A DNA stretch of 64,000 nt from a virus. Shown here in pieces: positions 1 through 64,000 of this stretch. How positions within the stretch are numbered: the first letter of the stretch is position 1; the number at the start of each line of letters is the position of its first letter. The translations under genes were made by a program, and so were the position numbers. The stretch lies in IMG/VR virus record IMGVR_UViG_3300041964_000068, positions 1-64,000 of that record; one strand, written 5' to 3'. A model generated the notes under the pieces. It saw only the letters and a list, made by a program, of their open reading frames with translations. It did not search any database and was not told the DNA's origin.

Positions 1-24
1 TAGCGTTGAAATTCGCTGTCCTCA

Positions 25-834
25 TTGCAACTATGTAGAGCCTTTATGAAAACAGCAATCCTCGTCCTCACCAAAATTGCAGTCGGCCTCATTATTCTTC
101 GCGCTGCCTATCGAGTTGGACTGGTAGCTGGGGTTGTCCCTGTCGCTGGTTGGATTGCTGGAGTAGGAGCGCTTCTCCTCGCACTGGATGATTTGCTCTC
201 GGTGTGGATGGCTTCAAAGGTCGAAAGGGTGAGGCAAGAGCTAAATGATCTGTGTGAGCCGCCAATGTCGGGATACATTTCAGGCAGCTTGAGGCTAGAT
301 AACACTCCTGCAACGGAATTTGCTTGCAATCAGGCTCTCGTCGTCTACGCCAAGACAGGGAAGAAACCTCAGCGCATTCCTGACGGTTGCAACGGCTGCA
401 AGCACCTGCACGGCGAAACTTACGGCGGAGAACTGCTTGTTTGCGGAATGCACCCTTACGGTGAGGAGGAGTGCGGTGATTTTGAATCGCGTGATCTCCT
501 CTCCCCTGAGTTCAAGGAGATGGCTCACAGGCTTGGCCTGTCAGAGGAGCAGATTGATCGCGAGGCTTTGAATGCTGCCGATCAACACGCGAATGAAATG
601 ATCATTCCTCCTCGATCGATTGATCACCCCTTGCCCGGATGTCTTGAACCACGTCGATTAACTTTCACAGTTAGACAGGACATGGTTGCGACTGGGCAGC
701 TTATTCGCATACGAATATTGCGTATGCGCGATGAGATTGACCCTGCTTACACGATGTTTCGAGTCATCCGAAAGAGCGTAATAATTGCTAATGTTTTCGA
801 GATAGAAGCGATCGAAGTTCTGGAGAACTCATGA
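25..834 (+). CDS. Hypothetical membrane protein with a Cys/His cluster (DUF6464-like cyanobacterial motif)
   Basis: N-terminal hydrophobic helices; CNGCKHLHG...LLVCGMHPYG...CGDFE motif; likely ATG start at 46. Confidence 0.5.
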   Translation: MQLCRAFMKTAILVLTKIAVGLIILRAAYRVGLVAGVVPVAGWIAGVGALLLALDDLLSVWMASKVERVRQELNDLCEPPMSGYISGSLRLDNTPATEFACNQALVVYAKTGKKPQRIPDGCNGCKHLHGETYGGELLVCGMHPYGEEECGDFESRDLLSPEFKEMAHRLGLSEEQIDREALNAADQHANEMIIPPRSIDHPLPGCLEPRRLTFTVRQDMVATGQLIRIRILRMRDEIDPAYTMFRVIRKSVIIANVFEIEAIEVLENS

Positions 835-1088
835 GTAGAGCCGAATGGCGCAAAGCTCTCCTAGTTTTGGGCATTGCATTCTCAGTTGTCCTGGTGATTG
901 GAATTGCAAGCACGGTAGTAGGAGTGGCGACAAGATTTCAGTATCCACAGCTTACACAAACCCAGCTATTCCTGAAAGATTGGAAGCTGTACACTTGCAA
1001 GGCTGTGTCGATCTTCGCATTACTGGGATTGGCGGGATACTATGTTTGGCTGGACGCAAAACTCACTCGAAGCCGCAGAGGAAAATGA
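831..1088 (+). CDS. Small hypothetical membrane protein
   Basis: Start overlaps the upstream stop (ATGA); two hydrophobic segments. Confidence 0.55.
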   Translation: MSRAEWRKALLVLGIAFSVVLVIGIASTVVGVATRFQYPQLTQTQLFLKDWKLYTCKAVSIFALLGLAGYYVWLDAKLTRSRRGK

Positions 1089-1885
1089 GCCGCACAGAGG
1101 GCAACTTTCTATATGCCTTTCATCCTGCTCGCAGCTTTTGAAGTAGCCCCAGTTAATTTTTACGTCCGGCCTGCCGTCTGATTTGATGTTGAGCTTGCAG
1201 ACTTGAGCGCCCCAAAGCTCACACATCCGCTGAGAGTTCCGCAGTTCTTCGCCATCCGTCTGATAAACACCCTGTAGCCCTCCGGCGTTGCTACCGTTTT
1301 TGGGACAGGAGAAGGCGTACTTGAAGGTTCGCAGCGTGTCATAGCCGAGAGAGAGGACTTGCAGCGTGAAATCGCGATCGAGCTTCAGATTCACCTCGTC
1401 CCGAAACTTGAGAGACTTGCAGCGCTGAGCATGAATCGCAACACAGCAGTCACAATACCGTTCATCGTATAGGGCTTTTTCTGGCTCCAGGCGAACTGCT
1501 GATACTCTAGTCCCGCCTGGGCGATGGTGTTGGAGGAGACGAAGAATTGCTCAGCCCCGACAGCGCCACGTCAAGATCAATCCGCTGCATCTTCCTGACA
1601 CCTGCTTGAAGAATCCGGTCAGGTCGTCATCCAGCATCCAGAACCACGTCAAGCGTTCTATCGCCGCGACATCAAGTATGAACTGCCGCGCATAGGCCAG
1701 CCCCCGATCGTTGTCCGGCAAGATAATTAGATGGCTTTGAGGTAGAACTTTCAGTAATCAAAATACTCTTGAGGCTCAACCACAAACCAAAATTGTTTCT
1801 TCTCCCAGTCAGGCAGGGCTTTGAGCGCCTTGAGCGTTTGCGATGACTGCGATCGGTTCTTGCTGGCGACGTAGATCGGGAGCAT
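1020..1885 (-). CDS. GREB1/TAGT-like DNA glycosyltransferase (TET/JBP-associated), frameshifted
   Basis: Read across frames from ATG 1885: MLPIYVASKNRS...WFVVEPQEY...LPDNDRGLAYARQFILD...WFWMLDDDL; C-terminus DRDFTLQVL...SNAGGL...DVKINW (ORF 1020..1394). Confidence 0.8.
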
Positions 1886-2840
1886 TAGCGAATTCCTTGA
1901 GGATGGAGGCTTTTACCTGATTGGCGCGGTCGATCTCGTGTGCGTCGTAAAGTGTCCCTTTCTGTCGGGAGAGCTTGGCGCGTTCCTGCTCGTAGCGAGC
2001 ATTCCCGCAACGCAGTAGGTTTTCCCGCAGGTAGAAGACGCTCGTGATCCGCTCGTGCTTGCCCCGGCCTGAGATAGCCGTATTGCCGTGAGCTTCATGG
2101 ACATCGAACAGAATCACGTCGCGAGATTCCAGCTTGACCGCAACGCGGTACTTGGGGATAACAAGATAGCCGCCGCTGATCTCGCCACCTTGCAGATAGG
2201 CCATGCAGCCGAAGCCCTCTTTCAGATCGCCCGCATCGGTATGGACGGCGGTCTGAAAGTTCTTGTTGATAGTCAAGGTGCTAAAGGCAGTATCGTGAAT
2301 CACCCACTCTGGCGAACAGGCTTCAGCGATGGCTCGCTGTACTCGGTAGCGCTCCGGGCAGTTCGCCGCGAACACTCGATCGACACAGCGGATGAACGGC
2401 TGGAGCTTGCGCCATTGTGTCGGGAAGTTGATCAGGAAGGCCGTCTCTCGCGCATAGGGATAGCGAGTGTAGCGGTCGTAGTAGCCGACGATGCCGCTAT
2501 GCACCTCAAAGTAGCCGTTGGTTTCAGGATCTATAGTCTGAGTTGTTTTGCTCAGCGTCCCGTCCCGCAGGCGACGGCGGACTTTGAACTCGTTGCCCAG
2601 TCCGGTCGAGCGGTTCTTGCTGGTCTGAATCCGGGTTTTGTGCAGCGTCATGAAAGCGTTCATGGCGATCGGTGGCGGAACCGCGCCCTTGCAAAGCTGC
2701 AAGAGTAGTTCGCCATTGGGTTTGTAAACCCGCGCCGATTCACTTACGAGTAAGTCGTAGTGAGAATCATCGAGCTTTGCCCCTAGTAGAGCTTGCACGG
2801 CTTCGTCAGGCAGGGCATGAGTGAGGCGGATTTCTTTCAT
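1809..2840 (-). CDS. TET/JBP-family 2OG-Fe(II) dioxygenase (5-methylpyrimidine dioxygenase)
   Basis: FSTLTINKNFQTAVHTDAGD (HxD), GGYLVIPKY, ILFDVHEAHGNTAI (distal His), ERITSVFYLRE (2OG-binding Arg); likely start MKEIRL at 2840. Confidence 0.9.
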   Translation of the reverse strand: MKEIRLTHALPDEAVQALLGAKLDDSHYDLLVSESARVYKPNGELLLQLCKGAVPPPIAMNAFMTLHKTRIQTSKNRSTGLGNEFKVRRRLRDGTLSKTTQTIDPETNGYFEVHSGIVGYYDRYTRYPYARETAFLINFPTQWRKLQPFIRCVDRVFAANCPERYRVQRAIAEACSPEWVIHDTAFSTLTINKNFQTAVHTDAGDLKEGFGCMAYLQGGEISGGYLVIPKYRVAVKLESRDVILFDVHEAHGNTAISGRGKHERITSVFYLRENLLRCGNARYEQERAKLSRQKGTLYDAHEIDRANQVKASILKEFANAPDLRRQQEPIAVIANAQGAQSPA

Positions 2841-3080
2841 CGCTGGAACCACATCGCAAATTGCGGGTTTCGTTGGGGACACACCAGATCCAGCCCGCCG
2901 TTTTCAAGCGGCTGATATGGTAGACAAGATTGCTTTGCGAGGTGTTAAGCAAGTCCAGTAATTCAGCCAATGTCGGCGGGTAGCCGTACTGAGACAGGCT
3001 GGCGTGGACAACAGCGATGATCTGCTGCTGAACGCGCGGCAGGAGTTCTATTGTCCGGGAGGAGTCCGGGTGTCGGGCAT
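2837..3080 (-). CDS. LexA-type winged-helix DNA-binding protein (N-terminal domain only), frameshifted; absent from the ORF track
   Basis: Translation QQQIIAVVHASLSQYGYPPTLAELLDLLNTSQSNLVYHISRLKTAGWIWCVPNETR matches the LexA DBD pattern GYPPTxxE...HLxxLxxxG. Confidence 0.7.
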
Positions 3081-3113
3081 AGGAAAATCTAGTAGCTTAA
3101 TCCTAAGTTTAAG

Positions 3114-3935
3114 CTACTCGCGGGGAAGAATAGCCCGCTGATAGGCTTCGCGCATGACCGCGAGAATACAGTCGGTCGGGTTGCCTGTGTGATGAAGGGG
3201 ATTCAGCGCGTCAATCATGTCCATCATCTCAGGATGAGTTTCGTTCGAGAGAAAGAGGTTGAGCATTCGAGTCGAGCTTTCCGGTGGGGCGTCGAAGTCA
3301 TCCTCGCCTTCGTCCTCAGCATCACTGTTCTCGTCGCTGCCATGATTGAAGATCATCTCGCCGCTTTCAGATAGTTCCTCATAGCGCAACAGAGAAGAGA
3401 GATAGTCAGTGTCGAAGCCGATCGGCAAGGCTTCCCCGGCCTCTGCAAGCTCCTCTAGCTGGGTGGAGAACTCCGGCGAAAACAGCTTGGCGATGTCAGC
3501 GGCGGAGTAGTCCCCGCCCTGCATCGTTAAAATGTTGTGCGATAAGCCGAAATTTTCCGCCTGCCGCTCTGACAGGGCATCGACGCCGAACTTAACCGGA
3601 ACCACCCATTCACCCGTCTCGGTGACGCGCCCGATACCTCGTGGGGGTTCTTGGTCTAGCTGGCGCATTCGTACCAGTTTCAGGATCAGCGACTTGGTTC
3701 GACCGTTGCCGTAGACGAATCCGCCCTCTCCACCGTTGAGGGTAGAATCCCACTTCGCGCAGTCAGCGTAGCCGTACTCTTCAATGCTCTCGTCAAGCAG
3801 TTGCAAATCGTGAAGCTTGAGATTGTTCTCCCAAAGCTGCACATCTAAATCAAAAGCAGATAACGGGACATAGCGAATGTGAAGCACGTCGCCCGTTATC
3901 TGCTCTAGTGAAAGCGAATTTTCAAGTAGGGTCAC
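3114..3935 (-). CDS. ParB-like protein of the type associated with phage TET/JBP loci
   Basis: NLKLHDLQLLDESIEEYGY...VYGNGRTKSL ParB-N pattern, acidic linker, small C-terminal domain. Confidence 0.7.
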   Translation of the reverse strand: MTLLENSLSLEQITGDVLHIRYVPLSAFDLDVQLWENNLKLHDLQLLDESIEEYGYADCAKWDSTLNGGEGGFVYGNGRTKSLILKLVRMRQLDQEPPRGIGRVTETGEWVVPVKFGVDALSERQAENFGLSHNILTMQGGDYSAADIAKLFSPEFSTQLEELAEAGEALPIGFDTDYLSSLLRYEELSESGEMIFNHGSDENSDAEDEGEDDFDAPPESSTRMLNLFLSNETHPEMMDMIDALNPLHHTGNPTDCILAVMREAYQRAILPRE

Positions 3936-3962
3936 AGCACAGCAGGGTAGAAAACTACTCTG

Positions 3963-4238
3963 TCAAGCTATCAATCTTTGGCGTTGACGTTGGGGAGTTG
4001 CGCGAATATCGTGCAAGTGTCCCGTTGTGTCCTGCTTGATTTCTCCTGCGGCGATCGACCACTGCAAATGTACAGGCAGATTTTCGACAGGCAGCGCTGC
4101 TACAATCTTGTGCTGAACATTAGCCAGTAGCACAGCGACCTCAGTCATGGGGACATTCTTGCTCCCGCTGAGGATGCCGTTTAGCACTTTTTCAATTCTT
4201 ATCAAGCTGTCAAGATCTTCGGGAGAGTTTGTCAACAT
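3963..4238 (-). CDS. Hypothetical protein
   Basis: ATG ORF co-oriented with the operon. Confidence 0.5.
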   Translation of the reverse strand: MLTNSPEDLDSLIRIEKVLNGILSGSKNVPMTEVAVLLANVQHKIVAALPVENLPVHLQWSIAAGEIKQDTTGHLHDIRATPQRQRQRLIA

Positions 4239-4351
4239 GGCGCACCGCCGAAATTAGTGCAGAAAATACCCTACGCATCTAGGATTAACCTAGCACTTTC
4301 GGCGGTTGTATGCTAGTCCCCTGGATAGATTTCCTGCCAGGAGCCAAAGCA

Positions 4352-4382
4352 AAAACCGATCGGGGTTCGTCCGATCGGTTTT
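4352..4382. terminator. Bidirectional intrinsic terminator
   Basis: AAAACCGATCGG-7nt-CCGATCGGTTTT perfect stem with A/T tails. Confidence 0.7.
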
Positions 4383-4407
4383 CAAGTATTACTGCTTTGA
4401 GCGTGAT

Positions 4408-4596
4408 TTAATCTAGCTTTGCTCGGACGAAACAATCTTTAGCCTCAAGTAATTTACGCATACCTGTTGATTTTTCGTCTCCGTCTGGAAGAACTTCTTC
4501 CATGAGTTGCGCTAAATCTGCAACTGGTTTACTCACTTCTTGCAAGCGCTCAGGAAGATGCTGGTAGGTGAAATACTTGTCAACGTTAGTAGGCAT
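4408..4596 (-). CDS. Small conserved phage protein with an Acb2/Tad1-like helical hairpin
   Basis: FTYQHLP...LAQLMEEVLPDGDEKSTGMRKLLEAKDCFVRA. Confidence 0.55.
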   Translation of the reverse strand: MPTNVDKYFTYQHLPERLQEVSKPVADLAQLMEEVLPDGDEKSTGMRKLLEAKDCFVRAKLD

Positions 4597-4905
4597 AGAT
4601 TTGATCTCTGTCCTTACGGTAACTTTCAGAAAAAGTAAGATCGCTCAACTTCAAGCGCTGCTCGTACACCTGTTTACTGTCGGTGCGTTGGTGTCGTGTG
4701 CCAGCAGGCAGTTGAAGCAGCGATCTTCACTCAAGCATAGCTCAACAGAATCGCTCTGGCCTTAGCTTGCGAGGCTTCGGTGTTTGGGGTGGAGGCTTCG
4801 GCTTTTCCTTGGGGTTGTGCTTCTCTTGAAACTCTTCGTCCCAGTCATTTAGCAAAGAGCGATCGAACTCAGATTGCGAGTCGTCGCTTGATGAGTTTTG
4901 ACTGG

Positions 4906-5328
4906 TCATGCAATTGTCAGTCCTGCGTCATCCAGAAACACTTCTTTCGTGCAGACCTCAGCAAAACTGCTTAAGGTTTCGGCAAACTGATGCAAAGATT
5001 CCAGTCCTTCAACGCTTAGCCCTTGACTGCCAACAGTGATTCCTTCTGAGGCTCCAACAAAGGTCACATTTTCATCTTCCCTTGAAAACGTAATCATTGT
5101 TCGACCCGCCAAAGATTGAACTAACACCGCGAAGCCAAGATATTGAGTAGAAGCACTTCGCAATCCTCTAATCTCCTTCCAGCAGTAGGTAATAGACTTC
5201 TCCATGCGTCTCATCATCACTACCGCGACATGATGATCGTGGCGCACGGCCTCTTCTAGTACGTTGGATTCGTAAAGTGCGGCGTCAATAAGCCCGCTTG
5301 TATGAAAGCGCATGATTTCTCCCATCAA
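4906..5328 (-). CDS. Hypothetical protein
   Basis: ORF in a tightly packed minus-strand operon. Confidence 0.5.
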   Translation of the reverse strand: MMGEIMRFHTSGLIDAALYESNVLEEAVRHDHHVAVVMMRRMEKSITYCWKEIRGLRSASTQYLGFAVLVQSLAGRTMITFSREDENVTFVGASEGITVGSQGLSVEGLESLHQFAETLSSFAEVCTKEVFLDDAGLTIA

Positions 5329-5346
5329 TCTAAACGTCCCAAAACA

Positions 5347-5760
5347 TCAAACCGCTTTCCCCATCACCTCATGGGGCTTAATCCAGCCCGTTACTTCTCC
5401 ATCAATGTCATCCTGGCACGTAGCGAAGTCGCCAATACCTTGATTGTCGTCGGTGAATAGTCTCGCCCAGAATCGATCGGGCAGGGTGCTTGCAAGCTCA
5501 ACCAGGGGCGCGAGCATTTCTTCGCCCATTGACTTGACAAGGTTCTGTTTACTTTCGAGTAAGTCAGGCTCTTGTAAGACGCTAAAGATTAGCACTGCGT
5601 TGGCCTGCGCCCGCCTGTCGGTGTACCGCTGTTTCGCCATGCGATCGACAGAGAACGGAACGTAGGCGATTTCACCTTGCTTGTCGTAAATCTGGAGCCG
5701 GAATACTGCGGGCTGTCCGTAGGACGGATCTAGTTGTTTTCTGCGTTTTGCTTCACCCAT
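5347..5760 (-). CDS. Hypothetical protein with cyanobacterial MGEAKRRK N-terminal motif
   Basis: MGEAKRRKQLDPSYG start. Confidence 0.6.
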   Translation of the reverse strand: MGEAKRRKQLDPSYGQPAVFRLQIYDKQGEIAYVPFSVDRMAKQRYTDRRAQANAVLIFSVLQEPDLLESKQNLVKSMGEEMLAPLVELASTLPDRFWARLFTDDNQGIGDFATCQDDIDGEVTGWIKPHEVMGKAV

Positions 5761-6218
5761 TTTTGACTATCGATGTTTTGCGGTACTAGTTTTGTGACAG
5801 GTTCATCCGAACGAAAACGCTCAACACGCCTGTACCGATCGGGGTCAAAACGATCCAGAGCAGGGAGAAGGAAAACTTCAACCAGATTGCGATCGATGTC
5901 AATTCGACACACCTCCCAGTAATCAATGTTTTCGCGTGGAAGTAGCAAGACATCATCAATGCGTAAATCTTGACTTAGCACGGATGATTCAACGCCCTCA
6001 TTTATCAACCAGCGTACAAATTGCTCGCGTTCTTGTTCTTGAGCTTTCTTGTTCACGGTTTTTTCCTCCTGCCGAAAAGAGAAGTAGAGAAAGATTTGCC
6101 CCAAGGCAAGCAGCACTAGGACGGGCGGCGGGATTGGCATCGGGACGAGCAGCGCCATCAATCCACCCAAGCCCAGCCACACGAGCGACCAAGTGATTTG
6201 TCGTCTTGCTTGAATCAT
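5730..6218 (-). CDS. Hypothetical membrane protein
   Basis: Two N-terminal transmembrane helices. Confidence 0.55.
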   Translation of the reverse strand: MIQARRQITWSLVWLGLGGLMALLVPMPIPPPVLVLLALGQIFLYFSFRQEEKTVNKKAQEQEREQFVRWLINEGVESSVLSQDLRIDDVLLLPRENIDYWEVCRIDIDRNLVEVFLLPALDRFDPDRYRRVERFRSDEPVTKLVPQNIDSQKWVKQNAENN

Positions 6219-6860
6219 ATGAAAAGATCACCGCTCCGATTTTTCTTCCAGGCCGAATGTCAAAGACAGAATCGTTCCGCATTCGCCCTGTTTGCGGGAT
6301 GCCGTTTTGCAGGTAGCGATGCGTCCGACGAACTGATAAACATGGTGGATGTGGCAGTCTAGCTGTGAGAAACGTCGATAGATACCAACCGCTTGAAAGT
6401 AGTCACGGGAAGTAGGAATAGCAATCGGCGTGTTCGTAGTCGCGATCGATTAGCCCTCAAAGCAGCGTTCGATAAAACTTCATCCCCAGACTGAACGGTG
6501 GATTCCCAGTAAATAAATCGAAGCGCGTTTGCTCCGCTTCAAACTGCCGAGCGAGCGAGAAGAAGTCTTCGTTGTACCAATCACAATTCGGCGCTTTTTG
6601 TGCGCCCAAGGTGCAGCGTCCGGGCTTGAGTTCGATCGCCTTGACTCGTGGATTACTCCTGGTCGGCAGAAACTTTGCAATTTGGCCTGTCCCTGCCGCT
6701 GGCTCGATGATGCGCTTGTCGGTCGGCAAAACCAGCGAGGCGATTTTGAGCGCGACAGGATCGGGCGTCTCCCAATCGTCACTCGTGAAATCGTCAAGAT
6801 CGTATCCCGAATGAGCATCGGGAACATGGTCGGGGAATAGCGAGCTTTGGGTAGCCTTCA
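6215..6860 (-). CDS. DNA N6-adenine methyltransferase, frameshifted
   Basis: DWETP, IIEPAAGTG (motif I), GNPPFS (motif IV); reading continues in another frame beyond 6457; 3' end approximate. Confidence 0.8.
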
Positions 6861-7076
6861 TGCCGCTTTCTTGTCTCCGTAAACAGCATTCAGGTAAATT
6901 CCACCGCACTCTTGATAGGTCTGCGGATCGTTGGTGCTGTTCATCAGGTACAGGGCAATTGCGCCTGCAAACATCTGGTTTACATCCTTGTCGGGGTGAG
7001 CGTCCAAATGTTCAGCTATTCGCGATTGCAAGGCTTCAGGTAGGTCTACTTGCAGCGAGATAAATTGTTCGTTCAT
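6858..7076 (-). CDS. DUF2811-like cyanobacterial small protein
   Basis: ISLQVDLPEALQSRIAEHLDAHPDKDVNQMFAGAIALYLM. Confidence 0.65.
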   Translation of the reverse strand: MNEQFISLQVDLPEALQSRIAEHLDAHPDKDVNQMFAGAIALYLMNSTNDPQTYQECGGIYLNAVYGDKKAA

Positions 7077-7080
7077 GCGA

Positions 7081-7425
7081 CTATCCTCTGAGAATTGCTA
7101 ATACTTCGATGCAGCGCGATTCGATCGCCCGCAGTTGGGCAAACACCCCTTCGTCATTGAGATAGGTAGTGGAGTAAAGCTCGAAGCTGGCGTCCACGAC
7201 CAGGCCGGAAATATACGTCTGTGTCACCATCTCGGCCTGCCAAGTTGCCTTCGGCAGACCGAGTAATTTAGAGCCGAAACGATGCAGCCTGATTTTGGCG
7301 TTCAGACCCCGCAAATCGCGCTCAAATAGATTCGTGCCGGGGTGCTTTGACTCTTCCTTCTGGATGCCCAAGTCTTTGTAGCCCTGCCTTTCGAGTAAGC
7401 TCACGAGGTCGCGGTTCATGGTCAT
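7081..7425 (-). CDS. Hypothetical protein
   Basis: ORF with RBS (GAAGGA). Confidence 0.55.
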   Translation of the reverse strand: MTMNRDLVSLLERQGYKDLGIQKEESKHPGTNLFERDLRGLNAKIRLHRFGSKLLGLPKATWQAEMVTQTYISGLVVDASFELYSTTYLNDEGVFAQLRAIESRCIEVLAILRG

Positions 7426-7647
7426 CCTTCTTCAAGCGTTTTTATTACCGCCTTCACATCAGCAGCGGCGTCTCGATAGAGCGAACTTACAGCACTAGAA
7501 CCTTTACCTTCTTGGGCGTATCTCACCTGCATTTTTGTTAGTTGCTCGATCGCTTTGTCGATTACTCTCTGTTGCTGGGTTTTCATCTAACCTCCTGATA
7601 AAACCATCGATCTTTTGTTCCTTTGCGTTGAGCAATTTGGTTCATTT

Positions 7648-7683
7648 CCTGTATCCAAGTTCAGCTTCTCGCTTGGATACAGG
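7648..7683. terminator. Stem-loop, possible terminator or processing site
   Basis: CCTGTATCCAAG-12nt-CTTGGATACAGG. Confidence 0.4.
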
Positions 7684-7742
7684 CTCTCTGCCTCTTGCTT
7701 GAATTGTTCCATCTGGATATTGCTGGAAAACTTGATAAAGCT

Positions 7743-8351
7743 TCATTGCGCTACCGCCTGATGAGTGTTTTGCTGCTTGAGATATTCAGAGAACTCTTGA
7801 AGCTGTTGATCGTTCAGTTCGTTGCGAGTAGCGACACCGTACTTTTGCTTGAGGTAGTCGCTGCCTTCCTTCACGCCCCAACCGATCGCCTTCATATGGT
7901 TGGTTGTCTGCTTCATTAGCCGTTCGCGATCGATCTTTACGACAACAGGCTTACTCGGTGGATTGCCGCTTTTACCGCTGGGCTTAGCGGCTTCAGCATC
8001 GTCGTCTTCGTCCGCTGTAACCGAGAGAGCCGCGCAGAGTGCATAGCGACGAGCGTAAGTAACTGCGGCTCCGAATTTTTGCGGGTCATCGCTCAGGATC
8101 AGAGGATACTCACTGACAATTGATTCGCCCGATTCGTGGTAAAGCAGCGTCCTTAAGACAGGCGCTCCGCTTTCGTGAAAGCCGAGAATTTGAACGATCT
8201 TGAGGCCGTTCTTGTGCAGAGCAGGCTCAACCGATTCAAGTACGCTATCCAGGGTTGCGTACTTGGACTTTAGAAAAGGATTTTGCCGATCTTTTCTGAT
8301 TGGCTCAAACTCTTGAGCGGCTTTAATCAAAGCTGTAATCAGTTCTTTCAT
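7743..8351 (-). CDS. erf: Erf-family ssDNA annealing protein
   Basis: NPFLKSKYATLDSVLESVEPALHKNGL...PQKFGAAVTYARRYAL...DEDDDA. Confidence 0.92.
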   Translation of the reverse strand: MKELITALIKAAQEFEPIRKDRQNPFLKSKYATLDSVLESVEPALHKNGLKIVQILGFHESGAPVLRTLLYHESGESIVSEYPLILSDDPQKFGAAVTYARRYALCAALSVTADEDDDAEAAKPSGKSGNPPSKPVVVKIDRERLMKQTTNHMKAIGWGVKEGSDYLKQKYGVATRNELNDQQLQEFSEYLKQQNTHQAVAQ

Positions 8352-8980
8352 ACTGTCAAAACCTCCAGTAAATAATCAGGAATTAGGGTTGGATGCACGA
8401 CAACGTTTCCTTGATTGCCGTGCTTTAAGGGGTGTTGAATAACCACCGCGCCCTCTGTGGCTACGTCATCCCAAAGCACGTTCACCATGCCTATCGGAAC
8501 ATCCCACTTGTGAGATTCAGGAGTGCCCACGACGACGCCTTTACGAGGTGGGCGATGCACGATGTAGGCGGGGTTGTAGTCCTGCTTGTCAATGCAAGAC
8601 CTGTCTACAACGCGATCATCGGCATGACGTACTTTGTCGCCTAGCTGCGGAGTTGGATGCAGCTTCGGGGTAAACCACTCGACCGCAAGCTTGATCACGT
8701 CGCCGTGACAGGGCTGCGGATGACAGAAGCAAACTAAGCGCAGCCGTTCGCGGCGATGATGCCGCTTACAGAGTTCGCACAGCGCTAGAAACGCTGCACC
8801 TTCACCCGATCGAATTTGGTCTTTCAACCACAGTCGATACTGCTCGATTGCCTCATCCCGTCCGTCATCTTTGACAGGGAAAGGATTGCCGAGCGGTGAG
8901 GGACGCCCAACGTAAACGCAATCGGGACGAGCTTCTTCGCCGTCTTTCAGTTGATAGCGATTGACGACAGTAATAGGCAT
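8348..8980 (-). CDS. DUF4326 domain protein
   Basis: VYVGRPSPLGNPF...LVCFCHPQPCHGDVI. Confidence 0.85.
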   Translation of the reverse strand: MPITVVNRYQLKDGEEARPDCVYVGRPSPLGNPFPVKDDGRDEAIEQYRLWLKDQIRSGEGAAFLALCELCKRHHRRERLRLVCFCHPQPCHGDVIKLAVEWFTPKLHPTPQLGDKVRHADDRVVDRSCIDKQDYNPAYIVHRPPRKGVVVGTPESHKWDVPIGMVNVLWDDVATEGAVVIQHPLKHGNQGNVVVHPTLIPDYLLEVLTV

Positions 8981-9077
8981 GACCGAATGACCTAAAACAC
9001 TGCAAATTAAAGCGCTTATCTTGCCGTTGAAATACGATCAGGATGAGCGTTCAAACTTGATTTAACCTCTACAAATC

Positions 9078-9106
9078 ATCTTATATCGCTTACGAATAAG
9101 CGTCAA
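9078..9106 (-). promoter_or_regulatory. Sigma70-type early promoter with palindromic operator
   Basis: TTGACG-17bp-TAAGAT; GCTTA-N4-TAAGC at 9088-9101. Confidence 0.8.
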
Positions 9107-9246
9107 GTCGAAAGAAATTCTAGTGTTTTTCGTGATTTAGCCTATGGGCGGGCGATAATTGATAAGTCTTGCTCTATGGCGGAGTCAGCCCATTGACGGA
9201 CGCTGACCCCAAAAAAAGCCGCTAGAAACAAGACAAGTCCAAGATT

Positions 9247-9804
9247 ATGCTTAGGCAGCTATATGAATTTCTATCTCAAAGCGCTCCGGCTGTTGCTCCG
9301 ACTAGCCGTAAGGTTCCAGCCTCTACGTTCTCACGATGGGCGAATCTACCATCGGATCGACGGTCTATCGCTGCCTATCGTGGGTGGTTTGTATCGACAG
9401 AACATCTCTTACATACAATCCGATTTGTTTCCCTCGAAAAGCTCGACGGCGAACTGAGTCAGCCCTACAAAGCGCTGCCTGAGAATACACATCATCTGTA
9501 TCTCATATCCCGGCATCGACACCGCGAGAACACAAAACCTGTGATCGTGGTGTCGATGCAGTTTGGTTTTAAGGCGGGCGAGAGGAAGGGGCAGTATTGG
9601 AAGACACCCAACTGGATCGCTCAGACGTTGCTGAAGCGCCTGATTGTCGAGATCGAAACGGCTCCCGATTGCGATCAGTCGATGCTCCAAGTCGTCTCTT
9701 ATTCTCGACATGAACGCCGCACCGAGGAAAAGCTATCGCGGCTGCGTGAAGCGTTTTGGGCGTTTCATGTCGATAGAATATATCGAGAGATCTTGGAAGA
9801 ATAA
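9247..9804 (+). CDS. Hypothetical protein
   Basis: 185 aa ORF coupled to the next gene (TAATG). Confidence 0.55.
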   Translation: MLRQLYEFLSQSAPAVAPTSRKVPASTFSRWANLPSDRRSIAAYRGWFVSTEHLLHTIRFVSLEKLDGELSQPYKALPENTHHLYLISRHRHRENTKPVIVVSMQFGFKAGERKGQYWKTPNWIAQTLLKRLIVEIETAPDCDQSMLQVVSYSRHERRTEEKLSRLREAFWAFHVDRIYREILEE

Positions 9805-10520
9805 TGAAATACTTCATCGATCTGGAATTCATCGAGCGGGGCAGAGAGTATCCAATAGACCTCATCAGTATCGGAATCTGCTGTGAGGACGGCAGGGAAT
9901 ATTACGCCATCAACTACGATTGCGACTGGAGTAATGCAAGCAATTGGGTGAGGGAAAATGTTTTAGCCTCGCTGCCGCCGATGCCGCTGCCCGGATTCGA
10001 CAAAAGAGTTTGGGCGCAAGGTTGGAGGAATCTCGGAACAATCGCTGATGAAGTTGCAAGGTTTTGCGGATGCAGTGTTAATCATCGATTCAAAACAGTT
10101 GAGCTAGGCAAAAAGATTCGATCCAGTGACATCGAAGAGTGGGAGCGAAAACTACTCCCCGGCAGTCCAACGCCCGAATTCTGGGGCGAGTGGTGTTCCT
10201 ATGATTGGGTGGTTTTCGCGCAACTGTTTGGAACCATGATGGATCTGCCGCAGGGGTTTCCGATGCGCTGCCGTGACATCATTCAGCTTTCAGAGGATGA
10301 ACTGGGCATTCCGTCCGATCGCCTGCCCGCCAGCCTCGAAACAGATGGCAATCACAACGCTCTACTTGGGGCGAGAACCGTCAAAATGCGGTATGAGTGG
10401 CTGGAGCAATTTCGGAGAAAACACGCTTCAGCGTCAGTTGGGGAATCAAAGGCGTTTCAAGCATTTTTAGCCTCTAGAGAGGAGCTTTCCGACGCCTATC
10501 GTCGCCTTGCTGAGCAGTAA
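9804..10520 (+). CDS. DEDDh 3'-5' exoribonuclease (RNase AS/Rv2179c, DUF5051-like)
   Basis: YFIDLEFIE...DLISIGICCEDGREYYA...SYDWVVFAQLFG...HNALLGAR. Confidence 0.85.
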   Translation: MKYFIDLEFIERGREYPIDLISIGICCEDGREYYAINYDCDWSNASNWVRENVLASLPPMPLPGFDKRVWAQGWRNLGTIADEVARFCGCSVNHRFKTVELGKKIRSSDIEEWERKLLPGSPTPEFWGEWCSYDWVVFAQLFGTMMDLPQGFPMRCRDIIQLSEDELGIPSDRLPASLETDGNHNALLGARTVKMRYEWLEQFRRKHASASVGESKAFQAFLASREELSDAYRRLAEQ

Positions 10521-10527
10521 GCATTCG

Positions 10528-10737
10528 CTATTCTTCTAGCGGCTGATTGTCGTCAAGCTCTCTCATACGGGAGTTCGTCTCTGCTTGTTTAAGAATCAAA
10601 TCGCAGCGCTCAACTTCCTGCTCAATTACTGTGAAGTATCCAGGTTTGGGCTGCACCGCAATCAACCTGCCCGCAATTGCAATTGAGTTCAGACTTGATC
10701 TAATGTCGCTAATAGCTTGCTCGGTAAGAACTATCAC
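10528..10737 (-). CDS. Hypothetical protein
   Basis: Last gene of the minus-strand operon. Confidence 0.45.
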   Translation of the reverse strand: MIVLTEQAISDIRSSLNSIAIAGRLIAVQPKPGYFTVIEQEVERCDLILKQAETNSRMRELDDNQPLEE

Positions 10738-10746
10738 GTTATTCCC

Positions 10747-10950
10747 CTAATCCCAAAAGATCAAGCCGCTGCGAATACTCTCTACTCTAGCGAAAGTCTG
10801 CTGAGCTTTTTCTACTTTCTCGTAAGTAGCTGAACCGAACTGATAGAAGCTCCAGCTTTGCAGGCCAACGCAAATAATCACGTAGGTATAACCCAGTCTT
10901 TTCAGAGTTTTAATCGGGTTCATTTTGCTTTTCCTCGCCATAGGAAACAA
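10747..10950 (-). CDS. Small single-TM membrane protein
   Basis: Basic N-terminus followed by a hydrophobic helix. Confidence 0.5.
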   Translation of the reverse strand: MFPMARKSKMNPIKTLKRLGYTYVIICVGLQSWSFYQFGSATYEKVEKAQQTFARVESIRSGLIFWD

Positions 10951-11125
10951 TCACAATAGCGGTCGTCGCCAACACAGAAAACAAGCTACCCGCTGCCCCG
11001 CCGCCAGCAGCAAATCGATCGCGCTGATCGGGTGAAGCGCTAACCGCTGCCGCCAAGAAACAGGAAAAAGCCGTTGTCAAGCTGAGGCAGCATCCAGCCC
11101 CTAATATCAATCGCAAACTGTTCAC
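10910..11125 (-). CDS. Small two-TM membrane protein
   Basis: Two hydrophobic helices. Confidence 0.5.
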   Translation of the reverse strand: MNSLRLILGAGCCLSLTTAFSCFLAAAVSASPDQRDRFAAGGGAAGSLFSVLATTAIVIVSYGEEKQNEPD

Positions 11126-11381
11126 AGCAATTCTCCTTGAGTGTGCGGGGTGGGAGCCGGAGCCGTGCGCCAGAATCCCACACCGAGAAACAAAACGCCG
11201 CCAACATCACAGACCAAAACATCACAAGAATCGGATCTCCTAATGTGCGTGATTGGCGTCGAGCGCGTTGGGCGTGACGATCGGCTAGCGTGTAGTACAG
11301 ACAGAGCGCATCCGGATCATTCGCACCTCGATAGTGTGATTCACCGTTCGCAGTAATCTTGATTTCAACTTCAGGCGGCAT
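11040..11381 (-). CDS. Single-TM membrane protein
   Basis: Likely start MPPEVEIK; TM segment ILVMFWSVMLAAFCFSVW. Confidence 0.5.
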   Translation of the reverse strand: MPPEVEIKITANGESHYRGANDPDALCLYYTLADRHAQRARRQSRTLGDPILVMFWSVMLAAFCFSVWDSGARLRLPPRTLKENCCEQFAIDIRGWMLPQLDNGFFLFLGGSG

Positions 11382-13027
11382 TAGATAGCCCTCCGGTCTT
11401 TTCCTGCCAGCCCCGCCGCAGGAGGTTGTAATATTCGGGCGTGTTGCGGGAGTCAGCCTCTTTAGGCTCCTCCAGGACGCCATACTGCCAGTTGCCCTCG
11501 TGATGGGCGCACTCAGGGTGAGCGCGATGAGAGTGGTGGAGACGACAGAGGCCGAACAGATCGCGTCCCGGCACTGGGACGCGGGTAATCAGCGTGTCGC
11601 CAATCATGTAGTGAGCATGATGAGCCTGGTATGCAGGTTCCCCGCATCCGGGGTAGCAGCACAGCCCGCCCGTCGCCGCCAGGGTGAAGCTTGAGATGCT
11701 GTTCCACGACACAGGCGAGCAGTCGTAGCGATAAGCGAACTCGTCGCGCTCCCTGTCCATTTCGACCGCTACCGCATCGATCGTTTGGTGTAGCTCAGAT
11801 GTGCTGCTGTTCGCCGCCGATCGAGTGATTTCAGGTTGATGGTCGGGATAGCGCGGCAATGACACCAAACGCCACTTCCCGCGCAGGTTTGTCAATGCCA
11901 CAACGACATCAGGATCTTGATTGGACATCTCCCATTGCTGGAACTGGAGCGCGAGAGATCTACGAACTTCGGGGTTCTTGACAACAGCGTGTGCGCCTCT
12001 CAACGCCGAGTGCATTGCCTCAAGCCTGTCGCCTCGTGCTAGGACGATAATACTGATACTTTCTTGTAAGCCTTTATTGATATCGAGGTCTTGCACGAAG
12101 GCGGTATGGGCTGTAATCCAATCGCAGGTTAGGCGGCTTCTACCTTTGGTAATCCGCAGCTTGGTTCCGGTTGAAACCATCTGCTTGTACTTGGTTCCGG
12201 CTTGTTCGTCGTGAATTTCTGTCGCAATTAGCGAGTTGTTGTACTCGTCGTTAATTGTGATTAACGGGATTTTCCCTGTACGGGAATCCATCGCCTTGGT
12301 AATGCCCTCCATGCGGCGATAGTACTCTTCAGCGTTGCTGGGGTCGCCGGAGTGCAGATAGTCAAGCGAGGATTTTTCCAGGCCGCAGTAGGTAGAAAGC
12401 AAATTACCGTTCTCGTCGCGGTCTTCCTTGCCGTTATGCACCGCGAAATCAACCGCACCCTTCGTTATGTTGTCAGTCTTAACGATGCAGGCACGGATGA
12501 AATTACTCTTACCTGTCCCGCCCGGAGCCGCCAAGAGAATCGTGCGGCAGTTTTGGCGATCGACAGAATTGAGGGCAACCTGTTCGGCTAAGTCCTCAAC
12601 CGGGAATGAGATCGGCGCGAACGGATCGAGAACAGCGGTAGCGCCCTGTCGTGATGTTCCGTCAGCAACCGCCTGTACCGCATCTGCTGAGCGCAGGTAG
12701 GCGGGAGGAGTAGGCGCAAGCTGATTGATCCATTCTTGTTCCTCAGCCGCTCGCACGTAGCCCATGAGCGCGACTTCTTTGTCGTCTGATATGGCCTTGT
12801 AGTAGAGATATTCTGATTCCTGCTCATCCAGCTTTGAAGAAAGTGACAAGGCAGCGAGGGAAACCGCCGGAGCCGCAAAAGCACTGAGCGCCTTCGCCCA
12901 CCGGGGATAAACCCCACAGTAGGGGACAAACCACAGCCCCGCCGCCAGCGCCACGACAACAAGGGTTCCCTGGCGCTGGCTGGATAGTTCTACTCGACGT
13001 TGGGCAAGTTCTTCGAGATCAAGCATT
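11371..13027 (-). CDS. Membrane-anchored FtsK/HerA-like ATPase with C-terminal HNH-like domain
   Basis: Two N-terminal TM helices; Walker A APGGTGKS; Walker B LITINDEY; KGRSRLTCDWITAH (Arg-finger/ATQ-like); C-terminal CCYPGC...AHHAHY...LFGLCRLHH. Confidence 0.75.
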
Positions 13028-13297
13028 GCCGACGCTCCACAGTCCCGACAAGACAAACAAGGCTAGAAGGATCGCGCTGCCGACATGGACAACTTCGATA
13101 TCCAGCGCTAACCACTCGGCGGTCTTCTCGTCAAGCAGGAATCCGAAAATTCCCAAAGCCAAGATAACCGCCAGTGTCAGCACGAGAGCTAGCCCTCGCA
13201 GTTCAGGCGAAGTCTTGAGGAGCAATCCGAATAGGTTGCCGATCGTTCCTGCCACGAGGCCGATAGATGATGCCCGAAGAAACTTACCCGTTCTCAT
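13019..13297 (-). CDS. Three-TM membrane protein
   Basis: Highly hydrophobic 92 aa ORF. Confidence 0.65.
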   Translation of the reverse strand: MRTGKFLRASSIGLVAGTIGNLFGLLLKTSPELRGLALVLTLAVILALGIFGFLLDEKTAEWLALDIEVVHVGSAILLALFVLSGLWSVGNA

Positions 13298-13307
13298 AAA
13301 TCACACC

Positions 13308-13790
13308 CTATGCTCTGCGTAGCTGACGAAATGTGTTGGCGAATTCTCGCGAAGTGGTGACGAACGTCTCGGCATGGCTGCTTGCCGCGCCTAGCCGCTG
13401 CATTGTTCTGTGGTCTTTCAGGCCATCTTTGACCAGGGTTTCGCCGTACTTGCGGTTCTCGGTTTCCATCTCGCGATTCGTTTTTACAGCGATCGTCTGA
13501 GTTTTCTTGAAAGCTGCGAACAGCTTGGCGCGATCTTGGAGAATGCTCTGAGTCGAGTCAAGCGCCTTGATGCCGTTCTCAACGCCTATCTTGGTTTCGT
13601 GTGCGATGGCTTCTAGTCGCCCCGCTGCTGCCGCGTCGTACAAGGCAGGTTCAGCCAGAACAGAATTGATCGTGGCCTGCTGGAAATCCCAAGCTTCCGT
13701 AAAACCGGGATTACCGTGTCCCAGCATTCCTCGGTTTTGATTGGCGAGGCTATCAACGCCACGACCGCCCCACGCTCTCATAATTGACAT
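13308..13790 (-). CDS. Hypothetical helical protein
   Basis: Likely start MSIMRAW with RBS (AGGAG). Confidence 0.6.
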   Translation of the reverse strand: MSIMRAWGGRGVDSLANQNRGMLGHGNPGFTEAWDFQQATINSVLAEPALYDAAAAGRLEAIAHETKIGVENGIKALDSTQSILQDRAKLFAAFKKTQTIAVKTNREMETENRKYGETLVKDGLKDHRTMQRLGAASSHAETFVTTSREFANTFRQLRRA

Positions 13791-14178
13791 GATTTTGCTC
13801 CTGTTGAATAGATTCAGAAATTCCCGTAACCAAACTTGCGAAGACCGACACACCCAGCACCACAACACCCGCCCGCACCGCCAAACCCTCCCATGTGATC
13901 GGAATCACCAATTCGCGGGGCAAGTTTTTAACCAGGGAGAAAATCACCTTCTCTCCCTCCACCCGCATCGTCAGCAGCGGATTTGCGGGAATGCCCGCCC
14001 GCCCTAACATCTCGACGGTCTTGAGGGAGATACGCTGAGGCAGGCTTCGCCATTGTTCCGTCAGGGTGCTGGCGGAGGTTTCGGCAACATGATCGCTCAT
14101 ACTTGCGACCTCGTTCAGCGCTTGCTCGCCCTGCCGGAGGATTGAATCGTAAACCTGCGCTTCAGCTTCTCCCGACAT
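13753..14178 (-). CDS. Hypothetical protein with C-terminal TM helix
   Basis: ORF in operon. Confidence 0.6.
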   Translation of the reverse strand: MSGEAEAQVYDSILRQGEQALNEVASMSDHVAETSASTLTEQWRSLPQRISLKTVEMLGRAGIPANPLLTMRVEGEKVIFSLVKNLPRELVIPITWEGLAVRAGVVVLGVSVFASLVTGISESIQQEQNHVNYESVGRSWR

Positions 14179-14182
14179 AGCC

Positions 14183-14740
14183 CTATCCCTCTACAACGAC
14201 ACCCATACCCGTCAATGCACCTTGAAACTCGACAAGCTTCTCGTCCCAAGCTTGTTTTGCGGCGGCGGCGACACCGCTCGGCTGCGGCTGGCTGGCCTGC
14301 TGTTGTCTCGCCACTTCTTCCCAGAGGCGAGAAGAGAAAGTTTTGTTGTACTGCACGAGCGTATTCTTCAAGGAGCTTCGTACATCCTCGCCAGCCCGGA
14401 TGTACTCAACCACCTCAGCGGTTGATTGATCTTGGAGATCGAAGAAGACAGCTTTAGCCGTCGCCACCCCTGAACTCGCTTGCCCTTGCTCGACAGGCGG
14501 AGCGGCAGGCGCGGTGATATCAGCTTTCTCGGAAGTCGCGAGGTTAGCCTTCTGACTTTTTGTCAGCGATCCACCGCGCTTGGAACGAGCGGGAGCGTTT
14601 TGAGCCTTGAAATGCTCGACCAACAGATCGATCGTGTCTTTCGTGATTTCGCTGAGGTCAACGCCTGCACTTCTGATTTCTTGTTCGTTGGCTGTGACGT
14701 CCTGCTCTCGCAGGTGGTCTTGAATTTGCTTGATGTTCAT
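14183..14740 (-). CDS. Hypothetical coiled-coil protein
   Basis: ORF coupled by ATGA overlap. Confidence 0.65.
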   Translation of the reverse strand: MNIKQIQDHLREQDVTANEQEIRSAGVDLSEITKDTIDLLVEHFKAQNAPARSKRGGSLTKSQKANLATSEKADITAPAAPPVEQGQASSGVATAKAVFFDLQDQSTAEVVEYIRAGEDVRSSLKNTLVQYNKTFSSRLWEEVARQQQASQPQPSGVAAAAKQAWDEKLVEFQGALTGMGVVVEG

Positions 14741-15273
14741 GCGGATTGCACCTGTCTGAATAGATTGCGACTTTTGGCGCGGGCGCGACCATTCTCAATC
14801 TGTCGTGCCCTGATTTGAAGGTAGTGCCGCAGCAGGGCTGTAACCTCGCTGCCAACGAACCGATCGCTACGGCTGTAACGTCCGGCTCCAAGCTGCTTCT
14901 GCACCCACGCCTTCACTGTGTTTTCTGCGGGGCGATACCCCGTTCGGCTTTCGATTACATGGGGTAACTCCTTCCCGGTACAGGAGAACGATTCGGGCAG
15001 GGTAGCTGAGGACATTGGGACAAAACCGGGGAGGAACTTCAGCGGATCGTTTCCGTGTCGCCGCAAAAAGACCTTGACAGCGAGCGGGGTTGCTTTTTGG
15101 CGCTTTCGTCGCAACGCGGCACAAGCGCAGAGTGCAATCCACTGATCCTGATCGCAGTTGTGAGCATAACGATCGATGCCGACCGCTATCCGCCACTGCT
15201 TCCAGGTTTCGTTGCAGATCGTCCCGCCGGGAACAATCGCCTTCAAGTCCTCCCTGATTTCTCGCAGTTTCAT
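14737..15273 (-). CDS. Basic, putative DNA-binding protein; first gene of the ATPase operon
   Basis: Likely start MKLREIRE; Arg/Lys-rich; HTH-like YRPAENTVKAWVQK. Confidence 0.55.
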   Translation of the reverse strand: MKLREIREDLKAIVPGGTICNETWKQWRIAVGIDRYAHNCDQDQWIALCACAALRRKRQKATPLAVKVFLRRHGNDPLKFLPGFVPMSSATLPESFSCTGKELPHVIESRTGYRPAENTVKAWVQKQLGAGRYSRSDRFVGSEVTALLRHYLQIRARQIENGRARAKSRNLFRQVQSA

Positions 15274-15353
15274 CAGCCCCACCCTTAAACCAACTTCAAT
15301 GTAACTTACATCTAAATTAGTTCTACCACGCAAAACAGCAGATCGCAACAAAC

Positions 15354-15462
15354 TGCGAAAATGTTCTAGTCGAAAATACGAAAAACGTTGCAGTCTCTAG
15401 AACACAGGCTCGCAACTTCTAGAAAAGCTGCGAAAAAATGTTCTAGGCGAAAAGCTAGAACA
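15354..15462. promoter_or_regulatory. Repeated operator-like sites in the divergent control region
   Basis: TGTTCTAG at 15362 and 15439, CTAGAACA at 15397 and 15455; GCGAAA(A)nTGTTCTAG duplicated. Confidence 0.6.
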
Positions 15463-15550
15463 CTGCGAACTGTGGGGATTTCGGGCATTTAGAGGATTGA
15501 AAAGCAGTTTTTTGCGGTAAAAATGGTAAGAACACATTGTTTTTAAGGGC

Positions 15551-15958
15551 ATGGCGAAACAAATGCTTTTCTCTCCCTCTCCGGGAGAACGGCGACTTAT
15601 CTCCCTGCTGGCGAAAGGCTGGCAGCGATCGGAGGCGGACATCTGCCTTGACGCCTTTCGCCGGGGATTTAAGCCAGTCGCAGAAGATTTCGAGCTTTTC
15701 TGCAAGCTCGATCAGGTTTCGCCTGCCCTGTATGATTCGCTTGCCCAGGCTATTGCCCTGAACTGGGACGCCTTGACAGGGAGCCGCATTTCGCCGGAAA
15801 GATTAATCGCGCTCAAATCAGGCGAAACCCCAACAGAGCTAGAGCAGGTAAGGCTGGCACTCGCCCTGAACTTACCCGAAAGCGCGATCGAAAAGTTAGT
15901 CGCACCCGAAACCCATGACACTACCCTTGCTACAACTCCCTCAGCTACTTCCGAGTAA
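15551..15958 (+). CDS. Putative XRE-like HTH regulator
   Basis: ISPERLIALKSGETPTELEQVRLALALNLPESAIEKL. Confidence 0.55.
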   Translation: MAKQMLFSPSPGERRLISLLAKGWQRSEADICLDAFRRGFKPVAEDFELFCKLDQVSPALYDSLAQAIALNWDALTGSRISPERLIALKSGETPTELEQVRLALALNLPESAIEKLVAPETHDTTLATTPSATSE

Positions 15959-16640
15959 GTGGCGAGCGGTTCCACAGGCCAACGCCATTCGCTTGATTTC
16001 TCCCAGCCGCGACGAAGCCGTGCGCTTTTACGAAGGCTCGAAGAATCAGCTAAAAGCTGCCGCCGATCGCATTCCCGCCAATATTGAAATTTGGGCAGAT
16101 ACCAGCAATCGCGCGATTCGGGTGATCCGTGCCTCGCAATCACCGCCGTCACAGCCGGAAGAGTCCGCGCCCGCTCAGCCTGTCGTCAACAGCTACGCAC
16201 CGAGCGTCATTCGCCCGGATGCAGGCTATGAAGCGGTGATGGATTTTATCGCCGGGAAAAGACAGGAAGGGCTAATCTGCACGGTCACGAGCATGAACAC
16301 TGACAGGTGCTTGCAGGTGAATGACCTTCAGGTGATCGAACGGGGCGGCGGCTGGACGGTTGAGGATTGGGTTGGCTTGAATTTTCTGCACTTGTGGCGG
16401 GATTCGTTTAAGCCGGGGAACCGCAACTACTACGGCGAGCTAATCCAAACGCTGCTCAGACGTGAACCCTTCGACTTCCTCTACCGCATCCGGCGACCGA
16501 GCGGAGCGATGGGGGAGTATCTGAGCCGTTATTTTTTGGTGGAGAGGTTCGGCGGCGTTCCGGTTCGTATCGCTGTTTCCAGCCCCGCTGACGTGCGAAT
16601 CGTGGAAGACGCACCCAACGGTAGCGAGGTTGTCACATAA
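15915..16640 (+). CDS. Protein with C-terminal PAS-like domain
   Basis: TVTSMNTDRCLQVN...EDWVGLNFLHLW...FLYRIRRPSGAMGEYLSRYFLV. Confidence 0.55.
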   Translation: MTLPLLQLPQLLPSKWRAVPQANAIRLISPSRDEAVRFYEGSKNQLKAAADRIPANIEIWADTSNRAIRVIRASQSPPSQPEESAPAQPVVNSYAPSVIRPDAGYEAVMDFIAGKRQEGLICTVTSMNTDRCLQVNDLQVIERGGGWTVEDWVGLNFLHLWRDSFKPGNRNYYGELIQTLLRREPFDFLYRIRRPSGAMGEYLSRYFLVERFGGVPVRIAVSSPADVRIVEDAPNGSEVVT

Positions 16641-16687
16641 AAAAGCGCCCCTTGATTGGGACGCTTGCTGTAGGGATCCAAGATAAC

Positions 16688-16948
16688 TTAAGTCGCTTCA
16701 CCTCGCAGGGCGGCGGCAAAATACCCCATCAATGCGTAATCCTCAACGGTGTCATAGTCATCTTCTGGGTCGAACTCTTCGGGGTCGCCGTTGTATTCGT
16801 GATATCTCCGCATCAAGTCACGGCGCTCTTGCGGGTCAGGTAGTAGCTCAGCCAGATCGAAATCATTGCAGTTGCAATTGGCGACTCTATCAAAGGCCAG
16901 GTCAAGAAGACTGGCGATTACCTTTGCTTGCTGCTCGTTAAGTTGCAT
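16688..16948 (-). CDS. Hypothetical acidic phage protein
   Basis: Likely start MQLNEQQ. Confidence 0.55.
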   Translation of the reverse strand: MQLNEQQAKVIASLLDLAFDRVANCNCNDFDLAELLPDPQERRDLMRRYHEYNGDPEEFDPEDDYDTVEDYALMGYFAAALRGEAT

Positions 16949-16991
16949 GGTAGTTCTCAGTAGAAAAAAACAATTTCTTGATATTTGGTGT

Positions 16992-17300
16992 TTACCCAAG
17001 CTTTGCGTTGCTATATTTACTCAGAATTTCAGCGTGTTCAGAATTAGTAGGCTCTACGTGAATCTCTACGTCAAACCGCTCTAGATCGCTGGTACTCCAA
17101 GCTCTACCCGTCACAACCCAAAGAGTTTCAATGTACTCAGAGCCGTCGAAGATATAAATAGACACCATATCCCCTACGCTAGGTAGCCCCGCCAACTGAA
17201 CTACACCCTCTCGTCCGCTTTGGTCTACATCTGCGCTACTAACACCCGGAGCCTTGAACCAAAAGATAGTTTTCACTTGTTTCCCGTTTTTAACTTGATT
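16992..17300 (-). CDS. Hypothetical protein (start uncertain)
   Basis: ORF 16992..17345, whose 5' end overlaps a promoter. Confidence 0.45.
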   Translation of the reverse strand, partial: NQVKNGKQVKTIFWFKAPGVSSADVDQSGREGVVQLAGLPSVGDMVSIYIFDGSEYIETLWVVTGRAWSTSDLERFDVEIHVEPTNSEHAEILSKYSNAKLG

Positions 17301-17316
17301 CTTACTTGACACTTTC

Positions 17317-17345
17317 AGCTCAAGAAACTTACGCGAAAGTGTCAA
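17317..17345 (-). promoter_or_regulatory. Early-type promoter with operator
   Basis: TTGACA-CTTTCGCGTAAGTTTCT-TGAGCT, embedded in the inverted repeat TACTTGACACTTTC...GAAAGTGTCAAGTA. Confidence 0.6.
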
Positions 17346-17362
17346 GTAATTTCAGCGAGACT

Positions 17363-17593
17363 CTACAGCTTATCCTCAGCCTCAGCCGCATTGATTAGCT
17401 GAAGCTGCTTTTCTGCTTCTCGGTCAATGTAGGTTATCTCTTCAAGCCAAACTTCAGCCATCATCGCATCGCCGTCTTCAACGGCTTGATTATGCCGTTC
17501 AACGGCTTCATCTCGTTCCTGCTGAAACTCCTCCATTTCTCGAAAAACATTGGTGTACTCGTATCTCCGATCGGCAACAGCTTGTAGTGCCAT
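17363..17593 (-). CDS. Hypothetical acidic helical protein
   Basis: ORF with GGGGAG RBS. Confidence 0.6.
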   Translation of the reverse strand: MALQAVADRRYEYTNVFREMEEFQQERDEAVERHNQAVEDGDAMMAEVWLEEITYIDREAEKQLQLINAAEAEDKL

Positions 17594-17647
17594 AACTCCC
17601 CCTAGAACTTACCTGAAAGTACAATCAGCACCATCTTCGCTCTGAGG

Positions 17648-17941
17648 TTACGCGTCCCCCGTCCCCTGAGTGCTGGTAGGCGGCGGCGTCTGCGGCGGGT
17701 AGTAGGGCTTTGTCGCCTCCCGCTGCTCCGGGTCTGACGTAATAATGCACTCCGGCGCTCCGGTCGGTCGTGGGGTGGGACATCTCCGCAGGCCACGACC
17801 GCTGGCACGGTGAGGCGGCTTGGTGGTCGAGGTGACAACCGGATCGCTCGTTCCCTGCGTTTGTGCTATCGCCGCGAGGTCAGGCGCACTCATGAGCAGC
17901 GGAAAGCAAACTAGACCAGCGATGCCGAGGCGGGTTAGCAT
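17648..17941 (-). CDS. Secreted PatX-like peptide (signal peptide plus PPHRASGR)
   Basis: Signal peptide ending AIA-Q; Pro/Thr-rich region; HRASGR resembles the PatS/PatX RGSGR motif. Confidence 0.6.
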   Translation of the reverse strand: MLTRLGIAGLVCFPLLMSAPDLAAIAQTQGTSDPVVTSTTKPPHRASGRGLRRCPTPRPTGAPECIITSDPEQREATKPYYPPQTPPPTSTQGTGDA

Positions 17942-18043
17942 GAAGATTCTCCTATGGGTTATGGGGAAAGACGGGTGCTGTTTGCAATGGAAGGCGGCAG
18001 CACTCGTTTTAATGTTGCAAAGGCGATCAGGAAATAACTTGCT

Positions 18044-18304
18044 TTACCAGGCGTCTTCCTCCTTGCCTGTTATGACCTCGCCAATATGCAAACCTTCTGC
18101 GCGATCGATTTGGTAGTTGTGTTCACCATACTGATGAGCGATCGTCACCCTTTTATTAGCGGCCTTAGACGTGAAATCTTCGCCGTCTGAGTTTGCGCTG
18201 TCATCACCCAGAATCACAACAGGTTCGCCATTGTTGACGGCGCTATTAAGCGCTTCGCTGTCAGCGTCAGACATTCCGCCGATGTTAATGCTGTACTTGG
18301 TCAT
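18044..18304 (-). CDS. Hypothetical protein
   Basis: ORF with AAGGAG RBS. Confidence 0.6.
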   Translation of the reverse strand: MTKYSINIGGMSDADSEALNSAVNNGEPVVILGDDSANSDGEDFTSKAANKRVTIAHQYGEHNYQIDRAEGLHIGEVITGKEEDAW

Positions 18305-18402
18305 GATTTCTCCTTTGATGAAAGTTTGCGTCCCCCGACCTGGCGCTGTGGGGTATGGCGCGGGATTGCTTTAAGCGTCTTCGCCATAGCGAGCGATGAT
18401 TG

Positions 18403-18633
18403 CTAGTTGGGCAAAAAAAGAGGGTTTTGCGCGAGTACAGCAGCATCAAAGACGACTGTTTTCTGCTGTTCAATCTTGACAAGTTGACTCTTAAGAGCCT
18501 CAACAACCAATCGATCTGAAGGTTCTATCTCGTCAAGAAGGGCTGCAATTTTTTGCGCTTTCGACTCAAGCGCTCTTGTCATTTGATCTGCTGTGATAGA
18601 ACCTAGCGTTTCAAGATTGTAGTTGTAAGACAT
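18403..18633 (-). CDS. Hypothetical protein
   Basis: ATG ORF. Confidence 0.5.
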   Translation of the reverse strand: MSYNYNLETLGSITADQMTRALESKAQKIAALLDEIEPSDRLVVEALKSQLVKIEQQKTVVFDAAVLAQNPLFLPN

Positions 18634-18653
18634 TTGAAATATTCAAAATAGAT

Positions 18654-18878
18654 CTATCGCTTATTGTCTAGTGGAAGTTTCTTAGAGTAGATTCCTTCGT
18701 CTTCAAGAATTTCCTTGAGATCTTGAAGACCAATTTCAAGCTCAAATCCTTTACTTGGCACGTCGATCTTTAGTGCAGATTTTTCACCTTTTATGACAGT
18801 AACGATCCCTTCACAAGCGCCAAAGTTTGAGTCAGTACGAACGAAAAGATCTTGAACTACAAACTGTTTCTTCGCCAT
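18654..18878 (-). CDS. Hypothetical protein
   Basis: Likely start MAKKQFVV after AGGAG. Confidence 0.5.
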   Translation of the reverse strand: MAKKQFVVQDLFVRTDSNFGACEGIVTVIKGEKSALKIDVPSKGFELEIGLQDLKEILEDEGIYSKKLPLDNKR

Positions 18879-18883
18879 GAATT

Positions 18884-19470
18884 TTACTCCTGCAACATAT
18901 CTAGAGGTTTGGCTGCTCGCAATTTGTTGAAAGCGTCCATCAGGCAGACGAGCAGGTTTTCGGTACGCACATTCGTAGCGTCGAAACGAAAACCGAAAGC
19001 CCTGACATGCCAGCACTGATCTTGAAAGTGAATCCGCACTGGATAGCCGTTTACCTGGAATTTCACCAGAAGGTTGTTGTCGGAATTCTTTTCAAACTCC
19101 ATCATTAATCCGGTACGCAGATTTGCAGGAATGGCTTCATCAAACGTCTTTCGCTGCATAGCGAGATAAACTTCTACCATCGCTGCTTTGCGCTGATCTT
19201 CCTCTCTGACGTATGTGTTGCTCGCCAGATCGAAATCACCTTCTTGTCCCGGAGGCACATCAGCTAACGAATTCAGCCGTCCGTCTTGACTGATCAGCCG
19301 CGCCTTACCTGAGCGCAACAAGTCTTCGATGATTTTGTTGGAGATTCCCTCTTGAATGGCGGTGAGCTAGCGCCGCCGCCACAGATGATATTGAGGTAGG
19401 ACTCTAAATCATCTGCATCTGTCACCACACCCAGGCAGGCGTCAACAAATTTGCGATAGGGGTTAGTCAT
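18884..19470 (-). CDS. Hypothetical protein, probably frameshifted
   Basis: MTNPYRKF... joins ORF 18884..19321. Confidence 0.45.
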
Positions 19471-19663
19471 CGTTTTCTTCCTCGTCCAGTTTTCTGCTGT
19501 CGTTAATACCGTGACGAACCCCGCACTTAAACGACTTTCGGTAGTCGGCTCTCTGGCTTTCGGGTAAGTCGGACTCTCGAAAAACTCGCTCACCGTGGCC
19601 TGTTGAAAGTCCGTGCTGATACCCCAACAATTCAGGCCGATCGGTGATAATTCGCTTTGTCAC
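19463..19663 (-). CDS. Hypothetical protein
   Basis: GTG start with AGGAG RBS. Confidence 0.5.
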   Translation of the reverse strand: MTKRIITDRPELLGYQHGLSTGHGERVFRESDLPESQRADYRKSFKCGVRHGINDSRKLDEEENDD

Positions 19664-19721
19664 ACCCCTACTCCTTTCAAGTAAGTGAATCAGGGGCGAT
19701 ATTCTCGCCCCAACCGCATAC

Positions 19722-20773
19722 CTACACCTGCCGCTCTAGCTGCTTGGCGGACGCTTCGAGCGCTTCCAGCATCACACCCTCGTCTTGCGCGAGTAGCTTG
19801 ATCACAGCCCGGAGAGTGTCACCGCTCGCACCGTCAAGCAGCCGCTTCACCTGGGCGGGCAGCACTTTTTCATCCTTGAGCGAAGCGGCAAGCGCCGACT
19901 CGATCGTTTCTTGCGCCTTCTCCCTCCGCTCTTTCAATTGGGCGCTCACTTCGGGGTTGGCCTGAGCTTGCTCTGTAATTCCTTATGCTTAAGCTGCTTG
20001 GCGAGAGTGCTTGTCGCTTTTTGTCCGCTCGCCTTAGCCGTATTTGCCAGAGTGATGACGCGGGTCAGTCGCTTTTTGGAAGCCTTTACAGGGTTGGAGT
20101 TTTTCCCGCTGCTCCTCTTTGATGATCTCGATCGCCACACCCGCAGCAACCTCGCCGTTCTTGACGATTTCTTGCGCTTCGGGCAGCAGGTTCGGCAGGT
20201 TGAGGAGTTCCCCGATCGCCTCAGCGCTGATGCCGAGGATTCCCGGCAAATCCTCTTTCCGTGCCCCCAAACTCAGCATCCGCTGAACATTCAGCGCCTT
20301 CTCCATTTTGCTGTAGTCTTTGCGGCCTGAGTTCTCAACCCATGGCGAAACACAAAATCGAGCGGGTTGCCGCCTTTTTCCAAGTCTGTCGGCGCTTCGA
20401 GGATATTCGCGCCGAATACCTTGATCGCGATGTTGGCGGCGGTTGTACGGCGGTTGCCCGCTGTCACTGTGAACGTCTCAGCTTCGCCGTCCCAGTAGCC
20501 TCGTAGCGGCTCCTGAATGCCAAAGCGAGTTACTGAGTTCACAAGCCAGCGCATTGATTTGTCATCGTCGGGGCTAGCCTGATCTAAAATCCGCTCAATC
20601 TCAAGCTTGTCTTCTTCTGTCAGTTCGTAGCCGGGATCGCAAACGCGCTGCGCCCACTCTAGCGGGAAGTCCCCGAAGTCTTTACGATCGTTTTCTGGGT
20701 TGAGACGGAGTAGTGAAATTGCTGCCCAACCACCAGAACGCTTACGGGTAAGAGAGTGTGCTTCAAATTTCAT
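19722..20773 (-). CDS. ParB/Spo0J-like protein, frameshifted
   Basis: SVTRFGIQEPLRG...VTAGNRRTTAA; HTH in ORF 20034..20306 (KEDLPGILGISAEAIGELLNL); split over several ORFs. Confidence 0.75.
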
Positions 20774-20814
20774 CTTCTTGCTCCTGCTAACTTGTTTTAT
20801 CCCCTACGCTTTTA

Positions 20815-20843
20815 AGCTTAGGTGACTTACGAAAAAGTGTCAA
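20815..20843 (-). promoter_or_regulatory. Early promoter with operator
   Basis: TTGACA-CTTTTTCGTAAGTCACC-TAAGCT. Confidence 0.75.
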
Positions 20844-20894
20844 GAGTATTTCAAAAAATCTTCTATACTGAGAGGCGCAACAAGAGGAGTAGCT

Positions 20895-21092
20895 ATGGAT
20901 ATCAACGAAGTAAGGCAGCGGAAACTCGCTTTGGAGCAATCAATTAAAGCGGCAATTCTTCAGTTTGAGGACGAAACTGGAGGCGCGGTAGATCAGGTCT
21001 TCATCTACCGAGAAAACATCACGAGCTTCCTGAGAACTGGTAATACCGCTTCAACGCTATGCGAAGTCGGAGTAAGCGTAAGGATAGAGTAG
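20895..21092 (+). CDS. Hypothetical phage protein
   Basis: GAGGAG RBS plus ATG. Confidence 0.6.
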   Translation: MDINEVRQRKLALEQSIKAAILQFEDETGGAVDQVFIYRENITSFLRTGNTASTLCEVGVSVRIE

Positions 21093-21157
21093 CCCTGTAG
21101 CTACACGAATTTCTGACTTTTCCGTAAGCCGCCCTCAGCTTAAGCGTAAGTTGGGAG

Positions 21158-24100
21158 ATGGCCCAACCTCCTATTCTCGTCCTTACCCCGGCCTGGAGCC
21201 TCCAGGAAAAGCACAAGACCGAAAACTACGCGACCCCGCTCGGAGATGGCTACGCTCAGCGGGCGATCGGCGGCATGAGTTCGGCCTTGGTTGAATGGGA
21301 GGTGAGCCGAACGGGACTCACCGAGGCGCAAGTAAATGCGCTGTTTGCTGAGCTTGAACTATACACAGGAGTTACAGGCTTCCAATGGCGTCCCGACCCC
21401 ACGATCGGCTATCAGGTCTATACCTGCGAGCGGTGGAACAAGACACCGATGGGCGGAATGTATGGCAAATTAGCGCCACGTTTACCGAAGACGTTTCAGG
21501 CCAGTGTGTTGCCGCTCTTGACGAACTCGACACAACTGAGGTGACAGCTGGCTGAGCGCGGCGAATACCTGGATGGCGACCTTCTCGCGCAACACTCAGC
21601 CGATGATCGCCAACACGGTAGCAGGCAAGCCCTACTTACTTGTCAATGCCTTTCACGATGTTCTTGGGCGCGGGCGGTTACTTTCCCGCATCCGCAGGGA
21701 CGACTGAGGGGCAGTTCTTGATGATCCGCGCCTGTCTCGCGGTCTTCGCCAGACCGGAGTACAGGCTTGGCGGCAACGCGCGATTGACATGGCGGAACCG
21801 CTTGAACCTGTACTCTATCGCGGCGTCACCGTCCCTACAAACACGAATACCGTCTGGTTGCCGCACTGGGTTTTTAACGTCAAGTCCAGCTTTACCGCCA
21901 AGGGTAAGGTCAACGCTGACCGCTGGCCTATGGATACTTTGACGTGCTAGTGAGCTTTACTAATGGCGTCGGGCAAATCTCTACAGGCTCTCCCAACGAT
22001 GGGGACAGCTCAGTGATGTTTTTTCGGTCTACGCCACAGGTGCAAAACTACTCTGGCAAAACGTCTACGCTCCGGTTGTTTTCGGCACGAGCTACGCGAT
22101 CGAGTACTGGGTTGCAAACTTCATGCTGGCGGGGCAGAACTACCGCATCTACCCCACGACAGCGGCTAGTAACGGCACACCCCCAATTCCAACGAACGAA
22201 GCCGCAGGCACAATCAAGCTGACGACAAGCTTTACAGGACAGCTAAAAACTTGCTATGCCGCCTACACCGGGGGGACGATCGGCGTCAATCAGGTTTTCG
22301 ATCCTACCCAATGTGGAGAAGCTTGCTAACGGGAGAAATCAACAGCGCTACTGACGTGCATTGGTGGGCGTGGGAAGCTTACGAACTCCTGTACACCTAT
22401 ACCGGGAACGAGAAGTGGAAGCGAGCGGCTGACACCACGAAGTACAGCACGGTAATTACCTCGGTCGTCGAGAATCCGACGCACTGGTACAAGCAGGAAA
22501 ACAATCCTGATCCGTTCGCCTATCCCGGAACGCAAGTTGTTCAAGCGAACAACACGAACGGCTACACCGCCAGCCGTGTAACCAGCGGCACGTTTCTAAA
22601 TTTCATTCAGCTTGCCGTCAACGCTGCACCCAACGGGACATTTCCGAGTATCGAGGTGCAGAAATTTCGCGGTGCAGGCCAAGATCGAAGAGAACGTTAC
22701 CGTGTCGGCGCAGGCGGGACGATCGATCGCCGGACTCATTGAGGCCGCGCTTTCAACTTCCACAGATCCCTTTGACCTCACCAAAACCTATACGGCAAAT
22801 TGGGCAATCACCGCCAACGCCATCAACACCCGAACTTTTCTACCTGGGGAATTTATTCTCTGGAGTACAAGCTATTTGGTTTGGTATCCGACGATTGCGG
22901 AAACACCAATTTACACCTACTCAGGCGGTGGGGGTACAGCGTCCGGCATTTTCTACGGACATTCAGACGTGCCCGAAGATGGCCTAAATTATCGACCTGT
23001 TATTGCTCAGCTAGCCCTAAATGCGGGTTCAGGCGGCTTTGCAGTGCGGGCTTAGTCCTAATCGGCAAAGCAATTCGTAGACCTCCCTACCTACACTATC
23101 GGTTTAAACGGTACGGCGGTTTTGCGGATCACGGACGCTAGCGGATTCAAATGGGATTGCACCCTTGCTCAAACTTCGTCAAACGCCAAACACAGGCGGA
23201 TGGACGAAGCGACAATTTTCAGTGGGGAGACTTCAACTTTTCAAGCACAAACAGCGGCACGATCCCGGTTCACCCGACAATCAAGGAGCAATTACCGCGA
23301 TCGAAGTTAATGGGATTGCAGGACAAGGGCAATGCACTTTCGGGATTTACTGGGCTGCGAAAACGCCAGAAAAGAGCCGGAAAGACTACCGTTTCCTTGC
23401 GTTGTTTACAAGGGAGCGCTTGTCTCTCGCGCTAAAACAAGCCACAACTTTTTTGTAGGGAATTTCCGGCCTGTTGGCAGCACTTCAGACGCCTTACTGT
23501 ATAATCCCGGCGTCTGTGCCGTTTACCGTAAACATTGTCAACAACATCGTAGATGCGTGGCGCGGAATTCCCTACGTAGGATATCAAGACCCAATCTGGT
23601 ATGACTGGGGCTATCCCGATCGCGGCGATCAAGTGCTGGAATTTCTCGCGGCCTCACAAGCTGCCTACACCCTTTCGACCGGAGTCGTGGGTGGATTTGC
23701 CCCTGCTTTTTAGCTGGGGATACTGGGATGCTTCCGACTATCTCGCCAACGGCCTCAATCAGTTTGGCTGGGCGGGCGCTGATCCGAACACCAGTTGGGG
23801 ACAGTATGGCTATCGACCGCTGGAAGCGACGGCGAAGACTTGGTATAAAAATCCTCGCAACACTAAAGCGCGAGAGATTGTGATGCGGTTTCTGAGCATG
23901 ATGGATTCGCATTACATTCGCAACAACACGAATATGCCGTTCACAGATTTCAAGCCCGCTGCTCCGCCTTTTGTCGGCTATCACGATCCGGCAGCTTCAG
24001 CCCTAATCGGGCGGGCGGCGATCTACGCCAATCTTGCGGGCGGCAGTCCGGCTGTCACCTATCGGGTACTCACCCGCACCTATCGACACCTCAAATCTCA

Positions 24101-24279
24101 GTACGTCAGTAGCGGCACGATGGCGGGAACCTGGAGCGCTGGGCAGCCCACATTCAGCAGCGGCGGAACACCTATCGCGAATGGTTTGGATTCTGGCAGG
24201 GGAGATTTTAGAATTCTTGGCGCTGCTGCTGTCCAAGCGAAATGAGCTAACTCTGCCGCCCTGTGGAACTTTAATCTAA
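21158..24279 (+). CDS. Tail protein: gpM/Dit-like N-terminal domain fused to a GH8-like (alpha/alpha)6 glycoside hydrolase region; several frameshifts
   Basis: TPAWS...LGDGYAQRAIGGMS...FQWRP (lambda gpM-like); AGTTEGQFLMIRA and NSATDVHWWAWEAY (GH8-like); pieced together from consecutive ORFs. Confidence 0.65.
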
Positions 24280-24281
24280 GT

Positions 24282-24314
24282 GAAAACGCCAGCCCCGAAG
24301 AGACTGGCGTTTTC
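24282..24314. terminator. Bidirectional terminator between convergent tail genes
   Basis: GAAAACGCCAG-11nt-CTGGCGTTTTC. Confidence 0.7.
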
Positions 24315-24452
24315 TGGATCGACCCGTAGCTGTGCGTTTAGCGGAGGGTATGGTGTCAGGGGTCAGAATTGCACTGACTGATTTTCAGGGTATGAACCTG
24401 CTGAGCCGCTGTTGCTCCATCCCTGCAAGTAATATCAATGCTACATCAAGCA

Positions 24453-25137
24453 ATCAAAAAGTGTCAAACCCTAAAGCTCATCCCGTTAAGACTTGCAATT
24501 TGGCTGCGGGTGTAGTTCCACCTGCGAAAAACTGCACATCTCCTGTACTGGCAACAATAATCACAGGATCAGATCCAGTCATTTGAAAAGCATCACAAGC
24601 GAATCGAAGGTTGGCACTAGGTCTAAACCCAGTCGGTAAGTTTGTAATCACCATTCCTGCCGTATAAGTCCCTGTGCGAGTTACTGATCCTCGTAGTAGA
24701 ACTTCATTGAGAAATTTGGTGTACTCGCAGTTCTGAGTAGCCCCGCCTAAGTTAGCAAAGCTGTTTGAAAAGTGAACGATGTCCAGACAGGAGCGCCGTT
24801 CGTATCTTCAAGCTGCCAGAATCCCCCCAGGTTGTATAAACGTCGCCGAACTGATGTAGAACCGATCGCCAGTGTGCCCTGAAGGGAAATGCCGTTGCCG
24901 TCGAACAAAGTGATCGTGTGTGAGCCGTTGTTTTGAATTGTGACGCGCTGACCGTTTGAACCTGTGCCGATTTGCGGGTTTGAGGTGAGCGTGATGGCGG
25001 CGGCGGACGTGACTGGACAGATCTGACTGGCGACACTCGCAGTAATTGCAATCGTGCTGGTAGCGGTAATCGCCTGCGAGGAATTGACGAGCGGGGGCGC
25101 TGCTGCCTCCCGCTGCGGGCTTGACGGCTCCAAGCAT
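24453..25137 (-). CDS. Tail fibre / receptor-binding protein, frameshifted
   Basis: AITLTSNPQIGTGSNGQRVTIQNNGSHTITL; C-terminus EVLLRGSVT...ITNLPTGFRPS typical of fibre head domains. Confidence 0.6.
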
Positions 25138-25775
25138 TATGATCCTCCCCAAAGTAGCTGTAGCGTGGTGTTGGTGCGGCAGAGGCGCGAATCCGGATCG
25201 CTTGGGCGAAGAAATCGCGCAAGTCAAACGCCAGGATCACCTTTCCGGTCGTGGCGGCAAGCAGGGTCGGATCAACGTTTGAGCCGTTTGTGTCACCACT
25301 CAAGCGCAAAATCGAGTTAGCGAAGGCGCGGTTTAAAATGCGTTCCGGTGTTCAAATGAATCTGCATATCGCTGTCTGCATGAGCGCGAGTCGCGATTTC
25401 AAGACCTGTGAGCGGGTTGCCTCCGGTGTTGTTGATTTGAATCCGAAAGCGGGTAAAACCCTCGGTGACGATCGTCTGCCCAGCGCTAGCCGTCAACGCC
25501 ACGCCCCCCGTCACCGTCAATGTCGCGGTTGTGCGTAGGTCGCGTTGGCAATAGTATTAACCGCTAGCCGCCCCGAAACCAGATTCGCAGGGAGCCTGTT
25601 CTCGGTATCAACCAAGTTGCGTTATCGTTACGAGGTTGGTGTTGACGGTATCGAGCTTGGCGTTTGCGCCGGGGTCAATTCTGATGAAATCATCCCCAGC
25701 GCCGCCATTGTCCTCGACTCGCGTTGAGCGCGGCGTGTTGACTCCATCGATATACGGTCGTGTAACAATTGCCAT
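25135..25775 (-). CDS. Putative tail-associated structural protein, frameshifted
   Basis: ATG 25775 (MAIVTRPYIDG); Thr/Gly/Asn-rich; joins ORF fragments 25317..25520 and the 5' part of 24752..25309. Confidence 0.5.
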
Positions 25776-25790
25776 AATTTCAACCTATGC

Positions 25791-28470
25791 CTAAATCAAT
25801 ACAAGTGCCTGTGAACGAGTCAAATTCAGGCTTCCGTTCGCCGCCGTCACGACAGGAGAACTCACCCGCCAATCTGATATCTTGCCGTTGAGGTCGATCG
25901 CCGCCACGCGAATAAAATAAGTACCCTGGCTGACACCTTCAAAGCGCGTTTCATAGCTCCCCTTAATCACCGTGCGCGTATCCTGCCAGGTGATTCCGTC
26001 GCGAGAGTATTCCACGTACACGGCTTTAATCAAAGCGGCAGTCGCGGCGTTCAGCGTCCAGCCCGCCACGAGGGGTGTAATCGATCGTCGTATTCCTATC
26101 ACCGCAATAGCGCCAGCCGTCACAGCAGCAGGCGGCGTGACAACGGTGGGGATTGAGAATCGCGTCGGCGCGGCCTCAACTTCGACCTGGCTTTCGATCG
26201 CGGCGTACTTGCTGGGGTTGTACTCGATCGCGTTAATTTCAACCCGCGTCGGATCTCCGGCCTTGGGTGCAACGCTCACCACGCGAAAGGTCTGAGGCTG
26301 CACATTAGGGTCACGGACAATCCAGTTGGACTCCGCGAGCGGAACTTCCGAGAAAGCTGCTGTAACAGCAATTACGCTGGCGACACCTGTCCCTGAAATC
26401 GTGCGGGTTTGCAGCGCACCGGACGGCAGCATAACCGTGATCGTGAAACCCGCGCCAACCACGACCGGAGAATCGAGGGTGACAGTCGTAGCGGTGGCGG
26501 CGGCAATCAAACCGCCGTAGCGAATATTGGCAAATTCATCGTCTGCAACTTGAATCACCTCGCCGGGGCGGCAGTAAGCGGCGAAGCTACGAGCGGTAAA
26601 CGAAACACTGCGAGTTTCATAACGGCTCGAATACAGCGCCCAGCGCCCTACCCGAATTGCCAGCGCCCGCGACGTACAGCCGAAGGCGGCGATTTCGATT
26701 TCGCGAATGCCGTACTTGTTAATCCCAACAACATCCTCAACCGTCTCAACCGCTCGCTGGTACTCGTCTTCGGGGTCGTTCCAGGTCACACGCGCAACCG
26801 TGTGACGAGCGCGAATCGCCGTGCTGGAGTAGGTAAACCTGCCTGAAATATCCGCCTGGGTGAACTGCCGCACCGGAGTAGCGGGGCGATCTTGCCAGAA
26901 TTTAACAATCCCGCCGCTCCAGTACGGCTTCATGTGGCAAGCGCTGCAAAATGCGTTAATCACCTCCCACGCTTTTTCTCCCGACTGCAACTGCGTGTTA
27001 CAGCTATACCGCCGTTCGCTATAGCCAAGTCCAGTGGGGAGCATCTGATTGTTGTAGACCGAGCATTCGTACAAGTTCCATTTATCAATCAGCGAATCCT
27101 CGATCGAGCGCCCCAGGCCGTAGCGATTATTCGTGAGCAGATCAAATAAATGCCACACCGGATCGGCGCAGGCTTTCGAGGGAACGTAAAACGTGCCGTT
27201 CCAGGCTCCCGAAAAGTTCAGCCCGCGATCGGCGGCAACGGTGGCGTTAGAGGGAATCCGCACTCGCCGCCCCGCAATCTTGTACTGTCGCTGCGGGATA
27301 GAGGAGAACTGCTCAGGCTGAAAATCAAGCAGGACGTAGGCGGTGTAGGGATAGTTGAGCTTGTTTTGGATGACCTCGGTGTAGCTTGACCACTGGAGTT
27401 TTTGGACTTTTTTCTGTGAGGTTGAGTCGCTAGAAATCTTGGTGATCCTGACCTGAACGTATCAACCGTGCCGCCTTGGTTGTTCACCTTGAAGGCGTAC
27501 TCAAGCTCGGTGGGGCTGGAGAATTTGCCTTGCAGGTTTTTCTGATAGCGCGTCTGCCAAGCCGCTCCGCCCTGCTTCACCTCAATGCGGTACTCGATAT
27601 CCGTGCCCGAAACGTCGCCATCGTCTTCATATTTGACAAGCGTTACCGCAATCCGCACCCGGATCAGGTCAAGCTCGCTATTAACGATCGATCGGGTTGT
27701 TGCGCCCAGTGAGTTTTTCACCTCGACGTTGACGCTTGTTTCTGAGGCGATTTCTTCGCCATCGCCTGCAATAATGCTTTGCCCCGGCGAACCCCGGCGC
27801 AATTTGTACTTGAAGCCCTTAAAGTTGAGCGAACCGTCTGCGTTTTGTACCGGGGTCTTATCGAGCAAGATACCTTTACGAGCGCCAACTAGCCCCTCAA
27901 TCTGCCCCTCAGAAATTGCCTCAAGCACATAGGCTCTACTGGTCGATCGGCCTGTGTCGTCGGCCTCTTGCGGCGATCCAGCGCTCTTGCCGCCGCCCAT
28001 GTTGCTAACGCGAATACCGTGTTCGCCTACTAGGTAGGTGTGAGTGTATGCAACCGTGATGTTGTAGACCGTCTCGGTGCTGCGATAGCGCCACCCTAAG
28101 AGCTTGCGGGCAAGATTCGCGCCATCATAAAGCAGATCTCCCGGCGACAGCTTTCCGACTTCCTCGAAAGCTGTCTCACCGCCTAAGTAGCCTGCGACAA
28201 ACCAGTGATTCGGCGTGGCGGGAATCATCCCGCCCTCATAGTCGTACTCCCAGACACCGTGCCCTTCGTGGATATGGGTTTCGGTAACGTAGGAGCTAAC
28301 CACGTTGCCGCGCTTGTCAAAGCAGTAAACGTAATCTCCGACATCTAGCTCGCAAATTGGCCTCAAGCCGAGCGGCGTCTGCACACAGACATCCGCCGGA
28401 AAGCAGCCGCCGAAGCTGCCGGAAAGAAGGGGAGGGCGTTCTCGGTCTTCGCAGGGTTAGCTGTCTTCAT
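25791..28470 (-). CDS. J: Central tail fibre / host-specificity protein J (TipJ) with N-terminal Hint domain, frameshifted
   Basis: LEAISEGQIEGL...TPVQNADGSLNF; DPVWHLFDLLTNNRYGLG; AAFGCTSRALAIRVGRWAL; FN3-like C-terminus. Confidence 0.9.
28001..28405 (-). other. Hint (intein/BIL-like) domain, ~135 aa, inside J
   Basis: GG/CFPADVCVQTPLGLRPICELDVGDYV...ATPNHWF...VYNITVAYTHTYLVGEHGIRVSN/MGGGK. Confidence 0.9.
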
Positions 28471-28574
28471 CAGACTTACCCCGTCTTAAGCTTAAGCTTG
28501 ATAAAATAGAGACGAAAACACCCCGCGATGCTGGACACATCCGGGGAACGGAACGCCTAACAGGAGTAGGGTTC

Positions 28575-29247
28575 ATGAATATTCTACCGATTTCTGTCGA
28601 AGAGTTTTCGATTGCAGAAATTGAGCGGTTTTGGGATAAGGTCGATCGCAGCGCGGGTGATGATGGTTGCTGGCTGTGGACGGGTAGACTTGACAGAGGT
28701 GGATACGGCTCGGTCTGGCGAGGCAGGAAAAAAAGAGCTACACCTGCACACAAATTTTCATTCACATCTTTGCGCGGAGAAGTCCCAAAAGATCTGCAAG
28801 TTCTGCATCGCTGCGATGTAAGGAATTGCGTCAATCCAAAACATCTTTTCTTGGGGACAATTGCCGACAACATGGCTGACAAAACAGCGAAAGGTCGGCA
28901 GTTGAAAGGAGAGAAGATTAAAGCTTCAAAATTAACTGAGGCTTGATGTTTTGCAAATCAAAGAATCAATGGTTTCTGTTTGTCCGAGCGAGCTAGCAAA
29001 GCGGTTCAACGTAGCTCCAAGAACCATTCGAGACATCCTCAATGGACTCACCTGGAAGCACGTTGGCGAAGACACGAAAGGCGTCGAGCGATTCAGGCTT
29101 AGGAAAAGACTGTCAGACGACGAAGTGCGGCAGCTTAGAACACTTGCCAAGCAGACTTCAACCAAAGCAGCGGCAATTGCATACGGAATTCCGTATATTT
29201 CTGCGTGGCAAATCGTGATCGGGAAAAACAGAAAGAATGTCATCTAG
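28575..29247 (+). CDS. HNH homing endonuclease with C-terminal HTH repeats, frameshifted
   Basis: RFWDKVD...CWLWTG...AHKFSF...VLHRCDVRNCVNPKHLFLGTIADNMAD. Confidence 0.9.
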
Positions 29248-29871
29248 CCGTCCTCGTCCAGACTTTCGTCGTCCACCAGCCATGAACGGATTGAAGCGCT
29301 GAGGACTTGTGAACCCACGAGCATCCCGTCATCGAAAACGCCGGATTTGTAGCCGCAGCCTCCGTAGACCAGAGGAAGCCTGCCACCTTGGGCGGTCGTA
29401 TTTTGACCACCATTGAATATGAGGCTGGGCTTCTTCTCGTCGTCGTTTGGATTGGGCGCGGCAGGCTGATTAAACAGCCCCAGGATGCCTGAGAGCGCCA
29501 TCGTTCCGCCAACCAGGGCAAGAGTCGAAGACGAAAGGCCGAGAATCCCCACACCCGCCAAACCCAGACCCAGTAAAGCCGACGCCGAGAATAATCTTGC
29601 CGAAGTTCCCCGCCCCCATCAGCACAGGAGCAATGGTGATCGACTGCTGTCCGGTGGGGTAGTGAAGATGCTTCTCCTCAATATTCCAGTCCCCGACATA
29701 CACCTCATAGGCGTAGCCCCGCTCGTGCGATCGAGCCAGATGCGAGCGAAAGGCGGGGAAGTTCGCCTCCATGCAGGACACGGCCTCACGTACCGAGTTC
29801 ACATCCGCCACAAGCTCGCCCACAAACAAATCGGCTAGCTCGTCTTTGAGAATGATTTTCGTTTTCGGCAC
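29244..29871 (-). CDS. I: Tail assembly protein I (ubiquitin-like fold), frameshifted
   Basis: VNSVREAVSCMEANFP...IAPVLMGAG; FNGGQNTTAQGGRLPLVYG. Confidence 0.88.
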
Positions 29872-30677
29872 TACATCAACTCCTTCCAGCGCAACCGCTG
29901 CACCGTGACATCACGCCAATACGCCCCATAGACCCGCTTTTCAGAAACTCGTGGCGGCTGGAGATGGTGAAGGATTTCGGGCTTGTGAATATCGGTGATG
30001 ATGCCGCAGTGATGCGCGACTTCCCCTTCCATCGTCATCAACACCAGATCATGCTGCTGTAGCGGCGAATCGAGATCGACCGGAACAAACCCGATCGAGG
30101 GCATCGCCTCAGTAAACCGATCCCAGCTTCCCGTTATCTGCTCTCCCGGCGTTGGGGCGCGATCGAAGTCGGGCAAGTCCAGCCCCAACATTCCCCGGTA
30201 GTAATACAGCGCCACCGTCCAGCAATCCGACCGTCCCCACACCCAAGGCCAGCCGAGATAGAACTCCACGACTTGAGGCGTTCCGCTCCGTTCTTGCAGC
30301 GGGAAAGGGTTGAGGCTTGCCGGATCGAAGTAGTCCCAGGTTTTATCTGTGGCGTGAAACAGCAGGTAGGGTAGCTTTGAGCGCTTGCTCTGCCGGATAT
30401 CCTCGAAGCTGAGATAGCCGGGATGATCGTCGGCAAAATGGCTGTGATAGAGCGCTAAGATTTCGTACTTTTCCGAAAGCTGATCGAAATACTTGCGATC
30501 GATCACGAATCCGGCCTTTGGGTCAGGCGCAAGATTATCAGACTCCAGGACATCTATCGCGTCTGTTTCACGGTCGCGCCCAATCATGCCGCAGACTTCT
30601 TGATCTGGGAAGATCTCAGCGTGGGTTTGAATGCGAACTAAAACCGTCTCATCAAACGGGGGAAGTAAATCAGGCAC
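29871..30677 (-). CDS. K: Tail assembly protein K (JAB + NlpC/P60)
   Basis: EVCG...YHSH...LSFED; WGRSDCWT...HHCGI...ILHH. Confidence 0.92.
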   Translation of the reverse strand: MPDLLPPFDETVLVRIQTHAEIFPDQEVCGMIGRDRETDAIDVLESDNLAPDPKAGFVIDRKYFDQLSEKYEILALYHSHFADDHPGYLSFEDIRQSKRSKLPYLLFHATDKTWDYFDPASLNPFPLQERSGTPQVVEFYLGWPWVWGRSDCWTVALYYYRGMLGLDLPDFDRAPTPGEQITGSWDRFTEAMPSIGFVPVDLDSPLQQHDLVLMTMEGEVAHHCGIITDIHKPEILHHLQPPRVSEKRVYGAYWRDVTVQRLRWKELM

Positions 30678-30762
30678 GGCGACTTAAGCTTAGGCGTAAT
30701 TCCTACGAGCTTAGCTGCCAGATCTACCGCAAGGGTGAGAATGATGGAAAATCGCGTTGGGC

Positions 30763-31578
30763 TTATCTCGAATCGCTTTCCACATAGGGAGTAAAACGAT
30801 TGTTCTTTGCCATGTTTTCTTTCGCTGTCAGGATTTGCAGATTTTCAGGAACGTGCAAACCTTGCACCAGTGGATGAATTAGCGGAATGATGTGATCTAC
30901 TTCGTGCTTGATTCCCGTCTCTTCCGTAAGCTGAGCCGCTTTTTGGTAGACAGCTTCGATCGCCTTGAAGTCAGCCCAGGCCGGAGTTGCTTGCAGCTTG
31001 GCAGCGCGGCGCTTGTTTGCCCACGCCAGCACTTTTACTTTGTTCTGCCGTTTGTAGCGACGATTGTCTTCGCCGTGACAGGACTTGCACCACGAAGAAA
31101 GGCCGGAACTTCCAGCTACAAACGCTTTGAAGTGGGACGAGTCAAGCATTTGCTTGCATCTTGTGCAAATCTTCTGCTCAACCAAAGTTTTGGCCGGATC
31201 AAGTTTAAGCTTTTCGTATCGGGCTTTTTTCTGCTTTGAAGCGCAGCTTTTACATTGAGATTCCCTACCGCAAGGTTCCTTTTTGCTTCGGTAGAAAGAC
31301 TCCATCGGCAAAATAACGCTGCATTTCGAGCAGGGCTTTTCAGTAGGCGGAGTATATGGAATCGGGGGATTTAGCTCAAGTTCTTTCTTGCGCCTTTCTC
31401 TCTTCGTCTGTACGTTGATCTGTATCAGGCAAGATTTGCATTTGGAGCCATGCCGTCTCCCGCGAAATGTGTAATAGTCGCCTTCCGGTTTGGGAACAGA
31501 GCAAACAGTGCAGACGATCGTTTTATCGCTAGAAGGTTTCTCGCAGTCAAGGCCGAGTGAAAGCTGTACAATATTCAT
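30763..31578 (-). CDS. HNH endonuclease with N-terminal zinc-finger repeats
   Basis: Multiple CxxC; RRAAKLQATPAW...HEVDHIIPL...GLHVPENLQILTAKEN. Confidence 0.88.
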   Translation of the reverse strand: MNIVQLSLGLDCEKPSSDKTIVCTVCSVPKPEGDYYTFRGRRHGSKCKSCLIQINVQTKRERRKKELELNPPIPYTPPTEKPCSKCSVILPMESFYRSKKEPCGRESQCKSCASKQKKARYEKLKLDPAKTLVEQKICTRCKQMLDSSHFKAFVAGSSGLSSWCKSCHGEDNRRYKRQNKVKVLAWANKRRAAKLQATPAWADFKAIEAVYQKAAQLTEETGIKHEVDHIIPLIHPLVQGLHVPENLQILTAKENMAKNNRFTPYVESDSR

Positions 31579-31685
31579 GGCTGAACCTACTGATACTAGG
31601 CTTGGCGTCGAACCCTTGAGATTGGCCTCTCAAGGGTTCATTCGTGCTTATTGTAACATAAGCCATACGTAATTGTTAAGAAATG

Positions 31686-32347
31686 TCAAAAACGGCGAAG
31701 GCCGGGCATACCGCCAAACGGAAGCACCGCATTCCTGCCAAAACGCTTCGTGCAGGCGGTGAGGGTCTTGGCGCACACATCCTGAGCCGGATCAAGGGTG
31801 CGCCGATTGTCGATCGTGTATCTTGCCGCCCCTGAGTAAGAACACTCAGCCCCGCGATAAATCCAAGGGCAATTCGGTAGGGCGTGTCGTGCGGGAACTG
31901 ACTCCTCCACGAAATCAATCGGCGCGGCAAGTTCAAACTCGATCGCCTGTCCGGGAATCTCCTGAGTCCGCTGAGAGACAGTAAAGCTGTCCATCGCCTT
32001 GATCGCGGTTGGATCAGCGGTGGGCTGTCCGTCGAGGTATCGCTTGAGGGTAGAGCGCAAGGTGAGCTTCGCGCCCTCAATCCCGCCGTAGAAGTAGACA
32101 AGGCCGGAGATAATTTTGCTCGTGTCTCCTACCGTCAGCCGAGGCCGGGGCAACGAACCTTCCCCGGTGTACTGCAAGCCTTCAATACCGCACTCGATCG
32201 GAATATAGGAGACACCGCCGAAGCTGACGCCCAGGTTATTGCAGAAACTAAACGTCTCGTAGGGCGATGCGGGGTTATACCGGATAACTCAAACAGGATA
32301 ATCTCAGCATCATGCGCGAGAGATTGCAGATCGGCAATAATCGGCAT
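31686..32347 (-). CDS. L: Minor tail protein L, frameshifted
   Basis: IILFEL; LPRPRLTV...YLDGQPTADP; CPWIYRGAECSY...DVCAKTLTACTKRF...LPFGGMPG. Confidence 0.92.
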
Positions 32348-32349
32348 GA

Positions 32350-32685
32350 CTAACCTACCCCCAGGCGAAACACCTGCTCAAACTTGGCCTGAAAGCTCCA
32401 GCCGTTCACGCCCAGCCATGTCCAATTCCAGCTTTCACAGATATAAGCCACGGCTGAACCCTGCACCGTGAACGGCTCGATTCCTTTTCGCGCTTGCAAG
32501 AAAGCTTCAACTGTGGCGCGATCGGTAACGTTGACCGCGACATCCCAAGCCTGCGAAACCGAGTTAATCCCGTCCCGCGCTCTGCCCTCAACGCCACCTT
32601 TGCCAATTTTGTTGCGAAAGTTGGCGGCGGTGAAGCTGATTGAGTTCCCCCAGGTTGGCATCAAAGGAATTACGGGCAAAGGCAT
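32350..32685 (-). CDS. M: Minor tail protein M (Dit-like)
   Basis: PTWG...GGVEGRARDGINS...FLQARKGIEPF...FQAKFEQVF; lies upstream of L. Confidence 0.8.
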   Translation of the reverse strand: MPLPVIPLMPTWGNSISFTAANFRNKIGKGGVEGRARDGINSVSQAWDVAVNVTDRATVEAFLQARKGIEPFTVQGSAVAYICESWNWTWLGVNGWSFQAKFEQVFRLGVG

Positions 32686-32757
32686 GAGTTCGGGTTGACT
32701 TGCGCTTAAGCTGAAGCTAAGCAAAGTCTAGTATCCTGCGGCAGAAGGAAGGACGGA

Positions 32758-33138
32758 ATGACGGAAAATCGTGAGCAGGAGCAAATTCGGGTACTCGAAG
32801 AGAGACTTGGGGAACTAGAAAGAATCACCCTAGAAGATCGAGAAGCAAGGTTTCAGGGCATCGAGCGCAACCTGCGAACGGTTCAGCGGCAGGAGCGGCG
32901 ACAACAAGGCTTACTCCTGAGCTTGGCGGTGGCGACACTGGTCGGGCTGGCGGGGATGAAATATCAGGACGGCAAGTTCTCCTGGTTGTTGGACACAGAA
33001 AAAACGCGAGAGCTAGTTGAGCTTCTCGCGCCAATTGTTTCTACGTTAGGCGTGGGGGCGGGTTTGACGATGGCGGTTCGATCGACCAAAGACCCGAAGC
33101 CTTCAGCACCCGAACCCGCCGAAGACCCAGAAGCCTAA
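32758..33138 (+). CDS. Coiled-coil plus two-TM membrane protein (possibly holin-like)
   Basis: Hydrophobic helices; strong RBS. Confidence 0.55.
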   Translation: MTENREQEQIRVLEERLGELERITLEDREARFQGIERNLRTVQRQERRQQGLLLSLAVATLVGLAGMKYQDGKFSWLLDTEKTRELVELLAPIVSTLGVGAGLTMAVRSTKDPKPSAPEPAEDPEA

Positions 33139-33443
33139 ACCGACATCTTGGCGGGAGATGCCGGGACAACCTTCCACCCCTGCTTGAAAAGATACTGATA
33201 GGCGGCGTACCCCAAAGAATGCGATGCCAGGTTGTCAGTCTGCGGGATCACTCCGGTCTTGGCAATCAGATCAATTTGCAGCGCAGATCTTTCATTGACT
33301 CCCTGCTTCTCCGCTTCCACCGCTCCGGGATGCGTCCAAAACGGCTCCCATTCGTAGGCAGGATCTAGTCGCCAGTGCAGAATCTTGCGCGAGTCGGTGT
33401 TTTCGTATCCCTTCAACGGCTTCCAGCAAAGTTGTCCAGGCAT
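33135..33443 (-). CDS. Hypothetical protein, cyanobacterial type
   Basis: MPGQLCW...ILHWRL...SLGYAAYQYLFKQGWKVV. Confidence 0.55.
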   Translation of the reverse strand: MPGQLCWKPLKGYENTDSRKILHWRLDPAYEWEPFWTHPGAVEAEKQGVNERSALQIDLIAKTGVIPQTDNLASHSLGYAAYQYLFKQGWKVVPASPAKMSV

Positions 33444-33494
33444 ACTTTCTCCTAAGCTTAGGTTTAGGCCAACAGCGAATAAAAAAAACGGGGT

Positions 33495-33761
33495 CTAGAA
33501 TTCGTCTTCAGGTGTGGTTTCCGGCTCCCAGACTTCCAGTAGCTTGCAACCTTGAAACCGAGCGTTGGCAAGCTCTTGAATCTGCTCTACCCAGCTTTCG
33601 CGATCAACAAGTAGCCGGATCTTGATCTGATGGGCGTCGTCTTTGTGTTGCAGCTTAGCATACACAATTCGGGTCAACTCGTCAGGAATCCCCTCGGTGC
33701 TGGGGTGAACAAAGATGATTTGGTGATAGCGGCAGTCGAACGTCTTGATTGCTGTAAACAT
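33495..33761 (-). CDS. Hypothetical protein
   Basis: ATG ORF. Confidence 0.55.
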   Translation of the reverse strand: MFTAIKTFDCRYHQIIFVHPSTEGIPDELTRIVYAKLQHKDDAHQIKIRLLVDRESWVEQIQELANARFQGCKLLEVWEPETTPEDEF

Positions 33762-33792
33762 TTGGTGTTCAAATCCTACTGTTGATGTTGCG

Positions 33793-34152
33793 TTACAAAG
33801 AATCTGGAGCTAGCTCAATCTCTTCCGATGCTTCAGCTAGCTCCTCAATCAAAATCGAAATCCAAACTAGGGGATCTAAATTCTGAGGCATACCAAACCT
33901 TACATCCTGCCTAATCCGTTCTTGCTTGATCTCCTGTTCAATCTCAAGATTTACGTCCACCTCAGACCGCCCCTGCGAAAGCCGAAGATCAGTCAGCGCG
34001 GCGATTGCAGATGCCGCTACCTGAATCAATTCTGTTTCGTAGTTTGCCGAAGTTTGCCGCTGGTAGTGCAAATTCAAGTCCGGGGAATCTCGCACTTCTC
34101 TAGCAGCTTGTCCTAACTCTGAGAGTTGCTTGCTCAATTCTTCAATCTCCAT
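33793..34152 (-). CDS. MazG-like (all-alpha NTP-PPase) protein with permuted motif order
   Basis: ELIQVAASAIA precedes ERIRQD..FG...WISILIEELAEASE. Confidence 0.55.
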   Translation of the reverse strand: MEIEELSKQLSELGQAAREVRDSPDLNLHYQRQTSANYETELIQVAASAIAALTDLRLSQGRSEVDVNLEIEQEIKQERIRQDVRFGMPQNLDPLVWISILIEELAEASEEIELAPDSL

Positions 34153-34519
34153 CAGACCTCCAAGAAAATATCAATGTACTGAGCTTCTTTTGTCGGCGCT
34201 TTTTCCCAAGCCGATTCGATGTGCTGAATTACGGTCAGGTTGTCATCGCGCATAATCCCGGCCTTGACCATTGCATCCTCAACCGCTTTGAACAAATTGG
34301 AGAGGTCATAGCGCCTGTCCCACCCGTAGAACTGCATTGAGAGCTTCTTGATCCACTGAAGGGTTTCTTTCCAGTCCAGGCCGCTCCGCATTCTTGAGCA
34401 GCTTGTCTTTTCCAGTTTCGATAGGCGGGCTTGTAGTAGGCCACGCCCCGGCTCACCTGCGCCCGCTGGCAGGGATAAGGAGGTAGATGCAACCGGATGT
34501 GAATGCGATCGTCAGGCAT
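34152..34519 (-). CDS. rusA: RusA-like Holliday junction resolvase, frameshifted
   Basis: PYPCQRAQV...YRNWK; YDLSNLFKAVEDAMVKAGIMRDDN. Confidence 0.85.
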
Positions 34520-35286
34520 TTAGTTTGAACGGGATCTCTCTGCAATGATTTGCTTGGCGTAGATAAGAGCCTCAATCTTGCGATTAAGCTCGATGCGCTG
34601 CTTTTTCAAGGCTTCAATTTCAGCATCCAGCACACTATCAGCACTTAAAACAGATTCGATCGAGTTTTCAACTTCCTCGAAAGCTTCAGTGTCAGAATCA
34701 TCAGAAGCAGATTTTTTGATGACGGGTTTATTGATTTCTATTCCAGCCATCGCAAAAATAGCCGTGTGATGTGTCGCCTTGATTCTGATCTCATTATTAG
34801 ATCTCCAGCGATATCTTTGCTTCCTAGCAGCAAAAACACAATCGCTTGAGGAGGCCAAAGCGCAACAACCGAGGTTCGCTGAACTTCAAGATGCTCTGAG
34901 ATTCTTTTGAGATGATCCTTGTCTGTGATTAACTCTACGCCCAGCTTTTCAAAATAGTCTCTCAAAAAAGTCTGATAGCTAGACACCCACTTCCGATCGA
35001 GACTGAACACGGTAGCAAGTAGCCCAGGAGTAGTGCAAGGCCGACCTTTGTGAACGATCGTCTTGAGGCCATCACCGCCCACCGCCCGCAGGATATGACG
35101 GGCATACGCAGTTGATTCCTCGTCCATACGAGCCAACTTTACCAGCTTGCCGTTTGGAGGCAGATCGCTATTCATTTGAGGCTGAGAAGATTCTTGAATA
35201 GTGATCTGCCGCCCGTTGCCGTTTGTTGTTTTCTCTTCTGGCTTCAAGAGACTGGAGAGAGACTGCAAGCCTTTGTAGTTGCTCAT
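34520..35286 (-). CDS. Hypothetical protein, possibly KilA/ORF6N-like antirepressor, frameshifted
   Basis: IVHKGRPCTTPGLLATVF...ALWPPQAIVFLL; continues into ORF 34520..34858 (coiled coil). Confidence 0.4.
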
Positions 35287-35629
35287 AATTTAATTCTGTG
35301 AATGGTGTTTTTTGCTTCTTGACCCACTTTATGATCGACTCGTGCTTCCAACTCATTCCCAACAAAAGCAGCATCGAATTAACGATAACCCGCTGATTTT
35401 GAGTAGCCAGCGGCAAGCTTTCCCAACGCGATTCAAGAGTATCGTGCAACTCTTGAAGTTGCTCATCCTCGAACAAGCTCAAGCTTTCAGGAAAGTTTTT
35501 GCTACGACAAAGAGACTGGAAGAAAATATCTTCTTGCGTCACTCCGAAACAGGTCATGTAGATCTGAATCTCGGCAAGCAAATTGATATTTTGTTGAGCT
35601 TTGTTGGAAGCTTTGACTGTGAGTGTCAT
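35168..35629 (-). CDS. Hypothetical protein
   Basis: ATG ORF downstream of a TTGACA promoter. Confidence 0.5.
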   Translation of the reverse strand: MTLTVKASNKAQQNINLLAEIQIYMTCFGVTQEDIFFQSLCRSKNFPESLSLFEDEQLQELHDTLESRWESLPLATQNQRVIVNSMLLLLGMSWKHESIIKWVKKQKTPFTELNYEQLQRLAVSLQSLEARRENNKRQRAADHYSRIFSASNE

Positions 35630-35704
35630 GATGTAAACCTAGCGAAACTACTTGATTTTGTCAAGACAAATCTAGAGACAAGCTTAGGAGTAAGCTGCTA
35701 AAGG

Positions 35705-37222
35705 TTAAAAATCTTCATCGTCTTCAAACAGAGCAGCGTTAATCTCCTCGTCAGACAGCGGTAGCGGGGCTGTGTCTTCTTCTCCCAATACCGTCACCTC
35801 GACAGGAACAGTAATCTCCTCTACCAGTGCGGGCGCAGGCTGAGGACGCGATTGCAGTCGATCGCTCCACTCTGGGCGAGAGCTTTGAGCGAGGTTCCTG
35901 AACCTGCCAAACTGCGGCTCAAACAGTAAGCGTACGGTTCCGGTTTCGCCTGAGCGGTTCTTGAGGTTGATCAGTTCGGCAATGCCGCGATCGGTCGTCT
36001 CAGGGTTGTAGTATTCATCTCGGTACAGCGCCCAAATGTGATGAGCGTCTTCTTCCACCAGTCCAGACTGTCTGCCGTCAGACATCAGCGGACGCTTGTC
36101 GTTGCGTGTTTCAACGTTACGGTTAAGCTGCTGAAGCAGGATGACATGAATTTTGAGTTCACGAGCCAGCGCTACCAAGCCTTTCGTGATCTTGCCTGAA
36201 TCCCTGGTCGGGTCATCAGAGGACTGGAGCATATACTGCAAGTGATCGATGATCAGCACGCTCAAGCCGTTCTCTTCACGCGCCAACTTACGAGCCTTGG
36301 CACGGATGATTTCGATCGTTGAGAACCTATCCGTCACATACAGCGGCAAGCTGGTAATGCGATCGAGGGAAACTAAGATGCGCTCCAGTTCGGGGGGCGG
36401 TACGTTGCCGGATTCGATTTGCTTCGAGTTGATCTGAGCTTCGGTAGAAACCAGTCGGGTGAAGATATCTTCTTCTGGCATCTCCAGCGAGAAGAATGCG
36501 GCTGTCTTTCTCGAAAGTCGAGCGGCGTTCTTCAAGATGTTGAGCGCCAATGCGGTTTTGCCTTGTCCCGGTCGTCCCATCAAAATCGTCAGGCGTCCCG
36601 ACATCAAGCCATTCGTCATGGCGTCCAGGTCGTAGAAGTCGGTCGGTGTTGCCGCAACACTCTCACCGTTAATTCTCTCTTCAAGCTGTGCATACCAGCG
36701 GGTTGCCAATCCCCCGATCATCTCGTCTTCGGCAGCTTCTTGCTGAGTGCAAAGCTGATGCACTTTTGCGTCAGCCAAGTTGAGCGCTTCCTCCAGGTCA
36801 TCGGCCTGATAGCCCAGTTGCACCAATTCGTTGCCGACGCGAATCATCTCTCGGAATCGGAAAAGTTTGGCGATAATTTTGGCGTGGAGGTCAACGTTGA
36901 CCGTACTGAGACAGCGCTCGTGCAGCATTGCAAGCTTTGATCGCCCGCCGACGCGATCCAGTTTCCCGATCGCTTCTAGATGCCTGGAGGCAGTGATCAA
37001 GTCGATCACCTCATCCCGGCTATACATGCCCAAGAGTTCGCGATAGATCTCCTGATGGGCACTGATGTAAAAGTGCTGCGGCTGCAGCACTTCGACCACG
37101 CGATCGAAGCAGTCCGACTGAAATAACAGCGCACCCAGAACGCTTTCCTCAGCCTCGATGTTTTGCGGTGGCAGGCGTTCTTCGGTAGCTCGTGAAAATG
37201 GAACAACAGCAGCGGAGTTCAT
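35705..37222 (-). CDS. dnaB: Replicative DNA helicase DnaB
   Basis: PPQNIEAEESVLGALL; GRPGQGKT; FFSLEM; IIDHLQ; QLNRNVETRNDKRPLMSD; KNRSGETG. Confidence 0.97.
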   Translation of the reverse strand: MNSAAVVPFSRATEERLPPQNIEAEESVLGALLFQSDCFDRVVEVLQPQHFYISAHQEIYRELLGMYSRDEVIDLITASRHLEAIGKLDRVGGRSKLAMLHERCLSTVNVDLHAKIIAKLFRFREMIRVGNELVQLGYQADDLEEALNLADAKVHQLCTQQEAAEDEMIGGLATRWYAQLEERINGESVAATPTDFYDLDAMTNGLMSGRLTILMGRPGQGKTALALNILKNAARLSRKTAAFFSLEMPEEDIFTRLVSTEAQINSKQIESGNVPPPELERILVSLDRITSLPLYVTDRFSTIEIIRAKARKLAREENGLSVLIIDHLQYMLQSSDDPTRDSGKITKGLVALARELKIHVILLQQLNRNVETRNDKRPLMSDGRQSGLVEEDAHHIWALYRDEYYNPETTDRGIAELINLKNRSGETGTVRLLFEPQFGRFRNLAQSSRPEWSDRLQSRPQPAPALVEEITVPVEVTVLGEEDTAPLPLSDEEINAALFEDDEDF

Positions 37223-37260
37223 GTGAGAGGTCGAAGTAACGGAACTGATCTCGTCTTAAT

Positions 37261-37295
37261 CGTAATCCGAAAAAATGTCAAGACTAAATCAAGAT
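37261..37295 (-). promoter_or_regulatory. Class-II promoter motif (shared with 42991-43026)
   Basis: CGTAATC..AAAAATGTCAAGA..AAATCAAGAT; TTGACA-17-TAAGAC on the minus strand. Confidence 0.6.
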
Positions 37296-37307
37296 GGCGG
37301 CGGTCGG

Positions 37308-38543
37308 TTATTTCTTCGGGGCGAACTTAGCTCTAAAATCCTTTCCAAACGACGCTAGCCGTTGTTTCGTCTCTTCCGACACGACACGCTCCGCAGGCGG
37401 CTCAGCGGGCGATTCTGACGGGGTAGGGGCGATGGCTTGAGCGGCGAGGCGTTGTTGAGTCTCAGCGGCCTTACGCTTAAGCTCAAGACCTCTATCCCAA
37501 CGAAGTTCGATCGCTCTCCAGTCGTGCTTATTGATGTACCCGCCAATGCTGTTTTTCGCGTCACCTTCTTCGTGGGGAAGGTTGTACTTCTTCAGATGCT
37601 CAATCTGAGCTTTCACTACCCAAGGATCAAAGTCGTTTCGCTTCTGACCCACCCAAACTTGACCGTACCCCGCCGCTACCAAGTCTGGGTAAGGATGACC
37701 GGGAGTTGATGTTCTCGTCTTAAACCTGTCCTCGAATCGAGCCGCAGAACTGTAGCGAGAATCGTAACTTGTAGTCGGAGTGACTTCGTTTTTCGCCGCC
37801 GCGCCCTTTTGATCACCACAGACAGCCTTTGAACTTGACACGAGAGGAGGTGTTTGTGTGTTGTCGGGTGGGGGAGTATCTTTCGCATTCGGTTCCGGTG
37901 GCTGTTGTTCTGGCTGTTCCAGTTCGGTTGGAGAAAACGGCTGTTCGCTTCTTTCTTTCTTTATTGGAGAACCTTCAGAATGGAGAACCTTAAGAGGGAG
38001 TACCTTTGGGTTATCCCCGTTAACCCCCCCGGTTATCCCCGTTAACCCCCCCCGGTTATCCCCGTTAACCGTCTCAGTGTCGATCGGAGGGTTATCCCCG
38101 TTAACCCCCCCGGTTATCCCCGTTAACCGCTTCTTCCGTTCCTTGCCAGGATTGCCTTTACGAACGTTGCAGTTTTCGAGCGGAGTTTCGGGTTTATTCC
38201 AGCCTGACTCGGTTAGGTGATAGATGTTGACGTGATTCGTGCCGTCTTCTCTCTTGCGAGTTTCTTTGTAAATCAGCCCAAAAGCGATTAGCTCATTAAT
38301 CGCTGCAATCGCCTTGGCCTTGAGCGAAGCCGCAGAGGAGTTCGGGTAGGAACCTCTGAAGCACTGCTCGCCAATGCTGGCGTAGCTGGGGAAAGCGGTG
38401 TTGTTTGTTCCGGCTCTCCTCGCCAGATGCCCGTAGACCCGGAACGCTTCGATCGTCAAATTCAGATCGTCAATATCTGACTTGAGGAAAATGGGAACCT
38501 TGCGCGATTCCTGAAGGCGATCGTTCCCGTTTTGCTCTGACAT
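37308..38543 (-). CDS. Phage replication initiator (N-terminal wHTH, lambda O-like organisation)
   Basis: AFRVYGHLARRA...AFPSYASIGE...AINELIAFGLI...NIYHL; internal iterons; upstream of dnaB. Confidence 0.8.
   Translation of the reverse strand: MSEQNGNDRLQESRKVPIFLKSDIDDLNLTIEAFRVYGHLARRAGTNNTAFPSYASIGEQCFRGSYPNSSAASLKAKAIAAINELIAFGLIYKETRKREDGTNHVNIYHLTESGWNKPETPLENCNVRKGNPGKERKKRLTGITGGVNGDNPPIDTETVNGDNRGGLTGITGGVNGDNPKVLPLKVLHSEGSPIKKERSEQPFSPTELEQPEQQPPEPNAKDTPPPDNTQTPPLVSSSKAVCGDQKGAAAKNEVTPTTSYDSRYSSAARFEDRFKTRTSTPGHPYPDLVAAGYGQVWVGQKRNDFDPWVVKAQIEHLKKYNLPHEEGDAKNSIGGYINKHDWRAIELRWDRGLELKRKAAETQQRLAAQAIAPTPSESPAEPPAERVVSEETKQRLASFGKDFRAKFAPKK
38009..38128. repeat. Five 17-bp iterons (putative replication origin)
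   Basis: GGTTATCCCCGTTAACC at 38009, 38031, 38054, 38090, 38112. Confidence 0.85.
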
Positions 38544-39028
38544 GATTTACTCCTGTTAACTTACTCGTAAGCTGAACAACGCTCGAAAGACTTCTTTTCT
38601 TGCTTGCGCCTAGACAGATTAAGCGCTAAAATAAACGAATCGGAGGCACCACACGCTTCAACAACCAGGCGAGTAGCTTAATTGCTCAGATGCCTTGATT
38701 GCTCGGAGGTGCTGGACTTCTGGGATTGGTGGTAGTTGACTTGCTTTGTAAAAAGGGCGTCGTGACTGTGAGAGGTCAAACAACGGCGCTCTTTTTGTTT
38801 GGCTGTTTTCGCGCTTACCTGTCTTTCGAGCTACCCTGATTCTACCCGACAGATTAAGATTAAGCTAGTCGTCACGGAATGCTTAATTTTGACATGGGAA
38901 AACGCAAAACTCCTATTGCAGCCCTGATTGAAACTGCCGATAATTTCGATCGCTACGGCACGAGCTACCCAGATCAAGAAGCGATCCGCAACAGGCGAAG
39001 ACACGAAAAGCAGAGCAGAGATGCAGGG

Positions 39029-40426
39029 CTAGACTCGGAACTCGATCGAGATCACCTGCCCATCGCGAATTAAGATTTTTGAGATATACAGCCGAAAGGC
39101 CATTTGCAAATCGGTGGGGCTAAGCTGCTTCCAGTACTCTTCTTTCCGCCCCACCCGAATCAGCATTTCCCGCAATTCAGTATTTTCGGGTATCGCTTGA
39201 GTCTTCTTGATTTGAGTGCGTAGCTGGGTAATCTTGCGGGCAAATAGCCCGTCCTCATCGCCCATCTGCGCGATCATGTTTTGGAGGCTGGCGATGTGCT
39301 GCTCCAAGAGTAGCTTTTCGGGGTTCACGTACTCCGCACTGTTGAGGGCGAGAGCGTAATCCGCTAGCTCGATCGACTTTTCACAAAGCTGGCGGATGAC
39401 CTCTGCTTCAACTTCGGGCAGTTTAATCCCCTTGGCGTCACGCTGATAGCAAGGAAAGCTCTCGATCAAGCTTTGCTGTGTGCGGCAGTAGGCGTAAAAA
39501 TAGTGCTTCCCTTTGTATGTACTTCTTGCGAGGGTCATGCGATAGCCGCACCTCTCGCAAATCAGCAGGCTCCGCAGCGGATAGACCACGTTCTGATCGG
39601 CCTTACTGGTTTGGCGGTTCGTGCCCAAAGAAAGCGCGATTTGCTTCTGCTGCGCGTCACTCAGCAGCTTTTCGTCCGAATGAGTGTGGTAGATAATCTC
39701 TCGCCACTGCGCGGCCTTGTTCTTGTAGCTCAGCCGCCCGTAGGGAGTGTGCCCACACAGGACGGGTGAAAGTACCCACCGTGTCAACCCCGCAGGCGTC
39801 CAGCGCTTACCAAGCTCCCTGTCAATAACGCGACAAGCCTCGGTCGCATTTCGGGTTTCTTGCAAAATCTCGATCGTCCGAATCGCATCATCGAGCGTGT
39901 CAGGGTTGCGGCGATACTGATTTTCTATCCGCACATATCCCCAAGGAATCGAGGCGTTCGCGTGTTTCTGATAGCGGGCATATTCGACGCTTGCTCGAAT
40001 GCGCTGAGATAGCTCCCGCGATTCTCCCTCGCTGCGAACGCTGGCGTTGGCGAACTCGCTCCAATCATTCGGGTTGCGAAAGTCGAACGGTCGGCCTTTC
40101 CTGAGTTCGTATAGCTCTATCCCGGTGCGCTCGAATAGCTTCGCCAGCCAGCCGTTCATTTGCAGATCTCGCGAGATCCGGTCAACCCGCAGGATATACA
40201 GGCGATCGATTTGGTTGGCCTCGATCAGTGCTAAGAGCTTCTGAAATTCGGGACGATCGTCCTCGCGTCCCGACTGGATATCGATAAATAGCAGATCATC
40301 ATCCGGCTCAAACCCGTCAGCCACTACCGCCCGCTCCAGTAGAAAAAGCTGCCGAGTTAGGGCATCCTTATCCTTAGCCTGCTCTTTCTTGCTGACTCGC
40401 CCATATCTGGCTACGCGCTTTCTCAT
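39029..40426 (-). CDS. Large serine recombinase (integrase)
   Basis: ARYGRVSKKEQ (catalytic Ser), SGREDDRPEFQKLL, RVDRISRD, recombinase domain, zinc ribbon CERCG...AYC, coiled coil. Confidence 0.93.
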   Translation of the reverse strand: MRKRVARYGRVSKKEQAKDKDALTRQLFLLERAVVADGFEPDDDLLFIDIQSGREDDRPEFQKLLALIEANQIDRLYILRVDRISRDLQMNGWLAKLFERTGIELYELRKGRPFDFRNPNDWSEFANASVRSEGESRELSQRIRASVEYARYQKHANASIPWGYVRIENQYRRNPDTLDDAIRTIEILQETRNATEACRVIDRELGKRWTPAGLTRWVLSPVLCGHTPYGRLSYKNKAAQWREIIYHTHSDEKLLSDAQQKQIALSLGTNRQTSKADQNVVYPLRSLLICERCGYRMTLARSTYKGKHYFYAYCRTQQSLIESFPCYQRDAKGIKLPEVEAEVIRQLCEKSIELADYALALNSAEYVNPEKLLLEQHIASLQNMIAQMGDEDGLFARKITQLRTQIKKTQAIPENTELREMLIRVGRKEEYWKQLSPTDLQMAFRLYISKILIRDGQVISIEFRV

Positions 40427-40532
40427 AAGCTGTAAGCGGAACGGCTCTAGTATTTTATGCTAATTGAGCTTCCCAAGGCCGGGTATCACTACTCAGAAAA
40501 AATAGTGCAAATTTGTACTGAGTAAACTAAGA

Positions 40533-41525
40533 TTGGCTTATATTTTCCCAGTTCAGCAAATGACTTCTCTGCTCTCCACCACTAAAATGCCTGCATCAAG
40601 GCCGAGCAACGTCACTCGATCGCCCGCGCCTGCTCCTTATAGGCTGACCGTCTATCGCATCGTCGAACTTCTCTGTGACCCTACGAATCGCGACCAGCTA
40701 TACAAAGATCACAAAACCAATACTCGCTATAGAGTTGGGTCGATGACCCGCCTCGCGGATCTCTCAGGCGTAGCTAAGAGCGCCTTCGAGCATCTGTTTC
40801 GGAGAAGAGAAGAAGGCGTATGGGTCGAGTTGAACCGCCGTACCCTGATCCGATTGACCGCGTTTGTCAACGAGCTTGACCCCCCGCTCGTTGATCCCCT
40901 TGACCCGGAACGCCGTCCGATTCGCTTCGATCCGATCGAAGTAGACGGCGAACTTTACGCAGGGTGGGAACGGCTCTCGCATCTTCACGCGGAACTGGCT
41001 CCGCCCGAAGAAACGCTGTTGCCCGATCGCCTGCAAAAAAAGCCCGCCGCATCGACGGAAGCCGAGTCGTTTCTGTCACAGTTCCCGCTGTCCCCACAGG
41101 AGCGATCTCGCGTTCTCGATTTTATCCGCCAACAATCTTCGCCCGCTCAACCTGTCCAGAGTGCATCTCAGCCCATCTTAGAGCGAGTTCCTAGCCGGGA
41201 GGATGCAATGCGTTTAAGTAAACTATCCTCGCTGGTTATTCAGCACATGGACTCTGAGCAGACCGTCTCTGTTGAGGACTATGTTGCGAAACTCCTCAAC
41301 GAACGAGGCCATTCGACGCCGCAAGAGAAAAAAACGATAATTTCTGGCCTTGAAGATATTCTTTTCAAAAATAAACTCCCCCAAAAAAGCCCGCTCTTAA
41401 CCTTAAGCCTGCTAGCTGAATTCTTATCAACCGCAGAAGGTGAGCCGTTCGGGGGAGATGTGGATTCGTTGCTAGCGTATTGCGATCTGCCCACTCAGGT
41501 CAGACACTCAAACAACCACGCTTAG
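40533..41525 (+). CDS. Putative transcriptional regulator (HTH-like), divergent from the integrase
   Basis: SMTRLADLSGVAKSAFEHLF HTH-like segment. Confidence 0.5.
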   Translation: MAYIFPVQQMTSLLSTTKMPASRPSNVTRSPAPAPYRLTVYRIVELLCDPTNRDQLYKDHKTNTRYRVGSMTRLADLSGVAKSAFEHLFRRREEGVWVELNRRTLIRLTAFVNELDPPLVDPLDPERRPIRFDPIEVDGELYAGWERLSHLHAELAPPEETLLPDRLQKKPAASTEAESFLSQFPLSPQERSRVLDFIRQQSSPAQPVQSASQPILERVPSREDAMRLSKLSSLVIQHMDSEQTVSVEDYVAKLLNERGHSTPQEKKTIISGLEDILFKNKLPQKSPLLTLSLLAEFLSTAEGEPFGGDVDSLLAYCDLPTQVRHSNNHA

Positions 41526-42268
41526 ACCATCGCTCTTGGGGGTGCAACCAGCTTGACAAGTCGCCAAAGCTCGCCGCAAAACGACACAAGGCGAGCTTCG
41601 ACCTGTCGCTCGCACATCACCCCATCGCTGACCCGCCTCGCTTTGTAATTGATTCGTGCCAGTTTCCCTTGAGCGTCTAAGATCGCCCCGGAAAATCGGC
41701 AGAGTTCATCACTTGGAAAGTAGATCCCGTTATTGGTGACGGAGATCATTTCCTGTTTGCAAACTCCCGACGACATTTCAATGCCGTCTGAGAACAAGTA
41801 GGGACGATTGTCCCGCATCCGGGTGAAGCTCCCGCTAAGGCCAAATTCAGAAGTATGTCGTCTCAGTTCCGCAAGAACTTGCTCCTCGGAAGTGACTTCA
41901 ACAAAGCTTGTGAGCGGCATTTTTAGACCTCTTAACTCAAGATTAAGCGGCAGGACTAGTACTCTGTCACCGTACACTAGCCGTACCTTCTTAATCTTGG
42001 GATAAAAATCCCCAAGATTGCAAGGGCTGGACGCACTTAAGCGATCGTCTTGTTCAAATAAATAAAAATCGCGATTCATTGCGTATAAATGTTCACGCGA
42101 GCGAGCATTTACGATCAGTGTCTCGTCAAATATACTGAGATCGGCTCCTGCGAGTAACCTCTGTAAATCTCTGCTCAAAGATTGCCTTAAAAAGCTGGCT
42201 TCGAGCTTGCGGCGGAACTGTAAATTTTTCATGCGAAGCGAAAGGTAAAATTCCCGAACCCGAATCAA
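41522..42268 (-). CDS. Protein with C-terminal PAS-like domain
   Basis: GSFTRMRDNRPYLFSD...SGVCKQEMI...INYKARRVSDG...VEARLV; architecture resembles 15915..16640. Confidence 0.5.
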   Translation of the reverse strand: MIRVREFYLSLRMKNLQFRRKLEASFLRQSLSRDLQRLLAGADLSIFDETLIVNARSREHLYAMNRDFYLFEQDDRLSASSPCNLGDFYPKIKKVRLVYGDRVLVLPLNLELRGLKMPLTSFVEVTSEEQVLAELRRHTSEFGLSGSFTRMRDNRPYLFSDGIEMSSGVCKQEMISVTNNGIYFPSDELCRFSGAILDAQGKLARINYKARRVSDGVMCERQVEARLVSFCGELWRLVKLVAPPRAMV

Positions 42269-42327
42269 GTGTAAGCACGGAGAGGCACAAGGGGAAACAC
42301 TTCCCCGATTATAGGTGCAACTCTTAA

Positions 42328-42954
42328 TCAGTTTCGGCTAAATCCTAAAGTTTTAGTCCGCTCTGCCTTCGGGTAGATGACAGGGCTTAACAGCGGCTTC
42401 TTCTGTTGCTGCTTACGCTTTCTCTCTTCATATTGCGCCTGAATACGAAGCTGGGCTTCATAAAAGTTTAGAAGCTCCTCCGTCCTTTTACGGATATAAC
42501 CAATGTCGGCATCGAACTTAGCTGTCAGCACTTGGCCTTGGTCGATCATCTCAAGGATCTGTTTGGCAAGTGTCGCCATCTCCTGAAAATTATTGATCCG
42601 CTTCGGCCTAAGCCCCAGCAGCGCCTTGTCTAGATGTAAGGCGGGAAGGTGTTTGATGCCGAAATCATAGCTGCCGTCCGATCGACGATAGCGAATCACT
42701 TCCCCACATCCAACCATCTGCTCCAAGCGGGTAATCTTTCGTTCCGCTACCTCAACCCCTTCAGGCGGCTTGCCCAAGTAAAGCCAGAGGTGATCGATCC
42801 TCCTTGGCTTGTGTTTGTCGTGTAGGTGTGTAAATGGCTGGATCGCCACGTTCTCAAACAGGAAACGGGTCTGCCCGTTCTCCTGCTCCCACCACGTCTC
42901 AACAAATCCTTTGTACTGGACTTTGAAGCCCAACCAGTCTTCTAGGGGTCGCAT
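42328..42954 (-). CDS. Hypothetical protein (OB-fold-like)
   Basis: FLFENVAI...IDHLWL...GEVIRYRRSDGSYDFGI. Confidence 0.6.
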   Translation of the reverse strand: MRPLEDWLGFKVQYKGFVETWWEQENGQTRFLFENVAIQPFTHLHDKHKPRRIDHLWLYLGKPPEGVEVAERKITRLEQMVGCGEVIRYRRSDGSYDFGIKHLPALHLDKALLGLRPKRINNFQEMATLAKQILEMIDQGQVLTAKFDADIGYIRKRTEELLNFYEAQLRIQAQYEERKRKQQQKKPLLSPVIYPKAERTKTLGFSRN

Positions 42955-42984
42955 ATATTGTTACCTCAACTAACTTAAGCTTAT

Positions 42985-43040
42985 TCTTGACGTAATCACC
43001 TAAAAACGTCAAGATGAAATCAAGATTAGATCAAGATTAG
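42985..43040. promoter_or_regulatory. Divergent control region: inverted repeat plus class-II motif
   Basis: TCTTGACGT-N12-ACGTCAAGA; ATCAAGATTAG in tandem twice. Confidence 0.55.
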
Positions 43041-43139
43041 ATACAAAAAACGCCCCAGGGCAAAGGGGCGAGAAAGTGTAGTCGCAGGTCTAATCTATCA
43101 CACAGTAGCTTACGCCTAAGCTCAGGAGGAAAAACCGTC

Positions 43140-43682
43140 ATGCCCAAGTCAATCACAAGCGGATCGAAGGAAAGAACCCCCGGTCAGCAAGCCAATATCA
43201 CCGGAGCTTGGTTCGCCGCTGAGGTGGCGAGATTTATTGAAGGGTGCGGATTCCAGGCTGAAGTCGCCTATCAGACGGAGATGCGCCGACGCGACAATAA
43301 GCGCATCGTCCTGTCAGTGTTTATCCGCCCTTGCCCGCTATTCCCGTCCGGGCTGGGCATTGATGCTACCGATCAGCAGGGCGCAGGCAGCGGAGCCGAC
43401 AAAATTCATGGCAAGGTCTACCACATCTGTACGGGGTGGACTTGTCCCGGCGTCATGATTATTGAGGGCGACAACCGCGACATTACCCCTGCTCGACAGT
43501 GGGCAAAAGAACGGGTCGGAGACGATTGGCTCAACCCCAAACATGGGGACAGCAAAAATCTTCTGGGTGTGTTCACGCTGAAGGAATTCAAGCTCTGGCT
43601 GATAGACGCCAAGACTTCCGAGAAAGTCAAACCTGCGGTGTTTGAACCGGAATTCGCATACGAACAGGCAACACTTCTTTAG
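43140..43682 (+). CDS. PD-(D/E)XK-like protein, possibly degenerate
   Basis: ANITGAWF...LGIDATDQQGAGSGADKI resembles the IExKxQxxxGSxDEK family. Confidence 0.45.
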   Translation: MPKSITSGSKERTPGQQANITGAWFAAEVARFIEGCGFQAEVAYQTEMRRRDNKRIVLSVFIRPCPLFPSGLGIDATDQQGAGSGADKIHGKVYHICTGWTCPGVMIIEGDNRDITPARQWAKERVGDDWLNPKHGDSKNLLGVFTLKEFKLWLIDAKTSEKVKPAVFEPEFAYEQATLL

Positions 43683-43712
43683 CCGATTTACTCACAGCTA
43701 CTTAAGGAAAAG

Positions 43713-43949
43713 ATGATGACTACTCAAGATAGATTTGACGAATTCAAGCAGCTAATCACGTCAGACATCCGTAATTCTGACGCCCCGCAGTCCGACTTAC
43801 TTCGCTCGTTCTTGCTGTTCGGGCTTTTGTTTGAAAAAGGAACTTCGCAAGAACTAGCCGAAGCTAAAGCCTTGATCTCCCAGAACGCCAATCGGTTGCT
43901 ATGCGTGGAGCCATCAAGCACCGCTGAAGAGAGCTTTCGAGAAGGCTGA
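43713..43949 (+). CDS. Hypothetical protein
   Basis: AAGGA RBS plus ATG. Confidence 0.55.
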   Translation: MMTTQDRFDEFKQLITSDIRNSDAPQSDLLRSFLLFGLLFEKGTSQELAEAKALISQNANRLLCVEPSSTAEESFREG

Positions 43950-44178
43950 AAGCAAGTTATGAGCGGAAAAACAATTCCCCTCTCTCAACTCTGGGAGCCA
44001 GATTAATGAAGCATCCGATCGAAATAGAACTGGCTTGGCAAGTCCGACCATTCCCGAAACTTTTCCCCAATCTTGGCTATGAAGGTGAGCCGTTCTTGGG
44101 ATACCGAGAAATCTACTATGACGGCAAGCACCGTATGTTTGGTTTTTGGTGGCTCTCTATTCACTGGTACATATAAAC

Positions 44179-44811
44179 ATGGCTGAAAATTCAATGAGCG
44201 AATACCACAAGATTCAAAGTGTTTTCAAGCGCGACCCTGCAACGAGAAACAAGCGGTTTGTGATGTGGGATTATTCCCTGCCCGAATTTGAGTATCTTGC
44301 TCACAACCCTTGGGTGGGAACTGAAAAGGTTGACGGGACAAACGTTCGCATTTCCAAGAGCGGTATCTACGGCAAGACTGATAACGCACAAATTCATCAA
44401 GGGCTGATTCCTCACCTAATCGATGTTAAGGATCGGGTCATCCGGTCAGAGTTGCCGGATGACACTATTTTGTACGGTGAAGGGTACGGAGCAAAGATTC
44501 AGTCAGGCGGTCAATACCTACCTGACAGACAGGCGTTTGTTTTGTTTGACGCCAACATTTCTGGGAATTTTCAGCCGCGATCGAGCGTTCTAGATATTTC
44601 GATAAAGCTAGATCTTCCCGTCTGCCCAATCCTTGAAACAATGACGCTAGTAGAGTGGGTGGCGGCGATCGAGGCGGGTAAGTTTCGCGAGTCGATTTTG
44701 CATCCTGGCGCGAAAAACGAAGGGGTTGTTTTGCGTCCTGCAACAGAATTAAGAACTCGTGACGGGCATCGCGTTATCACCAAGCTCAAGTTCAAAGATT
44801 TTGGCTTGTAA
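44179..44811 (+). CDS. Rnl2-type ATP-dependent RNA ligase
   Basis: EYHKIQSVFKRD; TEKVDGTN (motif I); LYGEGYG; FVLFD; EGVVLRP; ITKLKFKDF. Confidence 0.85.
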   Translation: MAENSMSEYHKIQSVFKRDPATRNKRFVMWDYSLPEFEYLAHNPWVGTEKVDGTNVRISKSGIYGKTDNAQIHQGLIPHLIDVKDRVIRSELPDDTILYGEGYGAKIQSGGQYLPDRQAFVLFDANISGNFQPRSSVLDISIKLDLPVCPILETMTLVEWVAAIEAGKFRESILHPGAKNEGVVLRPATELRTRDGHRVITKLKFKDFGL

Positions 44812-45044
44812 TGAAATACACAATCATCCAGCACGACTATAACTACAGCAACAAACCGCCTTACACTAGAGAGTTTTTCTGCACAGGGCATTACTTTGTC
44901 TTCGCGGGTAACGCTGTACTCGCATTTTGCTTTTTCACTCCTAAAGCCTGGAAAAGCATTGGCATAAAAACCGAATGGTTAAACAAAAACAAAACAGCAT
45001 GGGGACTCAATTTGTTTTGGGTTCAAATGTCTTGGATGTCTTGA
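44811..45044 (+). CDS. Hypothetical protein
   Basis: TAATG coupling. Confidence 0.5.
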   Translation: MKYTIIQHDYNYSNKPPYTREFFCTGHYFVFAGNAVLAFCFFTPKAWKSIGIKTEWLNKNKTAWGLNLFWVQMSWMS

Positions 45045-45054
45045 GGACAAAATA

Positions 45055-45936
45055 ATGGGTAAGGATTCAAAGATCGCTTGGACAACGCACACTTTTAACG
45101 CCTGGTACGGTTGCGACGAAGTATCCCCGGCCTGCGATAACTGCTACGCTCGGCTGTTGATGGATGAACGCTATCACAGAGTCAAGTGGGGTAAAGGTCA
45201 ACCAAGAATTAGAACCAGTGAAAAATACTGGAAACAGCCCTACCAGTGGGACACTGAGGCCAAAGCTCAAGGCGTCCGGCATCGTGTGTTCTCGCTGTCG
45301 CTGGGAGACTGGCTGGACGACGAGGTTCCAATCGAGTGGCTAGCCAGTCTCCTTGCTGTTGTCTTCATGACACCTCATCTTGACTGGCTACTGCTTACCA
45401 AGCGAATCGAAGACTTTGAAAGCCGGATGTACCAAGTTGTTCGCACGATAGAAGAAGGCACTCCGGCCTGGGTTCTGGCTGAGGACTGGAGGAACGGCCT
45501 TCCGCCGCAAAATGTGTGGCTAGGGGTGACAGTTGAGAATCAAGAGATGGCTGACAAGCGTATTCCTTTACTCGCGAATGCTCCTGCCAAAATCCGCTTT
45601 TTAAGCTGTGAACCGCTGCTAGAGGGAATCGACCTGAGTAAATTCTTTAACATTTACTCCAGCGGTGAAGGCACGAACAGCTACGCCTCAGATCAGCCCT
45701 TCGATCAGGTCATTTTTGGCGGAGAGAGCGGCAGCAATGCTCGACCATTCGATCTAAGTGCAACGCGAAAGATGATCCAGCAATGCAACTCAGCGGGTAT
45801 CGCAGTCTTTGTTAAGCAACTTGGGCGGCGACCTGTCGAGAATGGGGTGACGCTAAAGCTGAGCGATCGAGAGGGCAAGAACATTGAAGAGTTCCCCGCC
45901 GATCTCCAAATTCGTGCGTTTCCTGATCGCGGCTAA
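45055..45936 (+). CDS. DUF5131 (phage Gp37/Gp68) radical-SAM-like protein
   Basis: IAWTTHTFNAWYGCDEVSPACDNCYA; LLTKR; NVWLGVTVENQ; FLSCEPLL; GGESG; FVKQLG. Confidence 0.92.
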   Translation: MGKDSKIAWTTHTFNAWYGCDEVSPACDNCYARLLMDERYHRVKWGKGQPRIRTSEKYWKQPYQWDTEAKAQGVRHRVFSLSLGDWLDDEVPIEWLASLLAVVFMTPHLDWLLLTKRIEDFESRMYQVVRTIEEGTPAWVLAEDWRNGLPPQNVWLGVTVENQEMADKRIPLLANAPAKIRFLSCEPLLEGIDLSKFFNIYSSGEGTNSYASDQPFDQVIFGGESGSNARPFDLSATRKMIQQCNSAGIAVFVKQLGRRPVENGVTLKLSDREGKNIEEFPADLQIRAFPDRG

Positions 45937-45977
45937 ACAATCGCTTAAGCTTAAGCAGACCTATTCTGCTTAAGCCG

Positions 45978-46235
45978 ATGACGATTACCGCGACTAAAAT
46001 CCCCCTACGCCCCGGTCAACCGATCGGGCAAAGAACAGACAAGCTTGCGGCGTCTTGGGCGACAACAGCTTACCTACTGTTTGACCAACAAGCCGCTTGT
46101 TGGTATGTGGTGCTGAATAGCAAGGTTCTCTCGGTTCACAACAACGAGACGGCAGGTAAAACCGCGCATAAGAAACTTGTCACCGCTCTGAACGCCCAAC
46201 TACAGACGGTGATTCAATCCTTGATTAAGACTTGA
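45978..46235 (+). CDS. Hypothetical protein
   Basis: ATG ORF downstream of an operator. Confidence 0.55.
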   Translation: MTITATKIPLRPGQPIGQRTDKLAASWATTAYLLFDQQAACWYVVLNSKVLSVHNNETAGKTAHKKLVTALNAQLQTVIQSLIKT

Positions 46236-46260
46236 CGCTTCCCCGTAAGTCGGATACGAT
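46232..46260 (+). promoter_or_regulatory. Early promoter with operator
   Basis: TTGACG-CTTCCCCGTAAGTCGGA-TACGAT. Confidence 0.8.
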
Positions 46261-46295
46261 CAAAAGCGTAGGTAGTTAATCAAGCGAGTCACACG

Positions 46296-48272
46296 ATGCT
46301 TTCACCTTTCGCCAAGATCACTACGGCCTTCCGTGCTTCACAGTCTGCCTGTTCTTTATCGTTACCCAAACGCTGCATGAGCGTTGAAGCCTTGGACGCG
46401 GTTTATCGTAATGTCGCTACGCCCCTCGGCATGGAGATGATCGTGTTCGATCGTGAGCGCGGCCTGCGCTGCGTCAGCTTCCCGGTCGGGCAAGACGGAA
46501 CGAGCTTAGACCCGAATAAAGGCGTGGTGTTTAATTCCCACGTCCGGCTAGGGGTAGTCGTAGGCGAAGAGTTTCACCCGCTTGTGCCTTGCAAGCTTTA
46601 CTCCGAGTCGAACTTTGCAAGCATCCCGACCGGAATGCTTAACGCAGGTGAAACACAACAGATTCGCATGATGGACGGAACGACCTTCACCGATCGCCAG
46701 GGTGTGACATGGTGTGAGCTTGACTCAAATCGCTGGGTAGCCGAAACCGTTCCCTTACCCCGATTCGCTGATCCGATGGTCGAAGTGTGGAACTGGATGC
46801 GAACCTATCTCTCTCCGGCAACAGGCGGGCGGGTGTTATTCGTTTTGAACGGAATCCACCCATACCTTGAAGGGCAGTTTGGCGATAGCGATTTCGGGCA
46901 GGTTATCAAGCAAGGTCTGCTCAACGTAGCAGAAGACCTGAAGCTTTCACATAAGCGCGTTCTGATCTTAGGTGAGCAAGTCACACTCGATCGCAGCTTT
47001 AACGGAATGGTTGAATCGGCCTCACTCTCACTGCCTTCTGTGCGGGAGTTCGCTACGCGCCTGCCGCTAATCTTGAAAGATTTGAATTCCAGCTTTGAGC
47101 AAGCGCGACTGCGTAAAGAGTTTGAAGGCAAGCATGAGGAAGCTCTTGCTCTGACGCTCAAGGTTTCTCTCACACCCGAACAGGAGTTGACCTTGTGCCA
47201 CAAGGCCAGTGGCCTCAGCTTGGAAGAATTCGCCTATGTAATTCGGTTAGACGCTACTTCGCGTTACCGCATTGACGAGCAAACAATCAGCTTAATCGAG
47301 CAGAAACAGCTTGAGAGCTTCCGCGCCAACAAGCTTGACGTGATTGACCTGTCAGGTGAAGACGTTCCGGCTGGACTGGAATCTTTCAAGCAATGGGTTG
47401 CAGATCGCAAAGATCTCTTCTGGGCTTCGGTTGCCGAAGATCGCGATCCTGATGAGATGGACATTCCCGCGCCGAAAGGCTGTCTACTCCTGGGGCTTCC
47501 CGGCACAGGTAAAAGCGCGATGTCGAAGGGACTCGCCCTACTTTGGGGACTGCCTCTCGTGCGGCTGAACCTTCCGGCAATGAAAGATAGTTTCGTAGGC
47601 CAAACCACGAAAAATATCCGCGCGGCACTGGATGCGGTTGAAGGTGGTGGTACGCCGAAGATTTTGTGGGTTGACGAAATCGACAAGGCCGCTGCCGGAG
47701 CCGCCTCCGACTATCAGGGCGATAGCGGTACAAGCAAGGAGTTAATAGGGGAGTTCCTGACCTGGATGCAGGAGAAGCAATCGCCTGTCTTTGTGATAAT
47801 GACGGCGAACGATATCTCTAAGCTCGAAGCCGCCCACCCGGAACTGTTTAGAGCCGGACGCCTTGACGCAACCTTCTTTGTTGATCTGCCGAACGCCACC
47901 GAGCGCGAAGCGATTTTGAGTCTCTACCTGTCAAAGCAAGGCTGCAAGCTCAGCGAAAAAGACATGGCGACGTTGGTGGCGAAGACGGAGACATTCGTCG
48001 GCTCTGAAATCGAGCAGCTAGTTAAGGACGCGATGATCGTCGCCGCTCGGAACGGTCGCCGCAAAAAAGGTGAGCTGCACCTGGGCGATCTGCTCCTCGC
48101 TCGCGAAACCATTCGCCCGATCGCCGCCAAGATGGGCGTCAAAGTTGCCGAGCTACAGAGTTGGGCGAGAGACAACGCAATCAGCGCCTCTCTGCCTGAT
48201 GTTTCTTTGCCTGCGAAACAGAGCAGCCGTCAACCTGTCGCCGTTACCGAACCGGACAACCTGCTGCTGTAG
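46296..48272 (+). CDS. Ycf46-like AAA+ ATPase
   Basis: PKGCLLLGLPGTGKS; LWVDEIDKA; FLTWMQEKQSPVFVIMTAN; PELFRAGRLDATFFVDLP. Confidence 0.9.
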   Translation: MLSPFAKITTAFRASQSACSLSLPKRCMSVEALDAVYRNVATPLGMEMIVFDRERGLRCVSFPVGQDGTSLDPNKGVVFNSHVRLGVVVGEEFHPLVPCKLYSESNFASIPTGMLNAGETQQIRMMDGTTFTDRQGVTWCELDSNRWVAETVPLPRFADPMVEVWNWMRTYLSPATGGRVLFVLNGIHPYLEGQFGDSDFGQVIKQGLLNVAEDLKLSHKRVLILGEQVTLDRSFNGMVESASLSLPSVREFATRLPLILKDLNSSFEQARLRKEFEGKHEEALALTLKVSLTPEQELTLCHKASGLSLEEFAYVIRLDATSRYRIDEQTISLIEQKQLESFRANKLDVIDLSGEDVPAGLESFKQWVADRKDLFWASVAEDRDPDEMDIPAPKGCLLLGLPGTGKSAMSKGLALLWGLPLVRLNLPAMKDSFVGQTTKNIRAALDAVEGGGTPKILWVDEIDKAAAGAASDYQGDSGTSKELIGEFLTWMQEKQSPVFVIMTANDISKLEAAHPELFRAGRLDATFFVDLPNATEREAILSLYLSKQGCKLSEKDMATLVAKTETFVGSEIEQLVKDAMIVAARNGRRKKGELHLGDLLLARETIRPIAAKMGVKVAELQSWARDNAISASLPDVSLPAKQSSRQPVAVTEPDNLLL

Positions 48273-48336
48273 GTCGAGCGTGTCGGGCAGGGTGCATCTA
48301 CTTGAAACTCACATCATTATCAGGAGATAAAAAAAC

Positions 48337-48798
48337 ATGGCTTTTCCTACCTGCCCTCACTGCGGTAAAAACGATACTCGTGTTATTCAAAGTGTCAGGC
48401 TTGAAGGCTGGCGTCGATTCAAATGTCGGAGCCAAGGCTGTCTAAAGTCTTTCAAGCGAGCGTGGGAATTGGACGGCGATCTAAAAGGCAATAGCAGACT
48501 TGCCCTGACACCAAGACCCGCTAATGCAAAATCTCGCATGAACCAAATTACGGCGTTCCCTAAAGCGCCTCGTTCAGACGGCGATGAGGTGCAGCCAGTT
48601 CGCGATCGAATTATTTTCGCCTTCCAGCACCAGACTAATTTAACGATGGATCAAATCAAGAAAGCTGTTCCCGCTACCTACAAAGTATTCGATCAAGCTT
48701 TTGAGCAACTTCTACGCGAGGGTGAAATCAGCCTAGCCAATAAAGGGTTTCCAAAACTTTACCGCTGCAACAATATTCAGTCGCGAAAGTCGAGCTAG
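48337..48798 (+). CDS. Zinc-ribbon plus wHTH-like protein
   Basis: CPHCG...FKCRSQGCLKSF; C-terminal wHTH-like segment. Confidence 0.6.
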   Translation: MAFPTCPHCGKNDTRVIQSVRLEGWRRFKCRSQGCLKSFKRAWELDGDLKGNSRLALTPRPANAKSRMNQITAFPKAPRSDGDEVQPVRDRIIFAFQHQTNLTMDQIKKAVPATYKVFDQAFEQLLREGEISLANKGFPKLYRCNNIQSRKSS

Positions 48799-48800
48799 AT

Positions 48801-49241
48801 ATGGCGCTAGAAATTCGCTCAGCTATACGATTCTTGATCCGAGATCTTGTCAAAGCAGACGGAAGGTTTCGCCGTATTCAGCAATGGCTACCTTGCTACT
48901 GCTTTCCTCGACTTGTCGCCTTGATCTGGCTAATTCCCGAAGTCCAGTATTTCCTCGTTGATGAACTGCTGGAAAAGTTTCTCGGCCTGTCTCGCCGCCT
49001 GATCCTGGAAAGCGATGAAACGGTGGGAGATGAGTTTCAAGCACGGCTCGATCGCACGTTCTCGCAATTAATGCAATTGACGACTAACTTGCGACTGCGA
49101 GAGCAAAAGCCCAGCGTCATCTATGCGGGTGCGGAGCCGTTGTTTATATGGCTTTCAGAACCGCACCCCGAATTCTACCACTACGAACTTTATCATGTTA
49201 TGGTGAAAGTGTTGGGGATGAATCAAGTAGAGGACTCATGA
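48801..49241 (+). CDS. Hypothetical protein
   Basis: ORF in operon. Confidence 0.55.
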   Translation: MALEIRSAIRFLIRDLVKADGRFRRIQQWLPCYCFPRLVALIWLIPEVQYFLVDELLEKFLGLSRRLILESDETVGDEFQARLDRTFSQLMQLTTNLRLREQKPSVIYAGAEPLFIWLSEPHPEFYHYELYHVMVKVLGMNQVEDS

Positions 49242-49822
49242 GCAGCATTAAAAAATGGGGCGGAACAAGGGTCGCCTCTCCGGGCAAAGCGTTAGGCCGT
49301 CCACCGATCGGCGGGCGTGAAATCTGCGTCAGGATCATGCCTTGGCTAATCATGGCATTTAGCTTGAAACAGAAAGATCGCCGCAAACCGGATGCTGCAC
49401 GAATTAAAGAAGCACTGTTCAAAGCAGTCTTGTTCGTCAAGTCCAACCCCGACGACCCGATCGCCAAACTTCAGCCCAGCCGCACGCCCTACGGGGCAAA
49501 GCAAAAAGGTTGGCATCCGAGCGTGACGATGACAAATATCTGGTTCGCCCCGCATTTACTTGCCGCGCTGGAGTCGGTTCGGCAAAGTTTTGAGGACGGC
49601 GAGAAAGAGGATGACTCCCACTTGATTAGACGGTTGTTGACTGTTGCCGCCGCGCTCGAAGGAGCGGTAGAAGGTAGCGATCCTCTACCGGAGTTCTCAC
49701 AGTACGCGAACGCCGCCCCGGACGACAATGGTGAGGGAGTGGATGATCCGGAGGACGTGAAAATCCTCCAGCGGCGTCACGTCAAGCACAGCACCACCCC
49801 TCGCCAACACCGCCGACAGTAA
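49238..49822 (+). CDS. Hypothetical protein (WGGxR..GRPP DNA-binding-like N-terminus)
   Basis: Likely start MSSIKKWGG (ATGA overlap). Confidence 0.55.
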   Translation: MSSIKKWGGTRVASPGKALGRPPIGGREICVRIMPWLIMAFSLKQKDRRKPDAARIKEALFKAVLFVKSNPDDPIAKLQPSRTPYGAKQKGWHPSVTMTNIWFAPHLLAALESVRQSFEDGEKEDDSHLIRRLLTVAAALEGAVEGSDPLPEFSQYANAAPDDNGEGVDDPEDVKILQRRHVKHSTTPRQHRRQ

Positions 49823-49879
49823 CGCCCCACAAGTTTCTCTCCTGCTGCGTCCCCCTACGAAACTAGGGGGATTTTTTTA

Positions 49880-49909
49880 TTGACGCTTTCGCGTAAGCTA
49901 GTGTAATAT
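49880..49909 (+). promoter_or_regulatory. Early promoter with operator
   Basis: TTGACG-18bp (GCTTTCGCGTAAGC)-TAATAT. Confidence 0.75.
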
Positions 49910-49942
49910 GTAAAGTATAAATCAAGTTGAAGGAGAACAGCG

Positions 49943-51295
49943 GTGGCTAAGCTCGACATGGCGGACGTGGTAACACTGGCAAGCGCAGAGGGAACGGGGC
50001 TAAGCAAAAAACTCAGCACGGTACTGGTTGAGACGACGATTAGCATCAGGGTAGGCTTCGGCGCAATCAAGCTGCCGAGCAGCGACTTGAAGGGAAGCGA
50101 ATACCTGTCAAAGGTGTACGCCGCAAATGGTGTAAAGTCCAACGATTCGATTCAAATCTACGAAGCTCAAGGCATCGACCCCGAAAGCGGTAAGGTTGTC
50201 ACTTTAAGCCCAGCCTGGGCAAAGAACAAGCTCACCGCAAGCGCCCAAGAAATACAAGAAGCCTATTCAATCGGCGGCAAGCTCTACTCGCAAGAAGACT
50301 TTCCTAAAGTCAATCAACAGATCGAGCAGATGATCGAGCGGTCTGAGCGGCTACTTGAAACCCTGCTTCTCCCTGTGAACTGGAATGCCGCTGAAGCGAC
50401 TTATCAAGAGAAGGTATCGAACATTTTTGCCGCACTAGCTCAGGAGTCGGCACTGGAGCGCGATCGACTCATCACCGCTGATCCACTTTGCGCGGATGAG
50501 GCGCACAGAGCGCATGAGGAGCGGCTTGAGGGCTACGACCGTAAGCGCTGTCGGATGCTCAACAAGTTCCCCACGCCCGAAGAGTTCCGCAAGAAATTTA
50601 AGGTGTCCAACAGCGAACCGATTGTGCGCGGTTCTGTGATTGGCGCGGTTTCTCAAAGTGCTGACGCCGTAAAACACTTGGCGGAAATTGAAACCGCTCA
50701 AGGTGATTTAGCCTTTGCTCGTGCAGTTTCAGAGGCGCGAAATCGGGCGCTGGAAGATTTCAAGCAGGCGACACAGGAGCGCATCGAAACCCTGCACGAT
50801 GAGTTCAGCGAACATATCCTCAATGCCCTGAAATCACTAGATGGCCTGGGCGCGAAAGAAATTTCCAACAAGGCCAAGAACGCCCTCGACTTTCAGCTAA
50901 CCCGCTGCGAAGCGATTCTCAACCTGCTTGCCGGACTATCACAGTTTGAACCTGACCTGACCAAGCCGCAAACCGATTCGCAAACGGCGATCGAAGCGAT
51001 GGCAGGAATTCAGGACTTGACGAGCAAGCTGCGGCAGGGCTTCGAGGACTCCAGTAACTCTCGTGAACAATGTCAGGCTCAACTGCAAGCCTTCCGCCGC
51101 AGCCTCGCCCAAACGATAAATGTCATCCATCAGGGAGAAGGAACACAAGCTCTGGCGGAATGGTGCTTACTTGATCAGGGTGAAGCGCCGATCGTCGCCT
51201 CTGCCGCTCCTGCTCAAGAGGTTCTGATTGATACGCAGACCTCTAACCCCACGCCCGCTGCAACGCCTTCTAGCGCCGTTGAACTCCTGATCTAG
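49943..51295 (+). CDS. Helical protein, possibly DUF3150-like
   Basis: 450 aa, coiled; NKFPTPEEFRKKFKV motif; AAGGAG RBS. Confidence 0.55.
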   Translation: MAKLDMADVVTLASAEGTGLSKKLSTVLVETTISIRVGFGAIKLPSSDLKGSEYLSKVYAANGVKSNDSIQIYEAQGIDPESGKVVTLSPAWAKNKLTASAQEIQEAYSIGGKLYSQEDFPKVNQQIEQMIERSERLLETLLLPVNWNAAEATYQEKVSNIFAALAQESALERDRLITADPLCADEAHRAHEERLEGYDRKRCRMLNKFPTPEEFRKKFKVSNSEPIVRGSVIGAVSQSADAVKHLAEIETAQGDLAFARAVSEARNRALEDFKQATQERIETLHDEFSEHILNALKSLDGLGAKEISNKAKNALDFQLTRCEAILNLLAGLSQFEPDLTKPQTDSQTAIEAMAGIQDLTSKLRQGFEDSSNSREQCQAQLQAFRRSLAQTINVIHQGEGTQALAEWCLLDQGEAPIVASAAPAQEVLIDTQTSNPTPAATPSSAVELLI

Positions 51296-51304
51296 ATTCT
51301 TAAA

Positions 51305-51347
51305 AAAATACGAGGGCGATCGAATCAACCGATCGCCCTCGTATTTT
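51305..51347. terminator. Bidirectional terminator
   Basis: AAAATACGAGGGCGATCG-7nt-CGATCGCCCTCGTATTTT. Confidence 0.8.
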
Positions 51348-51360
51348 CACCAAGTAGTTT

Positions 51361-51960
51361 TTAGGTGCTTTGGTTGTATATCTGTAGCTGCCTGAATCTT
51401 TCTCGAATCGCTTCGACCACAGTTTTCGCCATATCTGCATCGTACTTGTCTAACATTTGTCTTCCAAACAAGCCGTCTTCTTCTTTCAATAACTGCACGA
51501 AAATCTCTTTAGCTCTTGACCGCGCATCATTAGCTTCAAGTTCGCGCAGGAGAAAAACAATCAGGTACTCTAATGCGTTGATTTCTCTGTTTCTAGATTT
51601 AATCTCCTGGTTTTTCCGCTTCAGCTTCTCATTGAGTTCAATGATGGTATATCCACGAGACTCTTCCTTTTTGGCTCTGAGTTCTTCCTCCCTGGCTTTA
51701 GCTTGTTGTGTGCGCTTCAACCCTTCCAAATAAACAATATTGCGCTCAATTCGAGATCTGGATTCAGCCTCTTTATTGACTTTATATACAGCGTCATCTG
51801 TTTCAATGCCCACCTTACGATTATTTCTAAGCTCACCAAGTCTTGCTTTGATTACTTCGTCCTTGATAGCAAGATCGGCTTGAGCTTGAAATACTTCGGC
51901 GTCTGAGGCATGAGAGTAATAGACTCGACGTTCTTCAATCCAGTCAGCTAAGTTTTTCAT
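51361..51960 (-). CDS. Coiled-coil hypothetical protein (AT-rich, antisense)
   Basis: 199 aa, charged and helical. Confidence 0.6.
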   Translation of the reverse strand: MKNLADWIEERRVYYSHASDAEVFQAQADLAIKDEVIKARLGELRNNRKVGIETDDAVYKVNKEAESRSRIERNIVYLEGLKRTQQAKAREEELRAKKEESRGYTIIELNEKLKRKNQEIKSRNREINALEYLIVFLLRELEANDARSRAKEIFVQLLKEEDGLFGRQMLDKYDADMAKTVVEAIRERFRQLQIYNQST

Positions 51961-52038
51961 TGTGTGTGCTTTTTCGGTCGTTGCAGCACTGGGACTTGTA
52001 CTGCTGAAACCAAGTCTAACACTATTTTCTTATCCGGC

Positions 52039-52067
52039 TTGACACTTATCTGTAAGTCGCTTAAGAT
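52039..52067 (+). promoter_or_regulatory. Early promoter with operator
   Basis: TTGACA-CTTATCTGTAAGTCGCT-TAAGAT. Confidence 0.8.
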
Positions 52068-52100
52068 AATGTGTAGGTAGTAAATCAAGTGAGGTTTCTG

Positions 52101-52553
52101 ATGTCACACTTCGCAAAAGTCAAGCTAAAGGCTTCTCTCGAATTGGTTCGCTCCACGCTTAACGCGATGGGATTGAGCTACACAGAGCATCCGCAAGGTA
52201 AACAGATGGCTTTTAACCCTGCCTGGGGCGAGCAAATTCACATCGCTCACCTCATTATTGACCGCGAATCTCTGAGAAGTCGATCGGGTGGGGACTACTA
52301 CCCCTCAATGGATGTGGGCTTTGTCAAGAACGAAGACAACACATATTCACCAGTGCTAGACGAGTACGTTCTGCGGGGTCATAACCAGAACTTCGGTCAG
52401 CAGTTCGCCCTCAAGTACACAGAGCTAGCCGCTGAGCAGCAAGGCTATACCGTAGTGCGTGATTCAGCGGGCAATCCTGTATTTCGAGAAGGCAAGAACG
52501 GTGAAAGAACGCTGTCAATCCAGCCCGCCAAGCGAGCCGTAGTGCGCCGATAG
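52101..52553 (+). CDS. DUF1257 (Ycf35-like) protein
   Basis: MSHFAKVK...DVGFVKNEDNTY...QQFALKY...AEQQGYTV. Confidence 0.8.
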   Translation: MSHFAKVKLKASLELVRSTLNAMGLSYTEHPQGKQMAFNPAWGEQIHIAHLIIDRESLRSRSGGDYYPSMDVGFVKNEDNTYSPVLDEYVLRGHNQNFGQQFALKYTELAAEQQGYTVVRDSAGNPVFREGKNGERTLSIQPAKRAVVRR

Positions 52554-52610
52554 GTTCTCAGTTCCGCTGTCAATTCAAGAAAACATCTCATTTACGCCAA
52601 GGAAAACATC

Positions 52611-52817
52611 ATGTCAGAGCCAGTAATCGAAATCACGGTCGGGAAAAATGGGGAAATTGTAGTTGACCCGATCGGCTTTCAGGGTAGCGAGTGCGACAAG
52701 GCGACCGCTCCTCTGTACGAGGTGTTGGGTGACATCTCAGACCGGGAAAACAAGCCTGAATATTTCTCGATTGATCCCAACAATCGCAGTTCCGCTCAGG
52801 CTCGAATTCGCGCATAG
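52611..52817 (+). CDS. DUF2997 protein
   Basis: IEITVGKNGEIVVDPIGFQGSECDKATAPL...KPEYF. Confidence 0.85.
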   Translation: MSEPVIEITVGKNGEIVVDPIGFQGSECDKATAPLYEVLGDISDRENKPEYFSIDPNNRSSAQARIRA

Positions 52818-52883
52818 GTTCGATGTAATGGGCGGCTGTTGAAGTCGCCCGCAAAACAATCTCAAGCGAAATACTAACGTTCA

Positions 52884-53711
52884 ATGCAGGCGGTCATGCA
52901 AACACTTACAACTCCCAAATCTACGGCGCTTCCGTTCACAGAATCATTTGCATTTCAGCATAACGAGCTAATTGAATTTGACGCCGCCAGCTTTCAAGCT
53001 TGGGTTGACGAGATGCTACCTCAAGCTGCAAATCTCAAGCCCTGCACTGGCGACAATCCTGACGTAAGCGGTGGCACTGTCGAGCTAGGAAATTTCAAGC
53101 TCATGCGGCGAACACTGCCAAAGACTTTTATGCAAACGCATAGCTCTCTTGGCGGTTTTTTCCCAAGTCGCCTCAAGAAGCCAATTGAGCGGCGAAGCAC
53201 TCTCAAGATTTATCAGGGCGCAAAAGCTGGACAAGTGCAGTTTAGCGACGATGTTCATATTCCTGTCTTGGCGCAACCTCAAGGTGACAGGTGGAAGGTC
53301 TGGATGAGCCTCACGCCGATGGAGATTGCAACCTGTCGCGGCGGTGTTAGGAAGGCTTTCGGTCGTGTACTGCTTGGTGGTCTAGGTCTGGGGTGGATGG
53401 CTCAACGAATTGCCGAACGAAAGCAGGTTGAGCGAGTGACGATCGTCGAGAGCAATCTTGATGTTCTTCAGTTCTTTGGTCAGCCGCTTGTTGAGAAGTT
53501 TGGCGCAAATCGCGTTCAACTTGTTCACGCTGATGTCTGGAAGTATATTGCCGATCGTAATTACGACTGCTACGACAGCTACATCATGGATGTTTGGAGC
53601 AGCTACGGGCAGGCCGAGTATTACCCGCCTTTCTGCGATCTCAAGGCGGAGTGCCAGAAGGCGGGTAAGAGAGTTTGGGGCTGGGGCGACGTTAAACACC
53701 TACCGGAGTAA
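52884..53711 (+). CDS. Spermidine-synthase-like SAM-dependent methyltransferase
   Basis: VWMSLTPME; VLLGGLGLGW; VTIVESN; IMDVW. Confidence 0.75.
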   Translation: MQAVMQTLTTPKSTALPFTESFAFQHNELIEFDAASFQAWVDEMLPQAANLKPCTGDNPDVSGGTVELGNFKLMRRTLPKTFMQTHSSLGGFFPSRLKKPIERRSTLKIYQGAKAGQVQFSDDVHIPVLAQPQGDRWKVWMSLTPMEIATCRGGVRKAFGRVLLGGLGLGWMAQRIAERKQVERVTIVESNLDVLQFFGQPLVEKFGANRVQLVHADVWKYIADRNYDCYDSYIMDVWSSYGQAEYYPPFCDLKAECQKAGKRVWGWGDVKHLPE

Positions 53712-53755
53712 AAATCATGCTGACAGGAAACCATGAAAAAATACCAGAGGGCTAA

Positions 53756-54154
53756 ATGATTCCCAAGCATTTAATTTCTAATCGCTGTCCTATTTGCAAA
53801 ACACCCAAGTTTGGAAGCTCATCTCATCGTTGCCCACCCGTCTTCTACGTCTTGCTTCGGTTCAAGGGAGAGAATGAATTCTTGAACGAGCCGGGGAAGG
53901 TTTACGCCCTCAATCCCGAAGAAGCGCTAGAGCGATTTGTCAAGCAGTTTGACAATGACACTGACTACCAAATTGCTTCAGACAATGAGTTTTTAGATGG
54001 GTTTGTTTTTACCGAGCGCACCTATAACGAAGCGCAAGAAACCGAGGAAGAAATCAACTGGCTGCAAGTGCCTCATGAATTCTTCGAGGTTGAAGGCTGC
54101 ATGGTTTCTGATTACGTAATTACCCAAAAGCAGGTGAGTAATGCCCAGCCGTAA
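53756..54154 (+). CDS. Hypothetical protein (N-terminal Zn finger)
   Basis: CPIC...HRCPP. Confidence 0.6.
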   Translation: MIPKHLISNRCPICKTPKFGSSSHRCPPVFYVLLRFKGENEFLNEPGKVYALNPEEALERFVKQFDNDTDYQIASDNEFLDGFVFTERTYNEAQETEEEINWLQVPHEFFEVEGCMVSDYVITQKQVSNAQP

Positions 54155-54443
54155 GCGCGATCTCTCAAAGATGCCCATTCAACCCTCTCCCTGCCGCACC
54201 TGCCCGTTCGAGGGAGAGGAGCCGATCCAACTGGAGCCGGAATCGTTAGCCCGCTATTACAAAAACTTAATAACGTTCCAATCAAGCCATCTTTGCCACA
54301 GCGCCAATAACAACAAAATCTGTCGCGGTGGGCGCAATATTCAGCTACGAATTATGTGCCGTAAAAACATAATCGAAGCGCCGACAGATGAAGCTTTCAC
54401 GAAAGCTATGAATGAATGCAAGGGAGATCAAGACAGTGAGTGA
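54141..54443 (+). CDS. Cys-rich hypothetical phage protein
   Basis: PCRTCPF...HLCHS...ICRG. Confidence 0.6.
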   Translation: MPSRKRDLSKMPIQPSPCRTCPFEGEEPIQLEPESLARYYKNLITFQSSHLCHSANNNKICRGGRNIQLRIMCRKNIIEAPTDEAFTKAMNECKGDQDSE

Positions 54444-54978
54444 CATCGAACCAGTACCGCCGTTTGTGTATGAGCCGATCGATCTGCCTGAAGCCGTTCT
54501 CAGAATCTTGCAGATGGCGCAGACAGGCGTTTATCGTCCCGATATTATTGACGCCTTGCGCCCGTACTGCTCGAAGCGCGATATCCTTCGGGCAATTCGC
54601 CTCGCCAAAGAGTTCGGCCTGGTTAATATTAGGCAACGTGCCGAAGTCTCGCAGCAGCACGGCTCGTACTATCGGCTTGAGGTTTTCTATATGCCGACTT
54701 ACGAGGAAGTAAAAATCCACTTGCAAATGATGGGCGAAATTCCTCGCAAAGCGTTTAGTGTCCAGAGAGGGGCGCTCACTCCAGAAGAATTCCAGGACTG
54801 GGGTAAATTGGGACGCCGATCGATTGAAGATTACTATCCGCTGCTGCTGGGAACGGCTGGGATTGTCGCCGGGTTTATCTTCGCATTAACCTCGTTGACG
54901 GCGCTCTATTTCATTTCCATCGGTGTCGCTGCCGCCTCGTTCAGTATCTATTTCTTCCAGACAAGGAGAGGGCGATGA
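54436..54978 (+). CDS. Cyanobacterial-type wHTH plus TM hypothetical protein
   Basis: ILQMAQTGVYR...IRLAKEFGL...GSYYRL; two C-terminal TM helices; start approximate. Confidence 0.55.
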   Translation: MSDIEPVPPFVYEPIDLPEAVLRILQMAQTGVYRPDIIDALRPYCSKRDILRAIRLAKEFGLVNIRQRAEVSQQHGSYYRLEVFYMPTYEEVKIHLQMMGEIPRKAFSVQRGALTPEEFQDWGKLGRRSIEDYYPLLLGTAGIVAGFIFALTSLTALYFISIGVAAASFSIYFFQTRRGR

Positions 54979-55157
54979 GGTTAATCTCTTTTGCTGCTTC
55001 AGCTTACGCCTGCGGGGTTGTCGCGAAAATGTGCTGGAACGCAGACACGAATTCAGCTAACGCTCAGCTTGCTTGGGCAACCTCAGCAATTGTTGTGCTT
55101 TTGATGATGATTCTTTTGGTTGTTACTGACGAGCCTAAAAAATAAGAAAAAGCAATA

Positions 55158-55478
55158 ATGAATGTTGAAGTCACGCCACGCGAAGAACTCATTATTCTCG
55201 CGCTCTACGATAAAGAACTCTACGGCCTGGAAATCTCAAAGGCCATAGAACAAGCTAGCAACGAAAAGCTTCGGATGAGCGTTGGCACACTGTACCCTCT
55301 CCTACACTCCCTTGAAGACAAAGGACTTATCAAGCCCCGATGGGGTGATGAAGGCCGGGGAGAGCGGAAAGGCGCGAGGCGTTGCTACTACAAGCTCACA
55401 GCTAGCGGCGTGGCTACCTTCGAGGCTATTCAATCCTTCCGAGCTAATCTCGTCAATTGGCAGCCAGGCGTTAGTTAG
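55158..55478 (+). CDS. PadR-family transcriptional regulator
   Basis: LYGLEI...GTLYPLLHSLEDKGLI..RW...RRCYYKLTASG. Confidence 0.92.
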   Translation: MNVEVTPREELIILALYDKELYGLEISKAIEQASNEKLRMSVGTLYPLLHSLEDKGLIKPRWGDEGRGERKGARRCYYKLTASGVATFEAIQSFRANLVNWQPGVS

Positions 55479-58400
55479 CTCCTCGACAACGAACCGCCGG
55501 GGCGCTTCTCCTTCTGAATGGTGGCCTGAATCTGCGATTCCATGATTTGTCTGAAGGCCGGGATATCGACACTGGATTCTTCGCCGCTGACGTTGACGGT
55601 GACGGGCACGTTGACATCGCCGCCCCGCTTGCCGCCCGCCGCCATGCCGCTCGTTTGAATGCGAGGAGCGCTCATGCCCACTGTGCCGCCGGACTTGAAG
55701 TTTAGTACATCGTCCATCCCCAATTCGCGGTAGCGCCGTGCCTGAGCAACCGTTAGAACCTCCTCCCCCGGCGTCAAGGCAGCGAGAACCGCATTGTTCC
55801 CTTCTCGCTGCAACGCCTCGCTAATTGCGCCGTAGCCCTTGCGATAGCTGGAGTGATTGAGCGCATCCACTTCGCCGCCTTCAGCAAACCCGCCAATCAG
55901 CGAAGCCCCGATATTCAAAATCGTTCCCGCCAATCCTCCACCCAGGCCGCCACCGCCGCCGCCAACCGCCGCGCCCGCCGCCTGCTGTCCCGCGCCGAAG
56001 ATGCCGCTCAGAACTCCGCCGATCCCGCCGCCGCCCGCCGCTTGTTGCCCCGGCAGGCCACCGCCGCCGCCAAACAGATCCTTCAGCAAGGCGTTGACGG
56101 CAAGCTGAGCGAGTTGCGAGAGGATATTCGAGATTAGATCCTTGAACGCTTCACCCGCCGACTTGGAGCCTGTGAGGATGTCATTAAAGAACTGCCCTAG
56201 CGATTCCTGTCCGATCGTCTCAAGCGTCTCCCCCAAGTCTTTGAATTGACTGTCGATGTTCTCCAGGTTCAGGGCATTCAGGGTTTCGGCTTCGGATCGA
56301 AGTGCTGCAATTTGCTCAGCCGAAAACTGTGTCGATTCTTCGAGCGCGTCAATGCCCGACATCTGCCGCCCGAATCGCTCGTTCTCCTGCTCAAACGCAT
56401 ACTGCTCTCGCACCTGCGCTGCGCCGAAGGTGTCCCGATTGTTTTCGAGATAGGTTGCCGAAGCCTCAACTGTGTCTTGCTGAAGCGTATCCTCAAGCTG
56501 TTGCCGTACTTGCTCTAGTCCGGTTTGAGCGATCCGGATTTCGATATCGCGCTGCTGAGTGAGAGCGTCAAGCTGATCGGATAAGTGCGTGGCTTCTTGT
56601 TGGGCTAAAGTTAGCTGCTCCGGGTTGAGGTTCAATCCCTGCCCGTCGATCGCCTCCATGTTGTCGCGGATTCGCTTAAGCTGCTCCTCCAGCGGGCGCA
56701 TTTGCTCAGCGTAACGATCTCCGATGCCCATGATGTCGCCACGAGTCTGAATCACCTGCACCCCAATTTCATTGCCTTCGAGTCCGGCTTGCGCGGCTCG
56801 CTCTTGCAGCATCAGGGCTGCACTTTGGCGTAAGCTCTCCGCTCGTTGAAGTGCCTGCTGCTGTGCATAGGCTTCGGTAGCGATGTCATTCTGACGGTCA
56901 AACAAGGTTTGCGCGTCGTTGAGTACACCCTGGAAGCGGTTTAGCTCGGTCTGGGTGTTGTTGATGAAGCTGTCTAGACCGGGAATAGCCGACAGCATCT
57001 CGGTCGCTTGCGCCTCGATCGTCGCCGGATCAACGCCAAGCTGAGCGGCCTGAGTGCGGAAGTCCTGTACCTGCGTCAGGATTTCGTTCTTCGCTGCTTC
57101 TGCTGCGGTAATGGCTTCTTGGGCATCGCGAACACTACGAATCAGGTCGCGGTTTTGGTCTTGGAACTGCCGCTCGCGCTGAACGCCTGCCCGGATGAAC
57201 TCGGCTGACTGAGTATCGCCCAGCATCTCCAGCGATATATCTTCCTGAGCGCGTTCGTAGTTGAGCGCTTCGTCCTGCATCTCTTCCGCCGATCGCCGCA
57301 GTGATGTCATGCGATCCTGCACCATGCGGCGAAGGTTGGCGCTACTGGCACTGTTTTGAGCCGCTAGCCGCTGATCGTAGGACTCAAGCTGATCTGTAAG
57401 GGCTTGAGAAGCGACACCTAAACCTTGGTTGACCTGTGTCTGTCCGAAGCGCAACCCCTGATTAACGCCAGGAGCGCCGGGGTACTGAGTCTGAGAGGCC
57501 AAGGCCGTAGTCGCGGCAGCATTTCCGGTGACGCCGCTATCCCGCAAGAACTGTTGCGCCCGTTCGTAATGATCGCCCGATTGAAATTTGGGTGCAGCAT
57601 TGCGTACCGTAGTACCGTTGGAGTCTCTTCTGTTCCAGTAACGCTCTGAGCGTTGCCCGCTAGCACCGCTGAGTAGGCGTGTCGGATGTCGTGTTGTCCG
57701 GGTTGGAATCCTCGATCTTGCAGGTAGCGCTCAATCGCGGGCATTTGCTCTGCGATTGACTGATTCCGGCGAATGCCGTAGCGCTGCTGATTGTCCGGCG
57801 AAAACTGAATCAAGCCTTGGTAATCGTTGCCGTCACCGCCCATTACGTTCGGGTTGAATGATCCGCCCGACTCCCAACTCATCAAAGCGGCAAACTGATC
57901 GACAGGTAAGCCAAGGCGCTGAGCAGCCCCCGCCATCGCTGCGGCTCCGGCAGGGTCAGACCGCACTCGTTCGGCGCGGCTGAGTGTCCCGCCGCGAGGC
58001 ACGTAGCGCTGTCCTGTTGGTTGAGGCGCGGCTTGAGCGGGTCTAGCAGCTTGCGCGGGAGCAGGCGCAGGCGCAGGTGCAGGAGCTTGCTGAATCGCCT
58101 GATTGAAATTAGGCGCTCCTCTTGCCAGTTCTCGTGCGGTTCGATCGCGCATTCCCAGCGCGGCACGGTTTGTTCTACGGCTATCCGGTGCAAAGAAATC
58201 CAGCGAAACGTGCGCCCCGGTTGTCGATCCGGTTCGCCCCTGCGTACCCAACACCGTGCCGACACCGACTTGTTGACCCACCTGCACGGCAACCCGATCG
58301 AGGTGAGCGTAGAGCATATCAACAAACTCCCCCGTCACCTCATCACGAGCGCGTACAATCACCTGATTGCCGTAGCCTCTGCGTCCGGTGTTGCGGCCTC

Positions 58401-61400
58401 CCCGCCCCATATTGTTTTCCCAGTTCTGATCCGTCACGGTGCGAACCACCGTACCCGCCGCCACCGCGCCGAACTCTGCTCCCCTCCTGCCGTCTGCTAC
58501 CACATAATCGAGGCCAGGTTCACCGCTTGCGTCCACTGCTGACGTGACGTGAATCCCCTCAAAGCGGGTCGTTCGCCCTGCCGCCGCCGCTGCGCCCGCT
58601 AGAGGAGCGCCCGTTGCTGGCTGTAAACCGCTGAGAAGCTGTTGCGCCTGCATTGCGGTGTCCGCAAACTGATTGTTCGCCGCGAGGCGATTGCGCTGTG
58701 CTTCAAGCAGGTTCTTCAGCGGCTCAAATAGCTGCTCGACGAGTTCGGTCATGCCGGAAACAAACTCGCCAAAGTATTTATTACCGATTCCGGTAAGGTT
58801 CGTGCTGAGCCTTGTTCGCGCCTGCATCATGACGCGATCGAGGTCGGATTCCTTGATCGACATCGCCACGTCTTGAGCGTTGCGTTCAATGCCCCGGTAG
58901 AAGTCGGCTACCTGAGTCGAGACTTCTTTAAGCTGCTGCTGAGCGTCTACTTGAGCTTGGGCGATTTCACCTTGCAGCGAGGTTACATCAATTTGGCGCT
59001 GAGAAAGCTGCTCCTGAATGTCAGCCGCAATCAAAAGCTGATCCTTCAGATCTCCGTCCGGCCTTGCGGGGTCGTTGGCGTAGGCGCGAATTTGTGCGGC
59101 TCCCGTCCCCGGCGCAATCTCAGCCGTCCTGAGTGCGTTTTGCAGTTCAGCGTTCAGCAGTTGATTTTGCAGCCGCGAAATCTCTTGCTGACTAGCTTGA
59201 ATCTGTGCGTTCAAGCGTTCCTGATTCGCTCGGTTCTGACGGTCGCCTGCCTGTACTGTGTTCAGTCCTCCAGCCGCTTGCTGTTGCAAGATTTCGGTTT
59301 GGTTGGCGGCGGCTTCTTGCTGTAGGCGAGTGTTCGTGTCAGCGGTAACCGCTTTATTTGTTCGTACTCTTGAGTGAGCCGCTGAACGCTTGTAACCGAC
59401 TGCTGAATCAGCTTGTTTAGGTTCGCCTGTCCTTCCTCAGACGCACCGATCAGATTGTTGACCTGTTCAAGCTGCCGAATTAACGCCTCTTTGTTCTCTG
59501 CGTTCTCAGGCGTATCGAATGCCCCTGAACCCAGATCGGCCTCAAGCTGGTCACGAATTTGTTTGAAGCTTTCCAGGTTGGCGGAAACAAGCGCCTGCAC
59601 TTCCGCGATCGGACGGCTCGCCGTTTCTCGCGCCTGCACCAGATCGTTGCGCTGAGCTTCAAGCTGTCGGCGCATATCGGTATCAGCGGGCGATAGCGCT
59701 TGTCGCTGAAGCGAATTCTGGCGTAGTTGAGCATCAATGCGATTAAGGTCTTGGATTTGAGTACCGCCGCGCCCGCCCGCGCCCAGCATCCCGTAAAGAC
59801 GGCTGAGGGATTCGTTTCCGCCTGTAATCGCGTTGCCCGACTGAATGATCCGATCTTCGGCTTGTTTCTGCGCGTAGGTTCTCAGAGGAGTTTGCAGCCT
59901 TCGCTCTCCCTCTCCGAGTACCCCTATCCGGCGCAGCCCCGCATCCGCCAATCCACCGAGCGGATCTGACTGAATTCCGCGCTCAATCATACGCGACAAC
60001 CCCGCCCCGGCCTCGTCACCCAGCAGCGCCTTGAAGATCCCGCCCGCTGCTGTTTCCTCCATCATCGAAGGAGCTTTGATCGAAGCTAGCGCGTCTTTCG
60101 CGTCAGTGAGTGACTTGACAAAGCGGTTCGTTTGCTCGGTGCTTTCGCCAACGCTTTCTTTGTAGCGATCGAGGCGTCCATTAATATCAGTCGCCGCCTG
60201 TCCAATTGCGCCGGAAGAATCAGAAATCCCGGTCTTGAATATATGGAACAGGTTGAAGATGGCGGTGATGACAGCGAATTCCAGCGCGACCCGCTTCAGC
60301 ATCGTCAGCAGTCGGCCTAGAATTGCCGGAATCTTTGCAAACGCCGCTCCTACCAGTTCGGCAACTGCCGGAATCCCCATCAACATCCCGATTAGCTGAG
60401 CGAAGCCCTTGACCATGTTGCGAACAATCGCAAAGGTGAGCAGCCCCAATGCCTGGTTGAGGATGTCGGCGTTCTCTCTCACGACCGACATTGCTTCCGC
60501 CATCGCATTAAAGCCCAGGTTGCGAACAGGGAGCGCTAAATCCCCGATCGATTCCTGCAACAGCAAAATTTCGTTGTTAAGGCGATTGGTTGCAGACTGA
60601 GCCGTATTCGCTGACCCCGCTAATCCTACCGAGGTTTCCGCCGAAAGCTGCTGTGCGAAGCGAGGAATGAACTCCTCTGCTGTCACCTCGCCGCTTTCGA
60701 CCCGCTTCGAGAATTCTTGAGGAGACATCCCGTAGGATCTTGCCGCAACCCCGATCGACGAAGGCAGCGCTTCAGCGAGTTGTCCGCGCAATTCTTCGAG
60801 GCTTAGCTGTGACTTGTCGATCATCTGCTGAAGCGCAACATAAGCATTTTGCTGTCGCTCAGGAGAGACGCCATAAACAGCAGAAGCTTGGTTGACGGCT
60901 CCGAAAAGCTGTCGAATCGATTCTCCTTCGAGGCTAGTTCCTTGCGCTGACGCACCTAGACCCGCGAAACCCTGCAAGTTGGTTTCGATATTGGTTCCCA
61001 GGTCAGTAGATTGATTTTTGACAAGCGCGATATTTTGAGCGGCTTCGGCGCTGGAGCTACTGGTGAATTTGATCGCCTGTTCCATGCTCTCAAACCGCAT
61101 CGCCACTTCCATCGAAGCGGTGATGAACTGATCGAGCAACATCAAAATCGGCTTCAGGACAAGCTCGAAGGAGACAAATCCAACCGCCAAGTTTGTAATC
61201 AGGCGCGTGTTCTTGAGGATGCCGTCTGCGATTCCGGCGAACGCCCGCCCAACCTTGGGCGCAAACGTCGCCATCTCTTTCATCGCATCGAGTGAATCCA
61301 GCATGAACGAGATGCTGCCGCCGATGATCGGGATATTTTCTAGCGGATGCTGAGTGCTGACCTCGAATTCTTGGAACTCACCCAGGTCTTTGCCGAGTTC

Positions 61401-64000
61401 TTTCAGGCGAGACTGAAAAGCTTTCGCGTAAGTAGAAGCTTGTTCCTTCGCCGCCTGCATAATATTTTGCGGGGACAAGCTTTGAATAAGCTGTTTCGCG
61501 CCTGCAAACATACTTGCTCGCGGCGGCGAAGCCATCTTCTCATTGTTAAACGGCTCCAGCCCCGCCCCTTCAAATTCTTGGGGGGAGACGGGATGATTAC
61601 TGGTTCGCCGCTGTCCCAAGAACCCAAAGAAACGCTCATGAAAGTCAGGCCGACCCAGATACTCCGACAGCTTGTGATTTTGGCCTGCGCCCGACAGCAT
61701 TTGCAAGGCGGGATCGGGTCTACCAAACTTGCGTACCATTGGGGCGAGCAAGTCCCCTTCTCCCAAGAAAGCTCGAAACTTCTCAGGATCGCTCCCCATC
61801 AGGCCGAAGGTTGGAGTCCCAATTCCAACCGCCTTCGACTCTACCCCCATATGTTGAAGAATTTGCTGAGACTCGCGAGCGACATATCCCCCGGCACTGT
61901 AGCCCGCAAAATTAACCGGGAGTCCGGTCTGTCGATGTCTCGCAAGACCAACGGCGGCAGCTTCGATCGCGTCGGGGTTGAACGCCTCTAGAACGTTGTG
62001 CCTGAACGCTTTGCCGATTACTTCTGCGATGAATTTCCGCTTTTTCGCGAATGAAACGCTCGTGTCAGTGGCGACATTCTCGATATGTTCGATCAAGAAG
62101 TCAGTTCCCGCCAGCTTGCCGATGCGCTCCGCGACCGACTTTCCGGTTTTCCCGCGCTGCCCTGCGAATCCGCCGGAAACCACCATGATCGACTTCGCTT
62201 GACTGGAGTAATCCCCCATTTGCTTGCCAAGCTCGTTCGCCCGCTTCATCACCATCTCAGCAGATTTCTTTAGCTGAGCCTGCTGCCGTGCCTTCAGCGC
62301 CTCGATCGGAGACATCATCTTGACGATGTTTTGCAGCCCCGATGAAATGCTGCTGTAGGCGGAAGCAACCGAGCGTTGAGCGGCCTTGGCGGAATTGGCG
62401 ATCAGTTCCGCTCCCAACATTCGCGGATCAATTGCGCCCGCCTCGTCGCCATTCAATCCGCCTGGTTTTCTTCTCGCCGCCAGCATTCCGATGAAGCGCT
62501 GCTTGAACGAAGCATTCCCGCGCAGTGATTGCTCTTGCTGGTAGATTCGCTCTGTGACAGCGCGAGGCTGATTTTCCGGCTTCGGGGAAGTCCACTCTCG
62601 CTTAAGCGAGTTCTCAATTTTGGTGAATTGACCTTTTGCAGCACGAGCAATCGGAGCCTCAAGCCCCTGCTCGATCGCAATTTCGAGCATTGCCCGCCCT
62701 TCGGCAATGCCTTCGATAATTTCTTTGCCGACCGCTTCCGCCTCTCCGGTGAGGCCGTCTGCAATTAACGACTTGAGTCGATCGACCTTGCCTTTAATCT
62801 GCCCGCTACGTTCTCGAACGATGCGGCGAAGCGATTCGGCGTCAGGGTTGGCTGAGGCAGGCGCGAGTCCTGGTGTTTGAGCCTGTAGCCTCGTGAGCCT
62901 TTGCGATTCCCGATAGGCCGCTTCCGCCTCGGTGATTTGCTTCTTGGGGATGACGGGCGCGGCGGTGGCTGGCGAGGTGGGGGGAGTGGGGGGTTTCTCG
63001 ATTGACTCGATCGAGACGGGCATTGCCCCAGGTACACCAAATACTGACTGCAAATTAGCCAGCAGTTGATTTTTAACGATCTTGTAAACTCGCTCTTGAT
63101 CGGCGTCAGTGAATCCAATCGTTTTCTCGCCTTCACCCGCATACTTCGCCCCGAACGGCTCCAGTACACCCTCGACCGCCGACCCGCCCAGCGTCGTATT
63201 GACAGCGGCAAGGTACTGATATTGTTGTGGGTGAAAAGGAATGGCGGAGTTGTCGAACTGCGGGGCAACCCCAAAGATTTTTTGCAGACTCGCATGAGCC
63301 TTGTCGATCTTGGCGATGTCGATTCGATCTGATCCCTGCAAAGCATCAACGATGTCTTGCATGATCTGCTTGAACGCCTTGCCTTCTTCTAGGGCTTTGC
63401 CCTTAATGCGCTTACTGACCTCGAATTCTGAAGCGGCATATTCTAGATCGGCCTTCTCCTGAGATTCCCCGTAGGTTTTTCTCAGCTTGCCGTCCTCTGT
63501 GACAAAGGCATACTTCCCGGCCTGTAACTCTGATTGTGCCTGAGTATCCCCCTTCAATACGCCCAGCGTTCGCGTCACTGATTCAAACTGCCCGTACATA
63601 TCGGCGTACATCTTGAACGCCGCAGTACCTTCCTTGCCTTGAAACTCTTTCGCAACCGGAGAGGTATGAGTCCCCAGGAATTTGACCAACTCAGCCTGAG
63701 TACCCGGATCAGCCATGAACTGACCCAGGTGATGCGCGACACCTGCGCCGGGGATTACTGCTGTGTTGCGGCTGGGAGCGAGCAATCCAGTCAGGGCGTC
63801 AGCGCCCAGCGGTAGCTGCTTCAGCGACTCGTCAAGAATTTTTAGCTGGGCTTTGCTGAGCTTTGAGCGATCGATATGCTTCGTTCCGAACGAAGCCATG
63901 TACATCGGATCTTGATCGCCCACGAACGCCTGAAAGTTTTTAGCGCTGGCGGTCTGGGTTAGCCCGTACAGCCCCAATGTCGCGCCGAATCCCTTCGTGT
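55475..64000 (-). CDS. Giant tape-measure protein (>2800 aa, 5' end outside window, frameshifted) with alpha/beta-hydrolase, tape-measure, M23 peptidase and lysozyme-like domains
   Basis: GYSAGG; QLSLEELRGQLAEALP; GYGNQV...YAHL...GRTGSTTGAHV; MSWESGG...GLIQF; C-terminal GFAEGGEV...LTPGEEVL...IQKEKRPGGSL. Confidence 0.9.

Follow-up and report, generated by a model that had tools for sequence, protein, structure and literature searches.

A phage cassette with a membrane-anchored FtsK-superfamily ATPase: a possible DNA-spread system of filamentous cyanobacteria

We analyzed a 64-kb stretch of viral DNA (hereafter, the window) and found on its minus strand, at positions 10528-15351, an operon of nine or ten genes which encodes several small membrane proteins and an ATPase of the FtsK superfamily with a membrane anchor and a fused HNH-like Zn domain. 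By analogy with Streptomyces plasmids, we tentatively suggest that this cassette may be a membrane-embedded DNA-translocation machine, a self-contained accessory module of the phage that would move double-stranded DNA to the neighboring cell.

Phage context and operon layout

The window is part of a 78.5-kb IMG/VR virus record that has an estimated completeness of 66% and comes from a soil-crust cyanobacterium. The record encodes a tape measure, a tail tip, a serine integrase, DnaB and ERF, in agreement with the original prediction that the DNA comes from a phage, here a siphovirus-like tailed phage. The cassette shares its half of the window with ERF, an exonuclease-like gene and DnaB, that is, with early, replication and recombination genes. 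The record breaks off after the tail genes, and no terminase was found in this approximately 66% of the genome. The predicted lack of a relaxase and a type IV secretion system (T4SS) was confirmed in this record and two related phage records, none of which has VirB4 or a PF03432 relaxase.

The genes of the operon (g1 to g10) are tightly packed head to tail, as expected from the proposed coupling of about ten genes. According to the ORF coordinates, neighboring genes typically overlap by 4-14 nt or are separated by at most 10 nt; for example, the overlaps are 4 nt for g1/g2, 8 nt for g5/g6 (if g6 starts at ATG 13026) and 11 nt for g6/g7. There are two exceptions: g3 and g4 overlap by about 29-38 nt or 116 nt, depending on the start of g4 (ATG 13781 or 13790 versus GTG 13868), and the doubtful g8 overlaps with g7 by 86 nt. 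None of the operon genes has a match in Pfam, PHROGs or PADLOC, and the three genes compared with NCBIfam (g6, g1 and g2) have no match there either. No wall-cutting enzyme is encoded within the operon.

The motor protein

The ATPase gene g6 (11371..13056, minus strand) encodes 561 aa from TTG 13056 or, in the database form, 551 aa from ATG 13026. The P-loop ATPase motifs reported earlier (APGGTGKS, ITINDEY and TKGRS...WITAH) are all found in the 561-aa ORF. The N-terminal transmembrane (TM) hairpin (12835..12972, minus strand; residues 19-64 of the 551-aa form) is followed by a long helix up to approximately residue 103. One TM segment is called at threshold 1.6 and the second one (residues 44-64) appears at threshold 1.5; in the AlphaFold model the hairpin forms two long helices, so that the predicted two-TM anchor holds. 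Most members of the g6 family have one or two N-terminal TM segments. The ATPase core (11827..12612, minus strand; residues 139-400) comprises the Walker A motif GTGKS, the Walker B motif INDE and the TKGRS motif. It is modeled from a deep alignment with pLDDT mostly >95, and residues G172, K173, D260 and E261 show no or almost no variation among 85-100 sequences. The gamma domain, with which FtsK reads DNA polarity, is missing.

Judged from this model, the ATPase is a member of the FtsK-HerA superfamily. Its structural matches include TcpA (Z 15.9), DndH-C (15.1), EccC and EssC domains (14.5 for EccC, then 14.4 and 13.1), FtsK (14.2), the packaging ATPase B204 of STIV (12.2) and RecA (about 10.9). 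The structural grouping, which had been proposed as a check, is thus with the membrane translocases TcpA, EccC and FtsK and not with terminases, but the defense motor DndH-C lies within one Z unit of the best match. In addition, the full-length relative P0040, which has the same architecture as g6, passes the threshold of Pfam FtsK_SpoIIIE. Only seven close proteins were found among 5.8 billion, suggesting that g6 is rare and fast-evolving.

The HNH-like domain

The C-terminal domain of g6 (11374..11709, minus strand; residues 440-551) carries the motif CCYPGC..HH..(24)..C..HH...HH, in which C, HH, G, C, H and H are invariant. It aligns with stand-alone proteins from the related loci L001 and L002; in these two loci and in the Leptolyngbya phage Lbo402-yong5 the HNH-like part is a separate downstream gene. 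The family profile A7 matches the stand-alone protein of Lbo402-yong5 with E 8e-31. Moreover, two Trichocoleus proteins with bona fide FtsK alpha and beta domains end in the same C-terminus. The domain is fused to the motor in g6 and in Trichocoleus and encoded separately in other relatives, so that the link between the motor and the putative nuclease is conserved. The HNH-like Zn domain described in the original prediction is real as a motif, but its links to HNH families are weak: Pfam HNH with E 0.012 (for the L001 protein), a PF01844-bearing protein with E 1e-4, the HNH domain of IscB with 0.026 and a nicking endonuclease with 0.007. The assignment to HNH is sub-threshold, and the AlphaFold model has low confidence in this part.

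Small genes of the cassette

The first gene, g1 (14737..15351, minus strand; likely start ATG 15273, yielding 178 aa), encodes a conserved soluble protein with a possible tandem helix-turn-helix (HTH) of the MerR/excisionase type, i.e. a candidate DNA adaptor; the Atlas leads to MerR/HTH_17 are weak (all <0.9). The cassettes of L002 (48% identity), L001 (27%) and L011 also begin with a g1 homolog, that of Lbo402-yong5 begins with a gene that looks g1-like by eye, and a search of 5.8 billion proteins gave only two clusters. The second gene, g2 (14183..14740, minus strand), encodes a soluble protein whose middle part is of low complexity and whose N-terminus is a conserved module, about 50 aa long, which aligns with the second cassette gene in L001, L002, L010 and L011. 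By eye, this module resembles SAP/HeH; a profile search of PDB yielded nothing significant. Both g1 and g2 are possibly DNA-binding.

Downstream of these genes are g3 (13753..14178), with one TM segment at approximately residues 98-124 and with membrane proteins occupying the corresponding place in L001, L002, L011 and L019, and g4 (13308..13868, start uncertain as described above), both on the minus strand. The latter encodes a helical/coiled-coil protein with no family match; the L001 and L002 proteins that take its place are homologs of one another (E 7e-9), and an NRKY motif common to g4 and the L001 counterpart is visible by eye. The 92-aa product of g5 (13019..13297, minus strand), whose gene overlaps the start of the ATPase gene, has two or three TM helices and is conserved in L009; in all loci inspected, plasmids among them, the gene immediately preceding that of the ATPase encodes a small polytopic membrane protein.

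Four genes, all on the minus strand, follow g6. The single-pass membrane protein g7 (11040..11381), whose start overlaps the g6 stop, is conserved in L009 with the motif PEVEIKI...YRG.NDP.AL. Homologous ORFs in L009 were also found for g9 (10747..10950), a small hydrophobic protein sharing the motif LCVGLQ.WSFYQ, and for the last gene of the operon, g10 (10528..10737), encoding a 69-aa helical protein with no family match. In contrast, g8 (10910..11125; 71 aa, possibly two TM segments) is a doubtful gene, since it has no counterpart in L009, a 57%-identical relative, and overlaps with g7. The hydrophobicity scan identified TM segments in g3 (one), g5 (two or three), the N-terminus of g6, g7 (one) and g8 (two); g9 is below the scan threshold, and its hydrophobic stretch is visible by eye. 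Hence, of the five small membrane proteins announced originally, g3, g5, g7 and g9 stand and g8 is questionable as a gene, yielding four or five.

Divergent regulator and operator-like array

A small gene on the plus strand (15551..15958), divergent from the operon, probably encodes a ribbon-helix-helix protein, a candidate repressor of the cassette. It is 37% identical (E 3e-14) to an L002 gene in the same divergent position, and the L001 counterpart weakly matches RHH_5. Between this gene and g1, at 15362..15462, there is an operator-like array of four TGTTCTAG/CTAGAACA copies, forming two inverted pairs, together with repeated CATTTT(T)CGCAG. All four copies present in the window are found here, apart from the genome-wide operator network, as was to be expected if the cassette has its own operator set. 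This array and the replication iterons are the only two clustered 8-mer arrays of the window. The region also contains a 19-nt direct repeat (95% identical), and similar TAGAA and TTTTGCG motifs can be seen by eye in the L002 intergenic region. A conserved divergent repressor with private sites would fit a membrane machine that is harmful and has to be tightly controlled.

Relatives in phages and plasmids

Other viral contigs carry the same cassette together with the divergent repressor gene, as does the cultured phage Lbo402-yong5; its place in the genome varies between phages, indicating a movable accessory block. A search with the ATPase of the window among 50,697 phage records produced no match, and a search of the phage records with P0040 found only Lbo402-yong5.

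Distant relatives of the ATPase were found on plasmids, in operons whose gene order (coiled-coil protein, small polytopic membrane protein, ATPase) matches that of the phages; 43 plasmids in total have such a relative. Both Nostoc plasmids that were inspected have an operon starting with a co-oriented, contiguous gene for the actin-like partition protein ParM, and one of these operons adjoins a replication gene. Since the relatives reside on such small plasmids and are linked to ParM and replication, they look like core DNA-handling genes rather than cargo. The phage versions examined (the window, L001, L002 and L019) have no ParM, and, the ATPase excepted, the proteins of the phage cassettes have no detectable similarity to those of the plasmid cassettes.

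All relatives with an organism name belong to filamentous cyanobacteria or their plasmids and phages: Trichocoleus, Allocoleopsis, Sphaerospermopsis, Kovacikia, Oscillatoria/Microcoleus, Nostoc, Leptolyngbya, Aulosira, Tolypothrix, Microchaete and Calothrix, i.e. about 12 mutually non-independent genera and few named records. As a control, the plasmid gene CyRepA1 was found on 247 plasmids and is common in unicellular genera as well (25 in Synechococcus, 20 in Acaryochloris, seven in Synechocystis and seven in Geminocystis). The restriction to filamentous hosts, suggested as a check of the original prediction, was thus observed among these named relatives.

Comparison with known systems

The TraB and Spd proteins of Streptomyces plasmids and AICEs (pSVH1, pSAM2; PMC4447253, PMC2440964) likewise comprise a membrane-associated FtsK-like ATPase and several small membrane proteins. 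Both systems have a divergent repressor, lack a relaxase and T4SS, and are carried by mobile elements of multicellular filamentous hosts. The small membrane proteins are likened to Spd by operon layout. TraB ends in a winged HTH (wHTH) reading the 8-bp clt repeats (PMC4447253, PMC2440964), whereas g6 ends in the HNH-like domain and no repeat array follows its gene; further, the repressor is RHH-like here and of the GntR type there, the hosts belong to another phylum, and a tailed phage serves as the carrier.

The best structural match, TcpA (232 residues, rmsd 5.5 Å, identity about 12%; PDB 6o1x/6o1w), is the FtsK-like coupling protein of the Clostridium perfringens plasmid pCW3 and has the same layout as g6, with a single nucleotide-binding domain behind two N-terminal TM helices; its partners from the full Tcp locus (VirB4-like and VirB6-like proteins, a wall hydrolase and a relaxase) are absent here. 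In the "transjugation" system of a Thermus thermophilus ICE, the membrane-associated FtsK-HerA-type hexameric ATPase TdtA, which is encoded beside the nuclease NurA on a mobile element, is required for expelling DNA from the donor (PMC5365140). TdtA differs from g6 in being HerA-like, lacking TM helices, and being paired with NurA and a restriction enzyme and not with a set of small membrane proteins.

Proposed function and alternative explanations

We propose, with reservation, the following mechanism of cell-to-cell spread. The motor g6, held in the cytoplasmic membrane by its two-helix anchor, would assemble as an FtsK-type ring, with g3, g5, g7 and g9 forming the membrane part of the machine; g1 and g2 would bring the DNA of the element to the motor, and the HNH-like domain would nick or cut it, providing an end. 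The motor would then push double-stranded DNA, presumably at the septum, into the neighboring cell of the filament, like TraB with Spd, and the divergent regulator would shut the operon off via the CTAGAACA sites in the kil/kor style. This reading is favored by the membrane-anchored translocases being the nearest solved structures of the FtsK-HerA motor, the conserved motor-nuclease link, the plasmid relatives in operons of the same order, the exclusively filamentous named hosts, and, as in Streptomyces, the lack of a relaxase and VirB4. Of the spread originally predicted, the anatomy, the structural grouping and the host range hold up, while the wHTH and clt repeats of TraB are missing and the mechanism is an analogy. 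Also counting against it are an ATPase outside all curated families, the absence of a repeat array after the pump gene, the dissimilar accessory proteins in phages and plasmids, the lack of a wall-cutting enzyme, the sub-threshold HNH assignment in a low-confidence part of the model, the non-independent host genera, and the fact that tailed phages can pass from cell to cell anyway.

Nearly as likely is superinfection exclusion or defense, in which the membrane motor-nuclease would load on incoming phage or plasmid DNA and cut it, protecting the host cell and with it the phage or plasmid that carries the cassette. An ATPase with an HNH nuclease is a common defense layout, DndH-C is structurally almost as close as TcpA, and two FtsK-type relatives, P0108 and P0122, match PADLOC SspH models via the motor domain (E ~1e-29 to 1e-31); however, no PADLOC model matches proteins of the window. 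DndH and SspH (phosphorothioate-dependent defense, PDB 7es4) also combine an FtsK-like motor with nuclease activity, but are large, soluble and not anchored in the membrane, and their partners are DndFG or SspFG. The movable position of the cassette, its wiring apart from the genome-wide operators and the apparently rapid evolution of g6 fit defense, while ten genes, including two conserved, possibly DNA-binding soluble proteins, are many for an exclusion system, the ParM- and replication-linked plasmid relatives resemble core plasmid biology, Lbo402-yong5 carries the cassette, and the restriction to filamentous hosts is left without a reason. A rather unlikely explanation is intracellular handling of the element's own DNA, be it membrane tethering during replication or partitioning, FtsK-like septum clearing, resolution of concatemers by the HNH domain, or pulling in the genome after first-stage injection. 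Filamentous hosts divide without separating, making septum-trapped DNA a real problem, and both the neighborhood of early, replication and recombination genes and the plasmid operons with ParM would agree with such a role, but the phage versions lack ParM, the polarity-reading gamma domain is missing, and a tether would not need several dedicated small membrane proteins. Tailed phages with normal packaging genes and FtsK-like proteins of unknown function are known, e.g. the Cluster J mycobacteriophages (Omega gp203, PMC3706429); these proteins have no membrane domain and keep a gamma-like domain, whereas g6 keeps the anchor and has the HNH-like domain instead.

Two further explanations are improbable. 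Type VII-like protein export, with an EssC/EccC-type motor secreting the small helical proteins g4 and g10, would account for these and the single-pass membrane proteins of the operon and for EccC/EssC being among the best structural matches. EccC is also the best PDB match of the broad family profile (E 3e-18), but this match vanishes when bona fide FtsK-like members are left out; besides, g6 has a single ATPase domain, no FHA domain or WXG100-type family match was found, and a DNA substrate is suggested by the HTH-like g1 and by the conserved HNH-like partner. The least probable role is that of a packaging motor of the FtsK-HerA type, like those of membrane-containing viruses; the HNH domain would then cut concatemers. 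The match to STIV B204, the frequent assistance of HNH proteins to terminases and the absence of a terminase from the record would speak for it, but the record is incomplete, and the plasmids carrying relatives package nothing. The complete genome of Lbo402-yong5 combines the cassette with an annotated large terminase and portal, and Terminase_6C lies beside the cassette in the record G002, so that the packaging reading is close to refuted.

Organization of the cassette and of its regulator

The minus strand of the window carries nine or ten ORFs in a row between 15351 and 10528 (g1 to g10). According to the ORF coordinates, most of their junctions are overlaps of 4-14 nt or gaps of at most 10 nt; the g3/g4 junction varies with the start chosen for g4, and g7 and g8 overlap by 86 nt. 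A 3.3-kb metagenome contig (L009), whose ATPase is 57% identical to that of the window, retains g5, g6, g7, g9 and g10 in unchanged order, so these short ORFs are real genes. The tight packing and the support from L009 agree with the original prediction of a translationally coupled operon of about ten genes.

Membrane segments were called by a hydrophobicity scan in g3, g5, g7, g8 and the N-terminus of g6; in g6 the scan called one segment, and a second one was seen at a lower threshold and in the AlphaFold model. Of the predicted set of five small membrane proteins, g3, g5, g7 and g8 had called segments; g8, with its long overlap and no counterpart seen in L009, is a doubtful gene.

None of the ten operon proteins had a meaningful match in Pfam or PHROGs. 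NCBIfam models matched neither the ATPase (g6) nor g1 and g2, and seven window proteins scanned against PADLOC-DB 2.0 gave no meaningful match, a result that does not in itself exclude a family missing from that library. Weak Atlas leads connect g1 with HTH proteins of the MerR/excisionase type. The N-terminus of g2 resembled a SAP/HeH-like DNA binder by eye; a profile search of PDB gave no significant match in support of this visual impression.

A small regulator gene (15551..15958, plus strand) is divergent from the cassette. Its product is 37% identical to the counterpart in the related viral contig L002, and the counterpart in another such contig, L001, is weakly RHH-like. The 64-kb window has four copies of TGTTCTAG/CTAGAACA, every one of which sits between the regulator and g1 (15362..15462), as expected if the cassette has an operator set of its own, and we consider these sites to be putative operators. 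Only two clustered 8-mer arrays were found in the window, namely the four CTAGAACA copies upstream of g1 and the predicted iterons at about 38010. Beyond the regulator, the gene at 15915-16640 weakly matches PAS_3 (E 0.009); it was rejected as a cassette member because in L002 it does not accompany the cassette.

A divergent membrane ATPase of the FtsK-HerA superfamily

The g6 gene (11371..13056) encodes 561 amino acids from a TTG start, or 551 in the database form of the protein. Seven close relatives were identified among 5.8 billion clustered proteins, and a profile search of 1.84 billion representatives yielded a family of 139 clusters. We modeled g6 with AlphaFold using an alignment of 100 of these clusters; an earlier model from 7 sequences (pLDDT 61) was too poor to separate FtsK from RecA. 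In the model, residues 4-103 form a two-helix membrane hairpin that continues as a long helix. A disordered linker connects this part to an ATPase core (residues 139-400) with pLDDT mostly above 95, and the C-terminus is poorly modeled.

The Walker A (GTGKS) and Walker B (INDE) motifs of g6 are conserved in the family. In an exhaustive structural comparison, all top 20 matches belonged to the FtsK-HerA superfamily, with Z-scores of 11.5-15.9. The best match was TcpA (Z 15.9), followed by the C-terminal domain of DndH (15.1), EccC (14.5), FtsK (14.2), VirB4 (13.1), HerA (13.0) and TrwB (11.9), while RecA/Rad51 scored about 10.9 or lower. Judged by its motifs and its predicted fold, g6 is a member of the FtsK-HerA superfamily of P-loop ATPases.

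At the sequence level, g6 is too divergent to match the Pfam family FtsK_SpoIIIE (PF01580). Its relative P0040 from a Trichocoleus MAG, which is 27% identical to g6 over the whole length (E 3e-38) and has the same three-part architecture, passes with a score of 30.5 at a cut-off of 24, and PF01580 is matched by 11 of 85 family members. Because P0040 passes and g6 itself does not, g6 is placed in the FtsK/SpoIIIE family by one transitive step only. Nothing significant was found in PDB either by a single-sequence search with g6 or by the profile of a closer subset of the ATPases (A4), which reaches no FtsK. Together, the membrane hairpin, the structural ranking and the PF01580 match of P0040 uphold the label of a membrane FtsK/HerA ATPase given in the original prediction.

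Pfam detected neither the FtsK_alpha nor the gamma domain (the KOPS-reading wHTH) in g6, the core of which begins right after the disordered linker; FtsK_alpha is present in two relatives, P0108 and P0122. The family consensus TQGRS reads TKGRS in g6, at what we take to be the position of the TQRPS arginine-finger motif of FtsK. Another relative, P0036 (917 aa), contains a LAGLIDADG_3 insert, possibly an intein or homing endonuclease, at residues 432-499 (E 6.5e-14), ahead of the part matched by the ATPase profile. As judged from database searches, the g6 family is an uncharacterised and deeply divergent one, comprising about 140 clusters at 50% identity, and is invisible to Pfam, PHROGs and PADLOC.

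The HNH-like partner of the ATPase

The last 110 residues of g6 contain the pattern CCYPGC..HH..(24)..C..HH...HH. In three related phages this domain is encoded by a separate gene slightly downstream of the ATPase gene: at 11139-11504 in L001, at 7585-8025 in L002, and at 8103-8435 in Leptolyngbya phage Lbo402-yong5, where the product is annotated as 'NinG' and matches the family profile with E 8e-31. In Trichocoleus, fusion to this domain is also seen in two bona fide FtsK alpha+beta proteins. Eighteen family members share C, HH, G, C, H and H without exception, the invariant pattern reading C..C, HH, C..(C/H)H and a distal H, and the stand-alone forms have the classical arrangement CxxC...HH...CxxCH...H.

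HNH endonucleases (PF01844, beta-beta-alpha-Me fold) are recognised by a profile match and by Cys/His zinc knuckles on either side of a catalytic His. Similarity to recognised HNH families is weak throughout. The L001 protein reaches E 0.012 against Pfam HNH (16.2 bits, below the cut-off of 21.4), and the family is linked to a PF01844-bearing protein at E 1e-4, to a nicking endonuclease at 0.007 and to the HNH domain of IscB at 0.026; AlphaFold confidence over this region of g6 is low. Hence the proposed HNH fusion stands with respect to the motif, which is real, and to the association of the domain with the motor, which is conserved and solid, but the domain itself is better called HNH-like, and its nuclease activity is putative.

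The cassette in other phages

The order of the cassette recurs in four distinct loci: in the mutually very similar viral contigs L001, L010 and L012, in the related contigs L002 and L011, and in Lbo402-yong5. The shared order is a g1-like gene, a g2-like gene, and genes for a membrane protein, a coiled-coil protein, a small polytopic membrane protein, the ATPase and the HNH-like protein. The gene for the small polytopic protein abuts the ATPase gene or lies just upstream of it, and the two overlap in the window and in L001. Homology between the window and the other loci is detectable by BLAST for g1, the N-terminus of g2, the ATPase and the HNH-like domain; the coiled-coil proteins are homologous only between L001 and L002, and the remaining cassette proteins are positional analogues. 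The ATPase gene of L002 (6096-7515) lies in two overlapping frames (348 and 138 aa) split at the TSH motif, which could reflect a frameshift, a sequencing error or a broken gene. Scanning IMG/VR with the single proteins P0025 and P0040 gave no match.

The cultured Leptolyngbya boryana phage Lbo402-yong5 (OR994056.1), whose genome is complete (49.4 kb), has the whole cassette at 3097-8435. The annotation names its ATPase 'DNA translocase coupling protein' and places a large terminase and a portal beside the cassette. In another cassette-bearing phage record (G002), Terminase_6C was found.

Hosts and plasmid relatives

The window comes from biocrust metagenomes. Named records of the family are from Trichocoleus (three clusters), Allocoleopsis, Sphaerospermopsis and one unclassified cyanobacterial MAG. 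A megaplasmid of Kovacikia contributes an IS21-disrupted relic, and further records are a plasmid of Oscillatoria nigro-viridis PCC 7112 and phage Lbo402-yong5. Of the chromosomal and plasmid copies, the Kovacikia minuta relic (plasmid pA, 12417-16270) alone is close to g6; it comes directly after an IS21-type IstA/IstB pair, and a short internal duplication splits its ATPase gene.

Homologs of the Oscillatoria plasmid ATPase were found on 43 plasmids (31 from Nostoc, four from Leptolyngbya, two each from Oscillatoria, Aulosira and Tolypothrix, and one each from Microchaete and Calothrix). The A4 profile matches these plasmid ATPases with 38 bits (E 4e-8 at Z = 1e6), a distant but significant relationship, and the original profile found the Sphaerospermopsis protein P0097, which has the plasmid-type architecture, with E 6e-11 among 1.8 billion proteins. 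Some of the plasmid ATPases are named 'type IV secretory system conjugative DNA transfer family protein' by PGAP; NCBIfam models do not match them. The longer family members (about 700 aa), P0097 among them, have a conserved region of its own kind in their first 260-300 residues. On 24 plasmids of Nostoc, Tolypothrix and Microchaete (for example NC_003267.1 62053-63687) this region precedes the ATPase domain, and its sole annotation is 'ATP-binding protein'.

In both Nostoc plasmids examined (5298-10944 in L017 and 4899-10740 in L018), the operon starts with ParM and ends with the ATPase (610-650 aa), with four or five small ORFs, a 240-aa coiled-coil protein and a 180-aa membrane protein in between; it adjoins the plasmid replication gene in one of the two.

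The restriction to filamentous cyanobacteria implied by the original prediction was observed throughout: the 44 plasmids bearing a relative, the host of the phage and the named genera are filamentous without exception. This distribution is suggestive, the named records being few and the genera not independent. As a control, the replication protein CyRepA1 of the same plasmids was found on 247 plasmids, many from unicellular cyanobacteria (Synechococcus 25, Acaryochloris 20, Synechocystis 7, Geminocystis 7). Two scans of 185,579 species genomes with narrow patterns revealed no relative.

Comparison with known systems and possible function

To our knowledge, every characterised FtsK-family ATPase with N-terminal transmembrane helices, for example FtsK, SpoIIIE, TraB, TcpA and EssC/EccC, moves some macromolecule either at a membrane or across one. 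Based on this precedent, the nuclease-like partner and the HTH-like proteins at the head of the operon, we propose that the cassette encodes a membrane DNA-translocation complex controlled by a private repressor. The conserved nuclease-like partner and the HTH-like proteins point to DNA as the substrate, and the HNH-like nuclease would provide the DNA end needed by a ring motor such as the dsDNA-translocating hexamers of the FtsK/SpoIIIE family. It is quite possible, though short of probable, that such a complex exports the element's own DNA or transfers it into a neighboring cell. In favor of transfer we counted the resemblance of the plasmid relatives to core plasmid genes, the filamentous hosts, the top rank of TcpA, and the relaxase-free state known from Streptomyces. 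More tentatively, the cassette may be a relaxase-free machine for cell-to-cell transfer of dsDNA in filamentous cyanobacteria, similar to TraB/Spd and common to tailed phages and small plasmids, by which the phage genome or prophage would spread within the filament, with the HNH-like nuclease supplying the DNA end.

The system of Streptomyces (TraB, clt and Spd), in which the ATPase is the sole essential transfer protein, shares with the cassette a membrane-associated FtsK-like ATPase, in g6 a transmembrane hairpin and a core, and the lack of a relaxase and a T4SS; as predicted, neither VirB4 nor a PF03432 relaxase was found in three phage records. The C-terminal wHTH of TraB, however, binds 8-bp clt repeats, usually located at the end of the tra gene, while the C-terminus of g6 is HNH-like, and no clt-like array follows the pump gene in the window. 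Spd proteins of the SpdB2 type are pore-forming or peptidoglycan-binding membrane proteins; the small membrane proteins at the corresponding cassette positions match no family. Strict TraB/clt membership was rejected for want of the wHTH tail and of the repeat array. Type IV coupling proteins (VirD4/TrwB/TraG and TcpA) have a similar N-terminal membrane part and nucleotide-binding domain. They partner a relaxase and a VirB4-containing T4SS, whereas the three phage records yielded neither VirB4 nor a PF03432 relaxase, and g6 has no T4SS-DNA_transf or TrwB_AAD_bind match; a classical conjugation system was accordingly rejected.

A role in defence or exclusion is only slightly less likely than transfer in our estimate: the ATPase-plus-HNH layout, the moron-like mobility of the cassette and the near-tie of DndH with TcpA all speak for it, but PADLOC-DB 2.0 recognised none of the window proteins scanned. 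That the motor handles DNA inside the cell seems unlikely, and protein export even more so, given that type VII ATPases (EssC/EccC) combine an FHA or DUF domain with two or three FtsK-like ATPase domains in tandem and act on substrates of the WXG100 type, whereas g6 has one ATPase domain and the operon yielded no FHA or WXG100 matches. A packaging motor is hardly credible and was rejected, as phages with the cassette have terminases of their own, adjoining it in Lbo402-yong5 and present in G002. The original prediction had set the ATPase apart from packaging and defence ATPases; the FtsK-HerA pumps at the top of the ranking and the rejection of packaging are in line with this, but the DndH score blurs the separation from defence.

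FtsK-like phage genes are known, their function not (PMC3706429), TraB/Spd has been described only for actinomycetes (PMC4447253, PMC2440964), and in a Thermus ICE, DNA is donated by a HerA-like ATPase and a nuclease (PMC5365140). In the literature collection searched, no paper on the g6 family, its HNH-like partner or Lbo402-yong5 was found. On sequence grounds, the divergent ATPase family and the HNH-like partner family are new, the membrane FtsK-type translocase module itself being of a known kind. Should the cassette prove to move DNA from cell to cell, no TraB-like dsDNA transfer system would have been known before it outside Actinobacteria; it would also give the first evidence of DNA passage between the cells of a cyanobacterial filament and represent a new route of viral spread inside a multicellular host. 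If it serves defence, a membrane-anchored FtsK motor with a nuclease would constitute a new class. The host of Lbo402-yong5 is amenable to genetic manipulation, and since this cultured phage has the cassette, it offers a ready and tractable system in which the question of function is directly testable.

Genomic context of the phage

The phage is siphovirus-like and temperate; its IMG/VR record is 78.5 kb long, with an estimated completeness of about 66%. The window encodes a tape measure protein, tail-tip proteins, an M23 peptidase, a serine integrase, a DnaB helicase, an ERF recombinase and a TET/JBP dioxygenase, and the remaining 14.5 kb (64001-78514) a major tail protein, a second tape-measure-like protein (610 aa) and an endolysin-like gene. 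As neither capsid nor terminase was recognised among the ten largest ORFs of this remainder, the head module probably lies beyond the contig end. The sequencing runs that contain the stretch are all DNA runs from biocrust and soil metagenomes, with no RNA run among them. At 38009-38260, five copies of a GGTTATCCCCGTTAACC-like motif of about 17-19 bp lie inside or adjoin the HTH_36 replication-initiator gene (37308-38543); these repeats are probably the iterons of the phage origin.
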